A stretch of DNA of 64,000 bases from Macrostomum lignano (Eukaryota): positions 248,001-312,000 of the forward strand of contig NIVC01000996.1 in NCBI GenBank assembly GCA_002269645.1. The letters are read 5' to 3'. Below are positions 1 through 64,000 of the stretch, one piece after another (within the stretch, counting starts at the first letter, position 1; each line of letters begins with the position of its first letter). The notes beneath the pieces were generated by a model. The model did not search any database and was not told the DNA's origin. It saw nothing but the letters and a program-made list of their open reading frames with translations. The translations under genes and the position numbers were made by a program.

Positions 1-250
1 CAAACGGCGCCAAACCTATTAGCGCCACATCAAACGGTGCCAAACCTATTAGCCACATCAAACGGCGCCAAACCTATTAGCGCCACATTAAACGGCTCCA
101 AACCTAGTAGCGCCACATTAAACTGTGCCAACCCAATTAGCGCCACATCAAACGGCGCCAACCCTATTAGCGCCACGTCAAATAGCGCCAAACCTATTAG
201 CGCCACATAAAACGGCGCCAACCCTATTAGCGCCACATTAAACGGTGCTA
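1..250. repeat. 30-bp tandem repeat (CAAACGGCGCCAAACCTATTAGCGCCACAT), truncated by window start
   Basis: About 8 diverged 30-bp units visible; explains the LIGLAPFDVA-repeat ORF. Confidence 0.9.
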
Positions 251-1317
251 GTCAAAAAAATCGAGGCAGCACTCAAAATTCGGCGCCATTCTAAATAGCG
301 CCATTGCGCCAACCCTCAAACATGGTTTAGAGTTGCTAGCTAGAAAGCCTGCGCTCGTAGAAAACGCATAAGACTCCGGCTTGATAGGCTCGGATTAGTG
401 GAAAACCCATTTCGCATTAATAATTCAATAGCTAGAGCATTCAACCCAGCCCTTATAGCTTTGCTAGCTAGAAAGTCAAGTTGAATTCAATTTTCACCAT
501 CCGGTCTGGAATAAACTTCACGGATCAGTCATAAACTTCTACTCAATAATGCAAATTGTAAAACTTGCAACTTTCGTCTCTCTATGCAGGTTTGCGTGAT
601 GCAAGCTTTTTGGTTTGGGTTTAGTCTAAATTTACAATCTGCAAGTCCATGTGAGACACAAGGACGACTTAAGAAGGACGGGAAAGCTCGTTTCTTAGGA
701 AATTTTAGAAGGCAGGCTTTTGCCGAAAAAAATACACTACGGAGATAGGAAGTTTTCATTTTTTCAGCACAAAAATTGTTATTGCTTTTGATAGGAGGCA
801 GATTCAGTGTTCATCTTTTGATATGTTGTGCCTTTCTTATTGCTCTATCGATATTTATGAAGCTTTTCGTTCAAAAAATAAGAATTATATGTTCAAATAG
901 AATAAAACATTAACACAGAATCCTAATTTTTTAAACAAAAAGCTTTATGAAGGCACCACAACCTCCTGCTAAATGAATGGAACCAAGGATTTATTGCTGA
1001 CCTTCTTTGTCATGCCCCCTTTATTACTCGTAATAACTCGTTATTACTCGTAATAACACAGCTGACTCTAGGTTCGCCCCCCCCCCAATGTCGTCAAAGC
1101 ACCTCCTTTCTATGCAACTTCAAGTACTGATCCAATTGAGTCTCATTGGTTAACCAATGCTTGGCAATGCAACACGATAGCATTGACAGGAAAATTATTT
1201 GGGATTTTGTGCTTGTCAATCAAATACTAAATCAATTTCAATACTGATACTGCTGCATTTATTGATTGATTGTTTGATTGATCCTTCTAATTGGCAGTTA
1301 AAGTTGCAACATTGTTT

Positions 1318-2290
1318 TATCTCCCCTGAGATTGCCCCCTGAGATTGTCCCCTGAGATTCTCCCCTGAGATTCTCCCTGAGATTCTCCCCTGAGATTCTC
1401 CCTAAGATTCCCCCCCTGCACGAGGTTCTCCCCTGAGATTCTCCCTGTGATTCTCCTTGAGATTCTCCCAGAAAATTCTCCCCTGAGATTCTCCCCTGAG
1501 ATTCTCCCCTGAGATTCTCCCTGTGATTCTCCTTGAGATTCTCCCCAGAAAATTCTCCCCTGAGATTCTCCCCAGGAGATTCTCCCCCGAGATTCTCCCC
1601 TGAGATTCTCCCTGAGATTCTCCACTGAGATTCTCCCTAAGATTCCCCCCCCCTGCACGAGGTTCTCCCCTGAGATTCTCCCCTGTGATTCTCCTTGAGA
1701 TTCTCCCCAGAAAATTCTCCCCTGAGATTCTCCCCGTGAGATTCTCCCCCGAGATTCTCCCCTGAGATTCTCCCTGAGATTCTCCCCTGAGATTCTCCCT
1801 AAGATTCCCCCCCTGCAGGAGGTTCTCCCCTGAGATTCTCTTTGAGATTCTCCCCAGAAAATTCTCCCCTGAGATTCTCCCCAGGAGATTCTCCTCTGAG
1901 ATTCTACTTGAGATTCTACTTAAGATTCTCCCCTGAGATTCTCCCCTGAGTTTCTCCCCTGAGATTCTCCCTAAGATTCTCCCCTGCACGAGGTTCTCCC
2001 CTGAGGTTCTCCCCCGAGATTCTCCTTGAGATTCTCCCCAGAAAATTCTCCCCTGAGATTCTCCCCAGGAGATTCTCCCCAGGAGATTCTCCCCTGAGAT
2101 TCTCCTTGAGATTCTTCCCAGAAAATTCTCCCCTGAGATTCTCCCCAGGAGATTCTCCTCTGAGATTCTCCTTGAGATTCTCCCCTTAGATTCTCCCCTG
2201 AGTTTCTCCCCTGAGATTCTCCTTAAAAGCTCCCTGATATTCTCCCCCCCCCAGGTTCTCCCCGAGGTTCTCCTCGAGATTCTCCTCGAT
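1318..2290. repeat. 10-11 bp minisatellite (GAGATTCTCCC[C]T)n
   Basis: Direct reading of tandem units with higher-order variants. Confidence 0.9.
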
Positions 2291-2418
2291 ATTCTCTCTG
2301 CGATACATCCTTTGATATTAATTTTGTGAGATCTTCACATGAGATTTTTCTCCGATAGTATCATACGTCTGACAATTTACTAACTGAAAAACTGTGCCAT
2401 TAAACTACTCACTTGCAG

Positions 2419-2527
2419 AGTGTGTCTAACTACCTCATCCTGAGTTTGGCGGTCGCCGATCTCATGGTGGCGACCCTCGTGATGCCGATCAGCGCGTTGA
2501 ACGAATTATCGAAAGCTTGGTGGCTCG
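2419..2527 (+). CDS. 5-HT1-like aminergic GPCR, internal exon (TM2-ECL1)
   Basis: Acceptor ttgcag|2419; translates SVSNYLILSLAVADLMVATLVMPISALNELSKAWWL-G with the TM2 LAxAD motif; phase-1 donor 2527|gtgagt joins in frame to exon 12062. TM1 exon not found, presumably upstream of the window. Confidence 0.9.
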
Positions 2528-2749
2528 GTGAGTTCCTACCGGGACGCGCTTGCATTCGAGCATAGGGCTGGACCGCCTGTGACTCGCACCCATGAGGGCC
2601 GAACCCAAAGCGCAAGCAATTAGTACGTAACTGACGATCAGGGTCCCTTGTACACCCTGCATGAGCGCGTGGGTGCTCAGGGGTCGGCGGAATTTAGCAT
2701 GCCTGCCTGCCTCTAATCTCCTTTAATCTCTACCCATTTTTAGTTAATA

Positions 2750-4310
2750 AGCAGCTCTTCCCCAAACACCAGCACTTCCCCAAACACCAGCACTTCCCCA
2801 AACACCAGCACTTCCCCAAACACCAGCACTTCCCCAAACACTAGCACTTCCCCAAACACCAGCACTTCCCCAAACACTAGCACTTCTCCAATCAACAGCA
2901 CTTCTCCAATCAACAGCACTTCCCCAAACACTAGCACTTCCCCAAACACTAGCACTTCCCCAAACACCAGCACTTCCCCAAACACCAGCACTTCCCCAAA
3001 CACAGCACTTCCCCAAACACCAGCACTTCCCCAAACACTAGCACTTCCCCAAACACCAGCACTTCCCCAAACACTAGCACTTCCCCAAACACCAGCACTT
3101 CTCCAATCAACAGCACTTCCCCAAACACTAGCACTTCCCCAAACACCAGCACTTCCCCAAACACCAGCACTTCCCCAAACACCAGCACTTCCCCAAACAC
3201 CAGCACTTCCCCAAACACCAGCACTTCCCCAAACACTAGCACTTCCCCAAACACTAGCACTTCCCCAAACACCAGCACTTCCCCAAACACCAGCACTTCC
3301 CCAAACACCAGCACTTCTCCAATGAACAGCGCTTCCCCAAACACCAGCACTTCCCCAAACACCAGCACTTCCCCAAACACCAGCACTTCCCCAATCACCA
3401 GCACTTCCCCAAACACCAGCACTTCCCCAAACACCAGCACTTCCCCAAACACCAGCACTTCCCCAAACACCAGCACTTCCCCAAACACTAGCACTTCCCC
3501 AAACACCAGCACTTCCCCAATCACCAGCACTTCCCCAAACACCAGCACTTCCCCAAACACTAGCACTTCCCCAAACACTAGCACTTCCCCAAACACCAGC
3601 ACTTCCCCAAACACTAGCACTTCCCCAAACACCAGCACTTCTCCAATCAACAGCACTTCCCCAAACACTAGCACTTCCCCAAACACCAGCACTTCCCCAA
3701 ACACCAGCACTTCCCCAAACACCAGCACTTCCCCAATCACCAGCACTTCCCCAAACACCAGCACTTCCCCAATCAACAGCACTTCCCCAAACACCAGCAC
3801 TTCCCCAAACAACAGCACTTCCCCAAACACCAGCACTTCCCCAAACACCAGCACTTCCCCAAACACCAGCACTTCCCCAAACACCAGCACTTCCCCAAAC
3901 AACAGCACTTCCCCAAACACCAGCACTTCCCCAAACACCAGCACTTCCCCAAACACCAGCACTTCCCCAAACACTAGCACTTCCCCAAACACTAGCACTT
4001 CCCCAAACACCAGCACTTCCCCAAACACCAGCACTTCCCCAAACACAGCACTTCCCCAAACACCAGCACTTCCCCAAACACTAGCACTTCCCCAAACACC
4101 AGCACTTCCCCAAACACCAGCACTTCTCCAATCAACAGCACTTCTCCAATCAACAGCACTTCCCCAAACACTAGCACTTCCCCAAACACCAGCACTTCCC
4201 CAAACACTAGCACTTCCCCAAACACCAGCACTTCTCCAATCAACAGCACTTCCCCAAACACTAGCACTTCCCCAAACACCAGCACTTCCCCAATCACCAG
4301 CATTTCTCCA
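2750..4310. repeat. 18-bp minisatellite (CAGCACTTCCCCAAACAC)n
   Basis: About 85 units; source of the TSPNTS/VWGSAG/FGEVLV ORFs. Confidence 0.95.
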
Positions 4311-5334
4311 AACAAAAGCTACAGCTTGTTTTCAAGTCCGCAGTTACCCAAGCAGAATTGACGCTAACTTATACTCAATCCAATATCTGTTTATGAATCT
4401 ATCTATTAGTGTCTCAGCACACACAGGCACACAAACACTGACACACAATCAGAAAGAAACTTATTAACTTCCAGCATAGCCCGAGGCTCTGCTGTTGCGA
4501 TAGTCAGCCTGCTTAATCTCAAGGGGTTGGGGTAGTAACACGAACTGATAAGGTATGAAGAATGATAAATAACTTTGCGATATGGATATTGATCAGCACC
4601 CAAGGGCAAGCCGGGTATATTGAATAGAAAATTTAATAAGCTGTGACAGCTCGAGGACAAGTCAATCATGCAAGGCTGGAGCCAAATGTAAGCAAGTGTA
4701 GTAAAAAATCCTGCTTCATCAGAACGAATTGCTTCTTTAATAGGATCTCTATCAACAAGTTTTTTGCTGCTTGACAATCTGGAGCTGTCTCAGTTTCGGT
4801 TAAACAGCTCAACCTTGAACTAGGCCAACTTTCGCGTGATTGTAATTTCTTTTCATATGGCTCTCAGTTGACGGTAATGCGAGCGGCCCATGAATGTTCA
4901 GAGTCCTAATGCAGATTCTGGATGTCACTGCTCTCATGGGAAGCATGTACAATGGTGTTGCTTTTATGCAGCAATTATAATATTATAATTTTAGCTGTTT
5001 CGCTTTCCTAGCCACTGTTGCTTTTATTCTGATTTTCAACAAAGATGAGAAAGACTATAGGGCTGATTGGCGGTATCAGTTTTCTGTGCCCTTTGTGCCA
5101 GCTCCGTTGCCAATGCAAAGATCATTAGTAAGGATTGGTGCTGCCTTTGTAAGGCTCTCCTCTCCGACTTTGTGATTTTTCTGTCTTTGATCTTTATTCC
5201 GGATTTAGTTCCCAGTGAGGTTCTAACATCCTTGCCAATGCAGGACTTCTCAATGCCATGTAGCTTTATCCATGCTTGCCTTAAACTCAGCGCAAGAATG
5301 TGCAAATTTGCTCTTTAATCTCAAATTTCGAAAC

Positions 5335-5900
5335 TCTAGTCTCATCTGAAATCTCGAATCTTACGACGTATATCTCAAATCTCTAGTCTCGTATCTTAAA
5401 TCTCCAGTCTCGTATCTTAAATCTCTAGTCTCATATCTCAGTTGTCTAGTCTCATATCTCAGTTGTCTAGTCTCATATCTTAAATATATAGTTTCATATC
5501 TAAAACATCTAGTCTCATATGTTAAACCTCTAGTCTCATATCTTAAATCTCTAGTCTCATATCTTAAATCTCCAGTCTTATATCTTAAATCTCTGGTCTC
5601 ATGTCTTAAATCTCTAGTCTCATATCTTAAATCTCTAGTTTCATATCTTAAATCTCTAGTCTCATATTTTAAATCTCTAGTCTCATATCTTAAATCTCTA
5701 GTCTCATATCTTAAATCTGTAGTTTCATATCTTAAATCTCTAGTCTCATATTTTAAATCTCTAGTTTCATATCTTAAATCTCCAGTCTCATATTTTAAAT
5801 CTCTAGTCTCATATCTTAAATCTCTAGTCTCATATCTTAAATCTGTAGTCTCATATGTTAAATACATAATTTCATATCTTGAACCTCTAGTCTCAAATCC
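5335..5900. repeat. 21-bp minisatellite (TCTAGTCTCATATCTTAAATC)n
   Basis: Tandem units read directly; gives the RYETRDL pseudo-ORF. Confidence 0.9.
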
Positions 5901-6544
5901 TAAATCTCAAACATTAACTTTCAAATCTAAAATCCCTATTATCAATATCAAATCTCGAATTTCAAAGATCAAATCTCAAATCCCAAATATCAAATCTCAA
6001 ATCTTTATTTGTAAAATCTCAAATCCTGTAGAATCTGTTCTCTGGACAATCCAACCCAGCAAACAAAGTTCTCAAAAAAATTCTTTCTCACTGATTCTCT
6101 CTGAAATCGGACGAAGAACTTTCAAACTAGATTGGCATTTTTCGGCTTCTGGTCTCCTGCTGACGTCCCTTTCGCCTTATCAGGGGTGCTGTGAGGCGTA
6201 CAATCTGTGGCGACAGATTGCGGAATCGAGCTTCTGGTTTGGAGCTGCAGCTTTTTCACCCTACAGACCTTCCATGCGGAGCCGAATCCCCAAGTTTCAA
6301 GGAATTCCCCGCGGTTTTGGGCTGCAGCGCACAGGATTGTCACAGATGGGTGGCTTGCGGAATCGATGCTGGACTCTGAAATTATATTTGATTAACAGGA
6401 ATTTTATCAACCTATAAGATTCAATCCCGTTGGGTCCCGAAAATCAAAGGAACTGTAGCGTTTAAGCGAGATTTTGCTTCGCTGATTATAACCTAAAACT
6501 TCGACATCTCTTGTTTCAATTGAAAAATTCACTGCAAGATGTCA

Positions 6545-6950
<406 letters not shown>

Positions 6951-7502
6951 CACAGAGAAATCACAAATTCTACTTATCACAAAGTCAGTAACAGCGGCTG
7001 ACCCAGACGGCTCTAGGCAAAAATTTAAGAGAAATATTTCAGAGTAATGCGTTTTTATTTCTTCTTAATTCACCTCTGAATCGCTTTTTAAGAATGAGTA
7101 AGTACAGTAGGGTCACGTGAGAGTGTTGTAGGATTTTTAGGTTAAGAAATCCCAAAATCTGCTTTTGAGAGACTTCAACCGAGACTCCTTTTCTGAGCTT
7201 TTCTTTTTTGCAAAAAAGCTTCTACGACTGATTGCAAATTCTGAAAGAGAAAGACTAAGTGAGGGCGGACACGAATCAGACATGTTGATTTTACAACAGC
7301 ATGCAAATCAAAGAAGTGAAATACAACACTGCAGCAGTTCTTTCCCAGACGAAATTTATTCTACAAATCCTCTTTAAACGATTGTTCATTTGTAAAAACC
7401 TCTTTGGAGTGCATCAAGGATACTCCATGCCTAACTTTACACCTGTTTACGGGACCAGTGTCTCATGAATTTCTGATTTGAATCGTCTTGAAGCAGTCGT
7501 TT

Positions 7503-10500
7503 TGATTGCTAATCTAGCCAATCACAGATCAATTGGAATAGAATGGATTGCTAATCTAGCAAATCACAGATCAATTGGAATAGAATGGATTGCTAATCTA
7601 GCCAATCACAAATCAATTGGAATAGAATGGATTGCTAATCTAGCCAATCACAGATCAATTGGAATAGAATGGATTGATAATCTAGCCAATCACAAATCAA
7701 TTGGAATAGAATGGATTGCTAATCTAGCCAATCACAAATCAATTGGAATAGAATGGATTGCTAATCTAGCCAATCACAAATCAATTGGAATAGAATGGAT
7801 TGCTAATCTAGCCAATCACAGATCAATTGGAATAGAATGGATTGCTAATCTAGCCAATCACAGATCAATAGGAATAGAATGGATTGCTAATCTAGCCAAT
7901 CACAAATCAATTGGAATAGAATGGATTGCTAATCTAGCCAATCACAAATCAATTGGAATAGAATGGATTGCTAATCTAGCCAATCACAAATCAATTGGAA
8001 CAGAATGGATTGCTAATCTAGCGAATCACAGATCAATTGGAATAGAATGGATTGCTAATCTAGCCAATCACAAATCAATTGGAATAGAATGGATTGCTAA
8101 TCTAGCCAATCACAGATCAATTGGAATAGAATGGATTGCTAATCTAGCCAATCACAAATCAATTGGAATAGAATGGATTGCTAATCTAGCCAATCACAGA
8201 TCAATTGGAATAGAATGGATTGCTAATCTAGCCAATCACAAATCAATTGGAATAGAATGGATTGCTAATCTAGCCAATCACAGATCAATTGGAATAGAAT
8301 GGATTGCTAATCTAGCCAATCATAGATCAATTGGAATAGAATGGATTGCTAATCTAGCCAATCACAGATCAATTGAAATAGAATGGATTGCTAATCTAGC
8401 CAATCACAAATCAATTGGAATAGAATGGATTGCTAATCTAGCCAATCACAAATCAATTGGAATAGAATGGATTGCTAATCTAGCCAATCACAGATCAATT
8501 GGAATAGAATGGATTGCTAATCTAGCCAATCACAGATCAATTGGAATAGAATGGATTGCTAATCTAGCCAATCACAGATCAATTGGAATAGAATGGATTG
8601 CTAATCTAGCCAATCAATCACAGATCAATTGGAATAGAATGGATTGATAATCTAGCCAATCACAAATCAATTGGAATAGAATGGATTGCTAATCTAGCCA
8701 ATCACAAATCAATTGGAATAGAATGGATTGCTAATCTAGCCAATCACAGATCAATTGGAATAGAATGGATTGCTAATCTAGCCAATCACAGATCAATTGG
8801 AATAGAATGGATTGCTAATCTAGCCAATCACAGATCAATTGGAATAGAATGGATTGCTAATCTAGCCAATCACAGATCAATTGGAATAGAATGGATTGCT
8901 AATCTAGCCAATCGCAGATCAATTGGAATAGAATGGATTGCTAATCTAGCCAATCAATCACAGATCAATTGGAATAGAATGGATTGCTAATCTAGTCAAT
9001 CAATCACAAATCAATTGAAATAGAATGGATTGCTAATCTAGCCAATCACAAATCAATTGGAATAGAATGGATTGCTAATCTAGCCAATCACAGATCAATT
9101 GGAATAGAATGGATTGCTAATCTAGCCAATCACAGATCAATTGGAATAGAATGGATTGCTAATCTAGCCAATCACAGATCAATTGGAATAGAATGGATTG
9201 CTAATCTAGCCAATCACAAATCAATTGGAATAGAATGGATTGCTAATCTAGCCAATCACAGATCAATTGGAATAGAATGGATTGCTAATCTAGCCAATCA
9301 CAGATCAATTGGAATAGAATGGATTGCTAATCTAGCCAATCACAGATCAATTGGAATAGAATGGATTGCTAATCTAGCCAATCAATCACAGATCAATTGG
9401 AATAGAATGGATTGCTAATCTAGCCAATCAATCACAGATCAATTGGAATAGAATGGATTGCTAATCTAGCCAATCACAGATCAACTGAAATAGAATGGAT
9501 TGCTAATCTAGCCAATCACAAATCAATCGGAATAGAATGGATTGCTAATCTAGCCAATCACAAATCAATCGGAATAGAATGGATTGCTAATCTAGCCAAT
9601 CACAAATCAATAGGAATAGAATGGATTGCTAATCTAGCCAATCACAAATCAATTGGAATAGAATGGATTGCTAATCTAGCCAATCACAAATCAATCGGAA
9701 TAGAATGGATTGCTAATCTAGCCAATCACAAATCAATCGGAATAGAATGGATTGCTAATCTAGCCAATCACAGATCAATTGGAATAGAATGGATTGCTAA
9801 TCTAGCCAATCACAGATCAATTGAAATAGAATGGATTGCTAATCTAGCCAATCACAGATCAATTGGAATAGAATGGATTGCTAATCTAGCCAATCACAAA
9901 TCAATTGGAATAGAATGGATTGCTAATCTAGCCAATCACAAATCAATTGGAATAGAATGGATTGATAATCTGGCCAATCAATCACAGATCAATTGGAATA
10001 GAATGGATTGCTAATCTAGCCAATCACAAGTCAATTGGAATAGAATGGATTGCTAATCTAGCAAATCACAGATTAATTGGAATAGAATGGATTGCTAATC
10101 TAGCCAATCACAGATCAATTGGAATAGAATGGATTGCTAATCTAGCCAATCACAAATTAATTGGAATAGAATGGATTGCTAATCTAGCCAATCACAAATC
10201 AATTGGAATAGAGTGGATTGCTAATCTAGCCAATCACAGATCAATTGGAATAGAATGGATTGCTAATCTAGCCAATCACAAATCAATTGGAATAGAATGG
10301 ATTGCTAATCTAGCCAATTACAAATCAATTGGAATAGAATGGATTGCTAATCTAGCCAATCACAGATCAATTGGAATAGAATGGATTGCTAATCTAGCCA
10401 ATCACAAATCAATTGGAATAGAATGGATTGCTAATCTAGCCAATCACAGATCAATTGGAATAGAATGGATTGCTAATCTAGCCAATCACAGATCAATTGG

Positions 10501-12008
10501 AATAGAATGGATTGCTAATCTAGCCAATCACAGATCAATTGGAATAGAATGGATTGCTAATCTAGCCAATCACAAATCAATTGGAATAGAATGGATTGCT
10601 AATCTAGCCAATCACAGATCAATTGGAATAGAATGGATTGCTAATCTAGCCAATCACAGATCAATTGGAATAGAATGGATTGCTAATCTAGCCAATCAAT
10701 CACAGATCAATTGGAATAGAATGGATTGCTAATCTAGCCAATCAATCACAGATCAATTGGAATAGAATGGATTGCTAATCTAGCCAATCACAGATCAACT
10801 GAAATAGAATGGATTGCTAATCTAGCCAATCACAAATCAATCGGAATAGAATGGATTGCTAATCTAGCCAATCACAAATCAATCGGAATAGAATGGATTG
10901 CTAATCTAGCCAATCACAAATCAATCGGAATAAAATGGATTGCTAATCTAGCCAATCACAAATCAATTGGAATAGAATGGATTGCTAATCTAGCCAATCA
11001 CAAATCAATCGGAATAGAATGGATTGCTAATCTAGCCAATCACAAATCAATCGGAATAGAATGGATTGCTAATCTAGCCAATCACAGATCAATTGGAATA
11101 GAATGGATTGCTAATCTAGCCAATCACAGATCAATTGAAATAGAATGGATTGCTAATCTAGCCAATCACAAATCAATTGGAATAGAATGGATTGCTTATC
11201 TAGCCAATCACAAATTAATTGGAATAGAATGGATTGCTAATCTAGCCAATCACAAATCAATTGGAATAGAATGGATTGCTAATCTAGCCAATCACAAATC
11301 AATTGGAATAGAATGGATTGCTAATCTAGCCAATCACAAATTAATTGGAATAGAATGCATTGCTAATCTAGCCAATCACAAATTAATTGGAATATAATGG
11401 ATTGCTAATCTAGCAAATCACAGATTAATTGGAATAGAATGGATTGCTAATCTAGCCAATCACAGATCAATTGGAAAAGAATGGATTGCTAATCTAGCCA
11501 ATCACAAATTAATTGGAATAGAATGCATTGCTAATCTAGCCAATCACAAGTCAATTGGAATAGAATGGATTGCTAATCTAGCAAATCACAGATTAATTGG
11601 AATAGAATGGATTGCTAATCTAGCCAATCACAGATCAATTGGAATAGAATGGATTGCTAATCTAGCCAATCACAGATCAATTGGAATAGAATGGATTGCT
11701 AATCTAGCCAATCACAAATCAATTGGAATAGAATGGATTGCTACTCGTAATCTAGCCAATCACAAATCAATTTGAATAGAATGGATTGCTAATCTAGCGA
11801 ATCACAGATCAATTGGAATAGAATGGATTGCTAATCTAGCCAATCACAAGTCAATTGGAATAGAATGGATTGCTAATCTAGCCAATCACAAATCAATTGG
11901 AATAGAATGGATTGATAATCTAGCCAATCACCAATCAATTAGAATAGAATGGATTGCTAATCTAGCCAATCACCAATCAATTGGAATAGAATGGATTGCT
12001 AATCTAGT
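7503..12008. repeat. 42-bp satellite array 1 (GATTGCTAATCTAGCCAATCACAGATCAATTGGAATAGAATG)n, intronic
   Basis: About 105 units; 42 bp = 14 codons, hence the IANLANHRSIGIEW ORFs. Confidence 0.95.
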
Positions 12009-12061
12009 AAAACACAAAATTATCGACCAGACTCTCATACCAATTGCCTCATCTTTCACAG

Positions 12062-13002
12062 GCATTCATCTCTGCGATTTGTGGATCTGTTTCGACATTC
12101 TGTGCTGTACAGCCTCCATCCTTCATCTGGTTGGCATCGCGGTTGATCGCTATTGGGCGGTGACAAACGTTGACTATATTCGAGTTCGGACTGGCAAACG
12201 AATTGGCCTGATGATAGTTGCCGTGTGGGTCATCAGCCTGGCGATCAGCCTCCCAGCCAGATTCACCCTCACGGACGAGCTTCGCCGAACTCAAATCGCA
12301 AACGGCACATGCGCAATCAATGAGGACACTGTGTACACCATCTTCTCTACCGTCGGGGCCTTCTACCTGCCGATGCTGTTTATGATCGCCATCTACATCA
12401 AAATCTACCAGACTGCCAGAAAGCGAATTCGTAAGAAAGCCTTCAAGGGCCAGAACAAAGCGATACAGTTGGTGCAGAACCAGCAGCGCCAGGAATCGAA
12501 CTTGGGCACACCGCAAGCGGACGACTCGCCAGAAGCTGAACAAGGCCTCCAGCAGCAGCAGCAGACCACTTCTTTCATTAAATCTTCTGGCAAAGCAAAA
12601 TTGCAAAAGCTGAAGAAATTCAAACAGCAGCAGCAGCACAACGGCGATCGCCATGGCGACAGTCACCCGGAGGAACGCCGTCTGACCCCGCAGTCCAAGG
12701 CGGCCCACCAGCGCGAGAAACTTGAGCACAAACGGGAGCGCAAAGCTGCCCGAACTCTGGCCATCATCACTGGTTGCTTCCTGATCTGTTGGATCCCATT
12801 CTTCCTCCGGGCAACAATCTGTCCATTCTGTGCGGACCTGTGCTTCGAACTGATCCCAGACTCCGGGCACTCCTTCATCCTTTGGCTTGGCTACATGAAC
12901 AGCTTATTAAATCCCGTTATTTACACAATATTCTCGCCGGATTTTCGAAACGCTTTCAGTAAGATTTTGTTCGGCCGCTACCACAGAAGAGGCTATCGGT
13001 GA
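12062..13002 (+). CDS. 5-HT1-like serotonin receptor, terminal exon (TM3-TM7)
   Basis: Acceptor tttcacag|12062; spliced G-IHLCDLWICFDILCCTASILHLVGIAVDRYW (TM3 Asp, DRY), TM6 CWIPFF, TM7 WLGYMNSLLNPVIY; ICL3 ends KRERKAARTLAII as in invertebrate 5-HT1 receptors. Confidence 0.9.
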
Positions 13003-14132
13003 GCAGGATGCGATCAAATTAATGACCTAATCATTATGTAATGTACCTAGTCCACAGTCCACAGATTTCGTTACTATGGACTTTTGGTTTGTTAATATCG
13101 ATGAATTAATTTAATTGACTCTTTCAAAACAAGTTACTTGTCTAATAATTGTAAAGTTAATTCAACCTGTCGCATCTGAATTGACATCAAGACTGACTAT
13201 AAATTGCTCTGTTTAAACAATTTTTAGATTATTTTAAACAAATCAAAATTATTTGTTGGTTAAATCAGCATAAATGTTGTTTTATTTTTGTAGTTAAACT
13301 TCGACAATTAAAGTATTTTTGCAATCTGTGACAGGCTTGATTTTTTTTGTTCTAGAAATTGAATTAATGCAACTTGTTTACGGCATATTAGCACTCCATG
13401 ACTAATGTACAGATGTCTCTCATGTCTCTCATGTATATGGACAATTTAAACATTCATACAGTCAATGTACGCAATGTCTATAGACCAATAGCTACGTCCA
13501 TGTCTAAAGAACCAAATGAACACACGAAAGTAATGCACTTTAACAAATACAATTGACTGTTAGATAAATATAATACACTTTTCAATTCTATAAGTACATA
13601 AATCGTTTTATTTGTATTTTGCCTTTTTTGATTTGTTTGGCAGCAGTGAAACAAATAGGTCGTATATGGGTACCGCTAATATATAAACATAAACTAATTT
13701 TAGATTTTGAATTAGGTCGATACTCTCGTAATTAAAAAAAGAGGCCATCAATATTTTACTAATTGCTAAAATACGAGCCGTGAAAATGACCATCGGACAG
13801 TTTAGGCCATATTTTTTCAGCTAAAGCCAGACAAATTAGATAAAGTGTGCAATAAAATATTTATACATAGTCGACCTGCACTGTCGGCAACCGAGTATTG
13901 ATGTCTGTTCTAAAGCTGGTATGGTTATTAAAAAGTAGTACGTGCGGCCCTGCTAACTATTTGACTCAATTGATCGTGAAAGTGCAAAAGTGAAATTCCA
14001 GCTTTTTTGGTAGAATCCGTGGTTTAGTTTAAATACTTGCATGAATAAAATCTGAAAGAATTTACCGGAGAATACCGGATACTGCTCTGCCAAACTTAAT
14101 TCCCTGTAATAGTAGGAATGGTATACAATATT

Positions 14133-16160
14133 TGATTGCTAATCTAGCCAATCACAGATCAATTGGAATAGAATGGATTGCTAATCTAGCCAATCACAGA
14201 TCAATTGGAATAGAATGGATTGCTAATCTAGCCAATCACAAATCGATTGGAATAGAATGGATTGCTAATCTAGCCAATCACAAATCAATTGGAATAGAAT
14301 GGATTGCTAATCTAGCCAATCACAGATCAATTGGCATAGAATGATTGCTAATCTAGCCAATCACAAATCAATTGGAATAGAATGGATTGCTACTCGTAAT
14401 CTAGCCAATCACAAATCAATTGGAATAGAATGGATTGCTACTCGTAATCTAGCCAATCACAGATCAATTGGAATAGAATGGATTGCTACTCGTAATCTAG
14501 CCAATCACAAATCAATTGGAATAGAATGGATTGCTAATCTAGCCAATCACAGATCAATTGGAATAGAATGGATTGCTAATCTAGCCAATCACAGATCAAT
14601 TGGAATAGAATGGATTGCTAATCTAGCCAATCACAAATCAATTGGAATAGAATGGATTGCTAATCTAGCCAATCACAGATCAATTGGAATAGAATGGATT
14701 GCTAATCTAGCCAATCACAAATTAATTGGAATAGAATGGATTGCTAATCTAGCCAATCACAGATCAATTGGAATAGAATGGATTGCTAATCTAGCCAATC
14801 ACAAATCAATTGGAATAGAATGGATTGCTAATCTAGCCAATCACAGATCAATTGGAATAGAATGGATTGCTAATCTAGCCAATCACAGATCAATTGGAAT
14901 AGAATGGATTGTTAATCTAGCCAATCACAGATCAATTGGAATAGAATGGATTGCTAATCTAGCCAATCACAAATCAATTGGAATAGAATGGATTGCTAAT
15001 CTAGCCAATCACAAATCAATTGGAATAGAATGGATTGCTAATCTAGCCAATCACAAATCAATTGGAATAGAATGGATTGTTAATCTAGCCAATCACAAGT
15101 CAATTGGAATAGAATGGATTGCTAATCTAGCCAATCACAAGTCAATTGGAATAGAATGGATTGCTAATCTAGCCAATCACAAGTCAATTGGAATAGAATG
15201 GATTGCTAATCTAGCCAATCACAGATCAATTGGAATAGAATGGATTGCTAATCTAGCCAATCACAGATCAATTGGAATAGAATGGATTGCTAATCTAGCC
15301 AATCACAGATCAATTGGAATAGAATGGATTGCTAATCTAGCCAATCACAAATCAATTGGAATAGAATGGATTGCTAATCTAGCCAATCACAGATCAATTG
15401 GAATAGAATGGATTGCTAATCTAGCCAATCAATCACGGATCAATTGGAATAGAATGGATTGTTAATCTAGCCAATCACAAATCAATTGGAATAGAATGGA
15501 TTGCTAATCTAGCCAATCACAAATCAATTGGAATAGAATGGATTGCTAATCTAGCCAATCACAAATCAATTGGAATAGAATGGATTGCTAATCTAGCCAA
15601 TCACAGATCAATTGGAATAGAATGGATTGCTAATCTAGCCAATCAATCACGGATCAATTGGAATAGAATGGATTGCTAATCTAGCCAATCACAAATCAAT
15701 TGGAATAGAATGGATTGCTAATCTAGCCAATCAATCACGGATCAATTGGAATAGAATGGATTGCTAATCTAGCCAATCACAAATCAATTGGAATAGAATG
15801 GATTGCTAATCTAGCCAATCAATCACGGATCAATTGGAATAGAATGGATTGCTAATCTAGCCAATCACAAATCAATTGGAATAGAATGGATTGCTAATCT
15901 AGCCAATCAATCACGGATCAATTGGAATAGAATGGATTGCTAATCTAGCCAATCACAAATCAATTGGAATAGAATGGATTGCTAATCTAGCCAATCAATC
16001 ACAAATCAATTGGAATAGAATGGATTGCTAATCTAGCCAATCACAAATCAATTGGAATAGAATGGATTGCTAATCTAGCCAATCAATCACGGATCAATTG
16101 GAATAGAATGGATTGCTAATCTAGCCAATCACAAGTCAATTATGATAGAATTGGATCATA
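14133..16160. repeat. 42-bp satellite array 2 (same family as 7503-12008)
   Basis: About 48 units, same consensus and orientation. Confidence 0.95.
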
Positions 16161-16644
16161 ATAATCCAGCCTAAAGTCTACTGTAAAATACTGTAAAATA
16201 CTGTAAGTGGCTTATTCGACAATATTAAAAAAGCTGCTAAATTCCATAGTAACTTTTTCCTTTCCGCAGAAATTAACATTTTCAAATCCGCCAATCCTGT
16301 CCCCAGACTGCACTGGGTACATTTTAGGAAAGGAGAAAGTCTGGAGGAATCAGCTTGAAAAGAAGAAGAAGTCTCAAAGCCAGTAAGTGGTGCTCTTGTG
16401 CGAAGCGGTGCGCCATGCCGCCTGAACCCTGTGCCTCTCCTGTGCGGCCACTTCAAAACAGCGAGCGCTGATTGATGATTGATAGCCCGGGCAACTGCCG
16501 GACTCAAAGCTCTGAGGCCAGTTCGAATCGGGGTCTGGTTGAGGCAAATGGATGGCGCTGCGGAGCTTCTAGTAATTAGTAGCTTTGCGAATGCATTGCA
16601 TGCTTTCCGGTGCGTCTGATAGGCGCAATGAAGTCGGTTTTGAT

Positions 16645-17645
<1,001 letters not shown>

Positions 17646-18009
17646 CAGGCAGCTCAATCGTATTCCTCCAGCTTCAGCCCGCCTCCATCTGATTGATCTG
17701 CTGTTAGACTCGGAGAAAGCAGCCCCTCTTTCTGAGCAGCCGGTGCAATGTTTGATGCCGGGCAGCTCCATCTAGCACTGCAAATACGATGCATGGAGTG
17801 ATTGCGGAAAAGAGATTGGAGCTTTGGTGGTGTTGGGGTGGGGTTTGGAGCCAACACTCCAGGCGAAGTCAAGGCTCCGCAGCAGCTCGCTAATTCCATA
17901 CCGAGCGGGACGGGTTTCCTCATCTAGCAGTACTCTGTCTCAATCTCTCTCTCTTTCCCTCTGTCTACTCTCTGACTTAGCCGACAAAGCATATGCAGAA
18001 ATTGAAGCT

Positions 18010-18052
<43 letters not shown>

Positions 18053-18148
18053 TGTGTCAGCCTGGGCGGCGGCGAAAGAGCCTAGATCGGACCGCCAGAT
18101 CCTCCTGCATAAGAGACCAAATAGGAAAGTGACTGGGAAGTTTGAGAC

Positions 18149-18179
<31 letters not shown>

Positions 18180-19040
18180 AACACTACACATATGTGCGCA
18201 CATAAAGTGGTATGGGGGCGTGGGAGAAACTCCCCATGTAATTAAAAAAAACTCCAAAGGCAAAGAAAACCGACTTGGAGTGAGGCAGAGGAGATGGAAC
18301 GGGTGAGAAAGTCGAAGTTTGCTCGTTCGGGATTCAATGATGAAGTGCCGCAGCTGCCTATAGCGAGCTGGCTGAAAAAGTAGCGCTCATTTTAATGGCT
18401 TCATGAGTTATTTTTGTTCATTTGTTTTGTAATAGCCTGTTTTGTATTGGATTTCAGGCTTAGAATAATTTTTAGTCTGACAGGTGGAGAACAAGAGTCG
18501 GGCAGACAGGGGAGGACCGTGGCATGGCGAAATGAGAAAGAAAGGGGTGAGAAAGAAGAGGGAAAGGGAAAGTAAGAGAGGGAGAGGGAGAGAGGGAGAG
18601 AGGGAGGGAGAGAAGGAGAGAGGGAGAGAAGAGAGAGGAGAGAAGGAGAGGGAGAGAGGGAGAGAAGGAGAGAGGGAGGGAGAGAAGGAGAGAGGGAGAG
18701 AGAGAGAGAGGGAGAGAGGGAGGGAGAGATGGAGAGATGGAGAGGGGAGAGAGGGAGAGAGGGAGAGAGGGAGAGAGGGAGAGAGGGAGGGAGAGAAAGA
18801 GAGGAATAAAGAGAGAGAGGGAGAGAAGGAGAGACAGATGGAGAGCGAGGAAGGGAGAGAAGGAGAGAGGGAAAGGGAGAGGAAGAGAGGGAGAGAGGGA
18901 GAGAGGGAGAGAGAATTAGAGGGGGCAGAGATGGAGAGGGGGAGAGAGGGAGAGAGGGAGGGAGAGATGGAGTGAGAGAGGGAGAGCAAGAGGGAGAAGA
19001 GCGAGAAGAAATTGATCTGAAAGAGAGAGGGAGAGGGAGA
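18010..19040. repeat. (GA)n and GA-rich polypurine tracts
   Basis: (GA)n runs near 18010 and 18145, and a near-pure purine tract about 18550-19040. Confidence 0.85.
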
Positions 19041-20010
19041 CTGGGAGTGAGGAGATGAAGAGTGGCAGGCAGGCAGAGCTGGTGTGAAAGGGTGCTGAGA
19101 AGCTAATATGCTGCACCAATCGGTCATGTATTTCCTCAATGTCAAGCTCCAAACTCCGAGTCCATTCTGAGCGGGCGGGTGCATCATCAGCGAGAAAATC
19201 AATCACTCCGTGACTCGCGGGAACCGAGAAGCTCAAGGCAGAGCAGAGCAGGAGAGTAAAAATATAATAAATGATGATTTCTGGGTGTTACTGGAGCTTC
19301 AACCTATTTGTGTGCTCATAGCCGAAAAGTTTGAATTTTCCTAGAAGCCTCTGGATTCGTGGAAAAAGTATTTTAATTTTAAGTAAGCAAAACCAACTTA
19401 ATCAGTGTTGCTAATAAATTATTCATTTTATTTATAAACAATAATAAAACAAAATAAAATTGGAGCAGGAAAAGCGCTTGCTAATGGATCAAACTAAGTA
19501 CTTAGTAAAACAAAAGTACAACAATCGAGAGGAAGGCATCTCTGTTTTGAGCAAATTTTGAAAATAAAATTGGTAGCTTCAGCTATTCGTTTGCTGTGCA
19601 GGTTAATTAGCTAATCTTGTCATTGGAGGCCTTTTTAAAGCAGGTTACGTATTCTGAAGGTTGCCAGTTTGACCAAATTAATTGGGCACTTTAACGAAAG
19701 CAAAAAATTAGTTTCTTTCATTTTTTAATGCTACTACGAGCTACTTTATTGTATTTTGTAGTGTGAAGCTATATAGATGCACATTAAACCTTTCCACTAA
19801 TTTATAACTTTTGTTTTTGATGTGCCCACGTGAAAGACGCGATAAAAACGGTAACACCAATTTTTTATTTGGAATAAACGGGAGGAAGCTTAACAGAAAA
19901 TGATAACATTTTGATACAATAAAGCTAATAATAATATTCAAACTACTCTACTTAACCCATAAAAATAAGTAGTGTAGGACGGAAATTGAATTATATATTT
20001 TTTCTTATTT

Positions 20011-20434
20011 TCAGGCAGTAAAATACGGCTCCGGCTGCGGCTGATTCCAGGCGTAGCGAAACTCGGGCTGCACGAGGCTCGCCACCGTGTCCCGGCCCGC
20101 TCGGTCCGGCCGGACAAATTGCCGATGGTACGGCACAAAATTCGGTGGTCGGAACGGCAACTCGGAGCGCTCTTTCGGCGCCTGAGGCTGCTGATGACGC
20201 AGCTCGGCTTCGGCGCGAATCGCCGCGTCGGCCGCGTCGGCTTCGGCTTTGTCGCGGGGAATTCCACGGCTGGCAAGGAAATCCGTGGCAGCGTCCGGGT
20301 GGTCCGGGGCAACGCGGTTCAACACCAGAGCTCCTTGGCGCTGGAGTCGGGGCGGAGAAGGGCTGCGATTGAGACTGCTGATTGACTGACTGATTGATTG
20401 ACTGATTGATTGATTGATTGATTTATTGACTGAC

Positions 20435-20509
<75 letters not shown>

Positions 20510-20510
20510 C

Positions 20511-20541
<31 letters not shown>

Positions 20542-20542
20542 C

Positions 20543-20629
<87 letters not shown>

Positions 20630-20630
20630 C

Positions 20631-20689
<59 letters not shown>

Positions 20690-20794
20690 CTGATTGATTG
20701 ATTGATTGATTGATTGACTGACTGACTGACTGACTGACTGACTGACTGACTGACTGACTGACTGACTGACTGACTGACTGACTGACTGACTGAC

Positions 20795-20829
<35 letters not shown>

Positions 20830-22360
20830 CTGACTGACTGACTGATTTATTGATTGATTAACTGATTTTTTATTGGTCGGTTGACTGACTAATTGATGAT
20901 TTGTTGACTGATTGACTAAACTGACTGACTGATAAATTGATTGGTTAATTAATAGACTGAGTTTAGGCTGGCTGAGAGACAGACGGATGATCAACAGATA
21001 CATCGATAGGATTTACAAATTGATAAGTTAACTGTTTGATTAGCTCAAGTAAATTCTAAGCAGAGTCGAACTCCGGCACTCACCCGACCCCTGGGCGGAT
21101 AAATGTCCGGATGCCTGCTGTTGTACTGCTGCTCGTAGCTGATCTTCTCAGACCAGACTCGCCTCTGACCGGACTTCTCCCACAGTGGATTAACTGGAAC
21201 TGTTGGATAAATTATTTGTAGTAATTTGTCAAAATTTGCATGCAATTTAGCCCAACCAAAAACTGGGACTTAAGAAGTCAAAGCCAAACGGTTTCCTATT
21301 GTTCTGATTTACGATACAATTAGTCATTCATTTTTATTACACCTGCTTCAATAGGCAGATGTACAACCGACAGCTCAGCCGCAGCTATTGCGCGGCGCAT
21401 CTGAAGGCTGCGTACGGCTGTTCAGTCCAAGGACTGGGGGGTCGTCACACACGCCCTCAATTACCCCAGCTAATGCTGGCACCCATTTTACAGCTGGGTG
21501 AACTGAAGCAATGCAGAGAGTTAAGTGTCTTGCTCAAAGACACAAATTGTTCCGATAGGGTCGATAATCAAGTGGCGTTTTTTATGATAAAACAAATATC
21601 AAATATCGCAGCTATTGCTTAAGATAAAATAAAGTATTAAATACATGGAGCTTTAAATATTGTCTGAAATATGTATAGATTCACTTATCTGTACAATTGT
21701 GTAGGTGATCAGTCGATTAGTCAAGCTTTTATATGAAATTTACTCAATACACAGTTAATTCAGACCAATTTTGAAATTTATTTGAACTTGACTCGCGGAG
21801 CTACTTGCCTAAGAGTCTTTCATATATGCTGAAATTTAATTTGATATAAATATTCATCTTTTTAATTTGTGCTATTCGACGTCAATAAAATGTTCATTTA
21901 CACATGCACCAATTCTAATATTCGAAGAATGCACTGTACTGTTGAGATGCACCAACCGATTCCATTCGCTGCATCCGTGAATTTCTGCCTGAAACTCGCG
22001 CCTCGACCAGCGTCGCTACTCTGCCAAGTTCGAAATGCATCTCGTGAAGTCGAATCGAAGCTGTAATTGGGCCGATTGTGGCTGACCTTGCCCGGGTCGT
22101 TGATCCACCAGCAGTATTGATCGTCTTTGGTGGCCTCTGTAGTCACGTGACACACCGGGACCAGCATGGTGGCCACGTTCTCGCGCAGATGCGACGCATT
22201 CCAAGGACATGGATTGTGGTGCCGGAGATCGCGTTTCGGCCTGGGCGCCCGGTTTGCTGGCGGCTTCGGGTAGACGGGAGTCAGGTGGTCCTGGTGCTCC
22301 TTCAGTGGCTGGGAGTCGCGCGGTCTGGCGTAGTAAGCGTCCTCAAATAGAACTCGATAG
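20011..22360 (-). CDS. C2orf73-like protein (3 recognisable exons; start codon not located)
   Basis: Exons about 22360-21957, 21199-21084, 20340-20011 join in frame via GT-AG. Spliced motifs NVATMLVPVCHV..CWW, GIVPVN and ISYEQQYNSRHPDIYPPRGRRQGALV resemble recalled human C2orf73 motifs ([47 protein letters not shown]). 5' boundary approximate. Confidence 0.65.
20375..20850. repeat. (GATT)n/(GACT)n microsatellite, intronic
   Basis: Direct reading. Confidence 0.9.
21431..21575 (-). mobile_element. CORE-SINE fragment (5' truncated)
   Basis: Reverse complement reads TTGTGTCTTTGAGCAAGACACTTAACTCTCTGCATTGCTTCAGTTCACCCAGCTGTAAAATGGG, matching the copy at 43732 and the MIR-type CORE domain. Confidence 0.75.
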
Positions 22361-23173
22361 GTGTTCGGCCTTTGACGAATTCGAGTATCATTTTTATAGT
22401 TCGGAGGTGATGCAGAAGCTTTTAAATAAAAATAAGAACTTTCAGTTTTTTAATAACTCGGTAAAACTCGATTTTTGCCTTGTAAAAAAGTATTCAAGAA
22501 GCAGATTATAAAGTATCAACTTAGAAACGAAACGCAACATAAAAATGTAAGCCAGAAACTTTAAACCATCAACTAGGCTGCAATGGTAGTCATGGCTTTG
22601 CATTAGCTAATCAATTTTAAGCTAAGACTTTAACAGAAATTCATAGCTTTTGAAAATATTTTATGTTTTTTATGTACCTAGATTAGTTTAGTATACTGCT
22701 ACTGAAATAGTTATTGCCTAGGGGATGAGAATTTCTCAATAAGATATTGCTTTTTATTTTCATCAATATTTTTATGATAATAAAATTTATGAAAATTATC
22801 GACTTACTGGTAGGTTCCATCGACTGCTTTCTTCCTAGGAAACGAAGGTGCAAGAAGCTTCGAGTTTAACGGTTTCTTTGTCTCAGTCAAAGCTGAAAAA
22901 GACATTTTGAAGGCAAATTGTGATGACTTCTGAGCCTATTTACTAAAATCTTGACTAAAAACGAACACAATCATTTTAAATTCGCGCCAAAAGTTTTATC
23001 ACAAGTAGCGTATACACGTAACTAAGGTGACAAAAGAGAGGCAATTCAAATTCATTTTTTATTTGTGTTTTTCAAGTCGGTTTAGTTCTATTGTATCTTA
23101 AAACCGAACAATTTATAGACTTATTGACTACATTGATTGAACCAAGTATTTATTCTGGTAAATACCGAACGTA

Positions 23174-25948
23174 ATGGCAACTTTACATAAGTTGCTTAAA
23201 GAAGTTGACAGCATTGTGAAGGAGATCTACGATCAGCAGCTGTGAGTAGTATGCATTTTCTATTTGTTGCTTCTTGTTTTACTGCAATTATTATTTATTG
23301 ATAAAAATGAAATATATATTACTAATGATATTCAATATTTTACTGCCATTACAGCATTACTAAACGAAGCTCCTCCTAGGTATTTTTTTAAATGGACACA
23401 AACATGTTACTTTTTGGTTTGTGACATTTTAATTTTTTAACAGACAGTTACTTTTCATCACTGAACCTTTCTTTAAGATAATTCAGTTACAAGTCAAACT
23501 AATTGAATTTACTAATTAACTTTAAAGCTCTTAAAACATGCTCATGAAAATCCAAATATGTTTAGATTAAAATCTTATTGTTCATGTTTAAAACAAATTG
23601 AGAAGAAATAATGTTATTAATAATTAAAGCAAAATTGCCAGTATAAAAATTATGACTATAAAATACAAGGTCTGTTTGTTACAGGAAAATCAATAAAATA
23701 TCCTAGTGTATATACCAAACAAAAATTGCATAATAAATAGCTATAACGAATTATTTGATTATTTTAAAGTTAATAATCACTAAGAAATCATCAATTTTTT
23801 AGGATTTGTAAAATGAAATATTAATTCAATAAAAATGTTTGAAAAGTTAAAATACTGACAAAAATTTTCAACTTCAATCAAGATAAAATTTGCTTTAATC
23901 CCCTGTCCGCCACTGCAGTGAAGCCGAAGTCCACAGAAAGGAGGAGTACGATGCAGCCGTTCGCATCCAGTCCTGGTACCGGGGCATCCGAACCCGCAGT
24001 CTGGTCAAGAATCTGAACAGATGCGCCATCCGAATTCAGAGGCACTACCGCGGCTTCATGGGAAGGCGGCGCATCAGAGCCATTCTCATTGTAAGCTCTC
24101 TTGAGTGAGGCTGAAAAAAAGACTTGATTGAGTGAACCAAGCAGTCAAGCAATAAACAGAATTTAAACCGTCAATCTAGTCGTCAACAAATCAATTAGTA
24201 CATCAATCTATCAGCCAAAAATTAAAGCAGCCAATCAATAAAGCAGTGAATCAATCAAACAATGAGTCCATCAAAGTCAGTCAGTCAGTCAATCAATCAA
24301 TCAATCAGTCAATTAATCAATCAATCAATCAATCAATAAATCAGTCAATCCATCAATCAATCAGTCAATCCATCAGTATATCAATCAATCTATTAATCAA
24401 TCAATCATCAATCAATCGATCAATTCTACAAATATGTAGTGAATTAAAATTGTTAATTCTTTATAATTCAATCGTTAATAAATCAGAAATTGAAAGACCA
24501 TTTAATTCAAAGAGCATTCCTGACTGAAATCTATACTGCAAATAATTTCTACACTTGCACCGCAGGATTCCGTCAAGAGAATGTGCCTCGACCACTACAA
24601 CAAGCAGGCCGCCCAGATACAGAAAATGTGGCGCGGCTTTTACGTTAGAAAGTACGTGTTCGACTACTATAGCCGGAAGAAGTACCTGGAGTCGTTGGTT
24701 GCCAAAAACGAGATGATAAGGTTTGTTGGCTTGACAATTAATGAGATTTTTTATTCCTGAACTTCCTTGTGCGCCTTTAAAACGCATTGAGATGTTGGCA
24801 CTCCTTCAAATGAAATGTCACTCCTTCAAATGAAATGTCACTCCTTCAAATGAAATGTCGCTCCTTCAAATAAAGTGTCACTCCTTCAAATGAAGTGTCA
24901 CTCCTTCAAATGAAATTTAACTCCTTCAAATGAAGTGTCACTCCTTCAAATGAAATGTCACTCCTTCAAATGAAGTGTCACTCCTTCAAATGAAGTGTCA
25001 CTCCTTCAAATGAAGTGTCACTCCTTCAAATGAAATGTCACTCCTTTAAATGAAGTGTCACTCCTTCAAATAAAGTGTCACTCCTTCAAATGAAGTGTCA
25101 CTCCTTAAAATGAAGTGTCACTCCTTCAAATGAAGTGTCACTCCTTAAAATGAAGTGTCACTCCTTAAAATGAAGTGTCACTCCTTCAAGTGAATTGAAG
25201 CCCACTCAAGATGAGAAGCCAACACACCAGAAATTCCCCAATCTGCACTCGCACTTTCCTCAGAAGCGAACTGGCGGAACAGGAGGAGGCGATGCGTCGG
25301 GAGGCGCGGAAACGCGAGGAAGAGGAGACCCGACGCCGGCTGCGGGCCTGGGCTGAGCGGCATCACTACCTGGTCAGCACGGTGGTGCAACCGTCTGTAT
25401 TCAACAGTCCCTACAGGCCGTTCACCCTGCCAGAGGAGACGCTGCTGTTGAACACCCGACCGAAGACGCCGCCGAAAGTTGCTAGCGTAGGTCACGGGTT
25501 CGATCCGAGCTGGCGTCAGTACGGCCAGAACCAGCTGATGGTCCGCCTGCCGTCGAAGCTGCCGCCGCTCCCCGCCAAGCCGCAGGGCCCGTTCCGCCAG
25601 CCGGAGGAGGTTCGCGCCCAGCGCTACCGCGAGTTCCAGCCAAGCCTGCGGGTGGCCACCGACTACGAGGCGGTGAAGCGAGCGAGGGAGCAGTGGCGAG
25701 CCGAGGAGTGGGCCGGCAGGCTGTACGATGACGAGTTCAAGCCAACCAAGGCGCTACGAGAGAAGGCCTATCAACCGCTGATGCACACGGCCTCGGAGTA
25801 CGGCCACCTGGCCTACGGCAACGCGCACTTCCGCGAAGTTCAACCGGAGCGTCACGTGACTCAGGATCGGTTCCGCACCATTGTGCCGCCTGTGCCGGTG
25901 TTTGACAAATTGAACGCCGAATACGTCGAAGGTTACGTCGAAAATTGA
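23174..25948 (+). CDS. SPATA17: Spermatogenesis-associated protein 17-like (IQ-motif axonemal protein), 4 exons
   Basis: Exons 23174-23241, 23919-24090, 24566-24720, 25264-25948 with consistent phases. MATL start, IQ motifs AAVRIQSWYRG, IQRHYRGF and IQKMWRGF, then HYLVST, FNSPY, QGPFR..EV..QRYR, PSLRVA, matching recalled SPATA17. Confidence 0.9.
24797..25192. repeat. 20-bp minisatellite (GTCACTCCTTCAAATGAAGT)n in SPATA17 intron 3
   Basis: About 20 units at 20-bp period. Confidence 0.9.
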
Positions 25949-26699
25949 AAGATTTTTTTTCTACGAAATTAAATTTACACGCATATTGTTTTTTGTCCTC
26001 TATTTATCTATTTGTTAAATTCAAGTTTGTTTTAATTGTTGATGATAACGAAGTTTTCAAACTTCTTTCGCGGCAAATAAAAAATTAAGAAAACCACGTC
26101 CCAGGGAACTTCCGTAAGTGTTTCGTAACCTTTATAGAAGACATAACTATAAATAAAGAAATTATTTTGTAAAACTAACCAAATAAAACTGATTTGTGAT
26201 ACATGGTAACCCGCTAATAGTTCTGTTGCTTCAAAAAATGCTGTAGCTAAAACACACCTAATTGTTAAAATAATTGGTTCAAATAAATTAAACGAATGGC
26301 GGCACTTGGAGTTATGCATAGAACGACACGAACAATAAGCGTTAAGCGTTCTTATTTATTTGTTATATTTATGTAGAACTACACCAGGACTTTAGTTTCT
26401 ACATCCAATTCGCACATGGAAATAAAAAAACGGAAAAATGAACAATATTCATTTAAATATTTGATAATTAGTTAACAAAACAGAAAGTTTAAATTGTACT
26501 GTAAAATAATGATGTTATACTGAACGGAATTTATACGATGCATTTGAAACTTACTAAAAATTTGCAGCTTGAATAATAGTTCGGGATTATTGAATTATAA
26601 TACGCAGAAAAACGTTTGCAATACATGAGCTGACAAATACATAATACTGATACCTACACGACACAACGACATAACGAGTATCACCTGCCCCACACTGCG

Positions 26700-27000
26700 C
26701 CTCAGCCCCTGCCCAAAGCGACACCCACCCCACACTCTGGCTCTCAACCCCCTGCCCAAAGCGACACACACCCCACACTCTGGCTCTCAACTCCCTGCAC
26801 AAAGCGACACTCACTCCACACTCTGGCTCTCAACCCCCTGCCCAAAGCGACACACACCCCACACTCTGGCTCTCAACTCCCTGCACAAAGCGACACTCAC
26901 TCCACACTCTGGCTCTCAACCCCCTGCACAAAGCGACACCCACCCCACGCTCTGGCTCTCGACTCCCTGCCCAAAGCGACACCCACCCCACACTCTGGCT
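26700..27000. repeat. ~43-bp tandem repeat (CACACTCTGGCTCTCAACCCCCTGCCCAAAGCGACAC...)
   Basis: About 7 units, alternating variants. Confidence 0.85.
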
Positions 27001-27880
27001 TACGAAAGTCACTGAACGCACAACATTTTGTCTCAGCCTCCGAAAAAAGTAAAAACCTACTCTAACTACAAGCATAATAAACAGCAGATTGAATGAAGAC
27101 ATTACCAACAAGACTTTACCTAGATATATATGGTAAAACGGTCACTTGCAGAACAGGTAAGAAGCGATAGTCAATCATAAAAGAAATTTGGAGAACACTT
27201 CTTCGCACAAATGAAAAATAAATTTAGACCAAATGAAAATGAAATAAATAAGTATTAAAAATGACTTTTCCAGATTAGAATATGCTCGATAACCTTTCTT
27301 TGATCGCGACTAAGATAAAGATTAAATATTTGTACTTAAAACATTTTAAATCTTCGATTAAAATATTGACTAAAGCCTATTTGATGTGTCTCCTCCTTTT
27401 ACTCTCTCTTCTAAGCTTGTATGATAAAGAGATTTACATGTATCTATATAATCTCATCAGTAGAGACGGACACACAGACCGATGTTCTGTTTGATTAAAA
27501 TCCCATCTTTTGTTATAAAGTCGCCTTATGAGAAAAATCCCATCTTTTGTTATAAAAGTCGCCTTATGAGAGGTTCGGTGTGTTACCCGGTTGGACCATT
27601 TTGAGGTATAGAGAATCTGTGGGAAAAAGTTTATTATGACGCTTGATTCCTATAACTTGTCTATGGCCAAAACTGACAGATCCAAGTGCTTTTAGATCTG
27701 CGATGGCCACCAAAGACAACTCGTAACATATAGTAACTTTTGGTAACACATTGTATACAATTACATTACTTGATTAGTTACTTTTGATAGTTTGGTCTTG
27801 CACTACTCTTCGGATCTATTGTAAGTAGTGCGAAAGACGCCTATGCAGAAATTTGCTTGGTATGGAAGCGTAGCTTTAAG

Positions 27881-28780
27881 TGGGCGCCCCTGTCTCTTGG
27901 TGGGCGCCCCTGTCTCTTGGTGGGTGCCCCTGTCTCTTGGTGGGTGCCCCTGTCTCTTGGTGGGCGCCCCTGTCTCTTGGTGGGTGCCCCTGTCTCTTGG
28001 TGGGTGCCCCTGTCTCTTGGTGGGTGCCCCTGTCTCTTGGTGGGCGCCCCTGTCTCTTGGTGGGTGCCCCTGTCTCTTGGTGGGTGCCCCTGTCTCTTGG
28101 TGGGCGCCCCTGTCTCTTGGTGGGCGCCCCTGTCTCTTGGTGGGTGCCCCTGTCTCTTGGTGGGTGCCCCTGTCTCTTGGTGGGCGCCCCTGTCTCTTGG
28201 TGGGTGCCCCTGTCTCTTGGTGGGTGCCCCTGTCTCTTGGTGGGTGCCCCTGTCTCTTGGTGGGTGCCCCTGTCTCTTGGTGGGTGCCCCTGTCTCTTGG
28301 TGGGTGCCCCTGTCTCTTGGTGGGTGCCCCTGTCTCTTGGTGGGCGCCCCTGTCTCTTGGTGGGTGCCCCTGTCTCTTGGTGGGTGCCCCTGTCTCTTGG
28401 TGGGTGCCCCTGTCTCTTGGTGGGCGCCCCTGTCTCTTGGTGGGTGCCCCTGTCTCTTGGTGGGTGCCCCTGTCTCTTGGTGGGCGCCCCTGTCTCTTGG
28501 TGGGCGCCCCTGTCTCTTGGTGGGTGCCCCTGTCTCTTGGTGGGTGCCCCTGTCTCTTGGTGGGCGCCCCTGTCTCTTGGTGGGTGCCCCTGTCTCTTGG
28601 TGGGTGCCCCTGTCTCTTGGTGGGTGCCCCTGTCTCTTGGTGGGTGCCCCTGTCTCTTGGTGGGCGCCCCTGTCTCTTGGTGGGTGCCCCTGTCTCTTGG
28701 TGGGTGCCCCTGTCTCTTGGTGGGCGCCCCTGTCTCTTGGTGGGCGCCCCTGTCTTTTGGTGGGTGCCCCTGTCTCTTGT
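27881..28780. repeat. 20-bp GC-rich minisatellite (TGGGYGCCCCTGTCTCTTGG)n
   Basis: About 45 units differing essentially at one C/T position. Confidence 0.95.
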
Positions 28781-29000
28781 TGTCTTGTGTTTGGACAGTG
28801 ACCAGTCCAGTTATAACTTATCTTTGTTTGCAAAAAGGGCTGACTCAAGCTGACCAACGACTAAAACCCATAGACAGCTGAAGTAGAAGCTGAAGCTGCA
28901 CTAGATTTTCTTAGAAATGAGCTGGAAGCCAGCAAGGAACGCATGTTGTTGTATCGCCAGTGCATTTAGTGTGCTCAGGAGAATGCATTGCGCTAGAGGG

Positions 29001-29128
29001 GGGGAGCCGTAGCTCAGTGCTTCAGCGCGGCTCTCTGATGTGCCAGCGGCGCAGGCTCGATCATAAATAATAAATAAGTGATAAATTAACTGGAATCCCA
29101 GCTCGTGAAATTAACGCCCTTGAGGGCC
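29001..29128 (+). mobile_element. tRNA-derived SINE, second family
   Basis: A-box-like TAGCTCAGTG, B-box-like GGCTCGATC; shares GATGTGCCAGCG and GCTCGTG-AATTAACGCC-TTGAGGGCC with the inverted copy at 46595-46753. Confidence 0.6.
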
Positions 29129-29301
29129 AACCTCCCAAGGCACAGTAAAGTTAGGACCTACTCAGTCGGTGGAATGGGCAGCAGTGCCTCTCTCTGGTCT
29201 CTCTGGTTGTGTGACGCTTCCTGCCTCTAATGTAGCGTCCTTCCTCTTGAGTTGTCTATGTGCCAGCCCCTAAGAAACCAAAGCAAATCTGATCAGTAAG
29301 T

Positions 29302-32092
29302 CTAGCAAACGCTGGTCACCAGTGGTTTGGCCGTCAGCTGGTAGATGGCATTCAGCTTCGCCTGACCATCCGCGGCGTCATCTTCGAGTATTGGCAGAGG
29401 ACAGTCAAACGTTTTTATGCGACGATGACCAAAGGAAACTTGTGGCAGCGGTGGCCGCGGCTGCCGGTCACGAGGTTCGCTTGGGCCAGCGGGCGGAGAG
29501 GACAGCGGCAGCAGTTCGAGTTGGTGCTGCTGTTGAAGCTGACGCTGCCTCTGGTGTCGCTGATGCTGCAGTCGCCACTGCTGCTGCGGCTGGCGCCATC
29601 GAAGTCTCTCAGCCGGCTCGGTGCGCCTTGACTCCGCGTTGCAGCAGCAGCAACAGCAACAGCAGCAGGAGCACAGGCGTCGAAGAGCCAATTTAAACTG
29701 CTTACTAAACGAGTAGTACAGAGGCAAAGTGCCGGCCGAATGAACTAGAACAAGCAGATTAGCCAAATCTCCTATGACAACAATCCACACGTTGGATTGT
29801 TTAACTTGGCTGGCGATGGAAGTGCAGCCGTGGATGACGTGGTGCACCACGGCGGGCGAATAGCAGATGACGCAGAATGTCATGATGGCAATCAGCATCC
29901 GGTTGGTGTCGCGATAGGCATAGCTGGTGCTGGTATTGTAGCTGCAGTGACTGGCGCAGGTGTTGCCGGTGACCAGTGACTCGGAGCCACCAGCCGCAGT
30001 GGCTTTGGTAGCTCCGGACCGACGCATCTGAGCATTATACTCAGCCGCGCGTCTCAGCTTGCGGACAAGCTTGGAGTTGACTAAGGCCAGGTAAAGCACA
30101 GGACCAAACGAGGCCAAAGCAGTCCACAGTAAGAAGTGATAGCTAAACCGGAATGGCCAGGATCGGCCCAAGTTGCTCAAGTCGTACCAATTGATCTGCC
30201 TGCCCAGAGCTTCGTTAAGGAAGTCTCCAAAAGCTACTGACCGATTCGAGGACGCGTTGGACAACAGGACGCTGATGTTGATGCCGAAATAGTTGTAACT
30301 GACTATTCGATAGGCGAAGAACTGCGGCAAGCAGAAGAGAATGGCAGCGACAGTGATGATACCGGTCATTAGGCCGGCGCTCCTGCGTCTCCACAACAGG
30401 CTCCCAAAGTTTGGTTGACAGACCAGCAGGTACCGATCGGTGGCTAGGGCCATTGTAAGCCAGTTAGATATCACCTGTTTTTGTTTTTTTGCGGGTGAAT
30501 TTTTATTTTATAAACATTTATTATAATTTTATTAAGCCCACAGTTTAGAATGTTACTGATATGCCGCGACTGCAACCTTTGAGAAAGTGCTAATGTTAGA
30601 AAATGTTGTCTTTGGGAATGTTGTCTTTGGGAATGTTGTATTTGGGAATATTGTCTCTGGGAATGTTGTATTCGGGAATGTTTCATTTGGGAATGTTATC
30701 TCTGGGAATACTGTCGGCGAGAATGTTGTCTTTGGGAATGTTGTCTTTGGGAATGTTGTCTTTGGGAATGTTGTCTTTGGGAATGTTGTCTTTGGGAATG
30801 TTGTCTTTGGGAATGTTGTCTTTGGGAATGTTGTCTTTGGGAATGTTGTCTTTGGGAATGTTGTCTTTGGGAATGTTGTCTTTGGGAATGTTGTCTTTCG
30901 GAATGTTGTACCTGTATTTCGGAATTCGAACTTTTGGAATATGGTCTTGGGAAATTTGACCTTTTTAAAATGTTATCTTTTGGAATTTGACTTTAGAGGA
31001 AAATTTTCTTTGGGAATCTGAGCTTTGAAAATAAAATCTTTGAAAAATTTTAAAAAATCAACAGGATAGGCCATTTACCCCTTAATTGGGGGATAAGAAA
31101 ACTGACTGTTGGGAAAAATCTCTTCATCAACGATCTTGCATCCCGATGTTGGAGCCGGACACTTGACACACCCAATCCTTGTCAAGACTAAGTGACCAGA
31201 GGGGGTCCCCAACCTCAAGCATGGCCGGAACCCTTCCTTAACCATGTCAGGGTCTGTTAGCCCAGGTCTGGAGGCTTTGATTAGCGGTAAGCTGTCACGT
31301 GCTCCTCCGCATCTGCAGCTCTCGAAAACATGATGGAAATTTCCAGCTAGATTCCGGTCGAAGTCTAATCACGTGCCATTCAAGGCCACGATCGATCTGG
31401 GAGGCATTGGGTGCAGATTAGGGCGAAAAGTTTAGCCTGAAGACACCACTCTTTGACGCCCCAACCCCACTCTTAGACACCCATATCCCACTCTTAGACA
31501 CCCCAATCTCACTATTAGACACCTCAATCCCACTCTTAGACACCCCAATCCCACTCTTAGACACCCCAATCCCATTCTTAGACACCTCAATCCCACTCTT
31601 AGACACCCCAATCCCACTCTTAGACACCTCAATCCTCAACACCTCAGTGCTCTGGGGCATAAAAAACCTCTCAGCCATCCCCACAGCACAGCTCACCTGC
31701 ATGCACAAGCACAGAGCGTGGCTATTGATGTACAACCGCGGCAGCCAGGACCAGTGACGCCAGATCATGTGGTCCATTTTCTCGAACACCGGCATGGCGT
31801 CCTTCACGCTTGGAACCACAGAGGTCAGCAGCACGAGGGCGTGAGTGATGGACAGGGCGCACAGGTAGAATCTGGTGTTGTATCGCATTTTGGCTTGCCG
31901 ACGCAGCACCAGAAAAGCGGCCAAGTTGGAGGGAACTCCAGCGATGCACATGGCCAAGCCGCAGATCCCGACTAGGGCGAAGCTGGACTTCCTAGCGGCC
32001 ACGAGGTCGGCGTGGGCCGAGTGGCCGCCCTGGCTCAGCAGCTTGCGCAACTCGCTCGGGTTGGGGGGAAACAAGAGCTCACTCGGATCCAT
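29302..32092 (-). CDS. Rhodopsin-class peptide GPCR (FMRFamide/myosuppressin-receptor-like), 2 exons
   Basis: Exon 32092-31697 (132 codons, TM1-TM2, donor cag|gtgagc) joins phase 0 to 30474-29302: ALCLCMQ-VISNWLTMALATDRY; TM7 ANLLVLVHSAGTLPLYYSFSKQFK. Confidence 0.85.
30595..30910. repeat. 15-bp minisatellite (GGGAATGTTGTCTTT)n in GPCR intron
   Basis: Direct reading. Confidence 0.9.
31440..31640. repeat. 21-bp minisatellite (CACTCTTAGACACCCCAATCC)n in GPCR intron
   Basis: Direct reading; accounts for the VSKSGIG tail of ORF 31418-32092. Confidence 0.9.
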
Positions 32093-32174
32093 GGCTGCTT
32101 GCGCCTCTCTGGTGGCGGCATTTTGGGAGAAACTTATGCATCAAAGTATCTAAGTACATCGAAGTGTCCATCTA

Positions 32175-32253
<79 letters not shown>

Positions 32254-32284
32254 GCCTGTCTGTCTGTCTGTCTGTCTGCCTGCC

Positions 32285-32320
<36 letters not shown>

Positions 32321-32340
32321 CGTATGTCTGTGCGTCTGTG

Positions 32341-32412
<72 letters not shown>

Positions 32413-32462
32413 AATCAATCAATCAAATAATCAACCAATCCATCAATTAGTCTATCTATCTT

Positions 32463-32573
<111 letters not shown>

Positions 32574-32656
32574 ATCTATCTATCTATGTATCTATCTATC
32601 TATCTATCTATCTATCTCTCCATCTATCTATCTATCTATCTATCTATGTATGTATG

Positions 32657-32753
<97 letters not shown>

Positions 32754-32778
32754 ATCTATCTATCTATCTATCTATCTG

Positions 32779-33853
32779 CGAGGGGCATCCAAAAGTCCGT
32801 TCAGTAACCACAAATTTACCATAGACGAAGAGTGAGAAGCTCAGCCACACAACAAAAGTTTCATATGCATCGGCAGTCTATACGCTCGTATAGCAAAAAG
32901 TTTCAATTATAAAGTCTATTTTTCAAAGGGCTGGCGAAACTTTTTCAATCTTGTGTTTTTTCACTCAGCCAGAACAGCTGAATCATGGACGAAGGGGGAA
33001 ATTTGAGCAGCGCTCGTACATAAGAACAGAGTTTCTGCGAGAAACACCAGCTGCACAAGTTCACCGACAACTTTTAGAAGCCTTTTGGCAACATTCCTTC
33101 TCTGAGCGAGCGGTTTACAGATGGTTTGCCATGGACATCATTGAGGACGGCCACGAGAGTCTTCATCCGACGCCAACATTCAGCTTCAGGATAATTGCCG
33201 CTCGCTGGGTGCCTCACCATCTGGACGCTGCGCGGAAGGATCACAGGATGACCGTCGCCAAGCACGTAATCTCAAGTCTCAAAATTGACTGGCAGCCTCG
33301 CAGCACAGTCCACCGGCCTGAGGTCTTCAGACCCAACAAGGGCTCGTTACGATCATACCTTTGCATGATACTTGTGCACAGAGTCCCTGAAAGACAGACA
33401 CTGGAGCAGGGGTGCTACAGAAACTTCATTATTCATCAGCACTCCGGAAGAAGCGACCGCGGACACTGGAGAATAGACCAATGCTGCTTCATGACACTGC
33501 GAGTCCTCACATGGCTAAAAATGTGAAGGATCTGGTGGAGAACTATGGCTGGGAAATACTGCTGCAATCTGCATTCTCCTGAAACAAGTCCCCCAAGCAA
33601 AAAAATCAGCTTCGAGACCGCGCTATACTACTGCATGGACGAGCTTTTCGGCACAATCGTCCGGTCGAGTTCCCCAACAGCTGTGTGATTCCGGCACTGC
33701 TGACGGAGTCAGGAAGCTGTCAGAGCGCTAGCAACGCGTGACTGCAGCCAAAGGATGCCACTTTGGAGGACTGCAGACTTCTGTAGCTTTCCAGTTATTT
33801 GTTACGTTTTTATAGTTACTGTACGGACTTTTGGGATCCCGTCTGCGAGCTCG
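32779..33853 (+). mobile_element. Defective mariner (Tc1/mariner) transposon, copy 1
   Basis: Left end CGAGGGGCATCCAAAAGTCCGTTCAGTAAC is imperfectly inverted at the right end (GTTACTGTACGGACTTTTGGGATCCC...CTCG|TA). Peptide KFEQRSYI...FSERAVYRWF (HTH) and ARWVPHHL (WVPHEL motif); internally deleted and frameshifted. Confidence 0.85.
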
Positions 33854-33870
33854 TATCTATCAATCTATCA

Positions 33871-33904
<34 letters not shown>

Positions 33905-33905
33905 G

Positions 33906-33937
<32 letters not shown>

Positions 33938-34032
33938 AATCTATCTATCTATCTATCTATCTATGTATCTATCTATATATATCTATCTATCTATCTATCT
34001 ATGTATCTATCTATCTATCTATCTATCTATCA

Positions 34033-34070
<38 letters not shown>

Positions 34071-34139
34071 GTATCTATCTATCTATCTATCTATCTATGT
34101 ATCTATCTATATATCTATCTATCTATCTATCTATCTATG

Positions 34140-34206
<67 letters not shown>

Positions 34207-34271
34207 GTATCTATCTATCTATCTATCTATCTATGTATCTATCTATATATCTATCTATCTATCTATCTATG

Positions 34272-34430
<159 letters not shown>

Positions 34431-34455
34431 GTATCTATCTATCTATCTCTCTATC

Positions 34456-34509
<54 letters not shown>

Positions 34510-34596
34510 TTATCAATCTATCTATCTCTCTATCTATCTATCTATCTATCTCTCTATCTATCTATCTATCTATCTCTCTATCATCCATCTATCTAT

Positions 34597-34650
<54 letters not shown>

Positions 34651-34651
34651 G

Positions 34652-34688
<37 letters not shown>

Positions 34689-34788
34689 GTATCTATCTAT
34701 TTATCAATCTATCTATCTCTCTATCTATCTATCTATCTATCTCTCTATCTATCTATCTATCTATCTCTCTATCATCCATCTATCTATG

Positions 34789-34907
<119 letters not shown>

Positions 34908-35041
34908 TTATCAATCTATCTATCTCTCTATCTATCTATCTATCTATCTATCTATTTATCAATCTATCTATCTCTCTATCATCTATCTATCAATCTATCT
35001 ATCTATCTATCTATCAATCTATCTATCTTTCTATCTATCTT

Positions 35042-35078
<37 letters not shown>

Positions 35079-35084
35079 ATCTTC

Positions 35085-35155
<71 letters not shown>

Positions 35156-35156
35156 A

Positions 35157-35192
<36 letters not shown>

Positions 35193-35231
35193 CTCCATCT
35201 ATCTATCTATCTATCTATCTATGTATGTATG

Positions 35232-35328
<97 letters not shown>

Positions 35329-35353
35329 ATCTATCTATCTATCTATCTATCTG

Positions 35354-36428
35354 CGAGGGGCATCCAAAAGTCCGTTCAGTAACCACAAATTTACCATAGA
35401 CGAAGAGTGAGAAGCTCAGCCACACAACAAAAGTTTCATATGCATCGGCAGTCTATACGCTCGTATAGCAAAAAGTTTCAATTATAAAGTCTATTTTTCA
35501 AAGGGCTGGCGAAACTTTTTCAATCTTGTGTTTTTTCACTCAGCCAGAACAGCTGAATCATGGACGAAGGGGGAAATTTGAGCAGCGCTCGTACATAAGA
35601 ACAGAGTTTCTGCGAGAAACACCAGCTGCACAAGTTCACCGACAACTTTTAGAAGCCTTTTGGCAACATTCCTTCTCTGAGCGAGCGGTTTACAGATGGT
35701 TTGCCATGGACATCATTGAGGACGGCCACGAGAGTCTTCATCCGACGCCAACATTCAGCTTCAGGATAATTGCCGCTCGCTGGGTGCCTCACCATCTGGA
35801 CGCTGCGCGGAAGGATCACAGGATGACCGTCGCCAAGCACGTAATCTCAAGTCTCAAAATTGACTGGCAGCCTCGCAGCACAGTCCACCGGCCTGAGGTC
35901 TTCAGACCCAACAAGGGCTCGTTACGATCATACCTTTGCATGATACTTGTGCACAGAGTCCCTGAAAGACAGACACTGGAGCAGGGGTGCTACAGAAACT
36001 TCATTATTCATCAGCACTCCGGAAGAAGCGACCGCGGACACTGGAGAATAGACCAATGCTGCTTCATGACACTGCGAGTCCTCACATGGCTAAAAATGTG
36101 AAGGATCTGGTGGAGAACTATGGCTGGGAAATACTGCTGCAATCTGCATTCTCCTGAAACAAGTCCCCCAAGCAAAAAAATCAGCTTCGAGACCGCGCTA
36201 TACTACTGCATGGACGAGCTTTTCGGCACAATCGTCCGGTCGAGTTCCCCAACAGCTGTGTGATTCCGGCACTGCTGACGGAGTCAGGAAGCTGTCAGAG
36301 CGCTAGCAACGCGTGACTGCAGCCAAAGGATGCCACTTTGGAGGACTGCAGACTTCTGTAGCTTTCCAGTTATTTGTTACGTTTTTATAGTTACTGTACG
36401 GACTTTTGGGATCCCGTCTGCGAGCTCG
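35354..36428 (+). mobile_element. Defective mariner transposon, copy 2 (apparently identical, offset 2575 bp)
   Basis: Same ends and identical 191-aa and 63-aa ORF translations as copy 1. Confidence 0.85.
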
Positions 36429-36445
36429 TATCTATCAATCTATCA

Positions 36446-36479
<34 letters not shown>

Positions 36480-36709
36480 GTATCTATCTATCTATCTATC
36501 TATCTATCAATCTATCTATCTATCTATCTATCTATGTATCTATCTATATATATCTATCTATCTATCTATCTATGTATCTATCTATCTATCTATCTATCTA
36601 TCAATCTATCTATCTATCTATCTATCTATCTATATATCTATCTATCTATCAATCTATCTATCTATCTCTCCATCTATCTATCTATCTATCTATCATCTAT
36701 CTATCTATG

Positions 36710-36780
<71 letters not shown>

Positions 36781-36939
36781 GTATCTATCTATATATATCT
36801 ATCTATCTATCTATCTATGTATCTATCTATCTATCTATCTATCTATCAATCTATCTATCTATCTATCTATCTATCTATATATCTATCTATCTATCAATCT
36901 ATCTATCTATTTCTCCATCTATCTATCTATCTATCTATC

Positions 36940-37071
<132 letters not shown>

Positions 37072-37098
37072 CTCCATCTATCTATCTATCTATCTATC

Positions 37099-37129
<31 letters not shown>

Positions 37130-37130
37130 A

Positions 37131-37173
<43 letters not shown>

Positions 37174-37260
37174 AATCTATCTATCTATCTATCAATCTAT
37201 CTATCTATCTATCAATCTATCTATCTATCTATCATCTATCTATCTATCTATCTATCTATC

Positions 37261-37307
<47 letters not shown>

Positions 37308-37351
37308 AATCTATCTATCTATCTCTCCATCTATCTATCTATCTATCTATC

Positions 37352-37558
<207 letters not shown>

Positions 37559-37559
37559 G

Positions 37560-37650
<91 letters not shown>

Positions 37651-37663
37651 GATCTATCTATCG

Positions 37664-38042
<379 letters not shown>

Positions 38043-38043
38043 G

Positions 38044-38093
<50 letters not shown>

Positions 38094-39039
38094 AATCCAT
38101 CTATCTTCTTTTTTGAATTTAATTCCCTCAGTGCATATTTTACGGAGGATTTCATAACCCAAAATACGCAATAATTACATGACAGAGTTTGGCTAATCAG
38201 AATTGATGTTCTAGACTTGAGCCATCAATAATTATGGCAATGCTGCACACAGAGGAATTGGACTACCGGAAGCCACGCGGAATAACCTGGTAACTGCCTG
38301 TTGAATAAAGACAAAATTATGAACGCTAATAGAAATGAATATAAAAGCAGCAATAATGCCGATCATACGATCATCGGCTTCTACAATAACGGAAACCATG
38401 CAAGGCAAGAGGATCTGAAGAAAACCTGTCACGCTTGGCTGCACAGAACAGACTAAAAAATCTACTATGAGAAGCAAATATGGCGGTAACATTTCACACG
38501 CACTTCAAAAGATCTTTCCTATTTCCTAGAAAGCCAAAATTTGCTGCTAAAGAGATAAGTAGCAATTGCGAATAAATTAAATTGATACTCACAAATACTG
38601 TATTAAAAGCTTACCTCAGCTCCGCAGTATGACGCGATCACGAAGTCACGAGGTGCGGATTCAAACAAATTGGACTAAAAGAGCTACAAAGGCAAGATGC
38701 AGCACGAAGCCAAGGTAGAAAAGGATATGATGGAGAACAGAGAAAGGAAAAGGAAAGTGAGAGCTGGCCAAGCCAAGAGGCGAAGATTTCATTTATATCT
38801 CGAGTTCCTGTGGGAGCCACAGGTGTCGCTCGACCAATGGGAATCCGGTACGAATTTCCTAATTGTCTTGCAGGCGATTGTCCAATGTCTATAGAGTATA
38901 CTCGTAATCTCATTAGCAAAATTGAGGGAGGGAAAGAAACTGCGCTAACAGATTTCATTTCAGCTTTTACTTCTGACACAAACGTAACACTGCGTGATTT
39001 ATTCGGACACTGCCTGACACATTAGGATATGTTCTGACA

Positions 39040-40320
39040 CAATTGGATACTCTGACACAATAGGACACTTTGACACAATCTAAAACTTTCTGAAACAATC
39101 AGATACTGTTTGACACAATCAGATATGTCTGACACAATCGGACACAATCTGACACAATTGGACACAATCTGACACAATCAAACACAATTTGACACAATCA
39201 AACACAATTTGACACTGTCTGACACAATCGAACACAATCTGGCACAATCGGAGACTGACACTGTCTGACATAATTAGACTCTATCTGACACTGTTGACAC
39301 AATCGAACACAATCTGACACGATTGGACACTGTCTGACACAATCGAACACAATCTGAAACAATTGGACACTGTCTGACACAATCGGACACTGTCTGACAC
39401 AATCGAACACAAACTGACACGATTGGACACTGTCTGACACAATCGAACACAATCTGACACGATTGGACACTGTCTGACACAATCGAACACAATCTGAAAC
39501 AATTGGACACTGTCTGACACAATCGGACACTGTCTGACACAATCGAACACAATCTGAAACAATTGGACACTGTCTGACACAATCGAACACAATCTGAAAC
39601 AATTGGACACTGTCTGACACAATCGAACACAATCTGAAACAATTGGACACTGTCTGACACAATCGAACACAATCTGAAACAATTGGACACTGTCTGACAC
39701 AATCGAACACAATCTGACACAATTGGACACTGTCTGACACAATCTGAAACAATTGGACACTGTCTGACACAATCGAACACAATCTGAAACAATTGGACAC
39801 TGTCTGACACAATCGAACACAATCTGACACGATTGGACACTGTCTGACACAATCGAACACAATCTGAAACAATTGGACACTGTCTGACACAATCGGACAC
39901 TGTCTGACACAATCGAACACAATCTGAAACAATTGGACACTGTCTGACACAATCGAACACAATCTGACACAATTGGACACTGTCTGACACAATCGAACAC
40001 AATCTGAAACAATTGGACACTGTCTGACACAATCGAACACAATCTGAAACAATTGGACACTGTCTGACACAATCGAACACAATCTGACACAATTGGACAC
40101 TGTCTGACACAATCGAACACAATCTGAAACAATTGGACACTGTCTGACACAATCGAACACAATCTGACACAATTGGACACTGTCTGACACAATCGAACAC
40201 AATCTGAAACAATCGAACACAATCTGACACAATCGGACTCTGTCTGACACAATCGGAGACTGACACTGTCTGGCACAACCAGAAACTCATCTGACACAAT
40301 CGGAAACTATCTGACAACAA
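39040..40320. repeat. Higher-order satellite: ~40-bp unit of four 10-bp subunits (ACACAATCGA ACACAATCTG AAACAATTGG ACACTGTCTG)
   Basis: Direct reading. Confidence 0.9.
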
Positions 40321-40929
40321 TATCTGGCGAACTTCTGACACATTGACAATAGAATATTTTATTTGATGCACAATTTTGCGACACAGTTAAGACACGAAGA
40401 TTAATTTAGTATGATATAATTCTAGTACTTTTGGAGTGACTTTTAAGCCCAATACAGGAACCGCTCTGATTAAACTACAACAAATGATCATAAAGTTCAC
40501 GCACAAATTTGAAGCCACTCCTAATTGAATCCCTCCCGACATCAAATAAAATTTCATTTTTTGACTGACAAGTCCGTTAGCCAAACAGCTGACGCAATAA
40601 TCGAATTAAGTACAGACTACAGTGTATTTTTATCGCACTGCCTGCACCTGTCAAGTCAATAAAAAAGTAGCCATCTGTAACTCTCGCCTACGCGTAATGA
40701 CAGACTTCTCTCATACTAACATAAAACATTTAGGATTAATATGCTCAAAGCGCGATATTAAATGTGCTCTTTTCACTAATCAATTAGACTATTCTTTATT
40801 TTCTAATCACTGATGCCAACCGCGATTAACTAAAGACAAAGTGCAAGGAGGCCATGGTCACGTGACCATCAGTAAATGCATTTTTTATAATAGCCAATTA
40901 GCATAACATAAGATACTAATGGCAATGAA

Positions 40930-41140
40930 TAATCTTGTGAATAGTTAGGTATGTGAATCAGTATAATCATGTGATTAGTCAGTTATGTGAATCAATATAA
41001 TCTTGTGAATAGTTAGTTTTGTGAATAAATATAATCTTGTGAATAGTTAGTTTTGTGAATCAATATAATCTTGTGAATAGTTAGTTATGTGAATCAATAC
41101 AATCTTGTGAATAGTCAGTTATGTGAATCAATTAAATCTT
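40930..41140. repeat. ~34-bp AT-rich tandem repeat (AATCTTGTGAATAGTTAGTTATGTGAATCAATAT)
   Basis: About 6 units. Confidence 0.85.
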
Positions 41141-41896
41141 TTGAATAATACAAAGACAAAACTGTACAACTTAATTGTAAAGCACTAAGATTAAGTATTG
41201 ACACGAAGTCAGGGCGGAATTGTTAGAAACGAATCAACAACAATTAATAGAATTGATTTCTTCCAATTTAAACAAAGCTGAATGTTTCTTGTTTATTTAA
41301 ATATTGATTTAAAAAGAAAAACACACTCACAAAACACGGCCAAAAACAATCACGAAAATACAATTAATGAAAAAGCTGACAAAACAAGATAACCATTAAG
41401 TCTATGTCGATTTCATCAGTAAGTCTTGTTTGTTCGCCTGTTACTGACAGCGGAACGAGTCTTCAAACTATTTAATTTTAACATTTTTTTCAATATCCAG
41501 CATTCACAGAATCCTATTAATTTCCAGGAACTGCTATTATAAAACAACCTCACCGCCCTTCATCAGTTCAAATGCGGGCCAATGAAATTTAAATTCAACG
41601 CAACTAAGACAACAATAAATATTATAGGAAATTTAAATTTACAAAAATATTACTATCAATATAAGATTTCAAAATGCTCGCTCAATATCAAACATAATTA
41701 AATAACATTTACTTAGAAAAATATAATTAGAATGTCGCGTATTATTAGATTATGGCTAGGAAATGTTGAAAACAAAAAAACTCAAGCCAAAATACGAGCA
41801 CAAGCTAATGGAACAAAGTAAAAACCTGCTTATTACAATTATTTTCAAGCCTTGATGTTCAATATAAATAGCAGAGGTTATTAGATAGAATACGCT

Positions 41897-42480
41897 AGTG
41901 TACATTGGGGATAGGAATTTATTGGGGTTGGCGTGGGCCAGTGTACATTGGGGGATAGGAATTTATTGGGGTTGGCGTGGGCTAGTGTACATTGGGGGAT
42001 AGGAATTTATTGGGGTTGGCGTGGGCTAGTGTACATTGGGGGATAGGAATTTATTGGGATTGGCGTGGGCCAGTGTACACTAGGGGGGTAGGAATTTATT
42101 GGGGTTGGCATGGGCCAGTGTACATTAGGGGGTAGGAATTTATTGGATTTGGCGTGAGTCAGTGTACACTGGGGGGGGGTAGGAATTTATTGGGGTTGGC
42201 TTGGGCCAGTGTACATTGGGGGATAGGAATTTATTGGGGTTGGCGTGGGCCAGTGTACATTGGGGATAGGAATTGATTGGAGTTGGCGTGGGCCAGTGTA
42301 CATTGGGGGATAGGAATTTATTGGGATTGGCGTGGGCCAGTGTACACTGGGGGGGGGGTAGGAATTTATTGGGGTTGGCATGGGCCAGTGTACATTAGGG
42401 GATAGGAATTTATTGGATTTGGCGTGAGCCAGTGTACATTGGGGGGTAGGAATTTATTGGGTTTGGCTTAGGCCAGTGTA
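41897..42480. repeat. ~44-bp G-rich tandem repeat
   Basis: Unit AGTGTACATTGGGGGATAGGAATTTATTGGGGTTGGCGTGGGC[CT], about 13 units. Confidence 0.9.
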
Positions 42481-42685
42481 CATCGATGATAGAAATTCCA
42501 TACGGAGCGTGTGACAATTAAGTACTTCCTATATACTAAAATGAGTTGTCTCTAAACAGGTATCTCTTAGCCGTGTGTTTTATACCGTGGCGTGATACGA
42601 TAATATACGTCCCGTATTATAGAATACTGTCAAGAAAGTTAACCAGGCAGTCCACATAATACATAGAAGTGTGATGCCTGAAGCC

Positions 42686-45600
42686 TCAATTAGAGGCCAA
42701 ATTATCATCCGCCGACGCTACCGAAGCAGTCGAACTCGATGAGTCCGCCGCATTAGCGGCAACTGCGGAACCGGAACCGGAACCAGCAGTTGAAGTAGCC
42801 GGCTGATTAGCAGCGGTGGAAGATGGCAGAGCTTTCTGCAACGAGCGCACATTCCAGTGGAAGCATTCGGCTAAACCGCTGAACCAATCCTGCAGCGGGC
42901 TACGAGCCGATATAGAGGGCACCATGTACTCTGATGTGGTGATGGCCACGTGGTCGCCTGGGATTCAAAAATTAGGATCGGATTTGTATCAGAGTGATCT
43001 TCTACACTGAATCTAGCTTAGTTTAGAGAGGCCAACCCGTCGCTGTAAACTTCGGTACTTTCGAGCCCTCATCTACTCTGCTTGCGTCTTGTCGACCCCT
43101 CATCTAGTCTTTATTGTCCCATCTACCCCCTTTATCTAGTGTTTGCTCTCCTGTCCAACACCCTCACATAGTGTTTGTTCTACTGTCTACCCCTTATCTA
43201 GTCTTTGTTCTCTTGTCCAACCCCATTATCTAGTCTTTGTTTGCCTATCTACCCCTCATCTAATCTTTGTTCTTGTCTACTCCGTCATCTAGTCTTTGCT
43301 CTCCTATCCGACCTCTCATCAAGTCTTTGTTCAACCTCCAACGCGGCTATTTTGTCAGCTATACCTGGCAACAGTTCCTGTCGATCCCGACCGTCAAAGC
43401 TGACCCAGGCGTTACTTCTGGCGCATTCGGCCAAGCGAACAGTAATACCTGTGCTAGCCGGCAGAATTACTGGCCGAAAGCTTAACGAATGCGGACAGAT
43501 AGGGGCTAGCAGTAGAGCCGGCACCGACGGATGAATCATGTTGGCTCCTGCCGCCATGGCGTAGGCGGTGCTGCCAGTCGGGCTGCTCACAATCAGACCG
43601 TCGCCTTGCATAGTAGTCACGGTCTGGTCCTCAATTATCACGTCTAATATGCACAGATTGCCAGACGGGCCTCTGTCTATGACTACTTCGTTTAGAACCT
43701 GAAGGGTTGGTTTATAAAGTTTTCTTGACTAGGGTTTGTAGCCTAGTAGCTGGAGCTTCGGACTCACGACTTGATGGTCGGGGGTTCGATTCCCGATCCC
43801 ACTGGAACAATTTGTGTCCTTGAACAAGACACTTAACTCTGCATTGCTTCAGTTCACCCAGCTGTAAAATGGGTGCCAGCATTAGCTGGGGTAATTGAGG
43901 AAGTGTGTAGCAACCCCCCCCCCAGCCCTTGACTGTAATCCTCAAGCATGTGCACTCTCTGTGTCTCGCAAGTTTCCCGGTTTTGTCGTTTATTAAAAAC
44001 TAACTTTATTTTTTAATATAAAGCCAATCAATATCTTGTACAATAGAAAAATCCTCAAAAGATAATTTCCTTAATTAGCAGACTTGGTATAACAAACCAT
44101 TTGGATTCATTTAGAATGATCAAACAGAAGTAAAATAATTAAAAAAGCAGGAAAGAGAAATAAATTGAATTTAGCTTGACCAACTGATAGATAATAGATG
44201 AGGGAGACAGTGATGAGGGAGACAGTGATGAGGGAGACAGTAGTGAGGGAGACAGTGATGAGGGAGACAGAGATGAGGGAGACAGAGATGAGGGAGACAG
44301 TGATGAGGGAGACAGAGATAAGGGAGACAGAGATGAGGGAGACAGATGAGGGAGACAGAGATGAGGGAGACAGAGATGAGGGAGACAGGTGAGGGAGACA
44401 GAGATGAGGGAGACAGAGATGAGGGAGACAGAGATGAGGGAGACAGAGATGAGCGAGACAGTGATGAGCGAGACAGTGATGAGGGAGACAGAGACGAGGG
44501 AGACAGATGAGGGAGACAGAGATAATGAGGGAGACAGATGAGGGAGACAGAGATGAGCGAGACAGTGATGAGCGAGACAGTGATGAGGGAGACAGAGACG
44601 AGGGAGACAGATGAGGGAGACAGAGATAATGAGGGAGACAGAGATAATGAGGGAGACAGATGAGGGAGACAGACAGACAAGAAATAGAGCAGCAGATAGA
44701 CAGCAGCACAGTACCGATATGTTGCGTAGCAAATAAAGCAAGCCAATAAACAAGGCTAACCTGTTTTTTCTCCGTAGCTGCCGCCGCAGCCTTGTGCAGA
44801 GTGCAAGCGAGCCTCGATCTCATAGTAAAATAACTTCGATTATTCAGCACCGACTGCAGATCTTGGCGGTAATTTTCAAACCGATGCGGAGTCAAAAATC
44901 CCAAACTGCCCAGATGGAAGGCTAGTATTGGAGGCACGTCGGCCTTGAACAATGAGCTGGCGTATAGCAGGGTACCGTCGCCTCCAAGGCAGACAATGAG
45001 GTCGATCATCTTGTCTGTAAAGGCGGCTTCGCCGTATACAAAAGTTTTCAATTTCGACGCAATCAGGGCGAATTGTTTAGATAGCGCCGAGGCCTCCTCT
45101 TTGCAGAGCTCGCACTCCGAAACCGAGCTGCACTCGACAAATACCTCGAGTTGGAGGTCCTGGGAACAAAGTATAGTGTATAGAGCCATTGGTTGCTGAT
45201 GGTAGACGCAGGACGAGATCATCAAATCCCAGAGAATCCCAATCACTAAGTCCCAGAAATCGGATCCTGAAATCCCAGGAATATCGATCCCGAAATCTAA
45301 TGAGTATCGATTCACAAATTTCTGGAATATCGATCAATAAATCCGAATAATATCGATCCTAGAATCCCAGGAATATCGATCCTAGAATCCTAGGAATATC
45401 GATCCTAGAATCCTAGGAATATCGATCCTAGAATCCCAGGAATATCGATCCTAGAATCCTAGGAATATCGATCCTAGAATCCCAGGAATATCGATCCTAG
45501 AATCTCAGGAATATCGATCCTAGAATCCCAGGAATATCGATCCTAGAATCTCAGGAATATCGATCCTAGAATCCCAGGAATATCGATCCTAGAATCTCAG

Positions 45601-46762
45601 GAATATCGATCCTAGAATCCCAGAAATATCGATCCCGAAATCCGAGGAATATCGGCCCTGAAATCCCAGGAGTATCAATATAGAAATCCCGGGAAAAATG
45701 AACACAAAATCCCAGAGATCCCAATTCCCTAATCCAAGGGCTTCAGACATGCACACTTTCTGTCTCGGAAACTCCGATCAAAGGCAAAAGTGCTGAAGCC
45801 CTAGTAATAATAATAACCGTAAAAACTTTTTATAACATTCAAGTGTCTTTATAGTGATTTCTAATAAAACTCAGTTTACGTGTAATAAAAAACTTAAACT
45901 TCCTAAAGGCGCAAAAAAAGAAAATTGAAACCGATAGTCAAGACTAGAAGCCTCAAATATCAAAGGGAGCGCCTATTTTTGACAATCTCTCGAAACGAAA
46001 GCTTTGAGACACTACTGTAAAAAAATTATGAGGTCACAACAATTTCTAGAGCCTCTTTTAGAAGCAGTAGAAGACTACGGTTATGTGCGCCTTTGACAAA
46101 TAGATTATTAAAAAAAGCTCGCTAAAAAGTCTTGTCTCAATTATAACATTTTAGCTCGCTTGAAAGGCGCTCAAAGAAAAGACAAAGAAAATACGATTAT
46201 TATTCATTTTTACTTTGTCTCTAAAAAATGACTTAATTTAATGTCAGTACGCCGCATCTGTTGCAAGTGGCATTATTGTTAGGAGAGATAATCTCTCTTA
46301 TCAATCTTGAGCATTCGATTGCAACCGCCTTTAGCGGACGTACAAACCGATTAATTTATAATTTTAATTGAGTGGCACAGGTCTTTTTGTTAGATTAGAG
46401 GCAGGGGGGTTGTGTGCACCCTGGCGCACTTTAAGCGACATAGGCACACAACCGGCGAGAGGCATTAATGCCCATTCCGCCGACTCCCCTGAGCAGGCAC
46501 ACAAGCGCGCGGATACGTACGCAGTCATACGCACAGGCACACACTCACAAAGGAGTGCACAGCGGCCCTGACTTTATTTATCGTTAGGCATGTACACTTC
46601 TCTGTGTCTGGGGCCCTCAAATGGCGTTAATTGCACGAGCAGAGCCAAGCCGAGATTCCAATTTAGCCCCAAATTAATGCGACAGCAGTTGAAATCGAGC
46701 CTGGGTCGCTGGCACATCGGAGCACCGCGCCAGACCACTGGGCTACGGTGACCTTGACTAGC

Positions 46763-46833
<71 letters not shown>

Positions 46834-46862
46834 AAGACAGACAGACAGATAGATACACAGGC

Positions 46863-46898
<36 letters not shown>

Positions 46899-46902
46899 TG
46901 TC

Positions 46903-46946
<44 letters not shown>

Positions 46947-46950
46947 TGTC

Positions 46951-46989
<39 letters not shown>

Positions 46990-47106
46990 AAGACAGACAG
47001 ACAGATAGATACACAGGCAGACAGACATACAGACAGACAGACAGGCAGACAGACAGACAGACAGACAGACAGACAGGCAGACAGGCAGACAGACAGACAG
47101 ACAGGC

Positions 47107-47149
<43 letters not shown>

Positions 47150-47230
47150 TAGACAGACAGGCAGACAGACAGGCAGACAGACAGACAGACAGACAGACAG
47201 ACTGTCAGACAGACAGACAGACAGACTGTC

Positions 47231-47285
<55 letters not shown>

Positions 47286-47320
47286 TAGATACACAGGCAG
47301 ACAGACAGACAGACAGATAC

Positions 47321-47370
<50 letters not shown>

Positions 47371-48784
47371 GGACAGACAGACAGACGGTCACCCAGAACA
47401 AGCCCTGATCAAAGCGAGAGACTCACGGTGACCAAGTGCAGCAGCAGCTCAATAAAAGACGTCAGGATAGTGGGATCCGGTTTCCTAACGACCAAAACTC
47501 GCTGAGGCAAATTCTCAGCCCATTTCAGCCTGTGATTGTCGAATTTGCTGTCTTTCAAACCCCTGAAATTGATTAGAAATATATATATCAGACAGATAGT
47601 ACTCAAACTAGGCTACTGTTAGTAACACAGGTAGTTTATGTAAAAAATCAAAATTAGCCCCGTTTAATAATTTAAAAAAATTCAAAAACTTGGATTATTA
47701 AAAGCGTACGTCATTATTTTGCATTGAAATAAAATCAGAATAAGCAGCTGACAAAAAACACAACACACGAAAACGAGCGTCATGCACTTGAAAAAACACC
47801 TTGTCGGTTTCTTCAGTTCATTCTGATGAAAAATAAGTTCATGCAATAATGGAAGCCAATTAGGGAGGAATTAGGGAGCAAATGAGTCAGTTTAAGGGCC
47901 GGCTGAAACCTTCACATGGTTTAGAGCGGCCCTGACTTTCGTTAAATTGACACACCGTACACGCTGAGCTTTAGTGGTTGGCCCAGAGGCTCACTACTGA
48001 CAGTAGTGTTTCAGCGCCAATGGGTAGATTTTTGGCGACAGGGGGGATTTGGGAGTTTTTAATTCCAACGGAGAATTTAGCGCCAGAGGAAAGGTCAGCG
48101 CCAGAAGGGAATTAAGCGCTAGAAGGGAATTTAACGCTAGAAGGATTTTTAAGCGCCAGTAGGGAATTCAGCGCCAGGGTGGACGGGGGAATTTAGTAGA
48201 TTTTAGCGCCAGGGACAATTTAGTAGATTTTAGCGCCAGGGGAGAATTTAGCGCCAGAGAGAATTTTGGAGATTTTAGCGCCAGAAAAGAATTTAGCGCC
48301 AGAGAGAATTTTGGAGATTTTAGCGCCAGGGAAGAATTTAGCGCCAGAGAGAATTGTTCCAGGGGATAATTTAGCGCCAGGGGGTGAATTTAGGGCACCA
48401 TTATCTCCAGGAAACACAAACAAGAGAGTGCACAAAAAATCTGACCTTAATGGTAATTTTAAATAGAATGCAAAACTAAAAAAAGCATAAAATATTGGGA
48501 CAATTTTCCTCAAACCTCTGAAAGACTGGCTTCCAATGCAGAGTCATGTTACTCCTGGGGTGCTCAGCCTGACGTTGAGTTAAATCGCCAGTCAAAGCAG
48601 CCCCATCATTGGCAGCTGCAGATGAGTCGGGCGCCGATGTTGGAAAAGAAAAGTCGCCACGTTCTACGTGGGACCAGGCTGGTTGCTGCTTCTGTTGCTG
48701 CTGCTGTTGTTGCAGAAACTGTGAAGTCTCATCAGCACTCAGCACTGCCGCTTTCGACACGTGAAAGCGACCGTTATTAGACAT
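42686..48784 (-). CDS. NADK: NAD kinase, 5 exons
   Basis: Exons 48784-48516 (donor tentative), 47562-47427, 45159-44761, 43698-43365, 42957-42686 with consistent phases. Motifs [71 protein letters not shown]. Confidence 0.95.
43732..43925 (+). mobile_element. tRNA-derived CORE-SINE, most complete copy, in NADK intron
   Basis: A box TAGCCTAGTAG (43739), B box GGTTCGATTCC (43783), CORE-like CTTGAACAAGACACTTAACTCT...CTGTAAAATGGG (about 43819-43873). Confidence 0.8.
44200..44680. repeat. 15-bp minisatellite (GATGAGGGAGACAGA)n in NADK intron
   Basis: Direct reading. Confidence 0.9.
45340..45660. repeat. 23-bp minisatellite (GGAATATCGATCCTAGAATCCCA)n in NADK intron
   Basis: Direct reading, 23-bp period. 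Confidence 0.9.
46595..46753 (-). mobile_element. tRNA-derived SINE, second family
   Basis: Reverse complement GGTCACCGTAGCCCAGTGGTCTGGCGCGGTGCTCCGATGTGCCAGCGACCCAGGCTCGATTTC has A/B-box-like motifs and is homologous to 29001-29128. Confidence 0.65.
46760..47385. repeat. (CAGA)n microsatellite in NADK intron
   Basis: Direct reading. Confidence 0.95.
48020..48400. repeat. Degenerate tandem repeat with core TTTAGCGCCAG in NADK intron
   Basis: More than 12 copies of the core at variable spacing. Confidence 0.8.
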
Positions 48785-50299
48785 TTTTTTAAATATTGAT
48801 TTATTACTTACTCAAATTTCAACTTTACTACTGGGAATAATAAGTAATAAGTAATAAGTAATAAGTAATAATAATAGTTTGCATACAAAAACTATTTATG
48901 CACTATTTTTTTAATTTTGAGTAGATCAACAAATTTCAGTGCAAAACTATTAGGAAATCAAACCATTAATTTTGACTTTTCTGGTCAGACTTGTTGCCTG
49001 AAAAGGAATGAAAATGTAAGACTGGTGGTAAGGAATTTTGCAATATAAGTTTTATTTTAGGCATCTTATAAGCTGTGAATTAGGTGCAAGTTAGAAATCT
49101 ATTAAAAAACTACAGAAAAGTTTAAGACTGCTAGAAAGTCCTAAAAAGAGAGAAAAAATTAATTATTGCTAGTGCCATTAAACTCAAAATTTCTCTAAAT
49201 ATGAAGCATAAGCAATAAGATGCATTGATTAATTCTAAATGCCAAAATACCATCAACCAGAGTGACTGATATAGAAGCCACAGCAAGTCAACTTACCTAA
49301 AAGGTCGCCTAGCAAATGAATGATGACTTCTAGTTTTTGATTGTTCCAGAGCTGCAAGATGCATTTGCATGAAATAAATATTTTTTGTTTCTATATGAGA
49401 AGTTTTTATAACTTAGGTCAAATTCCTAACTATTCTATACAGCTATAATAAAGTTGAAATAAAACCTAATCTAGGGTCTCATATTATTCAACAAAATAAT
49501 TCTAGCATTCTGAATTAAGACCCTAGACTAGATGCCATTTAACTTATATTATATATTTTTGTAATCATTTTACATGAAGTATTGATAATCTTATAATTAC
49601 TGGGACTCTTGATATGCTTTGAAAAATTTAAATAATCTATAAATAGTCTGCACACTTCTGCAACTGTTATGGGTCAACAAGGCATATATTAGCCAGCAAA
49701 CTAGAAGATATTTGGCTTGGGCCTATATTAATGAAAAAATAAAACATGCATATAGATTGTTAAAGAATTTATAGGCATTTACATTATTTAAACAAAATTA
49801 AGAAATTTTAATCAATTCAAATTTTTGTACTATGAATAAATACATAATAATTTAATAAAACTATATATGCAACTTTGGTTCCACACAGTAAAAACTGCGT
49901 CAAATACTGTGTTGATATCTGTTGCACATTTCAATGTGAAATTCAACTTGAAATTCAATTCAGGATTTTCCCGCACTAAACTAGAGTTCTTAAGCCTATT
50001 CAATATAGAATTTAATGTGGGATTCAATGCAAGATTTGCAAGATTTTTTTAATGTTGGGATAACGTCAAATGTGCTTTGGGTTAGGGCACTGAACTTTCA
50101 TGGCTGCCTAGCAGAGAGGGCATGCTTAAGCAGCTAGAGCTGAGGCCATGAAGGAGTTGAAGCACTAATCAGACCAAGGCTACAGCAGACTGGCAAAGCT
50201 GTCGCTGCATCTCCCTGTCTGACTGGCTGCTTTGTGTCAATGTCTGCAGCTTCGAGTGGAATGCTTGCCTAGCTGTTCTGTGTGTACACACCTTCTGCC

Positions 50300-53200
50300 A
50301 CGCAAGATAATGAGGCTCAAGTCTTCTTCAAGCACTCTCGGAGCAGGTGGAGATGGCGTAGTATCACACAGTGGTCATCTTCAAAAACCTGAATTCAATT
50401 TTGCTTAGGTCCAAGTGGTCACTGTTTGTGACACTGCACAAGAATGACAATACTAAAGTGCTGGAGGACTTCCTGGAAAGGCATGACATAGTGTTGGCAA
50501 GCTCGCGAACTTGTAGGGCTACAAGCAGAGGCGGAGGAATGCACTTGGCCAGGATGCAACATGGAGCCAGGCACAGGTTGATCACGTGCTTGTGCATCTT
50601 TGTGAGCGCCGCCGCGCCATCAACTGCTATACTATCATGCCGCTGGCTCTGCAGTCTGACCATTGGCTTTTCATCTGCAACCTGCATCTACACAATCTGC
50701 TTTACTGTCTACCAAAGTGGCCTCTGCGGAGCTTCTATTGTGCACTTAAGGACACCCAGGCGTGTTGCCATTTTGTCAGCACTTTTGTCAGCATGCCTTG
50801 CAACAAGTGCAGGTGTGTTAAGTATATGGAGGTAAGTGCTACAGTTAGAGCAAGCAGTCCCAATGATGCAATTGGCCCAACAAAGGCAGCTAGTCTGGCA
50901 GGATAACCTTGCAATGCAAGCAAGGGTAAAGCAGGAGAGGCTCCATCTTAGCAGTTGGCCAAACCACAAGGCAGAGGCTCTGGCAGCTGTCAACCTGCAG
51001 CAGAAATAGGCCACTGTTGATGATGCTATCCAGTCCACCGATGCTGGAACTAACACCAAAGGGTGCGGGGCCTGGTTGCCATCAACACTCTGACAGGTAG
51101 AAGCTGCGCATCCCACTCAAACTGGCTAGCAACAACTCTAGATGAGCATTTTAGAACAGGCATGGCTAGAGATTCAACCTCCATGCTGCCCTACTAGCCG
51201 ACCCAGGGGTACACATCCTGCTAGGTCCACATAGACAGACTGGGTAATGGTGCCAGTCACCCTTCTGGAGAAAATTGGCCTTTGGCTTTAGTTGTTAAGG
51301 GTACAGATTTATCTTGGTGTACTTACCTATGCATAACCACCTTCACCTCCCTTGTGGACTACTGCTCTAACTGTAGATTTGAGCTGCTAGTGGCGGGGCG
51401 ATGTCAATGCCCCAACACTCACTGGGGCAGTAAAACTTCAACAGCAGAGGCCAAGGAACTCCTTGCTTACCACTGCACTACCAATACTGAGTTTTTTAGC
51501 ATTGGTATATAATAGCCCATGCGAACTCCACTGGTTACAGTTAGAACTTTACAAGAAAGCTTGAGCGATTGCAAGTCAGCGCACGCATATATATATATTT
51601 AATGGGTATAATGTAGATTAGTATAGGATACACGTACACGCAAGGATGAGCAATCAATGAGGTGCACACTTAAGAAATAACCAATGTGCCCATGCAACCC
51701 TACATTCAAGCAACCCCAAGAACACCCAAGATCAGTCCAGTGGCACTTTGGTTGTGGAACCCCCATCTTTGACAATGGGCAATAGATAGAGGCCTATGAC
51801 ACAACCCTTGTCTCCCACAGTTTGGCTCTTCTGGTCAAGGACTAAGGGTATAGGACAAAGAGGAGTCTCTGTCTAACCATCACTTTGTTCATTTTTGGTT
51901 GCAATCCTCTTGCTTCAAGCCTAGCATCCTATGGAAAAGGAACATCTGGAACTCTGACTAGACGGCTTTCACTGAAACCCTGAAATGCCAAATAGATCAG
52001 CTGACCACTAGCGTTCCTACCACCTAGCTGTCACGAAGTGGATGACCTTGCAGACTTTCTCAGCACAACTGTTTTGATAGCCCATGAAGCCTCCAATCAA
52101 GGCCTAAAAAAGCAATAAATCCACTCTTGGTAGCACCCAGCATTTAGATCCCTCTGGCATAAGGCAAAGTGCCTTCAATGGAAAACTTGCAAGAGCAAAG
52201 ACCCTGCTTATCAGTATGCAATTTGTGACTTTAGGCGTGAAACCAGGAAAGCCAAGTCTGACACATGGCACCAATATTGCGTGGAGTTTGAAGGCAGGTC
52301 TACTCTACTTCACATGTGGTTAAGGCTCTCACCCTCAACAAAATGTCAAAGCTCTCAGTCATTAAAAGACCGGATGGCTAGCTTGCTGAGAACCCCAGGG
52401 AATCACTGGACATCATGCTTACCAGCTCTTTCCCATGTGCCACATGGTAGCTAAACCCATTGGACCACTCTCTAGGCAGACAGATCTTGGCTTCAACCAT
52501 TATTACCAGAGAAAAGATGGCTCACACGGCAAAATCCTTCTCTCCTTTAAGTCACCAGGACCTAACAACATTTATCCTGGCTTCTTATAAGAGGCAGTTG
52601 AAAATAACTAGTTTTTTGACCTCCTCTGTAACCTCTTCAAGGCTAGCATTATGGGTCCTAAAATTCTGGGGCACGCATGAGAACCTTACTTGCTGGATAA
52701 TGCATATGCTATCCTATTATACTGCCAACTTGCATCTCCTAAAACACTCCCACTCTGTGGAGGTCCAGAAAGGTAGACTGCAATGTGGAGTCCTTAGCCC
52801 AATTCTCTGGAACTTGGTCATGGACGAGCTGCTTTGCAGCCTGTAGCCAGACCCAGTTTAGAAGGTTGGTTACTTGAATGATATTACTGCCACTGTGGCT
52901 AGACCATTACCCACGGTCCTCAGAGACCTCCTCCAAGCCTTCATCCACTGTGTTGAATGCTAGGCATACAGCTGCAGCATCAGGTTCTTTGAGTCTAAAA
53001 CCGTGGCTATCATGTTCACTAGTTGTTGAAATTGGAGGATCGAATTGCTCTCCTTCTATGGCAAACCTGTTGGTAAAACAAACCAGATATCTGGGCATCC
53101 CCCTTGACCACAGGTTGAGTTGAACCCACATGTCCAAACCAAAGCCCTCAAAGCTCTTGCAACTCTTGCATAGATCTGCAGAGCTTTTGGTGCTATGTGG

Positions 53201-53300
53201 GGTCTCATCCCTGCCCATGCAACAGTTGGCCAATCTGGCTGACTGATTTGGCGGCCAACCAAGGTAAGTTGCAAAAATGCCTACTTTAATAAATACCCAA
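50300..53300 (+). mobile_element. Degenerate non-LTR retrotransposon (R1/LOA-like RT, APE endonuclease remnant)
   Basis: Fragments QSDHWLF (endonuclease SDH, about 50650), GRLQCGVLSPILWNLVMDELL (about 52770-52835), VGYLNDI (YADD equivalent) and TRYLGIPLDHRLS; many stops and frameshifts; boundaries approximate and may be composite. Confidence 0.7.
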
Positions 53301-54077
53301 GTAGTACTAAGTAGAGGATGAGGCATTTTTCCTTAAAATGATAGTCATAGTGACTCTTGCCATTTACCCAAAGTTGCATTAATTTTGCTTTAGGGTTTCT
53401 TTCATATGTAAGTCGCATTTTTGGCCAAAAATGACATAGCACTTTTTTAAAACTAAGTCACAACCAACCAAATTTTGGAGGTTGCACATATATGCCCCCA
53501 CCATCTCTGGTAGATTTACACTGCCATTATAAGACCGGCCATCTTCTTTGCCAACTATTACAGGCATTAAGCTAAGTGCCAACTTGCAAGTCTAGCTAAG
53601 TAGCCAGTCATGGATAAACAGCAAGTGTGGCCAAGTTAGGTGGTCTAACTTCTACTACTCTCAGACGTGCCTGTTGACCTTCTGCCTTTATCAGGGCTTT
53701 ACTAAAATCCTGCATTGAATTTCATATAGGCCTATTGATCATCCTGCATTAAATCTCACATTAAATTCACTCTGAATACTGCATTGAATAGGCTTAAGAA
53801 CTCAAGTTGAGATTAAAGCGGGAAATCTCTCATAAAATTCTGCATTGAATCCTGCATTGAATTCTACAATGAATTCTGCATTGAATAGGCTTAAGAACTC
53901 AAGTAGCCAATAGCCAATAGTGCAAACAGTGTCTAGTATAGATTGGCCCTTAGTAGTCCAGGCACAATTTGGCATATTGGAGTATAGTTTGCATGAGAAA
54001 TGGGAATGTTAATGTCTAGTGCAGTTTAGAACTTGGCTAGGCCCTACAATAGGCTAGACTAAGGGAGTTGCTACATA

Positions 54078-54703
54078 GGGTACCAGTTGTTTTGGTGACA
54101 AATAGTTGTTTTGGTGACAAGTTGCTATTGTGATAGACACACTTCATTTTCAATGAAAAATCAAAGATTTTATGAGTATTATCATTTTAGTGATAAGAGG
54201 TGTTTCATAATATTTGGTTGTAGTTATTTTGTTAAGATTTATGTTTCATAATATATATAAAAATCTTCATCAAAAGAATATATTTAAGAAAAGAAAGCAA
54301 ACTGATTATATTGTTTTCTTCCTGTGCAGATTGTTTTGAATTGTCCCAGAGTGTTCAGACACATAAACCATAAACCTATAGAGAATCCTCATGAAATGCA
54401 GACCACGAGAAAGGTGGATATATTCACTTGTTGATGCTTTTGCAAGTTTAAATTGGAAAACATAATTCAAAAGACTGCAACTCTATAATTGTAAATAAAC
54501 AAAATTAAATACAGAAATACTTAACTGTTTTAAAAACTATAAATTTTAGGCTCAATATGCCTTAAGATTTTCTAAGTAATTTTCTGTTTAAAAACAGAAT
54601 CGCTATAACTAAAATTGTATTTTTCTTGTCACCAAAATGACTTCTGCTTGTTACCAAAAGGACTGTCATCAAAACATCTTGTCACCGAAATGATTGTAAT
54701 CCA
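54078..54703. mobile_element. MITE-like element with subterminal TTTTGGTGACAA inverted repeats
   Basis: Left GGGTACCAGTTGTTTTGGTGACAA, right TTGTCACCGAAATGATTGTAATCC; flanked both sides by CTACATA (54071-54077 and 54704-54710), a 7-8 bp TSD candidate. Confidence 0.55.
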
Positions 54704-54710
54704 CTACATA

Positions 54711-54835
54711 TACCCTCAATTACCCTAGCTAATGTTGGCACCTATGTTATAGCTAGGTGAACTAAAGCAATGCAGAGTTAAGTGTCTTGCTCAAAGACAC
54801 AAATTGTTTCAAATGAGTTGAGAATTGAACCTAAC
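54711..54835 (-). mobile_element. CORE-SINE fragment, diverged
   Basis: GGTGAACTAAAGCAATGCAGAGTTAAGTGTCTTGCTCAAAGACACAAATTG matches the 21431 copy; GAGAATTGAACC is the reverse complement of a B box. Confidence 0.7.
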
Positions 54836-55275
54836 TTTTTTGTCATGAGTCAAATGCTTTTATTAAGATACATTATGTCTATTGTCTAGATTTCCATATA
54901 AGACTTTTTGAACTTAAAGTATATAAAAAATTCTAATTTTTTAATTCCTTTAAAACTTTTACCAGACATTTAGCAAGTGGCCAAAATGAAAAAATGGCAA
55001 TAATGTACAAAAATAAGACCTGTCTAACTTTTTGTGGTGTTACAAGCTCAATTTTTTAATCCCAAATAAAGTAAGAAAAGTTGTGAAAAATTGATGTTTC
55101 TAAATACAAATATGGTGAATTAATGCCCCACTTAGGCCTATAGGACATTGACCTCAAGTTGGTTATTTCCTAACATCCAAAAATAAAATGAAAACGAAAT
55201 TGCAAAAATTCTGCATAGATAGCTGTGCCTGTAACTGCGCTGAGCACTGCACATATCTTCGCATTTGTTTCCCGA

Positions 55276-55655
55276 GGGTCTCCCTAAAACACGCCCCGCA
55301 CCGCCTTGCAGCGCTACACATTAAAACAATTTTGAATATAACTGAAAACACTTCAAAATGCTTTTTCTGTTAAGCTTCGAAGTTTTTATTAAATTAAGTT
55401 TTTTTACTTTGAAATATAAAATTCAGTGAATAATAAGTGATAATAATATTAATATTAATAAAAAATTGATAATATAATTTAATAATGAAAACGAGAATAT
55501 AAAAAATAATAATAATATTTATAATATTAATTTAAGATATTTATTCCATTACTCGAACAACAAATAGTTTTCTTTGCAATCAAATGCTGCATTGACAAAA
55601 AATGTTATAATGTGTAGCGGTTCAGGGCGATGCGGTGCGTGTTTTAGGGAGACCC
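55276..55655. mobile_element. Mutator-type (MULE) MITE, 380 bp
   Basis: 48-bp TIRs (55276-55323 and 55608-55655, 43/48 identical, starting GGGTCTCCCTAAAACACGC) and exact 9-bp TSD GTTTCCCGA (55267-55275, 55656-55664). Confidence 0.85.
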
Positions 55656-55772
55656 GTTTCCCGATCGATATTCAGATTGATATTCGAAAACTAACAAAAT
55701 CTCTGCTCTGCAAAAATATTTTAGAGCCCGTTTGACAGAAAAAAAGTGCAACTAAGAACATTGCAAAAATAA

Positions 55773-56022
55773 AGTTTCAGCTCGATCCGTTACTCTGGCT
55801 CGAAATGGCACCGATTTTCGATGTGCTCCCATTTAAAATACATGTGATTTTATAAGGCAGATCGATATTCGAGTTCGCTCACTTTGGCTTGACCATTCAA
55901 CATGAATTTTACACACTAAAAATTGCAAACCAGAAACCGATAAATATACAGTTTCAGCTCGATCCGTCACTCTGGCTCGAAATGGCACCGATTTTCGATG
56001 TGCTCCCATTTAAAATACATGT
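55773..56022. repeat. 73-bp direct repeat pair (55773-55845 and 55950-56022)
   Basis: AGTTTCAGCTCGATCCGTYACTCTGGCTCGAAATGGCACCG...AAAATACATGT, one mismatch. Confidence 0.9.
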
Positions 56023-56233
56023 TAAAGTATAAATAAAAGGTGGCTGTGTCTGCATATTTATTGACTGGCGAAACTCAGATTTCTGGTTAATTGAGTGCGC
56101 GTTGGGATGTGCTCGAGCAGGGGGAAGTGGATAGGCTGGGTGGGGGTTACGGAGTGCAAACTGAGTGCCCGAACTGCCTGCCTGCGCATGCTACAGTTAC
56201 TAAATGATTACCGAACACCGTGTCCATTTGCAG

Positions 56234-56917
56234 GATTTAAGTCAAATATTTGTTCCGGTCTTACACGGGTCACATATTTATCTAATTGTGATTTGCGGTG
56301 CCAGCAGAAAAATTCTAATCCTGGACTCACTGAAAAACTGAGCCGCTGCAATTCGTCAACTGAAGCCCATAGTTCATCGATGGAAGTAGGTAAACCATTT
56401 GTGTCGTATAATTGCACCTACGAGCTACTGTACGCTCGTACAATGTGCTGATTAACTTTTTGCCTGTAAATTTACTTGCTATTATGGACCATAAAGCCAT
56501 GAACGTCCATCCATATACTAAAAATCCGGTACTTAAAATATTCCGCTAAACTACATTTCATACTCCTGCAGACAACTCCTCGATTCGAATGTCGTCGCTG
56601 CATTCGTGGACCAAACAGCACCTGTGTTCAGAAGCAGCCCGGTGACTTTTGAGCCAGATACTTTGCCACGGACCATGCAGAATGACGGCTATAGCTGCGG
56701 TGTGTTCGTCTGTCTGTATGCCACGGCTGTTGCAACTGGATCACCGCTACACTTCAGAAACGACACAGGATCCCTAAAAAAGTATAGGTGTCACATCTGG
56801 CAGGTTATCCAGAATTACAGTCAAGGAGGAAGCCAGGCGACCTGCAGCACGTGCAACAGGATGGTACCTGATGCTTGTGCTAGAAATCGGACGATTGACT
56901 GGGTGGGTAGCAGCTAG
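56234..56917 (+). pseudogene. Ulp1/SENP-like (C48) cysteine protease fragment, spliced, with premature stop
   Basis: Exon 56234-56385 DLSQIFVPVLHGSHIYLIVICGASRKILILDSL (His, Asp; TGA at 56339), GT-AG intron 56386-56571, exon from 56572 with QNDGYSCGVFVCLYA (oxyanion Gln and catalytic Cys). Confidence 0.7.
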
Positions 56918-57237
56918 TACGCTTGCTATATTGACTACACTTTAAAGGCTTTACGAGCGTACAATAGTTATGCTACTACGTAATGCGCAGATTGTTGTTG
57001 ATTTTGGAGGTGAGGTGGGTGTCAGAGCCAATGCAAATTCAACGCCTATCTAAATACATTAGACCGATTCTAATTGGTCCAGAGTCATTATGTGAGACAT
57101 TTATACTCTCATGTAAAATCTATACATGTAATCAGTGTATCGTACAGCAGCGACGAGTACAATATAGTACGCATAATTAGCGCTTCGCAGTTGTTGTACG
57201 TAGAAACGCGCGCGCTCCCATCCCCGCACAATGCAGC

Positions 57238-57480
57238 ATTGGTGTACGCAGAATTAACTGTCCATATTAACTGTCCATATACCAAAAATTGACAGAATTA
57301 GAGCGCCCACCCCATAACTGTCCATATTATTACTTGTCCATATTTACTGTCCATCCCAAAATTGGTGTACGCGCAGAATTGTAGCGCCCGCCCACCCCAT
57401 AACTGTCCATATTATTACTTGTCCATATTTACTGTCCATATATACACCCAAAATTGGTGTACGCACAGAATTGTCTGTGA
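57238..57480. repeat. Short tandem repeats (TAACTGTCCATATT, CCAAAATTGGTGTACGC), probable Polinton subterminal/TIR region
   Basis: About 8 copies of ACT(T)GTCCAT and 3 of ATTGGTGTACGC directly upstream of the viral ORF cluster. Confidence 0.65.
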
Positions 57481-58156
57481 CCCCCACAAAATTGGCGGCC
57501 CCACGCGGAGGCATGATGAGTCAGTCAGCCAGTAAATCGCCGCTGTTCACCCCTCTGCCCTGCGCTGGCTGCTATAGCTACCTGCAGCAGTGTTACGCAA
57601 CAACCCGGTCGAGCCACAATGCTAACTTTATAGCCAGACACGTCATGAAGGTCTGAAAACACAAACTTCTATGCATGAAATATTCTCGTTTAACAAGATG
57701 CCAAACCAACTTTGTTCAGACAGCAAACTATAAATAAGAAAATTTGGATTCTCGGCCGTTTATCTAAATTCACCAAGTTCAATTAACACCCCAATCATGT
57801 GGAAAACGCAATGTTTGACAAGCAATTTTTGGTTGCCAAAGCACAAGAGGATCAGATCGACAAAGCATGAACTGCCAACAACTTTGAGCAAGGATTTCAA
57901 CACACCTCCAACGCCAACACCGAAAATAGGTACAAAAGTCTCTTTTTTTCTGGAATCCTCGATAACGACAACACCGTAAAAAGCTCGTTAACATGTAATT
58001 AAAACAAAAACTTATTGAGACTCTCGGGTATATAAGCACCAACCCGGGGCACCAAGCACCCGTACCTGCAAATTTTTCTCGGATTCTCGGCAGTTTTTCA
58101 AGCTCGAATAACATCCCCACCACTAGTGCGAACAACGCAGCAGTGCTTGACAAGAA

Positions 58157-58693
58157 ATGAGCTGGATTTCCAGAGACTACCCCCTATTATCGAACGAGGA
58201 AAAAGACGAATATGAGGCCTTGAAAAAATCTGCTGACTGGTTGTGCATTTGCCACAGCAAACCGATTTCCGAGCGATTAGTCACCTTCAATGCCAAGGTC
58301 GAGGAAATTGATCAAGGCCCCTACGACAGCCAAGACTACGCAGCAGCCAGGATAAATGAGCAACTACGGGACAAAATGAGATTCAAAGCTGATTTAGCAC
58401 GAATGGAGAGATTACTGGCTCCGATACTAAGTGAAGAGCATCGCCAAAAAATACGTTTTCGGAACCATCAAGATCTGTATAATCCGTCGTGGGAGGAGCA
58501 ACAAAAGATTTGGAATTTTTGGCTGCCAAAGCACAAGAGGAACAGGCCGCCAAAGCTTGAACTACCAGCAACTTGGAGCAAGGATTTCAGCACACCTCCA
58601 ACGCCAGCACCCGAAAATAGGAACAAAAGGTTCATTTTTTCCGGAATTCTCGATAACGACAACTCTGTAAAAAGCTCGTTATCGTGTAATTAA
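58157..58693 (+). CDS. Polinton hypothetical protein (true C-terminus possibly frameshifted)
   Basis: ATG-started, helical E/K-rich N-terminal two thirds; preceded by GGTATATAAGC at about 58028. Confidence 0.55.
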   Translation: MSWISRDYPLLSNEEKDEYEALKKSADWLCICHSKPISERLVTFNAKVEEIDQGPYDSQDYAAARINEQLRDKMRFKADLARMERLLAPILSEEHRQKIRFRNHQDLYNPSWEEQQKIWNFWLPKHKRNRPPKLELPATWSKDFSTPPTPAPENRNKRFIFSGILDNDNSVKSSLSCN

Positions 58694-58788
58694 AACAAAA
58701 ACTTATTGAGACTCTCGGGTATATAAGCACCAGCCCGGAGCATCTGCAAGCGCCCGTACCTGCAAATTTTTCTAAACAGACAAGAGAC

Positions 58789-59541
58789 ATGGAGACAGTG
58801 CAAGACTTCAACTGCGTCAAGCGAGAGCTGCTGGCACTCAAACCGCGAGGTCCGAGCTTCAACGGGGTTGAAACGTTTGACATTGAATATGACGAACAGG
58901 GACCTCTCTACTTGGCCAATGCGGTCCCTGTTTTGATCGTCAAGGGCGTGCGTACTGACAACGAAGGTCGCGAATTCATCATCATTGCACAAAAACACAT
59001 TGAAAGCTGCATACCCTACACTTTCAACACTGTGGCGGAGCACCTTTCCAGCGAAAGTCTAGCTCTGCTGGGCTACAACCCAGCGTTTGGAGGTGACAGT
59101 GCAGCGTTTGGGCTGGCTCACGACTTTAAAATGTACGACCAAAACGGACTGCCTGTAGAGGATTACAAAAACAAGAGCGGCTACTACAGGATTCTGTTTA
59201 CTCTCGACACGGCCGTGATTCGAGACGCTGTTTTGACCGCAATGCCAAAAATTCAACAGCTACAGTTTGTCGAAGAAGCCAAACAGGCATTCGATCGTTG
59301 CTATTGGACGCCACCTCCAAAAATCAAGGTAGGCGTCAAGAAAGTAAGCAAGAAAGCAAAGAAACCACCAAAGCTTGTCAAGGAGAAGCAGCCAAAGGTG
59401 CCTAAAAATCAGGCCAGAAAGCGACAGCATCAATCGAAACTAGTAGCAGCCAACGAATCAAAGAAGCGGTCGAAAGCCCCCAAGAAGGATACGAAAGTAA
59501 AAACTGCCGAAAAATCTACTTGCAGAACGTCGAGTGTGTGA
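58789..59541 (+). CDS. Polinton protein, candidate T7 gp2.5-like ssDNA-binding protein with Lys-rich tail
   Basis: 250 aa; segment MYDQNGLPVED...SGYYRILFTL...PKIQQLQFVEE parallels recalled T7 gp2.5 VVDSKGKKMED...GSKLKVKYSL...LQLESVMLVE; preceded by GGTATATAAGC at about 58718. Confidence 0.55.
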   Translation: METVQDFNCVKRELLALKPRGPSFNGVETFDIEYDEQGPLYLANAVPVLIVKGVRTDNEGREFIIIAQKHIESCIPYTFNTVAEHLSSESLALLGYNPAFGGDSAAFGLAHDFKMYDQNGLPVEDYKNKSGYYRILFTLDTAVIRDAVLTAMPKIQQLQFVEEAKQAFDRCYWTPPPKIKVGVKKVSKKAKKPPKLVKEKQPKVPKNQARKRQHQSKLVAANESKKRSKAPKKDTKVKTAEKSTCRTSSV

Positions 59542-59644
59542 ACCGAGTGTTTTGCGCGAAATGGAGCCGCATGCCTGACTTGGACTGGGCGAGCGCACGG
59601 ACATTTCGCAGACCAAGAGCTCTTATCAATTTGCGAATAGGAAA

Positions 59645-59998
59645 ATGTACAATCAACTTTTTTCAGCGTTCTTTGTCTGCAATTGTATTCGGTTGTCGCT
59701 CATCAACCAAGTTTTGCGTCTTTTTCCTCAATGTAAACCAATTTCTGTTGTTGTTACCACTAGTACTTACCGCGCTGAAGTAGACAGATGGCCAAACTTT
59801 TTCCAAATTGCATACTCCGGGTCCCGCTGGGTGAAGTGGGAGTGTGAAGTTTTCAATGGAATAGTAATAAAGTCTCCATTTCGCAATGCTAAATGTTTAT
59901 TATGCGGAAAGAATGGCCGCCTTGTTTTCCTTGGAATACGAAACTTTAAAGAGCTCTGTCAAATGTACGATCATGTGACTAGCGTTTTGCATGTCTAA
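59645..59998 (+). CDS. Polinton hypothetical protein
   Basis: 117-aa ATG ORF filling the gap between viral genes; an in-frame ATG at 59561 is cut off by TGA at 59576. Confidence 0.4.
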   Translation: MYNQLFSAFFVCNCIRLSLINQVLRLFPQCKPISVVVTTSTYRAEVDRWPNFFQIAYSGSRWVKWECEVFNGIVIKSPFRNAKCLLCGKNGRLVFLGIRNFKELCQMYDHVTSVLHV

Positions 59999-60138
59999 TC
60001 CATGTAGCTGTTGCGTAACTTTACTGCTTTACCACTGTACCGAATTTGTATGTACGTACAAGCTGCTATGAAATTGTCTATAAATATATTGTGCATAAAT
60101 TGCAGTGCACTGCAACCAACATCTTTTTGCTAAACAAA

Positions 60139-61143
60139 ATGACAAACGGAATCTCCAGACTATGTTCTTGTCGCGGCGAGCTCGCAGAGCTCGCCAAAGC
60201 CCGTCCCACTCTTCGGCGGGCCATTATTCGAGGTGCAGGCAAGGAACTGATTCATTGTCTCTGTGAATTGAGTCACAACGTGCTCCGGGGAAATATCGAT
60301 CTTTCTCCGAAACAGTATCTGCGATTAAAGCGATACAGAAGATCGTTGCGTGAATTGGCAGACACAAAATTGTCTATAAATAGGAAGAAGAATATGCTTC
60401 TCTCGAATCCTCAAGTCGGTGGTTTTCTACCCATCCTTGCATCTGTTGCTGCACCGCTAATATCAAGCCTGTTTGGCGGACTACTCGCTAAAATGAATAA
60501 ATACGTTGTTGTACCAGAAGAAGAATTTAATAGACTAAGTCAAGGCGCACCCCGAGAAATTGCATCCAAAACAGAATATGAAAAACTCATTGAATACAAC
60601 ACTCAACTCCAAAATAAACTAAGTCAGATCAAGCAAAAGAAGAGTAATCGTTTTCCTGAACGACAACAACGTGTTTGGGACATGCTGACAGAAAGATACC
60701 CAAATTTGGAGTACAACAAGTCGTGGGAAATTGTATTTGATGGAAAAACCTGGCCAGGAAGCAATATTTTCGATCTATTGAAGGAGATTACATCGAATGA
60801 AAGGCGCGACCGCCCAAGCCCAAAATATAGTACCGCTTTTTGGGCCCTGGCCGAAGAGGCAGATATTGCAAAAGCTCTACTAGGACGACGCCAACAAGAA
60901 GAAGTCAGTGTGAAAAAAGAAGTCGGCACGGATCCGGATCGAGACGATTTTTTAGTCGAGCAAGCAATTGGAACTAATGATTTCTACAACGACTTCCACA
61001 AAGACCAAGCCAGTGGCCTGAATGAAATTAAAAAATATGAAGATCGTGGCAGCGATGCCTACAGGCATGCTTCATACCAACTTCGCGAACCAAAGAGGCG
61101 GCAGAAACCAGCAGTAAAATACGAGACGTTAAAAAAACTATAA
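60139..61143 (+). CDS. Fused Polinton conserved proteins: basic N-module ending QVGGFLPILAS plus GSNIFDL-motif protein
   Basis: ELIHCLCELSHNVLRGNIDLSPKQ..LKRYR..LR.LA..K.S...K and DGKTWPGSNIFDLL are motifs I recall from Polinton accessory ORFs; likely start 60139, internal ATG 60493. Confidence 0.75.
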   Translation: MTNGISRLCSCRGELAELAKARPTLRRAIIRGAGKELIHCLCELSHNVLRGNIDLSPKQYLRLKRYRRSLRELADTKLSINRKKNMLLSNPQVGGFLPILASVAAPLISSLFGGLLAKMNKYVVVPEEEFNRLSQGAPREIASKTEYEKLIEYNTQLQNKLSQIKQKKSNRFPERQQRVWDMLTERYPNLEYNKSWEIVFDGKTWPGSNIFDLLKEITSNERRDRPSPKYSTAFWALAEEADIAKALLGRRQQEEVSVKKEVGTDPDRDDFLVEQAIGTNDFYNDFHKDQASGLNEIKKYEDRGSDAYRHASYQLREPKRRQKPAVKYETLKKL

Positions 61144-61280
61144 ATAGAAATCATTTTCATGATATATAATCTGTTTTTGGATCATGGGTGCCGCAGCTGT
61201 AACTTCAAAGCTTTGCTCAGACAAACCGTCTGTGGAGTTCAAGTGTAATTACTCATGCTGTGCATCGAATCTAGTTGCGA

Positions 61281-62338
61281 ATGAGGGTGAAAACCGCTCT
61301 TCGGAGAGTGTACGAACAGGGGGACGCCGCTTTTACAAATGCTGCCCGTGTATATCAGGAGGCCAAACGGCTGGTCCCCTCCCTGACGAGACGCCAAACA
61401 GACGAATGGCTGAAGACCCAATCGAGCTACACCCGGCACAAGAGGGTTAAAAGAAAATTCCGAACCGGAAAAGTAATGTCGGGAGGCTTCATGGAAACTG
61501 TGCAAGCGGATTTGATGGACATGTCGCGATACGAACAATGGAATGATGGTCATCGATATATTCTAGTTGCAATTGACGTGCTTAGTAAATTGGCTTTTTG
61601 TCAGTCAATAAAATTGAAAAGCGACACTCCAAAGGCTTTTGAAAGCATGATCAAAGACTTCCCCATTAAGCCTTTATATCTACACGTTGATCGAGGTACC
61701 GAGTTTTATAACAATCGCATGCAGAACTTACTGAAAGCCCATAATATCAAAATGTACAGTACAAACTCTGTATACAAGGCAAATATGGCTGAAAGGCTGA
61801 TTAGGACTCTCCGAAAACGTTTAGCTCGCTACTTTGAGCATAAAAACACGTGGCGTTGGATCGACTATTTGCCAATATTGGTTAAAAGTTACAACAACAC
61901 AGTACACTCTACTATTGATATGAAACCTTCGAGTGTCGGTCTGCACAATCAAAAAGAATTGTGGGAAAAGCTCTACAAGGATCCTGAATATGATGAACCA
62001 GTTTACCAAAAAGGGGACTTTGTCAGAATTTCAAAATCTCGTCGAGCCTTTGACAAGGAAGCATACGATATGTACAGCGAAGAAGTTTACGTTGTGTCTC
62101 AAGTATGCCCGGGACCGCCTCATTTTTATCGCATTTCCGACCTATCTGGAGAACAAATCGAGGGTCGATTCTACTATAATGAACTTTCAAAGACGGTTCG
62201 ACCGACCGCTTTGTTATAGACAAAATTCTGCGTCGCAATGTCATCATCAATGGTGTCGCTCATCATTTCGTTAGTTGGCGCGGCTATCCCGAGTCGTTCA
62301 ATGCATTTGTACCAGTTGAGGAAGTTATAAATATAAGA
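61281..62338 (+). CDS. Polinton retroviral-like (rve) integrase with C-terminal chromodomain displaced by a -1 frameshift near 62203
   Basis: DDE triad QADL / HVDRGTEF / AERLIRTL; main frame stops at 62219; the -1 frame 62210-62338 gives FVIDKILRR...HFVSWRGYPESFNAFVP. Confidence 0.92.
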
Positions 62339-62381
62339 CAAGGATGAACACACATACACTCGAAACGTGTAGTATATTACA

Positions 62382-63536
62382 ATGCATCTATTCCTACCTA
62401 GCAATGCGTGCGTTGAGCACTATCCTGAGAATAATTCGGCACATTATAGCATTAATTTGCCCGACACCCTCCACTTTCCGAATCATGAAGTCTGCATCGA
62501 ACGGATCTACTTTTGTAAAGAATTCAAAACCGTCCCCGATAATCGAATGGTTGATGTCCTGACCAACGCTCCCGAGGATGAAGTGATTGACATTGAGGTG
62601 AGAGAAAAACCCGCCTCCACGTATAAACAGTTTGCGTCGGTTTCTCTCGCCGCGGGGCTATCAACAGCCAACGAAGTGGTTGATGCAATCATCGCCGATC
62701 TAAAATATGAGCAAGACGATAATGCGATGATTTGCATTGAGCGTTCACAGGAAGGCCAAATTTCAATTGTGAACAAATCATGGTATGGTGCGAACATTAG
62801 GCTGTCCAGTAATGTGCGTAGCATGTTTAAAAAGGTTGATGACGCTGGAAATAAATCAAATATCGAAGTAACGACTTTTTTATTAAACCCAAGAAATTCG
62901 TTAGTATTCGCTATAGAATTGGAGTCCTCCTCCTCCATAGAGAGTCCGATGACTCTAACGTTTGAAAAGAGTGTCTGGCCTTCTAGAACGTCACTGCGGA
63001 TTGCTAAAGGATTCTACCGCACGCCTGATGAGCTCTTAAATTATGTTAATGGAGCGCTTTGGGGCGTCGTTTCAAAGCTCCCAATAAGTCCAGCGACGAG
63101 AGTGGATGCATTCCGCTACAACCCTTTTCTGAACCGGTGTGAGTACAAACCCATTGAAAACATTTTATTCGACATTGGAGAGCTTGCTGCCATTCTCGGC
63201 TTTCGCGAAGATGTTTTCAATGAAACTCCAAAGACCGCTAAACGACCAATCGATTTAACAAATGGTGTACAAACTATGTACATCTATTCAAATATTGTCG
63301 ACTCTGCCATTGTTGGAGACGTCAAAGTCCCCCTGCTTGGGGCAATTCCTTTGAATGAAAAGGTATACGGCGAACGAGAGTACTACGAGTTTGTCAATCC
63401 ATCCTACTTACCGTTGGTGAAACACCCATTCAAAACCATTGAGGTGCAAATCTGTGACGATATGGGCAAGTTAATGGATCGGATTCTTCGAGGCAAAACT
63501 GTTTTATCGATCAACATTCGTGAAATTAAGCTATAA
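62382..63536 (+). CDS. Polinton minor capsid protein (penton)
   Basis: N-terminal LFLPSNACVEHYPENNSAHYSINLP and C-terminal MYIYSNIVDSAIVGDVKVPLL...FVNPSYLPL...TIEVQICDDMG match the recalled Polinton minor-capsid pattern. Confidence 0.88.
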   Translation: MHLFLPSNACVEHYPENNSAHYSINLPDTLHFPNHEVCIERIYFCKEFKTVPDNRMVDVLTNAPEDEVIDIEVREKPASTYKQFASVSLAAGLSTANEVVDAIIADLKYEQDDNAMICIERSQEGQISIVNKSWYGANIRLSSNVRSMFKKVDDAGNKSNIEVTTFLLNPRNSLVFAIELESSSSIESPMTLTFEKSVWPSRTSLRIAKGFYRTPDELLNYVNGALWGVVSKLPISPATRVDAFRYNPFLNRCEYKPIENILFDIGELAAILGFREDVFNETPKTAKRPIDLTNGVQTMYIYSNIVDSAIVGDVKVPLLGAIPLNEKVYGEREYYEFVNPSYLPLVKHPFKTIEVQICDDMGKLMDRILRGKTVLSINIREIKL

Positions 63537-63580
63537 ATAAAGAAGTTTTCACGAATAAAAGGTAGCAACTGATCGACAAT

Positions 63581-63949
63581 ATGCCTTCAATCTTGATCGG
63601 AGGAGCTTTACCGGTATTTTCCGGTGCACAGCGCGGCAACGGCCTGTTTGGCAGCATTGCCCGATTTGCCCTGCCAATTTTAAAGAGTTTTGGCAAAAAT
63701 ATTCTTCGCCACGGAACACGAGCCCTAGCTACAACAGTTAGCGACACACTCGATCAAGGCGGGAACTTGAAAGAAGCGGCATTGCGTAACTCTGTCCAGG
63801 CAGCTAAAGATGCTTTCAAGGACACAGTCGCACAACGAGGTAGCGGCAGACAAAGACGAAGAAAGATGACTAACAAAAAAACGAGAAAAAGACTGCAGCA
63901 TTCTGATATTTTCGACTCTATAAATAAAAAAACCCGTGCCAATAACTGA
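63581..63949 (+). CDS. Polinton basic core-like protein (QRGxG motifs)
   Basis: PVFSGAQRGNGLFGSIARFALPILKS, second QRGSG, Arg/Lys-rich tail; LIGG-A fits the adenovirus protease consensus. Confidence 0.75.
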   Translation: MPSILIGGALPVFSGAQRGNGLFGSIARFALPILKSFGKNILRHGTRALATTVSDTLDQGGNLKEAALRNSVQAAKDAFKDTVAQRGSGRQRRRKMTNKKTRKRLQHSDIFDSINKKTRANN

Positions 63950-64000
63950 TCTGTCTATTAGAGCACCACACTAAGCCGCTGTTGAATGAAAAATGACTGA

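Follow-up and report, generated by a model that had tools for sequence, protein, structure and literature searches.

How is an element replicated that carries the capsid and integrase genes of a Polinton and no pPolB between its ends? The question is raised by a stretch of 64,000 nucleotides of the Macrostomum lignano genome (contig NIVC01000996.1, positions 248,001 to 312,000; hereafter the window), at the right edge of which an earlier note had recognised a young Polinton-type insertion. pPolB and integrase are described in PMC5499653 as the two defining Polinton genes. The analysis presented here indicates, with a probability of roughly 0.7, that this element is one of the two segments of a bipartite Polinton, the one with capsid and integrase, and that its polymerase partner is a separate family of the same genome, F7. 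No bipartite Polinton was found in the literature searched.

Extent and gene content of the window element

The insertion belongs to a family here named A and spans 10,212 bp (contig positions 304,975-315,186), with its right end 3.2 kb past the window. Its features, in window coordinates, are as follows.

55259..56974, no strand: left arm of a foldback-type repeat, high-copy and separate, lying outside the Polinton segment
56975..64000, +: left 7.0 kb of the family A capsid/integrase element, the rest extending past the window
56975..57550, +: left TIR, ~575 bp, with internal tandem subrepeats, starting ACTACGTA
56975..57005, +: terminal 31 bases, with invariant ACTAC, a hypervariable block of fixed length (positions 9-27) and a conserved G(A/G)TTTT; predicted replication origin and integrase site
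57729..63926, +: ten TATAA(A/G)(T/C)A boxes, none on the - strand
57824..58079, +: 260-bp duplicate (88%) of 58,514-58,773, a stretch that covers the orfA end and the following TATA box
58157..58693, +: orfA, 178 aa, of no known family; family B counterpart 62%, dN/dS ~0.13
58789..59541, +: orfB, 250 aa, predicted SSB fold of the T7 gp2.5 / ASFV CP312R type, with a lysine-rich tail
59571..59998, +: orfC, with weak TBP similarity; 142 aa in sister copies, its frame interrupted near 59,700 in this copy
60139..61143, +: orfD (118 aa) and orfE (216 aa) of sister copies, one 334-aa frame here
61281..62347, +: rve integrase, 355 aa in sister copies, with a weak C-terminal chromodomain
62382..63536, +: penton-like (minor capsid) gene, 384 aa, with 28-31% similarity to its counterpart in other Polintons here
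63581..63949, +: core-like basic protein, 122 aa
63993..64000, +: first bases of the major-capsid-like gene, whose product has 427 aa in sister copies
Right of the window: three fragments of the major-capsid-like gene, the genes for protease (149 aa) and ATPase (216 aa), and the right TIR

The complete gene set thus comprises integrase, penton-like, core-like, major-capsid-like, protease, ATPase, SSB-like and TBP-like genes. In agreement with the earlier note, the ORF list shows intronless frames co-oriented on the + strand, the integrase is of the rve type (PF00665, E 2e-8), and the insertion is young, being multi-copy with 96-99.5% DNA identity among copies. Its left end, which had been placed at 57,240, lies at 56,975. 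Nor does the window copy deserve the description of nearly all open, its frames being broken relative to sister copies in the TBP-like gene (near 59,700), near 60,480 (where two genes are fused) and near 62,200 (where the integrase loses its C-terminal end), and its major-capsid-like gene being split; part of these breaks may be assembly errors. CpG is indeed not depleted within the element (observed/expected 1.05 in 56,975-64,000 versus 0.22 in 50,001-55,250), but the supposed contrast with the sequence directly upstream disappears, the adjoining 1.7 kb being equally CpG-rich (observed/expected 1.08).

The foldback-type repeat encloses this copy, its arm being mirrored after the right TIR, with an apparent 9-bp TSD at 55,250-55,258 and a 380-bp MITE (55,276-55,655) interrupting the arm. 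A longer "TIR" of 1.9 kb, containing a Ulp1 fragment, together with the 9-bp TSD was considered as the element ends and rejected as part of this separate repeat. The 6-bp TSD that had been anticipated is absent from the window copy, whose flanking sequences repeat one another in inverted orientation; nine of the 11 gene-bearing A copies measured have one, and so do three more besides. The matching right TIR was found directly after the ATPase gene. Beyond base 64,000, where both replication and morphogenesis genes had been expected, the latter are present (major-capsid-like, protease, ATPase) and the former are not. The choice offered between a near-complete element and a truncated relic is replaced by a third outcome, a complete, amplified, pPolB-less element.

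The protease profile matches the ASFV S273R protease (E 5e-11), with H, D, Q and C invariant as in adenain-type enzymes, while the ATPase displays Walker A and B motifs and 29-40% identity to ATPases of pPolB-bearing Polintons here, its Pfam NTPase matches being weak. As regards the double jelly-roll major capsid and the penton of Polintons, the putative capsid-like and penton-like proteins are 27-35% identical to counterparts in canonical Polintons of this genome and gave no Pfam or PDB sequence match. The penton-like gene and the 122-aa basic, presumably core-like protein are putatively so named from position, weak similarity to those Polintons and motifs. The label F54H12 was not found linked to Polintons in the literature search. 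Homologues of orfD occur in pPolB-bearing Polintons of the same genome. In the fold search for orfB, three SSBs occupied ranks 1-3 (Z 5.4, 4.6 and 3.3; model pLDDT 63), Foldseek against PDB gave no match and Atlas no usable one; with moderate confidence, orfB is predicted to be the SSB-like gene already proposed for the left arm. Regarding orfC, 13 of 15 profile matches at E<=10 are TBPs (best E 0.054), the TBP ranking from its poor model (pLDDT 41) being weak (Z 4.1). For orfA, the Atlas search returned weak unrelated matches only. TATA boxes lie 49-74 bases 5' of the orfB, orfD, penton-like, core-like and capsid-like starts, and base shuffles gave 1.0 expected and 5 at most, for a pattern picked after viewing the sequence. 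Putative RNA contigs, which may include DNA, cover the element.

Families A and B are deeply diverged and lack pPolB in all fetched copies

Family A counts ~31 loci in the genome and its sister family B, 39. With six canonical pPolBs or F7 exons as queries, no pPolB was detected between the TIRs of the window copy and 58 fetched A/B loci, F6 scoring 53-74% as positive control. An HMM from two canonical ORFs matched nothing, F6 and F7 included, and was discarded as control, the F7 exons taking over as query. The sole match of the search, beside an A copy on contig C2787, was rejected, as it belongs to an unrelated Polinton with AGTAG ends that is nested in the interval from orfC to orfD. No helicase or primase-polymerase gene was found in A either, every ORF being accounted for and none being large enough or matching a Pfam family of that kind.

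Over their 11 shared genes, A and B differ by pS 0.66-0.92 and dN 0.07-0.50, values that point to synonymous saturation and to purifying selection on all 11, with the lowest dN (0.07-0.14) in the capsid-like, protease and ATPase genes. In the capsid-like tree they form their own clade (100/99), apart from four pPolB-bearing families of the genome. No near-identical complete parent was found, the nearest pPolB-bearing capsid-like relatives being 27-35% identical and in another clade; since 98 of 539 candidates were scored in the capsid search and 91 of 974 in the PF03175 search, an unsplit relative could be missed, while the orfB and polymerase-exon searches scored all candidates. No relatives' loci were found in the viral or metagenome contigs searched. 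Homologues occur in other datasets, with capsid ones at 78-80%, but their names are uninformative.

Polymerase elements without detectable capsid or integrase

Two further families, F7 and F6, consist of elements mostly 8.7-10.1 kb long with an intron-split pPolB that matches both PF03175 and a family comprising 5,921 representatives. One such element, of 9.5 kb, holds the polymerase, lacks capsid and integrase, and has ends matching those of the window element, the polymerase of which likely resides on this separate family. HMMs for integrase, capsid, penton, protease and ATPase gave no match at E<=0.01 in six of six F7/F6 elements (A/B controls, E<1e-50). Despite lacking an integrase, five of five F7 and 11 of 12 F6 elements are flanked by a 6-bp TSD, which also fits the twelfth if one extra terminal triplet is counted. 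The pPolBs of F7 and F6 are 64% identical (pS 0.72, like A versus B) and have spliceosomal introns in common. One intron is skipped in all three putative RNA runs, whose RNA nature is a guess, and not in the DNA run; this splice joint represents one of several predicted polymerase introns. A PC4-like ORF (E 0.001) occurs in F6 copies and in one of the searched F7 loci, not in the others.

The possibility that polymerase and integrase are traded for transposition within the cell only, capsids carrying A alone or nothing, would suit the F6-ended mini-elements of 3.2-3.4 kb, which also carry TSDs, so that a size of ~10 kb is unneeded for insertion. We regard it as very improbable, given that conservation is strongest in the capsid-like, protease and ATPase genes and that most polymerase elements, as well as three ORF-less elements of 7.6-8.7 kb in which an A-type TIR is joined to F7-like body sequence, fall within 7.6-10.1 kb for a coding need of ~4 kb, as a packaging size limit would give.

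The halves are unlinked in the assembly: among 70 orfB loci and 97 F6/F7 polymerase loci, a locus of each kind lies on one contig in only two cases, at distances of 42 and 172 kb. Alternatively, A and the F7-type elements could have arisen by separate deletions from a complete Polinton that the assembly does not contain or that exists only as an outside virus. In favour of this, 10.1101/2025.02.07.637071 reports, from Pieris, mobile, TIR-bounded, amplifying polintons that, like A, are pPolB-less, polB having been lost beside a TE insertion and retained in highly similar complete copies. One canonical family of the present genome likewise has copies with an internal pPolB deletion, and the assembly is fragmented (5,269 contigs). 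Family A differs from the Pieris case in that no complete relative was found, its loss is ancient and a capsid-less polymerase partner has matching ends. Furthermore, A retains no pPolB remnant, only 140 bp separate the TBP-like gene from orfD, A and B share the same layout, no linked copy occurs among these loci, and both halves are under purifying selection across saturated divergence. F6 and F7 have the spliceosomal introns of pPolB in common, in contrast to intact vertebrate Mavericks, reported in PMC8097293 to be intronless. Independent deletion is therefore considered unlikely.

Terminal sequences pair the families

Ends of A, B, F6 and F7 all start with ACTAC (ACTAC...GTAGT), while every canonical pPolB family with ends found starts with AGTAG; family A thus departs from the 5'-AG of Polinton ends. 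Matching is pair-wise, F7 with A and F6 with B. It resides in a hypervariable block of fixed length (bases 9-25), with a diversity of ~0.4 per site next to nearly invariant sequence, drawn from a pool shared within pairs and never across them. First-20-base haplotypes in common number two for A-F7, six for B-F6 and none for the four other pairings, and mean nearest end distances are 3.7 and 2.2 within pairs versus 11.7-13.0 in other pairings. The terminal 31 bases of the window element show 3/31 differences from each of three F7 ends. Exact sharing is thinner for A-F7 than for B-F6, the single full 27-base haplotype common to A and F7 being on an ORF-less element and only 14 F7 ends having been seen. 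Past base 31, the A TIR resembles F6 and not F7, so the pairing is not strict.

Three ends, an A end among them, show the gain or loss of a single ACT triplet. Such gain and loss is the pattern expected of slide-back protein priming. These observations bear on a one-way dependence, in which A would use host enzymes or an external large DNA virus and F7 would be a parasite copying A ends so as to exploit the integrase and capsid of A. The own SSB-like protein of A, whose closest predicted folds come from large DNA viruses, would agree with it; no gene of A is known to need pPolB, and an arms race of A with a mimic could underlie the hypervariable termini. Considering, on the other side, that (i) the ends of A are still of the linear type, with a short terminal repeat and the triplet changes, (ii) it has no helicase or primase ORF, and (iii) the pairs have co-diverged to synonymous saturation, this dependence is judged improbable, albeit somewhat less so than independent deletion.

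A probable bipartite Polinton and its relation to known systems

The bipartite reading implies that the two halves would complement each other in trans, that the split is probably ancient, and that B with F6 would represent a second pair from the same split. As in segmented viruses, complementary gene sets lie on separate molecules with terminal sequences in common. More tentatively, and at slightly less than even odds, a two-component dsDNA virus may be envisaged, with capsid-integrase and spliced-polymerase segments packaged and integrated separately, two co-diverged pairs, and partner identity conveyed by a hypervariable terminal "barcode" of fixed length, exchanged continually inside each pair. 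In the bipartite reading, F7 transcripts would yield terminal protein and pPolB, priming replication at the common ACTAC ends of either segment, and A would contribute capsids, protease, ATPase and SSB, together with a TBP-like factor acting on the TATA-led late genes. Both segments would be inserted by the A-encoded integrase, and packaging would be separate for the two molecules of 9-10 kb. During joint replication, the molecules would exchange terminal sequence via paired TIRs of displaced strands; such exchange would account for the mosaic end haplotypes in common as well as for the chimeric elements.

A and its partner together resemble Polintons/Mavericks (adintoviruses) in the chromodomain rve integrase, capsid-like and penton-like proteins, cysteine protease, ATPase, TIRs of several hundred bp, 6-bp TSD and the pPolB of the partner. 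They differ in having pPolB and integrase on separate elements, ACTAC instead of AGTAG ends, introns in pPolB, and elements about half the usual 13-25 kb given in the consulted part of 10.1101/2023.08.22.554363. Bidnaviruses and Vesanto virus, as far as outlined in PMC8502044 and PMC8363768, also have segments with matching termini and the polymerase on one, but they are ssDNA viruses with a parvovirus-type capsid and no integrase, whereas the system described here integrates and has Polinton-type morphogenesis genes. A Polinton-type capsid module without pPolB is likewise described for PLVs and Tlr1 in PMC11161782 and PMC11296320. In these, a helicase or primase gene in cis replaces pPolB; family A has no replacement replicase.

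Implications

Published Polinton screens, as described in the available portions of 10.1101/2023.08.22.554363 and 10.1101/2024.01.15.575659, require pPolB and integrase within 20 kb, so that split forms would be dropped as fragments. A stable split, if true, would mean that elements can provide one another in trans with protein-primed replication and integration. It would constitute a dsDNA parallel to the segmented bidnaviruses, making the origin of segmented genomes testable from fossil copies, and the terminal block would provide a natural readout of co-replicating molecules, pointing to the origin bases that matter.

Element boundaries and flanking repeats

In the 764-Mb assembly holding the window, an inverted copy of the TIR proposed in the earlier note was found 9.4 kb downstream, and the same paired ends occur on at least 17 other contigs. 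The expected right TIR is present, and the start, previously placed at 57,240, is moved by flank comparison to 56,975. The element measures 10,212 bp, with termini ACTACGTA...TACGTAGT. Gene-bearing copies of its family (family A, capsid/integrase elements) span 9.8-10.4 kb (n = 11 measured); nine of these 11 have a 6-bp TSD, as do three further copies. The window copy displays inverted flanks in place of a TSD, because a separate foldback-type repeat encloses it.

This high-copy repeat (55,259-56,974 and fetched locus L001 6,187-7,518) is built with 178-bp subrepeats, and contains a Ulp1-protease fragment (PF02902, E 0.03) and an apparent 9-bp TSD. The 300 bases adjoining each end of the window segment are perfect inverted copies, so that the segment may have travelled as cargo of the repeat. 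A 380-bp MITE has inserted into the foldback arm (55,276-55,655); its TIRs are 58 bp long, and it shows a 9-bp duplication.

Gene content of families A and B

Family A genes are ordered orfA, orfB, orfC, orfD, orfE, integrase, penton-like, core-like, major-capsid-like, protease and ATPase. The integrase matches PF00665, and the protease profile retrieves ASFV S273R (E 5e-11). The capsid-like protein has neither a Pfam nor a PDB match, and shares 27-35% identity with the matching gene of canonical (AGTAG-ended, pPolB-bearing) Polintons of the same genome. The structural model of the SSB-like orfB (pLDDT 63) places viral SSBs in its top three ranks with modest Z values, and large-virus proteins rank first in a BFVD search.

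Fold matches of the orfB model
ASFV CP312R: Z 5.4, rmsd 5.0, 144 aligned
T7 gp2.5: Z 4.6
Enc34: Z 3.3

orfC is weakly TBP-like. On the coding strand of the window element there are ten TATA-type boxes, on the opposite one none, with a search motif picked after inspection; several boxes sit 43-74 bases upstream of gene starts, in A and in the sister family B. The latter keeps the gene order of A, with 88% capsid identity and a length of ~10.5 kb. Two additional left-arm genes are present in B and absent from A (L056 2,918-3,697; L053 443-796), namely a Fic-domain protein (PF02661, E 7e-14) and a 117-aa uncharacterised protein. Palindromic dimers, with two facing capsid-like genes (C1313:243,600-257,950) or two facing polymerase exons inside a single locus, were observed on contigs C1313, C4430, C3085 and C2274.

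Of what the earlier note describes, the co-oriented intronless ORFs and the integrase hold, its left end and nearly all open frames do not: reading frames of the window copy are broken at three sites within the window and at two more in the capsid-like gene. Likewise, the protease, ATPase and capsid-like genes anticipated on its Polinton interpretation were found, and no pPolB was found in the element.

Absence of a polymerase gene

Scoring of all 89 candidates gave 70 orfB-marked loci (31 type A, 39 type B or partial), counts inflated by haplotig duplicates, as identical flanks were seen. No pPolB was found in family B copies. Six canonical pPolBs used as queries against A and B loci gave a single match, and F7 exons (from a polymerase-bearing family described below) gave none. 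That match, on C2787, does not belong to the A copy: a complete AGTAG-ended Polinton of another group, with its own 6-bp TSD, is nested between orfC and orfD (L083 4,481 to L090 5,065).

Natural ORFs of A and B compared pairwise give pS 0.66-0.92 and dN 0.07-0.50 in 11 of 11 genes, and pS within A is 0.01-0.05. In the capsid tree, A, B and two outside homologues group together (100/99), separate from four pPolB-bearing families of the same genome. Judged from these sequence comparisons, the missing polymerase is not a recent loss. One preprint describes polB-less mobile polintons with intact relatives (10.1101/2025.02.07.637071).

Among canonical Polintons, copies of one family have an internal pPolB deletion (L107-L108 on C593, L111 on C424); in others, ORFs beside pPolB look, by eye, TBP-like, nucleoside-kinase-like and dUTPase-like.

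Probable polymerase-bearing partners

A helper was sought among PF03175 matches in the genome, which included AGTAG-ended canonical families and one ~9 kb ACTAC-ended family without structural genes. Scoring of all 114 candidates resolved two ACTAC-ended polymerase families, F6 (53 loci) and F7 (44 loci). Their pPolB is encoded in several exons, and its exonuclease and polymerase motifs are intact although divided between them; it matches PF03175 (E 1e-20) and 5,921 library representatives, but barely the six canonical pPolBs tested (E >= 0.01). A 78-base GT-AG intron is absent from reads in all three putative RNA runs, each from a different study, and retained in the DNA run; no joint for the remaining introns was among those listed in the runs. 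Intact vertebrate Mavericks are described as lacking introns (PMC8097293).

None of six F6/F7 elements was matched by integrase, capsid, penton, protease or ATPase HMMs, all of which gave strong hits in A/B controls. Complete elements have 6-bp TSDs (F7 5/5, F6 11/12), and F6 has a PC4-like gene. Capsid and polymerase loci share a contig in only two cases, 42 and 172 kb apart. Divergence between F7 and F6 polymerases equals that between A and B.

Mini-elements of 3.2-3.4 kb with F6-type ends and 6-bp TSDs were also recorded (L232/L231 on C251, L234/L239 on C190), and several F7 and F6 polymerase elements cluster on each of C157, C471 and C513, possibly repeat-silencing clusters.

Shared termini

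All four families start with ACTAC, followed at bases 9-25 by an indel-free hypervariable block (diversity 0.38 in A, 0.46 in B, 0.36 in F6 and 0.44 in F7; distinct ends number 41 in A, with ORF-less elements counted, 27 in B, 34 in F6 and 14 in F7) and by a TTTT run near base 28. Immediately inside the block, ends are nearly invariant (0.009 in A, 0.000 in B). In the single canonical AGTAG family used as control, 15 of 22 ends are identical, without excess diversity at 9-25. Such diversity might come from old alleles maintained by balancing selection, from evasion of a host factor or from error-prone early elongation.

The two ends of one copy mostly agree, and end haplotypes are block mosaics common only to members of the pairs A-F7 and B-F6; the window copy's end differs from three F7 ends at 3 of 31 bases. 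Past base 31, the A TIR resembles F6, which suggests past exchange between pairs and that pairing is not strict. In three palindromic elements that have no ORFs, an A-type TIR is fused to body sequence resembling that of F7 (~73%).

Single-end gain (C1201, C150) or loss (C1329) of one terminal ACT triplet (L238, L074, L137) was seen, as slide-back priming would produce. Three copies combine an intact TSD with two differing terminal haplotypes (L116/L117 on C4635, L149/L150 on C1070, L146/L147 on C175), implying that recombination preceded insertion.

A probable two-segment Polinton

The capsid and polymerase elements complement each other in gene content, have matching ends and TSDs, are under selection, include one spliced intron and are not linked. 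F7 would supply terminal protein and pPolB; N-terminal parts of its polymerase were assigned by eye, and PMC11161782 gives the arrangement of domains as terminal protein, OTU, exonuclease and palm. Family A would supply integrase, SSB and morphogenesis functions.

End exchange via paired TIRs during strand displacement is a feature of adenovirus. By analogy, TIRs paired during this process could homogenise and exchange the ends of A and F7, and the two segments might, as the most tentative step, be packaged separately.

Bidnavirus segments have termini in common (PMC8502044). No bipartite Polinton was found in the literature searched, a scope outside which most subscription papers and supplements lie; further sources are PMC11296320, PMC11071296, PMC10214139, PMC8363768, PMC4028283, PMC5499653, 10.1101/2024.01.15.575659, 10.1101/2023.08.22.554363 and 10.64898/2026.10.13.758929. 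As a single unit, the window element is by definition not a Polinton; it works like half of one.
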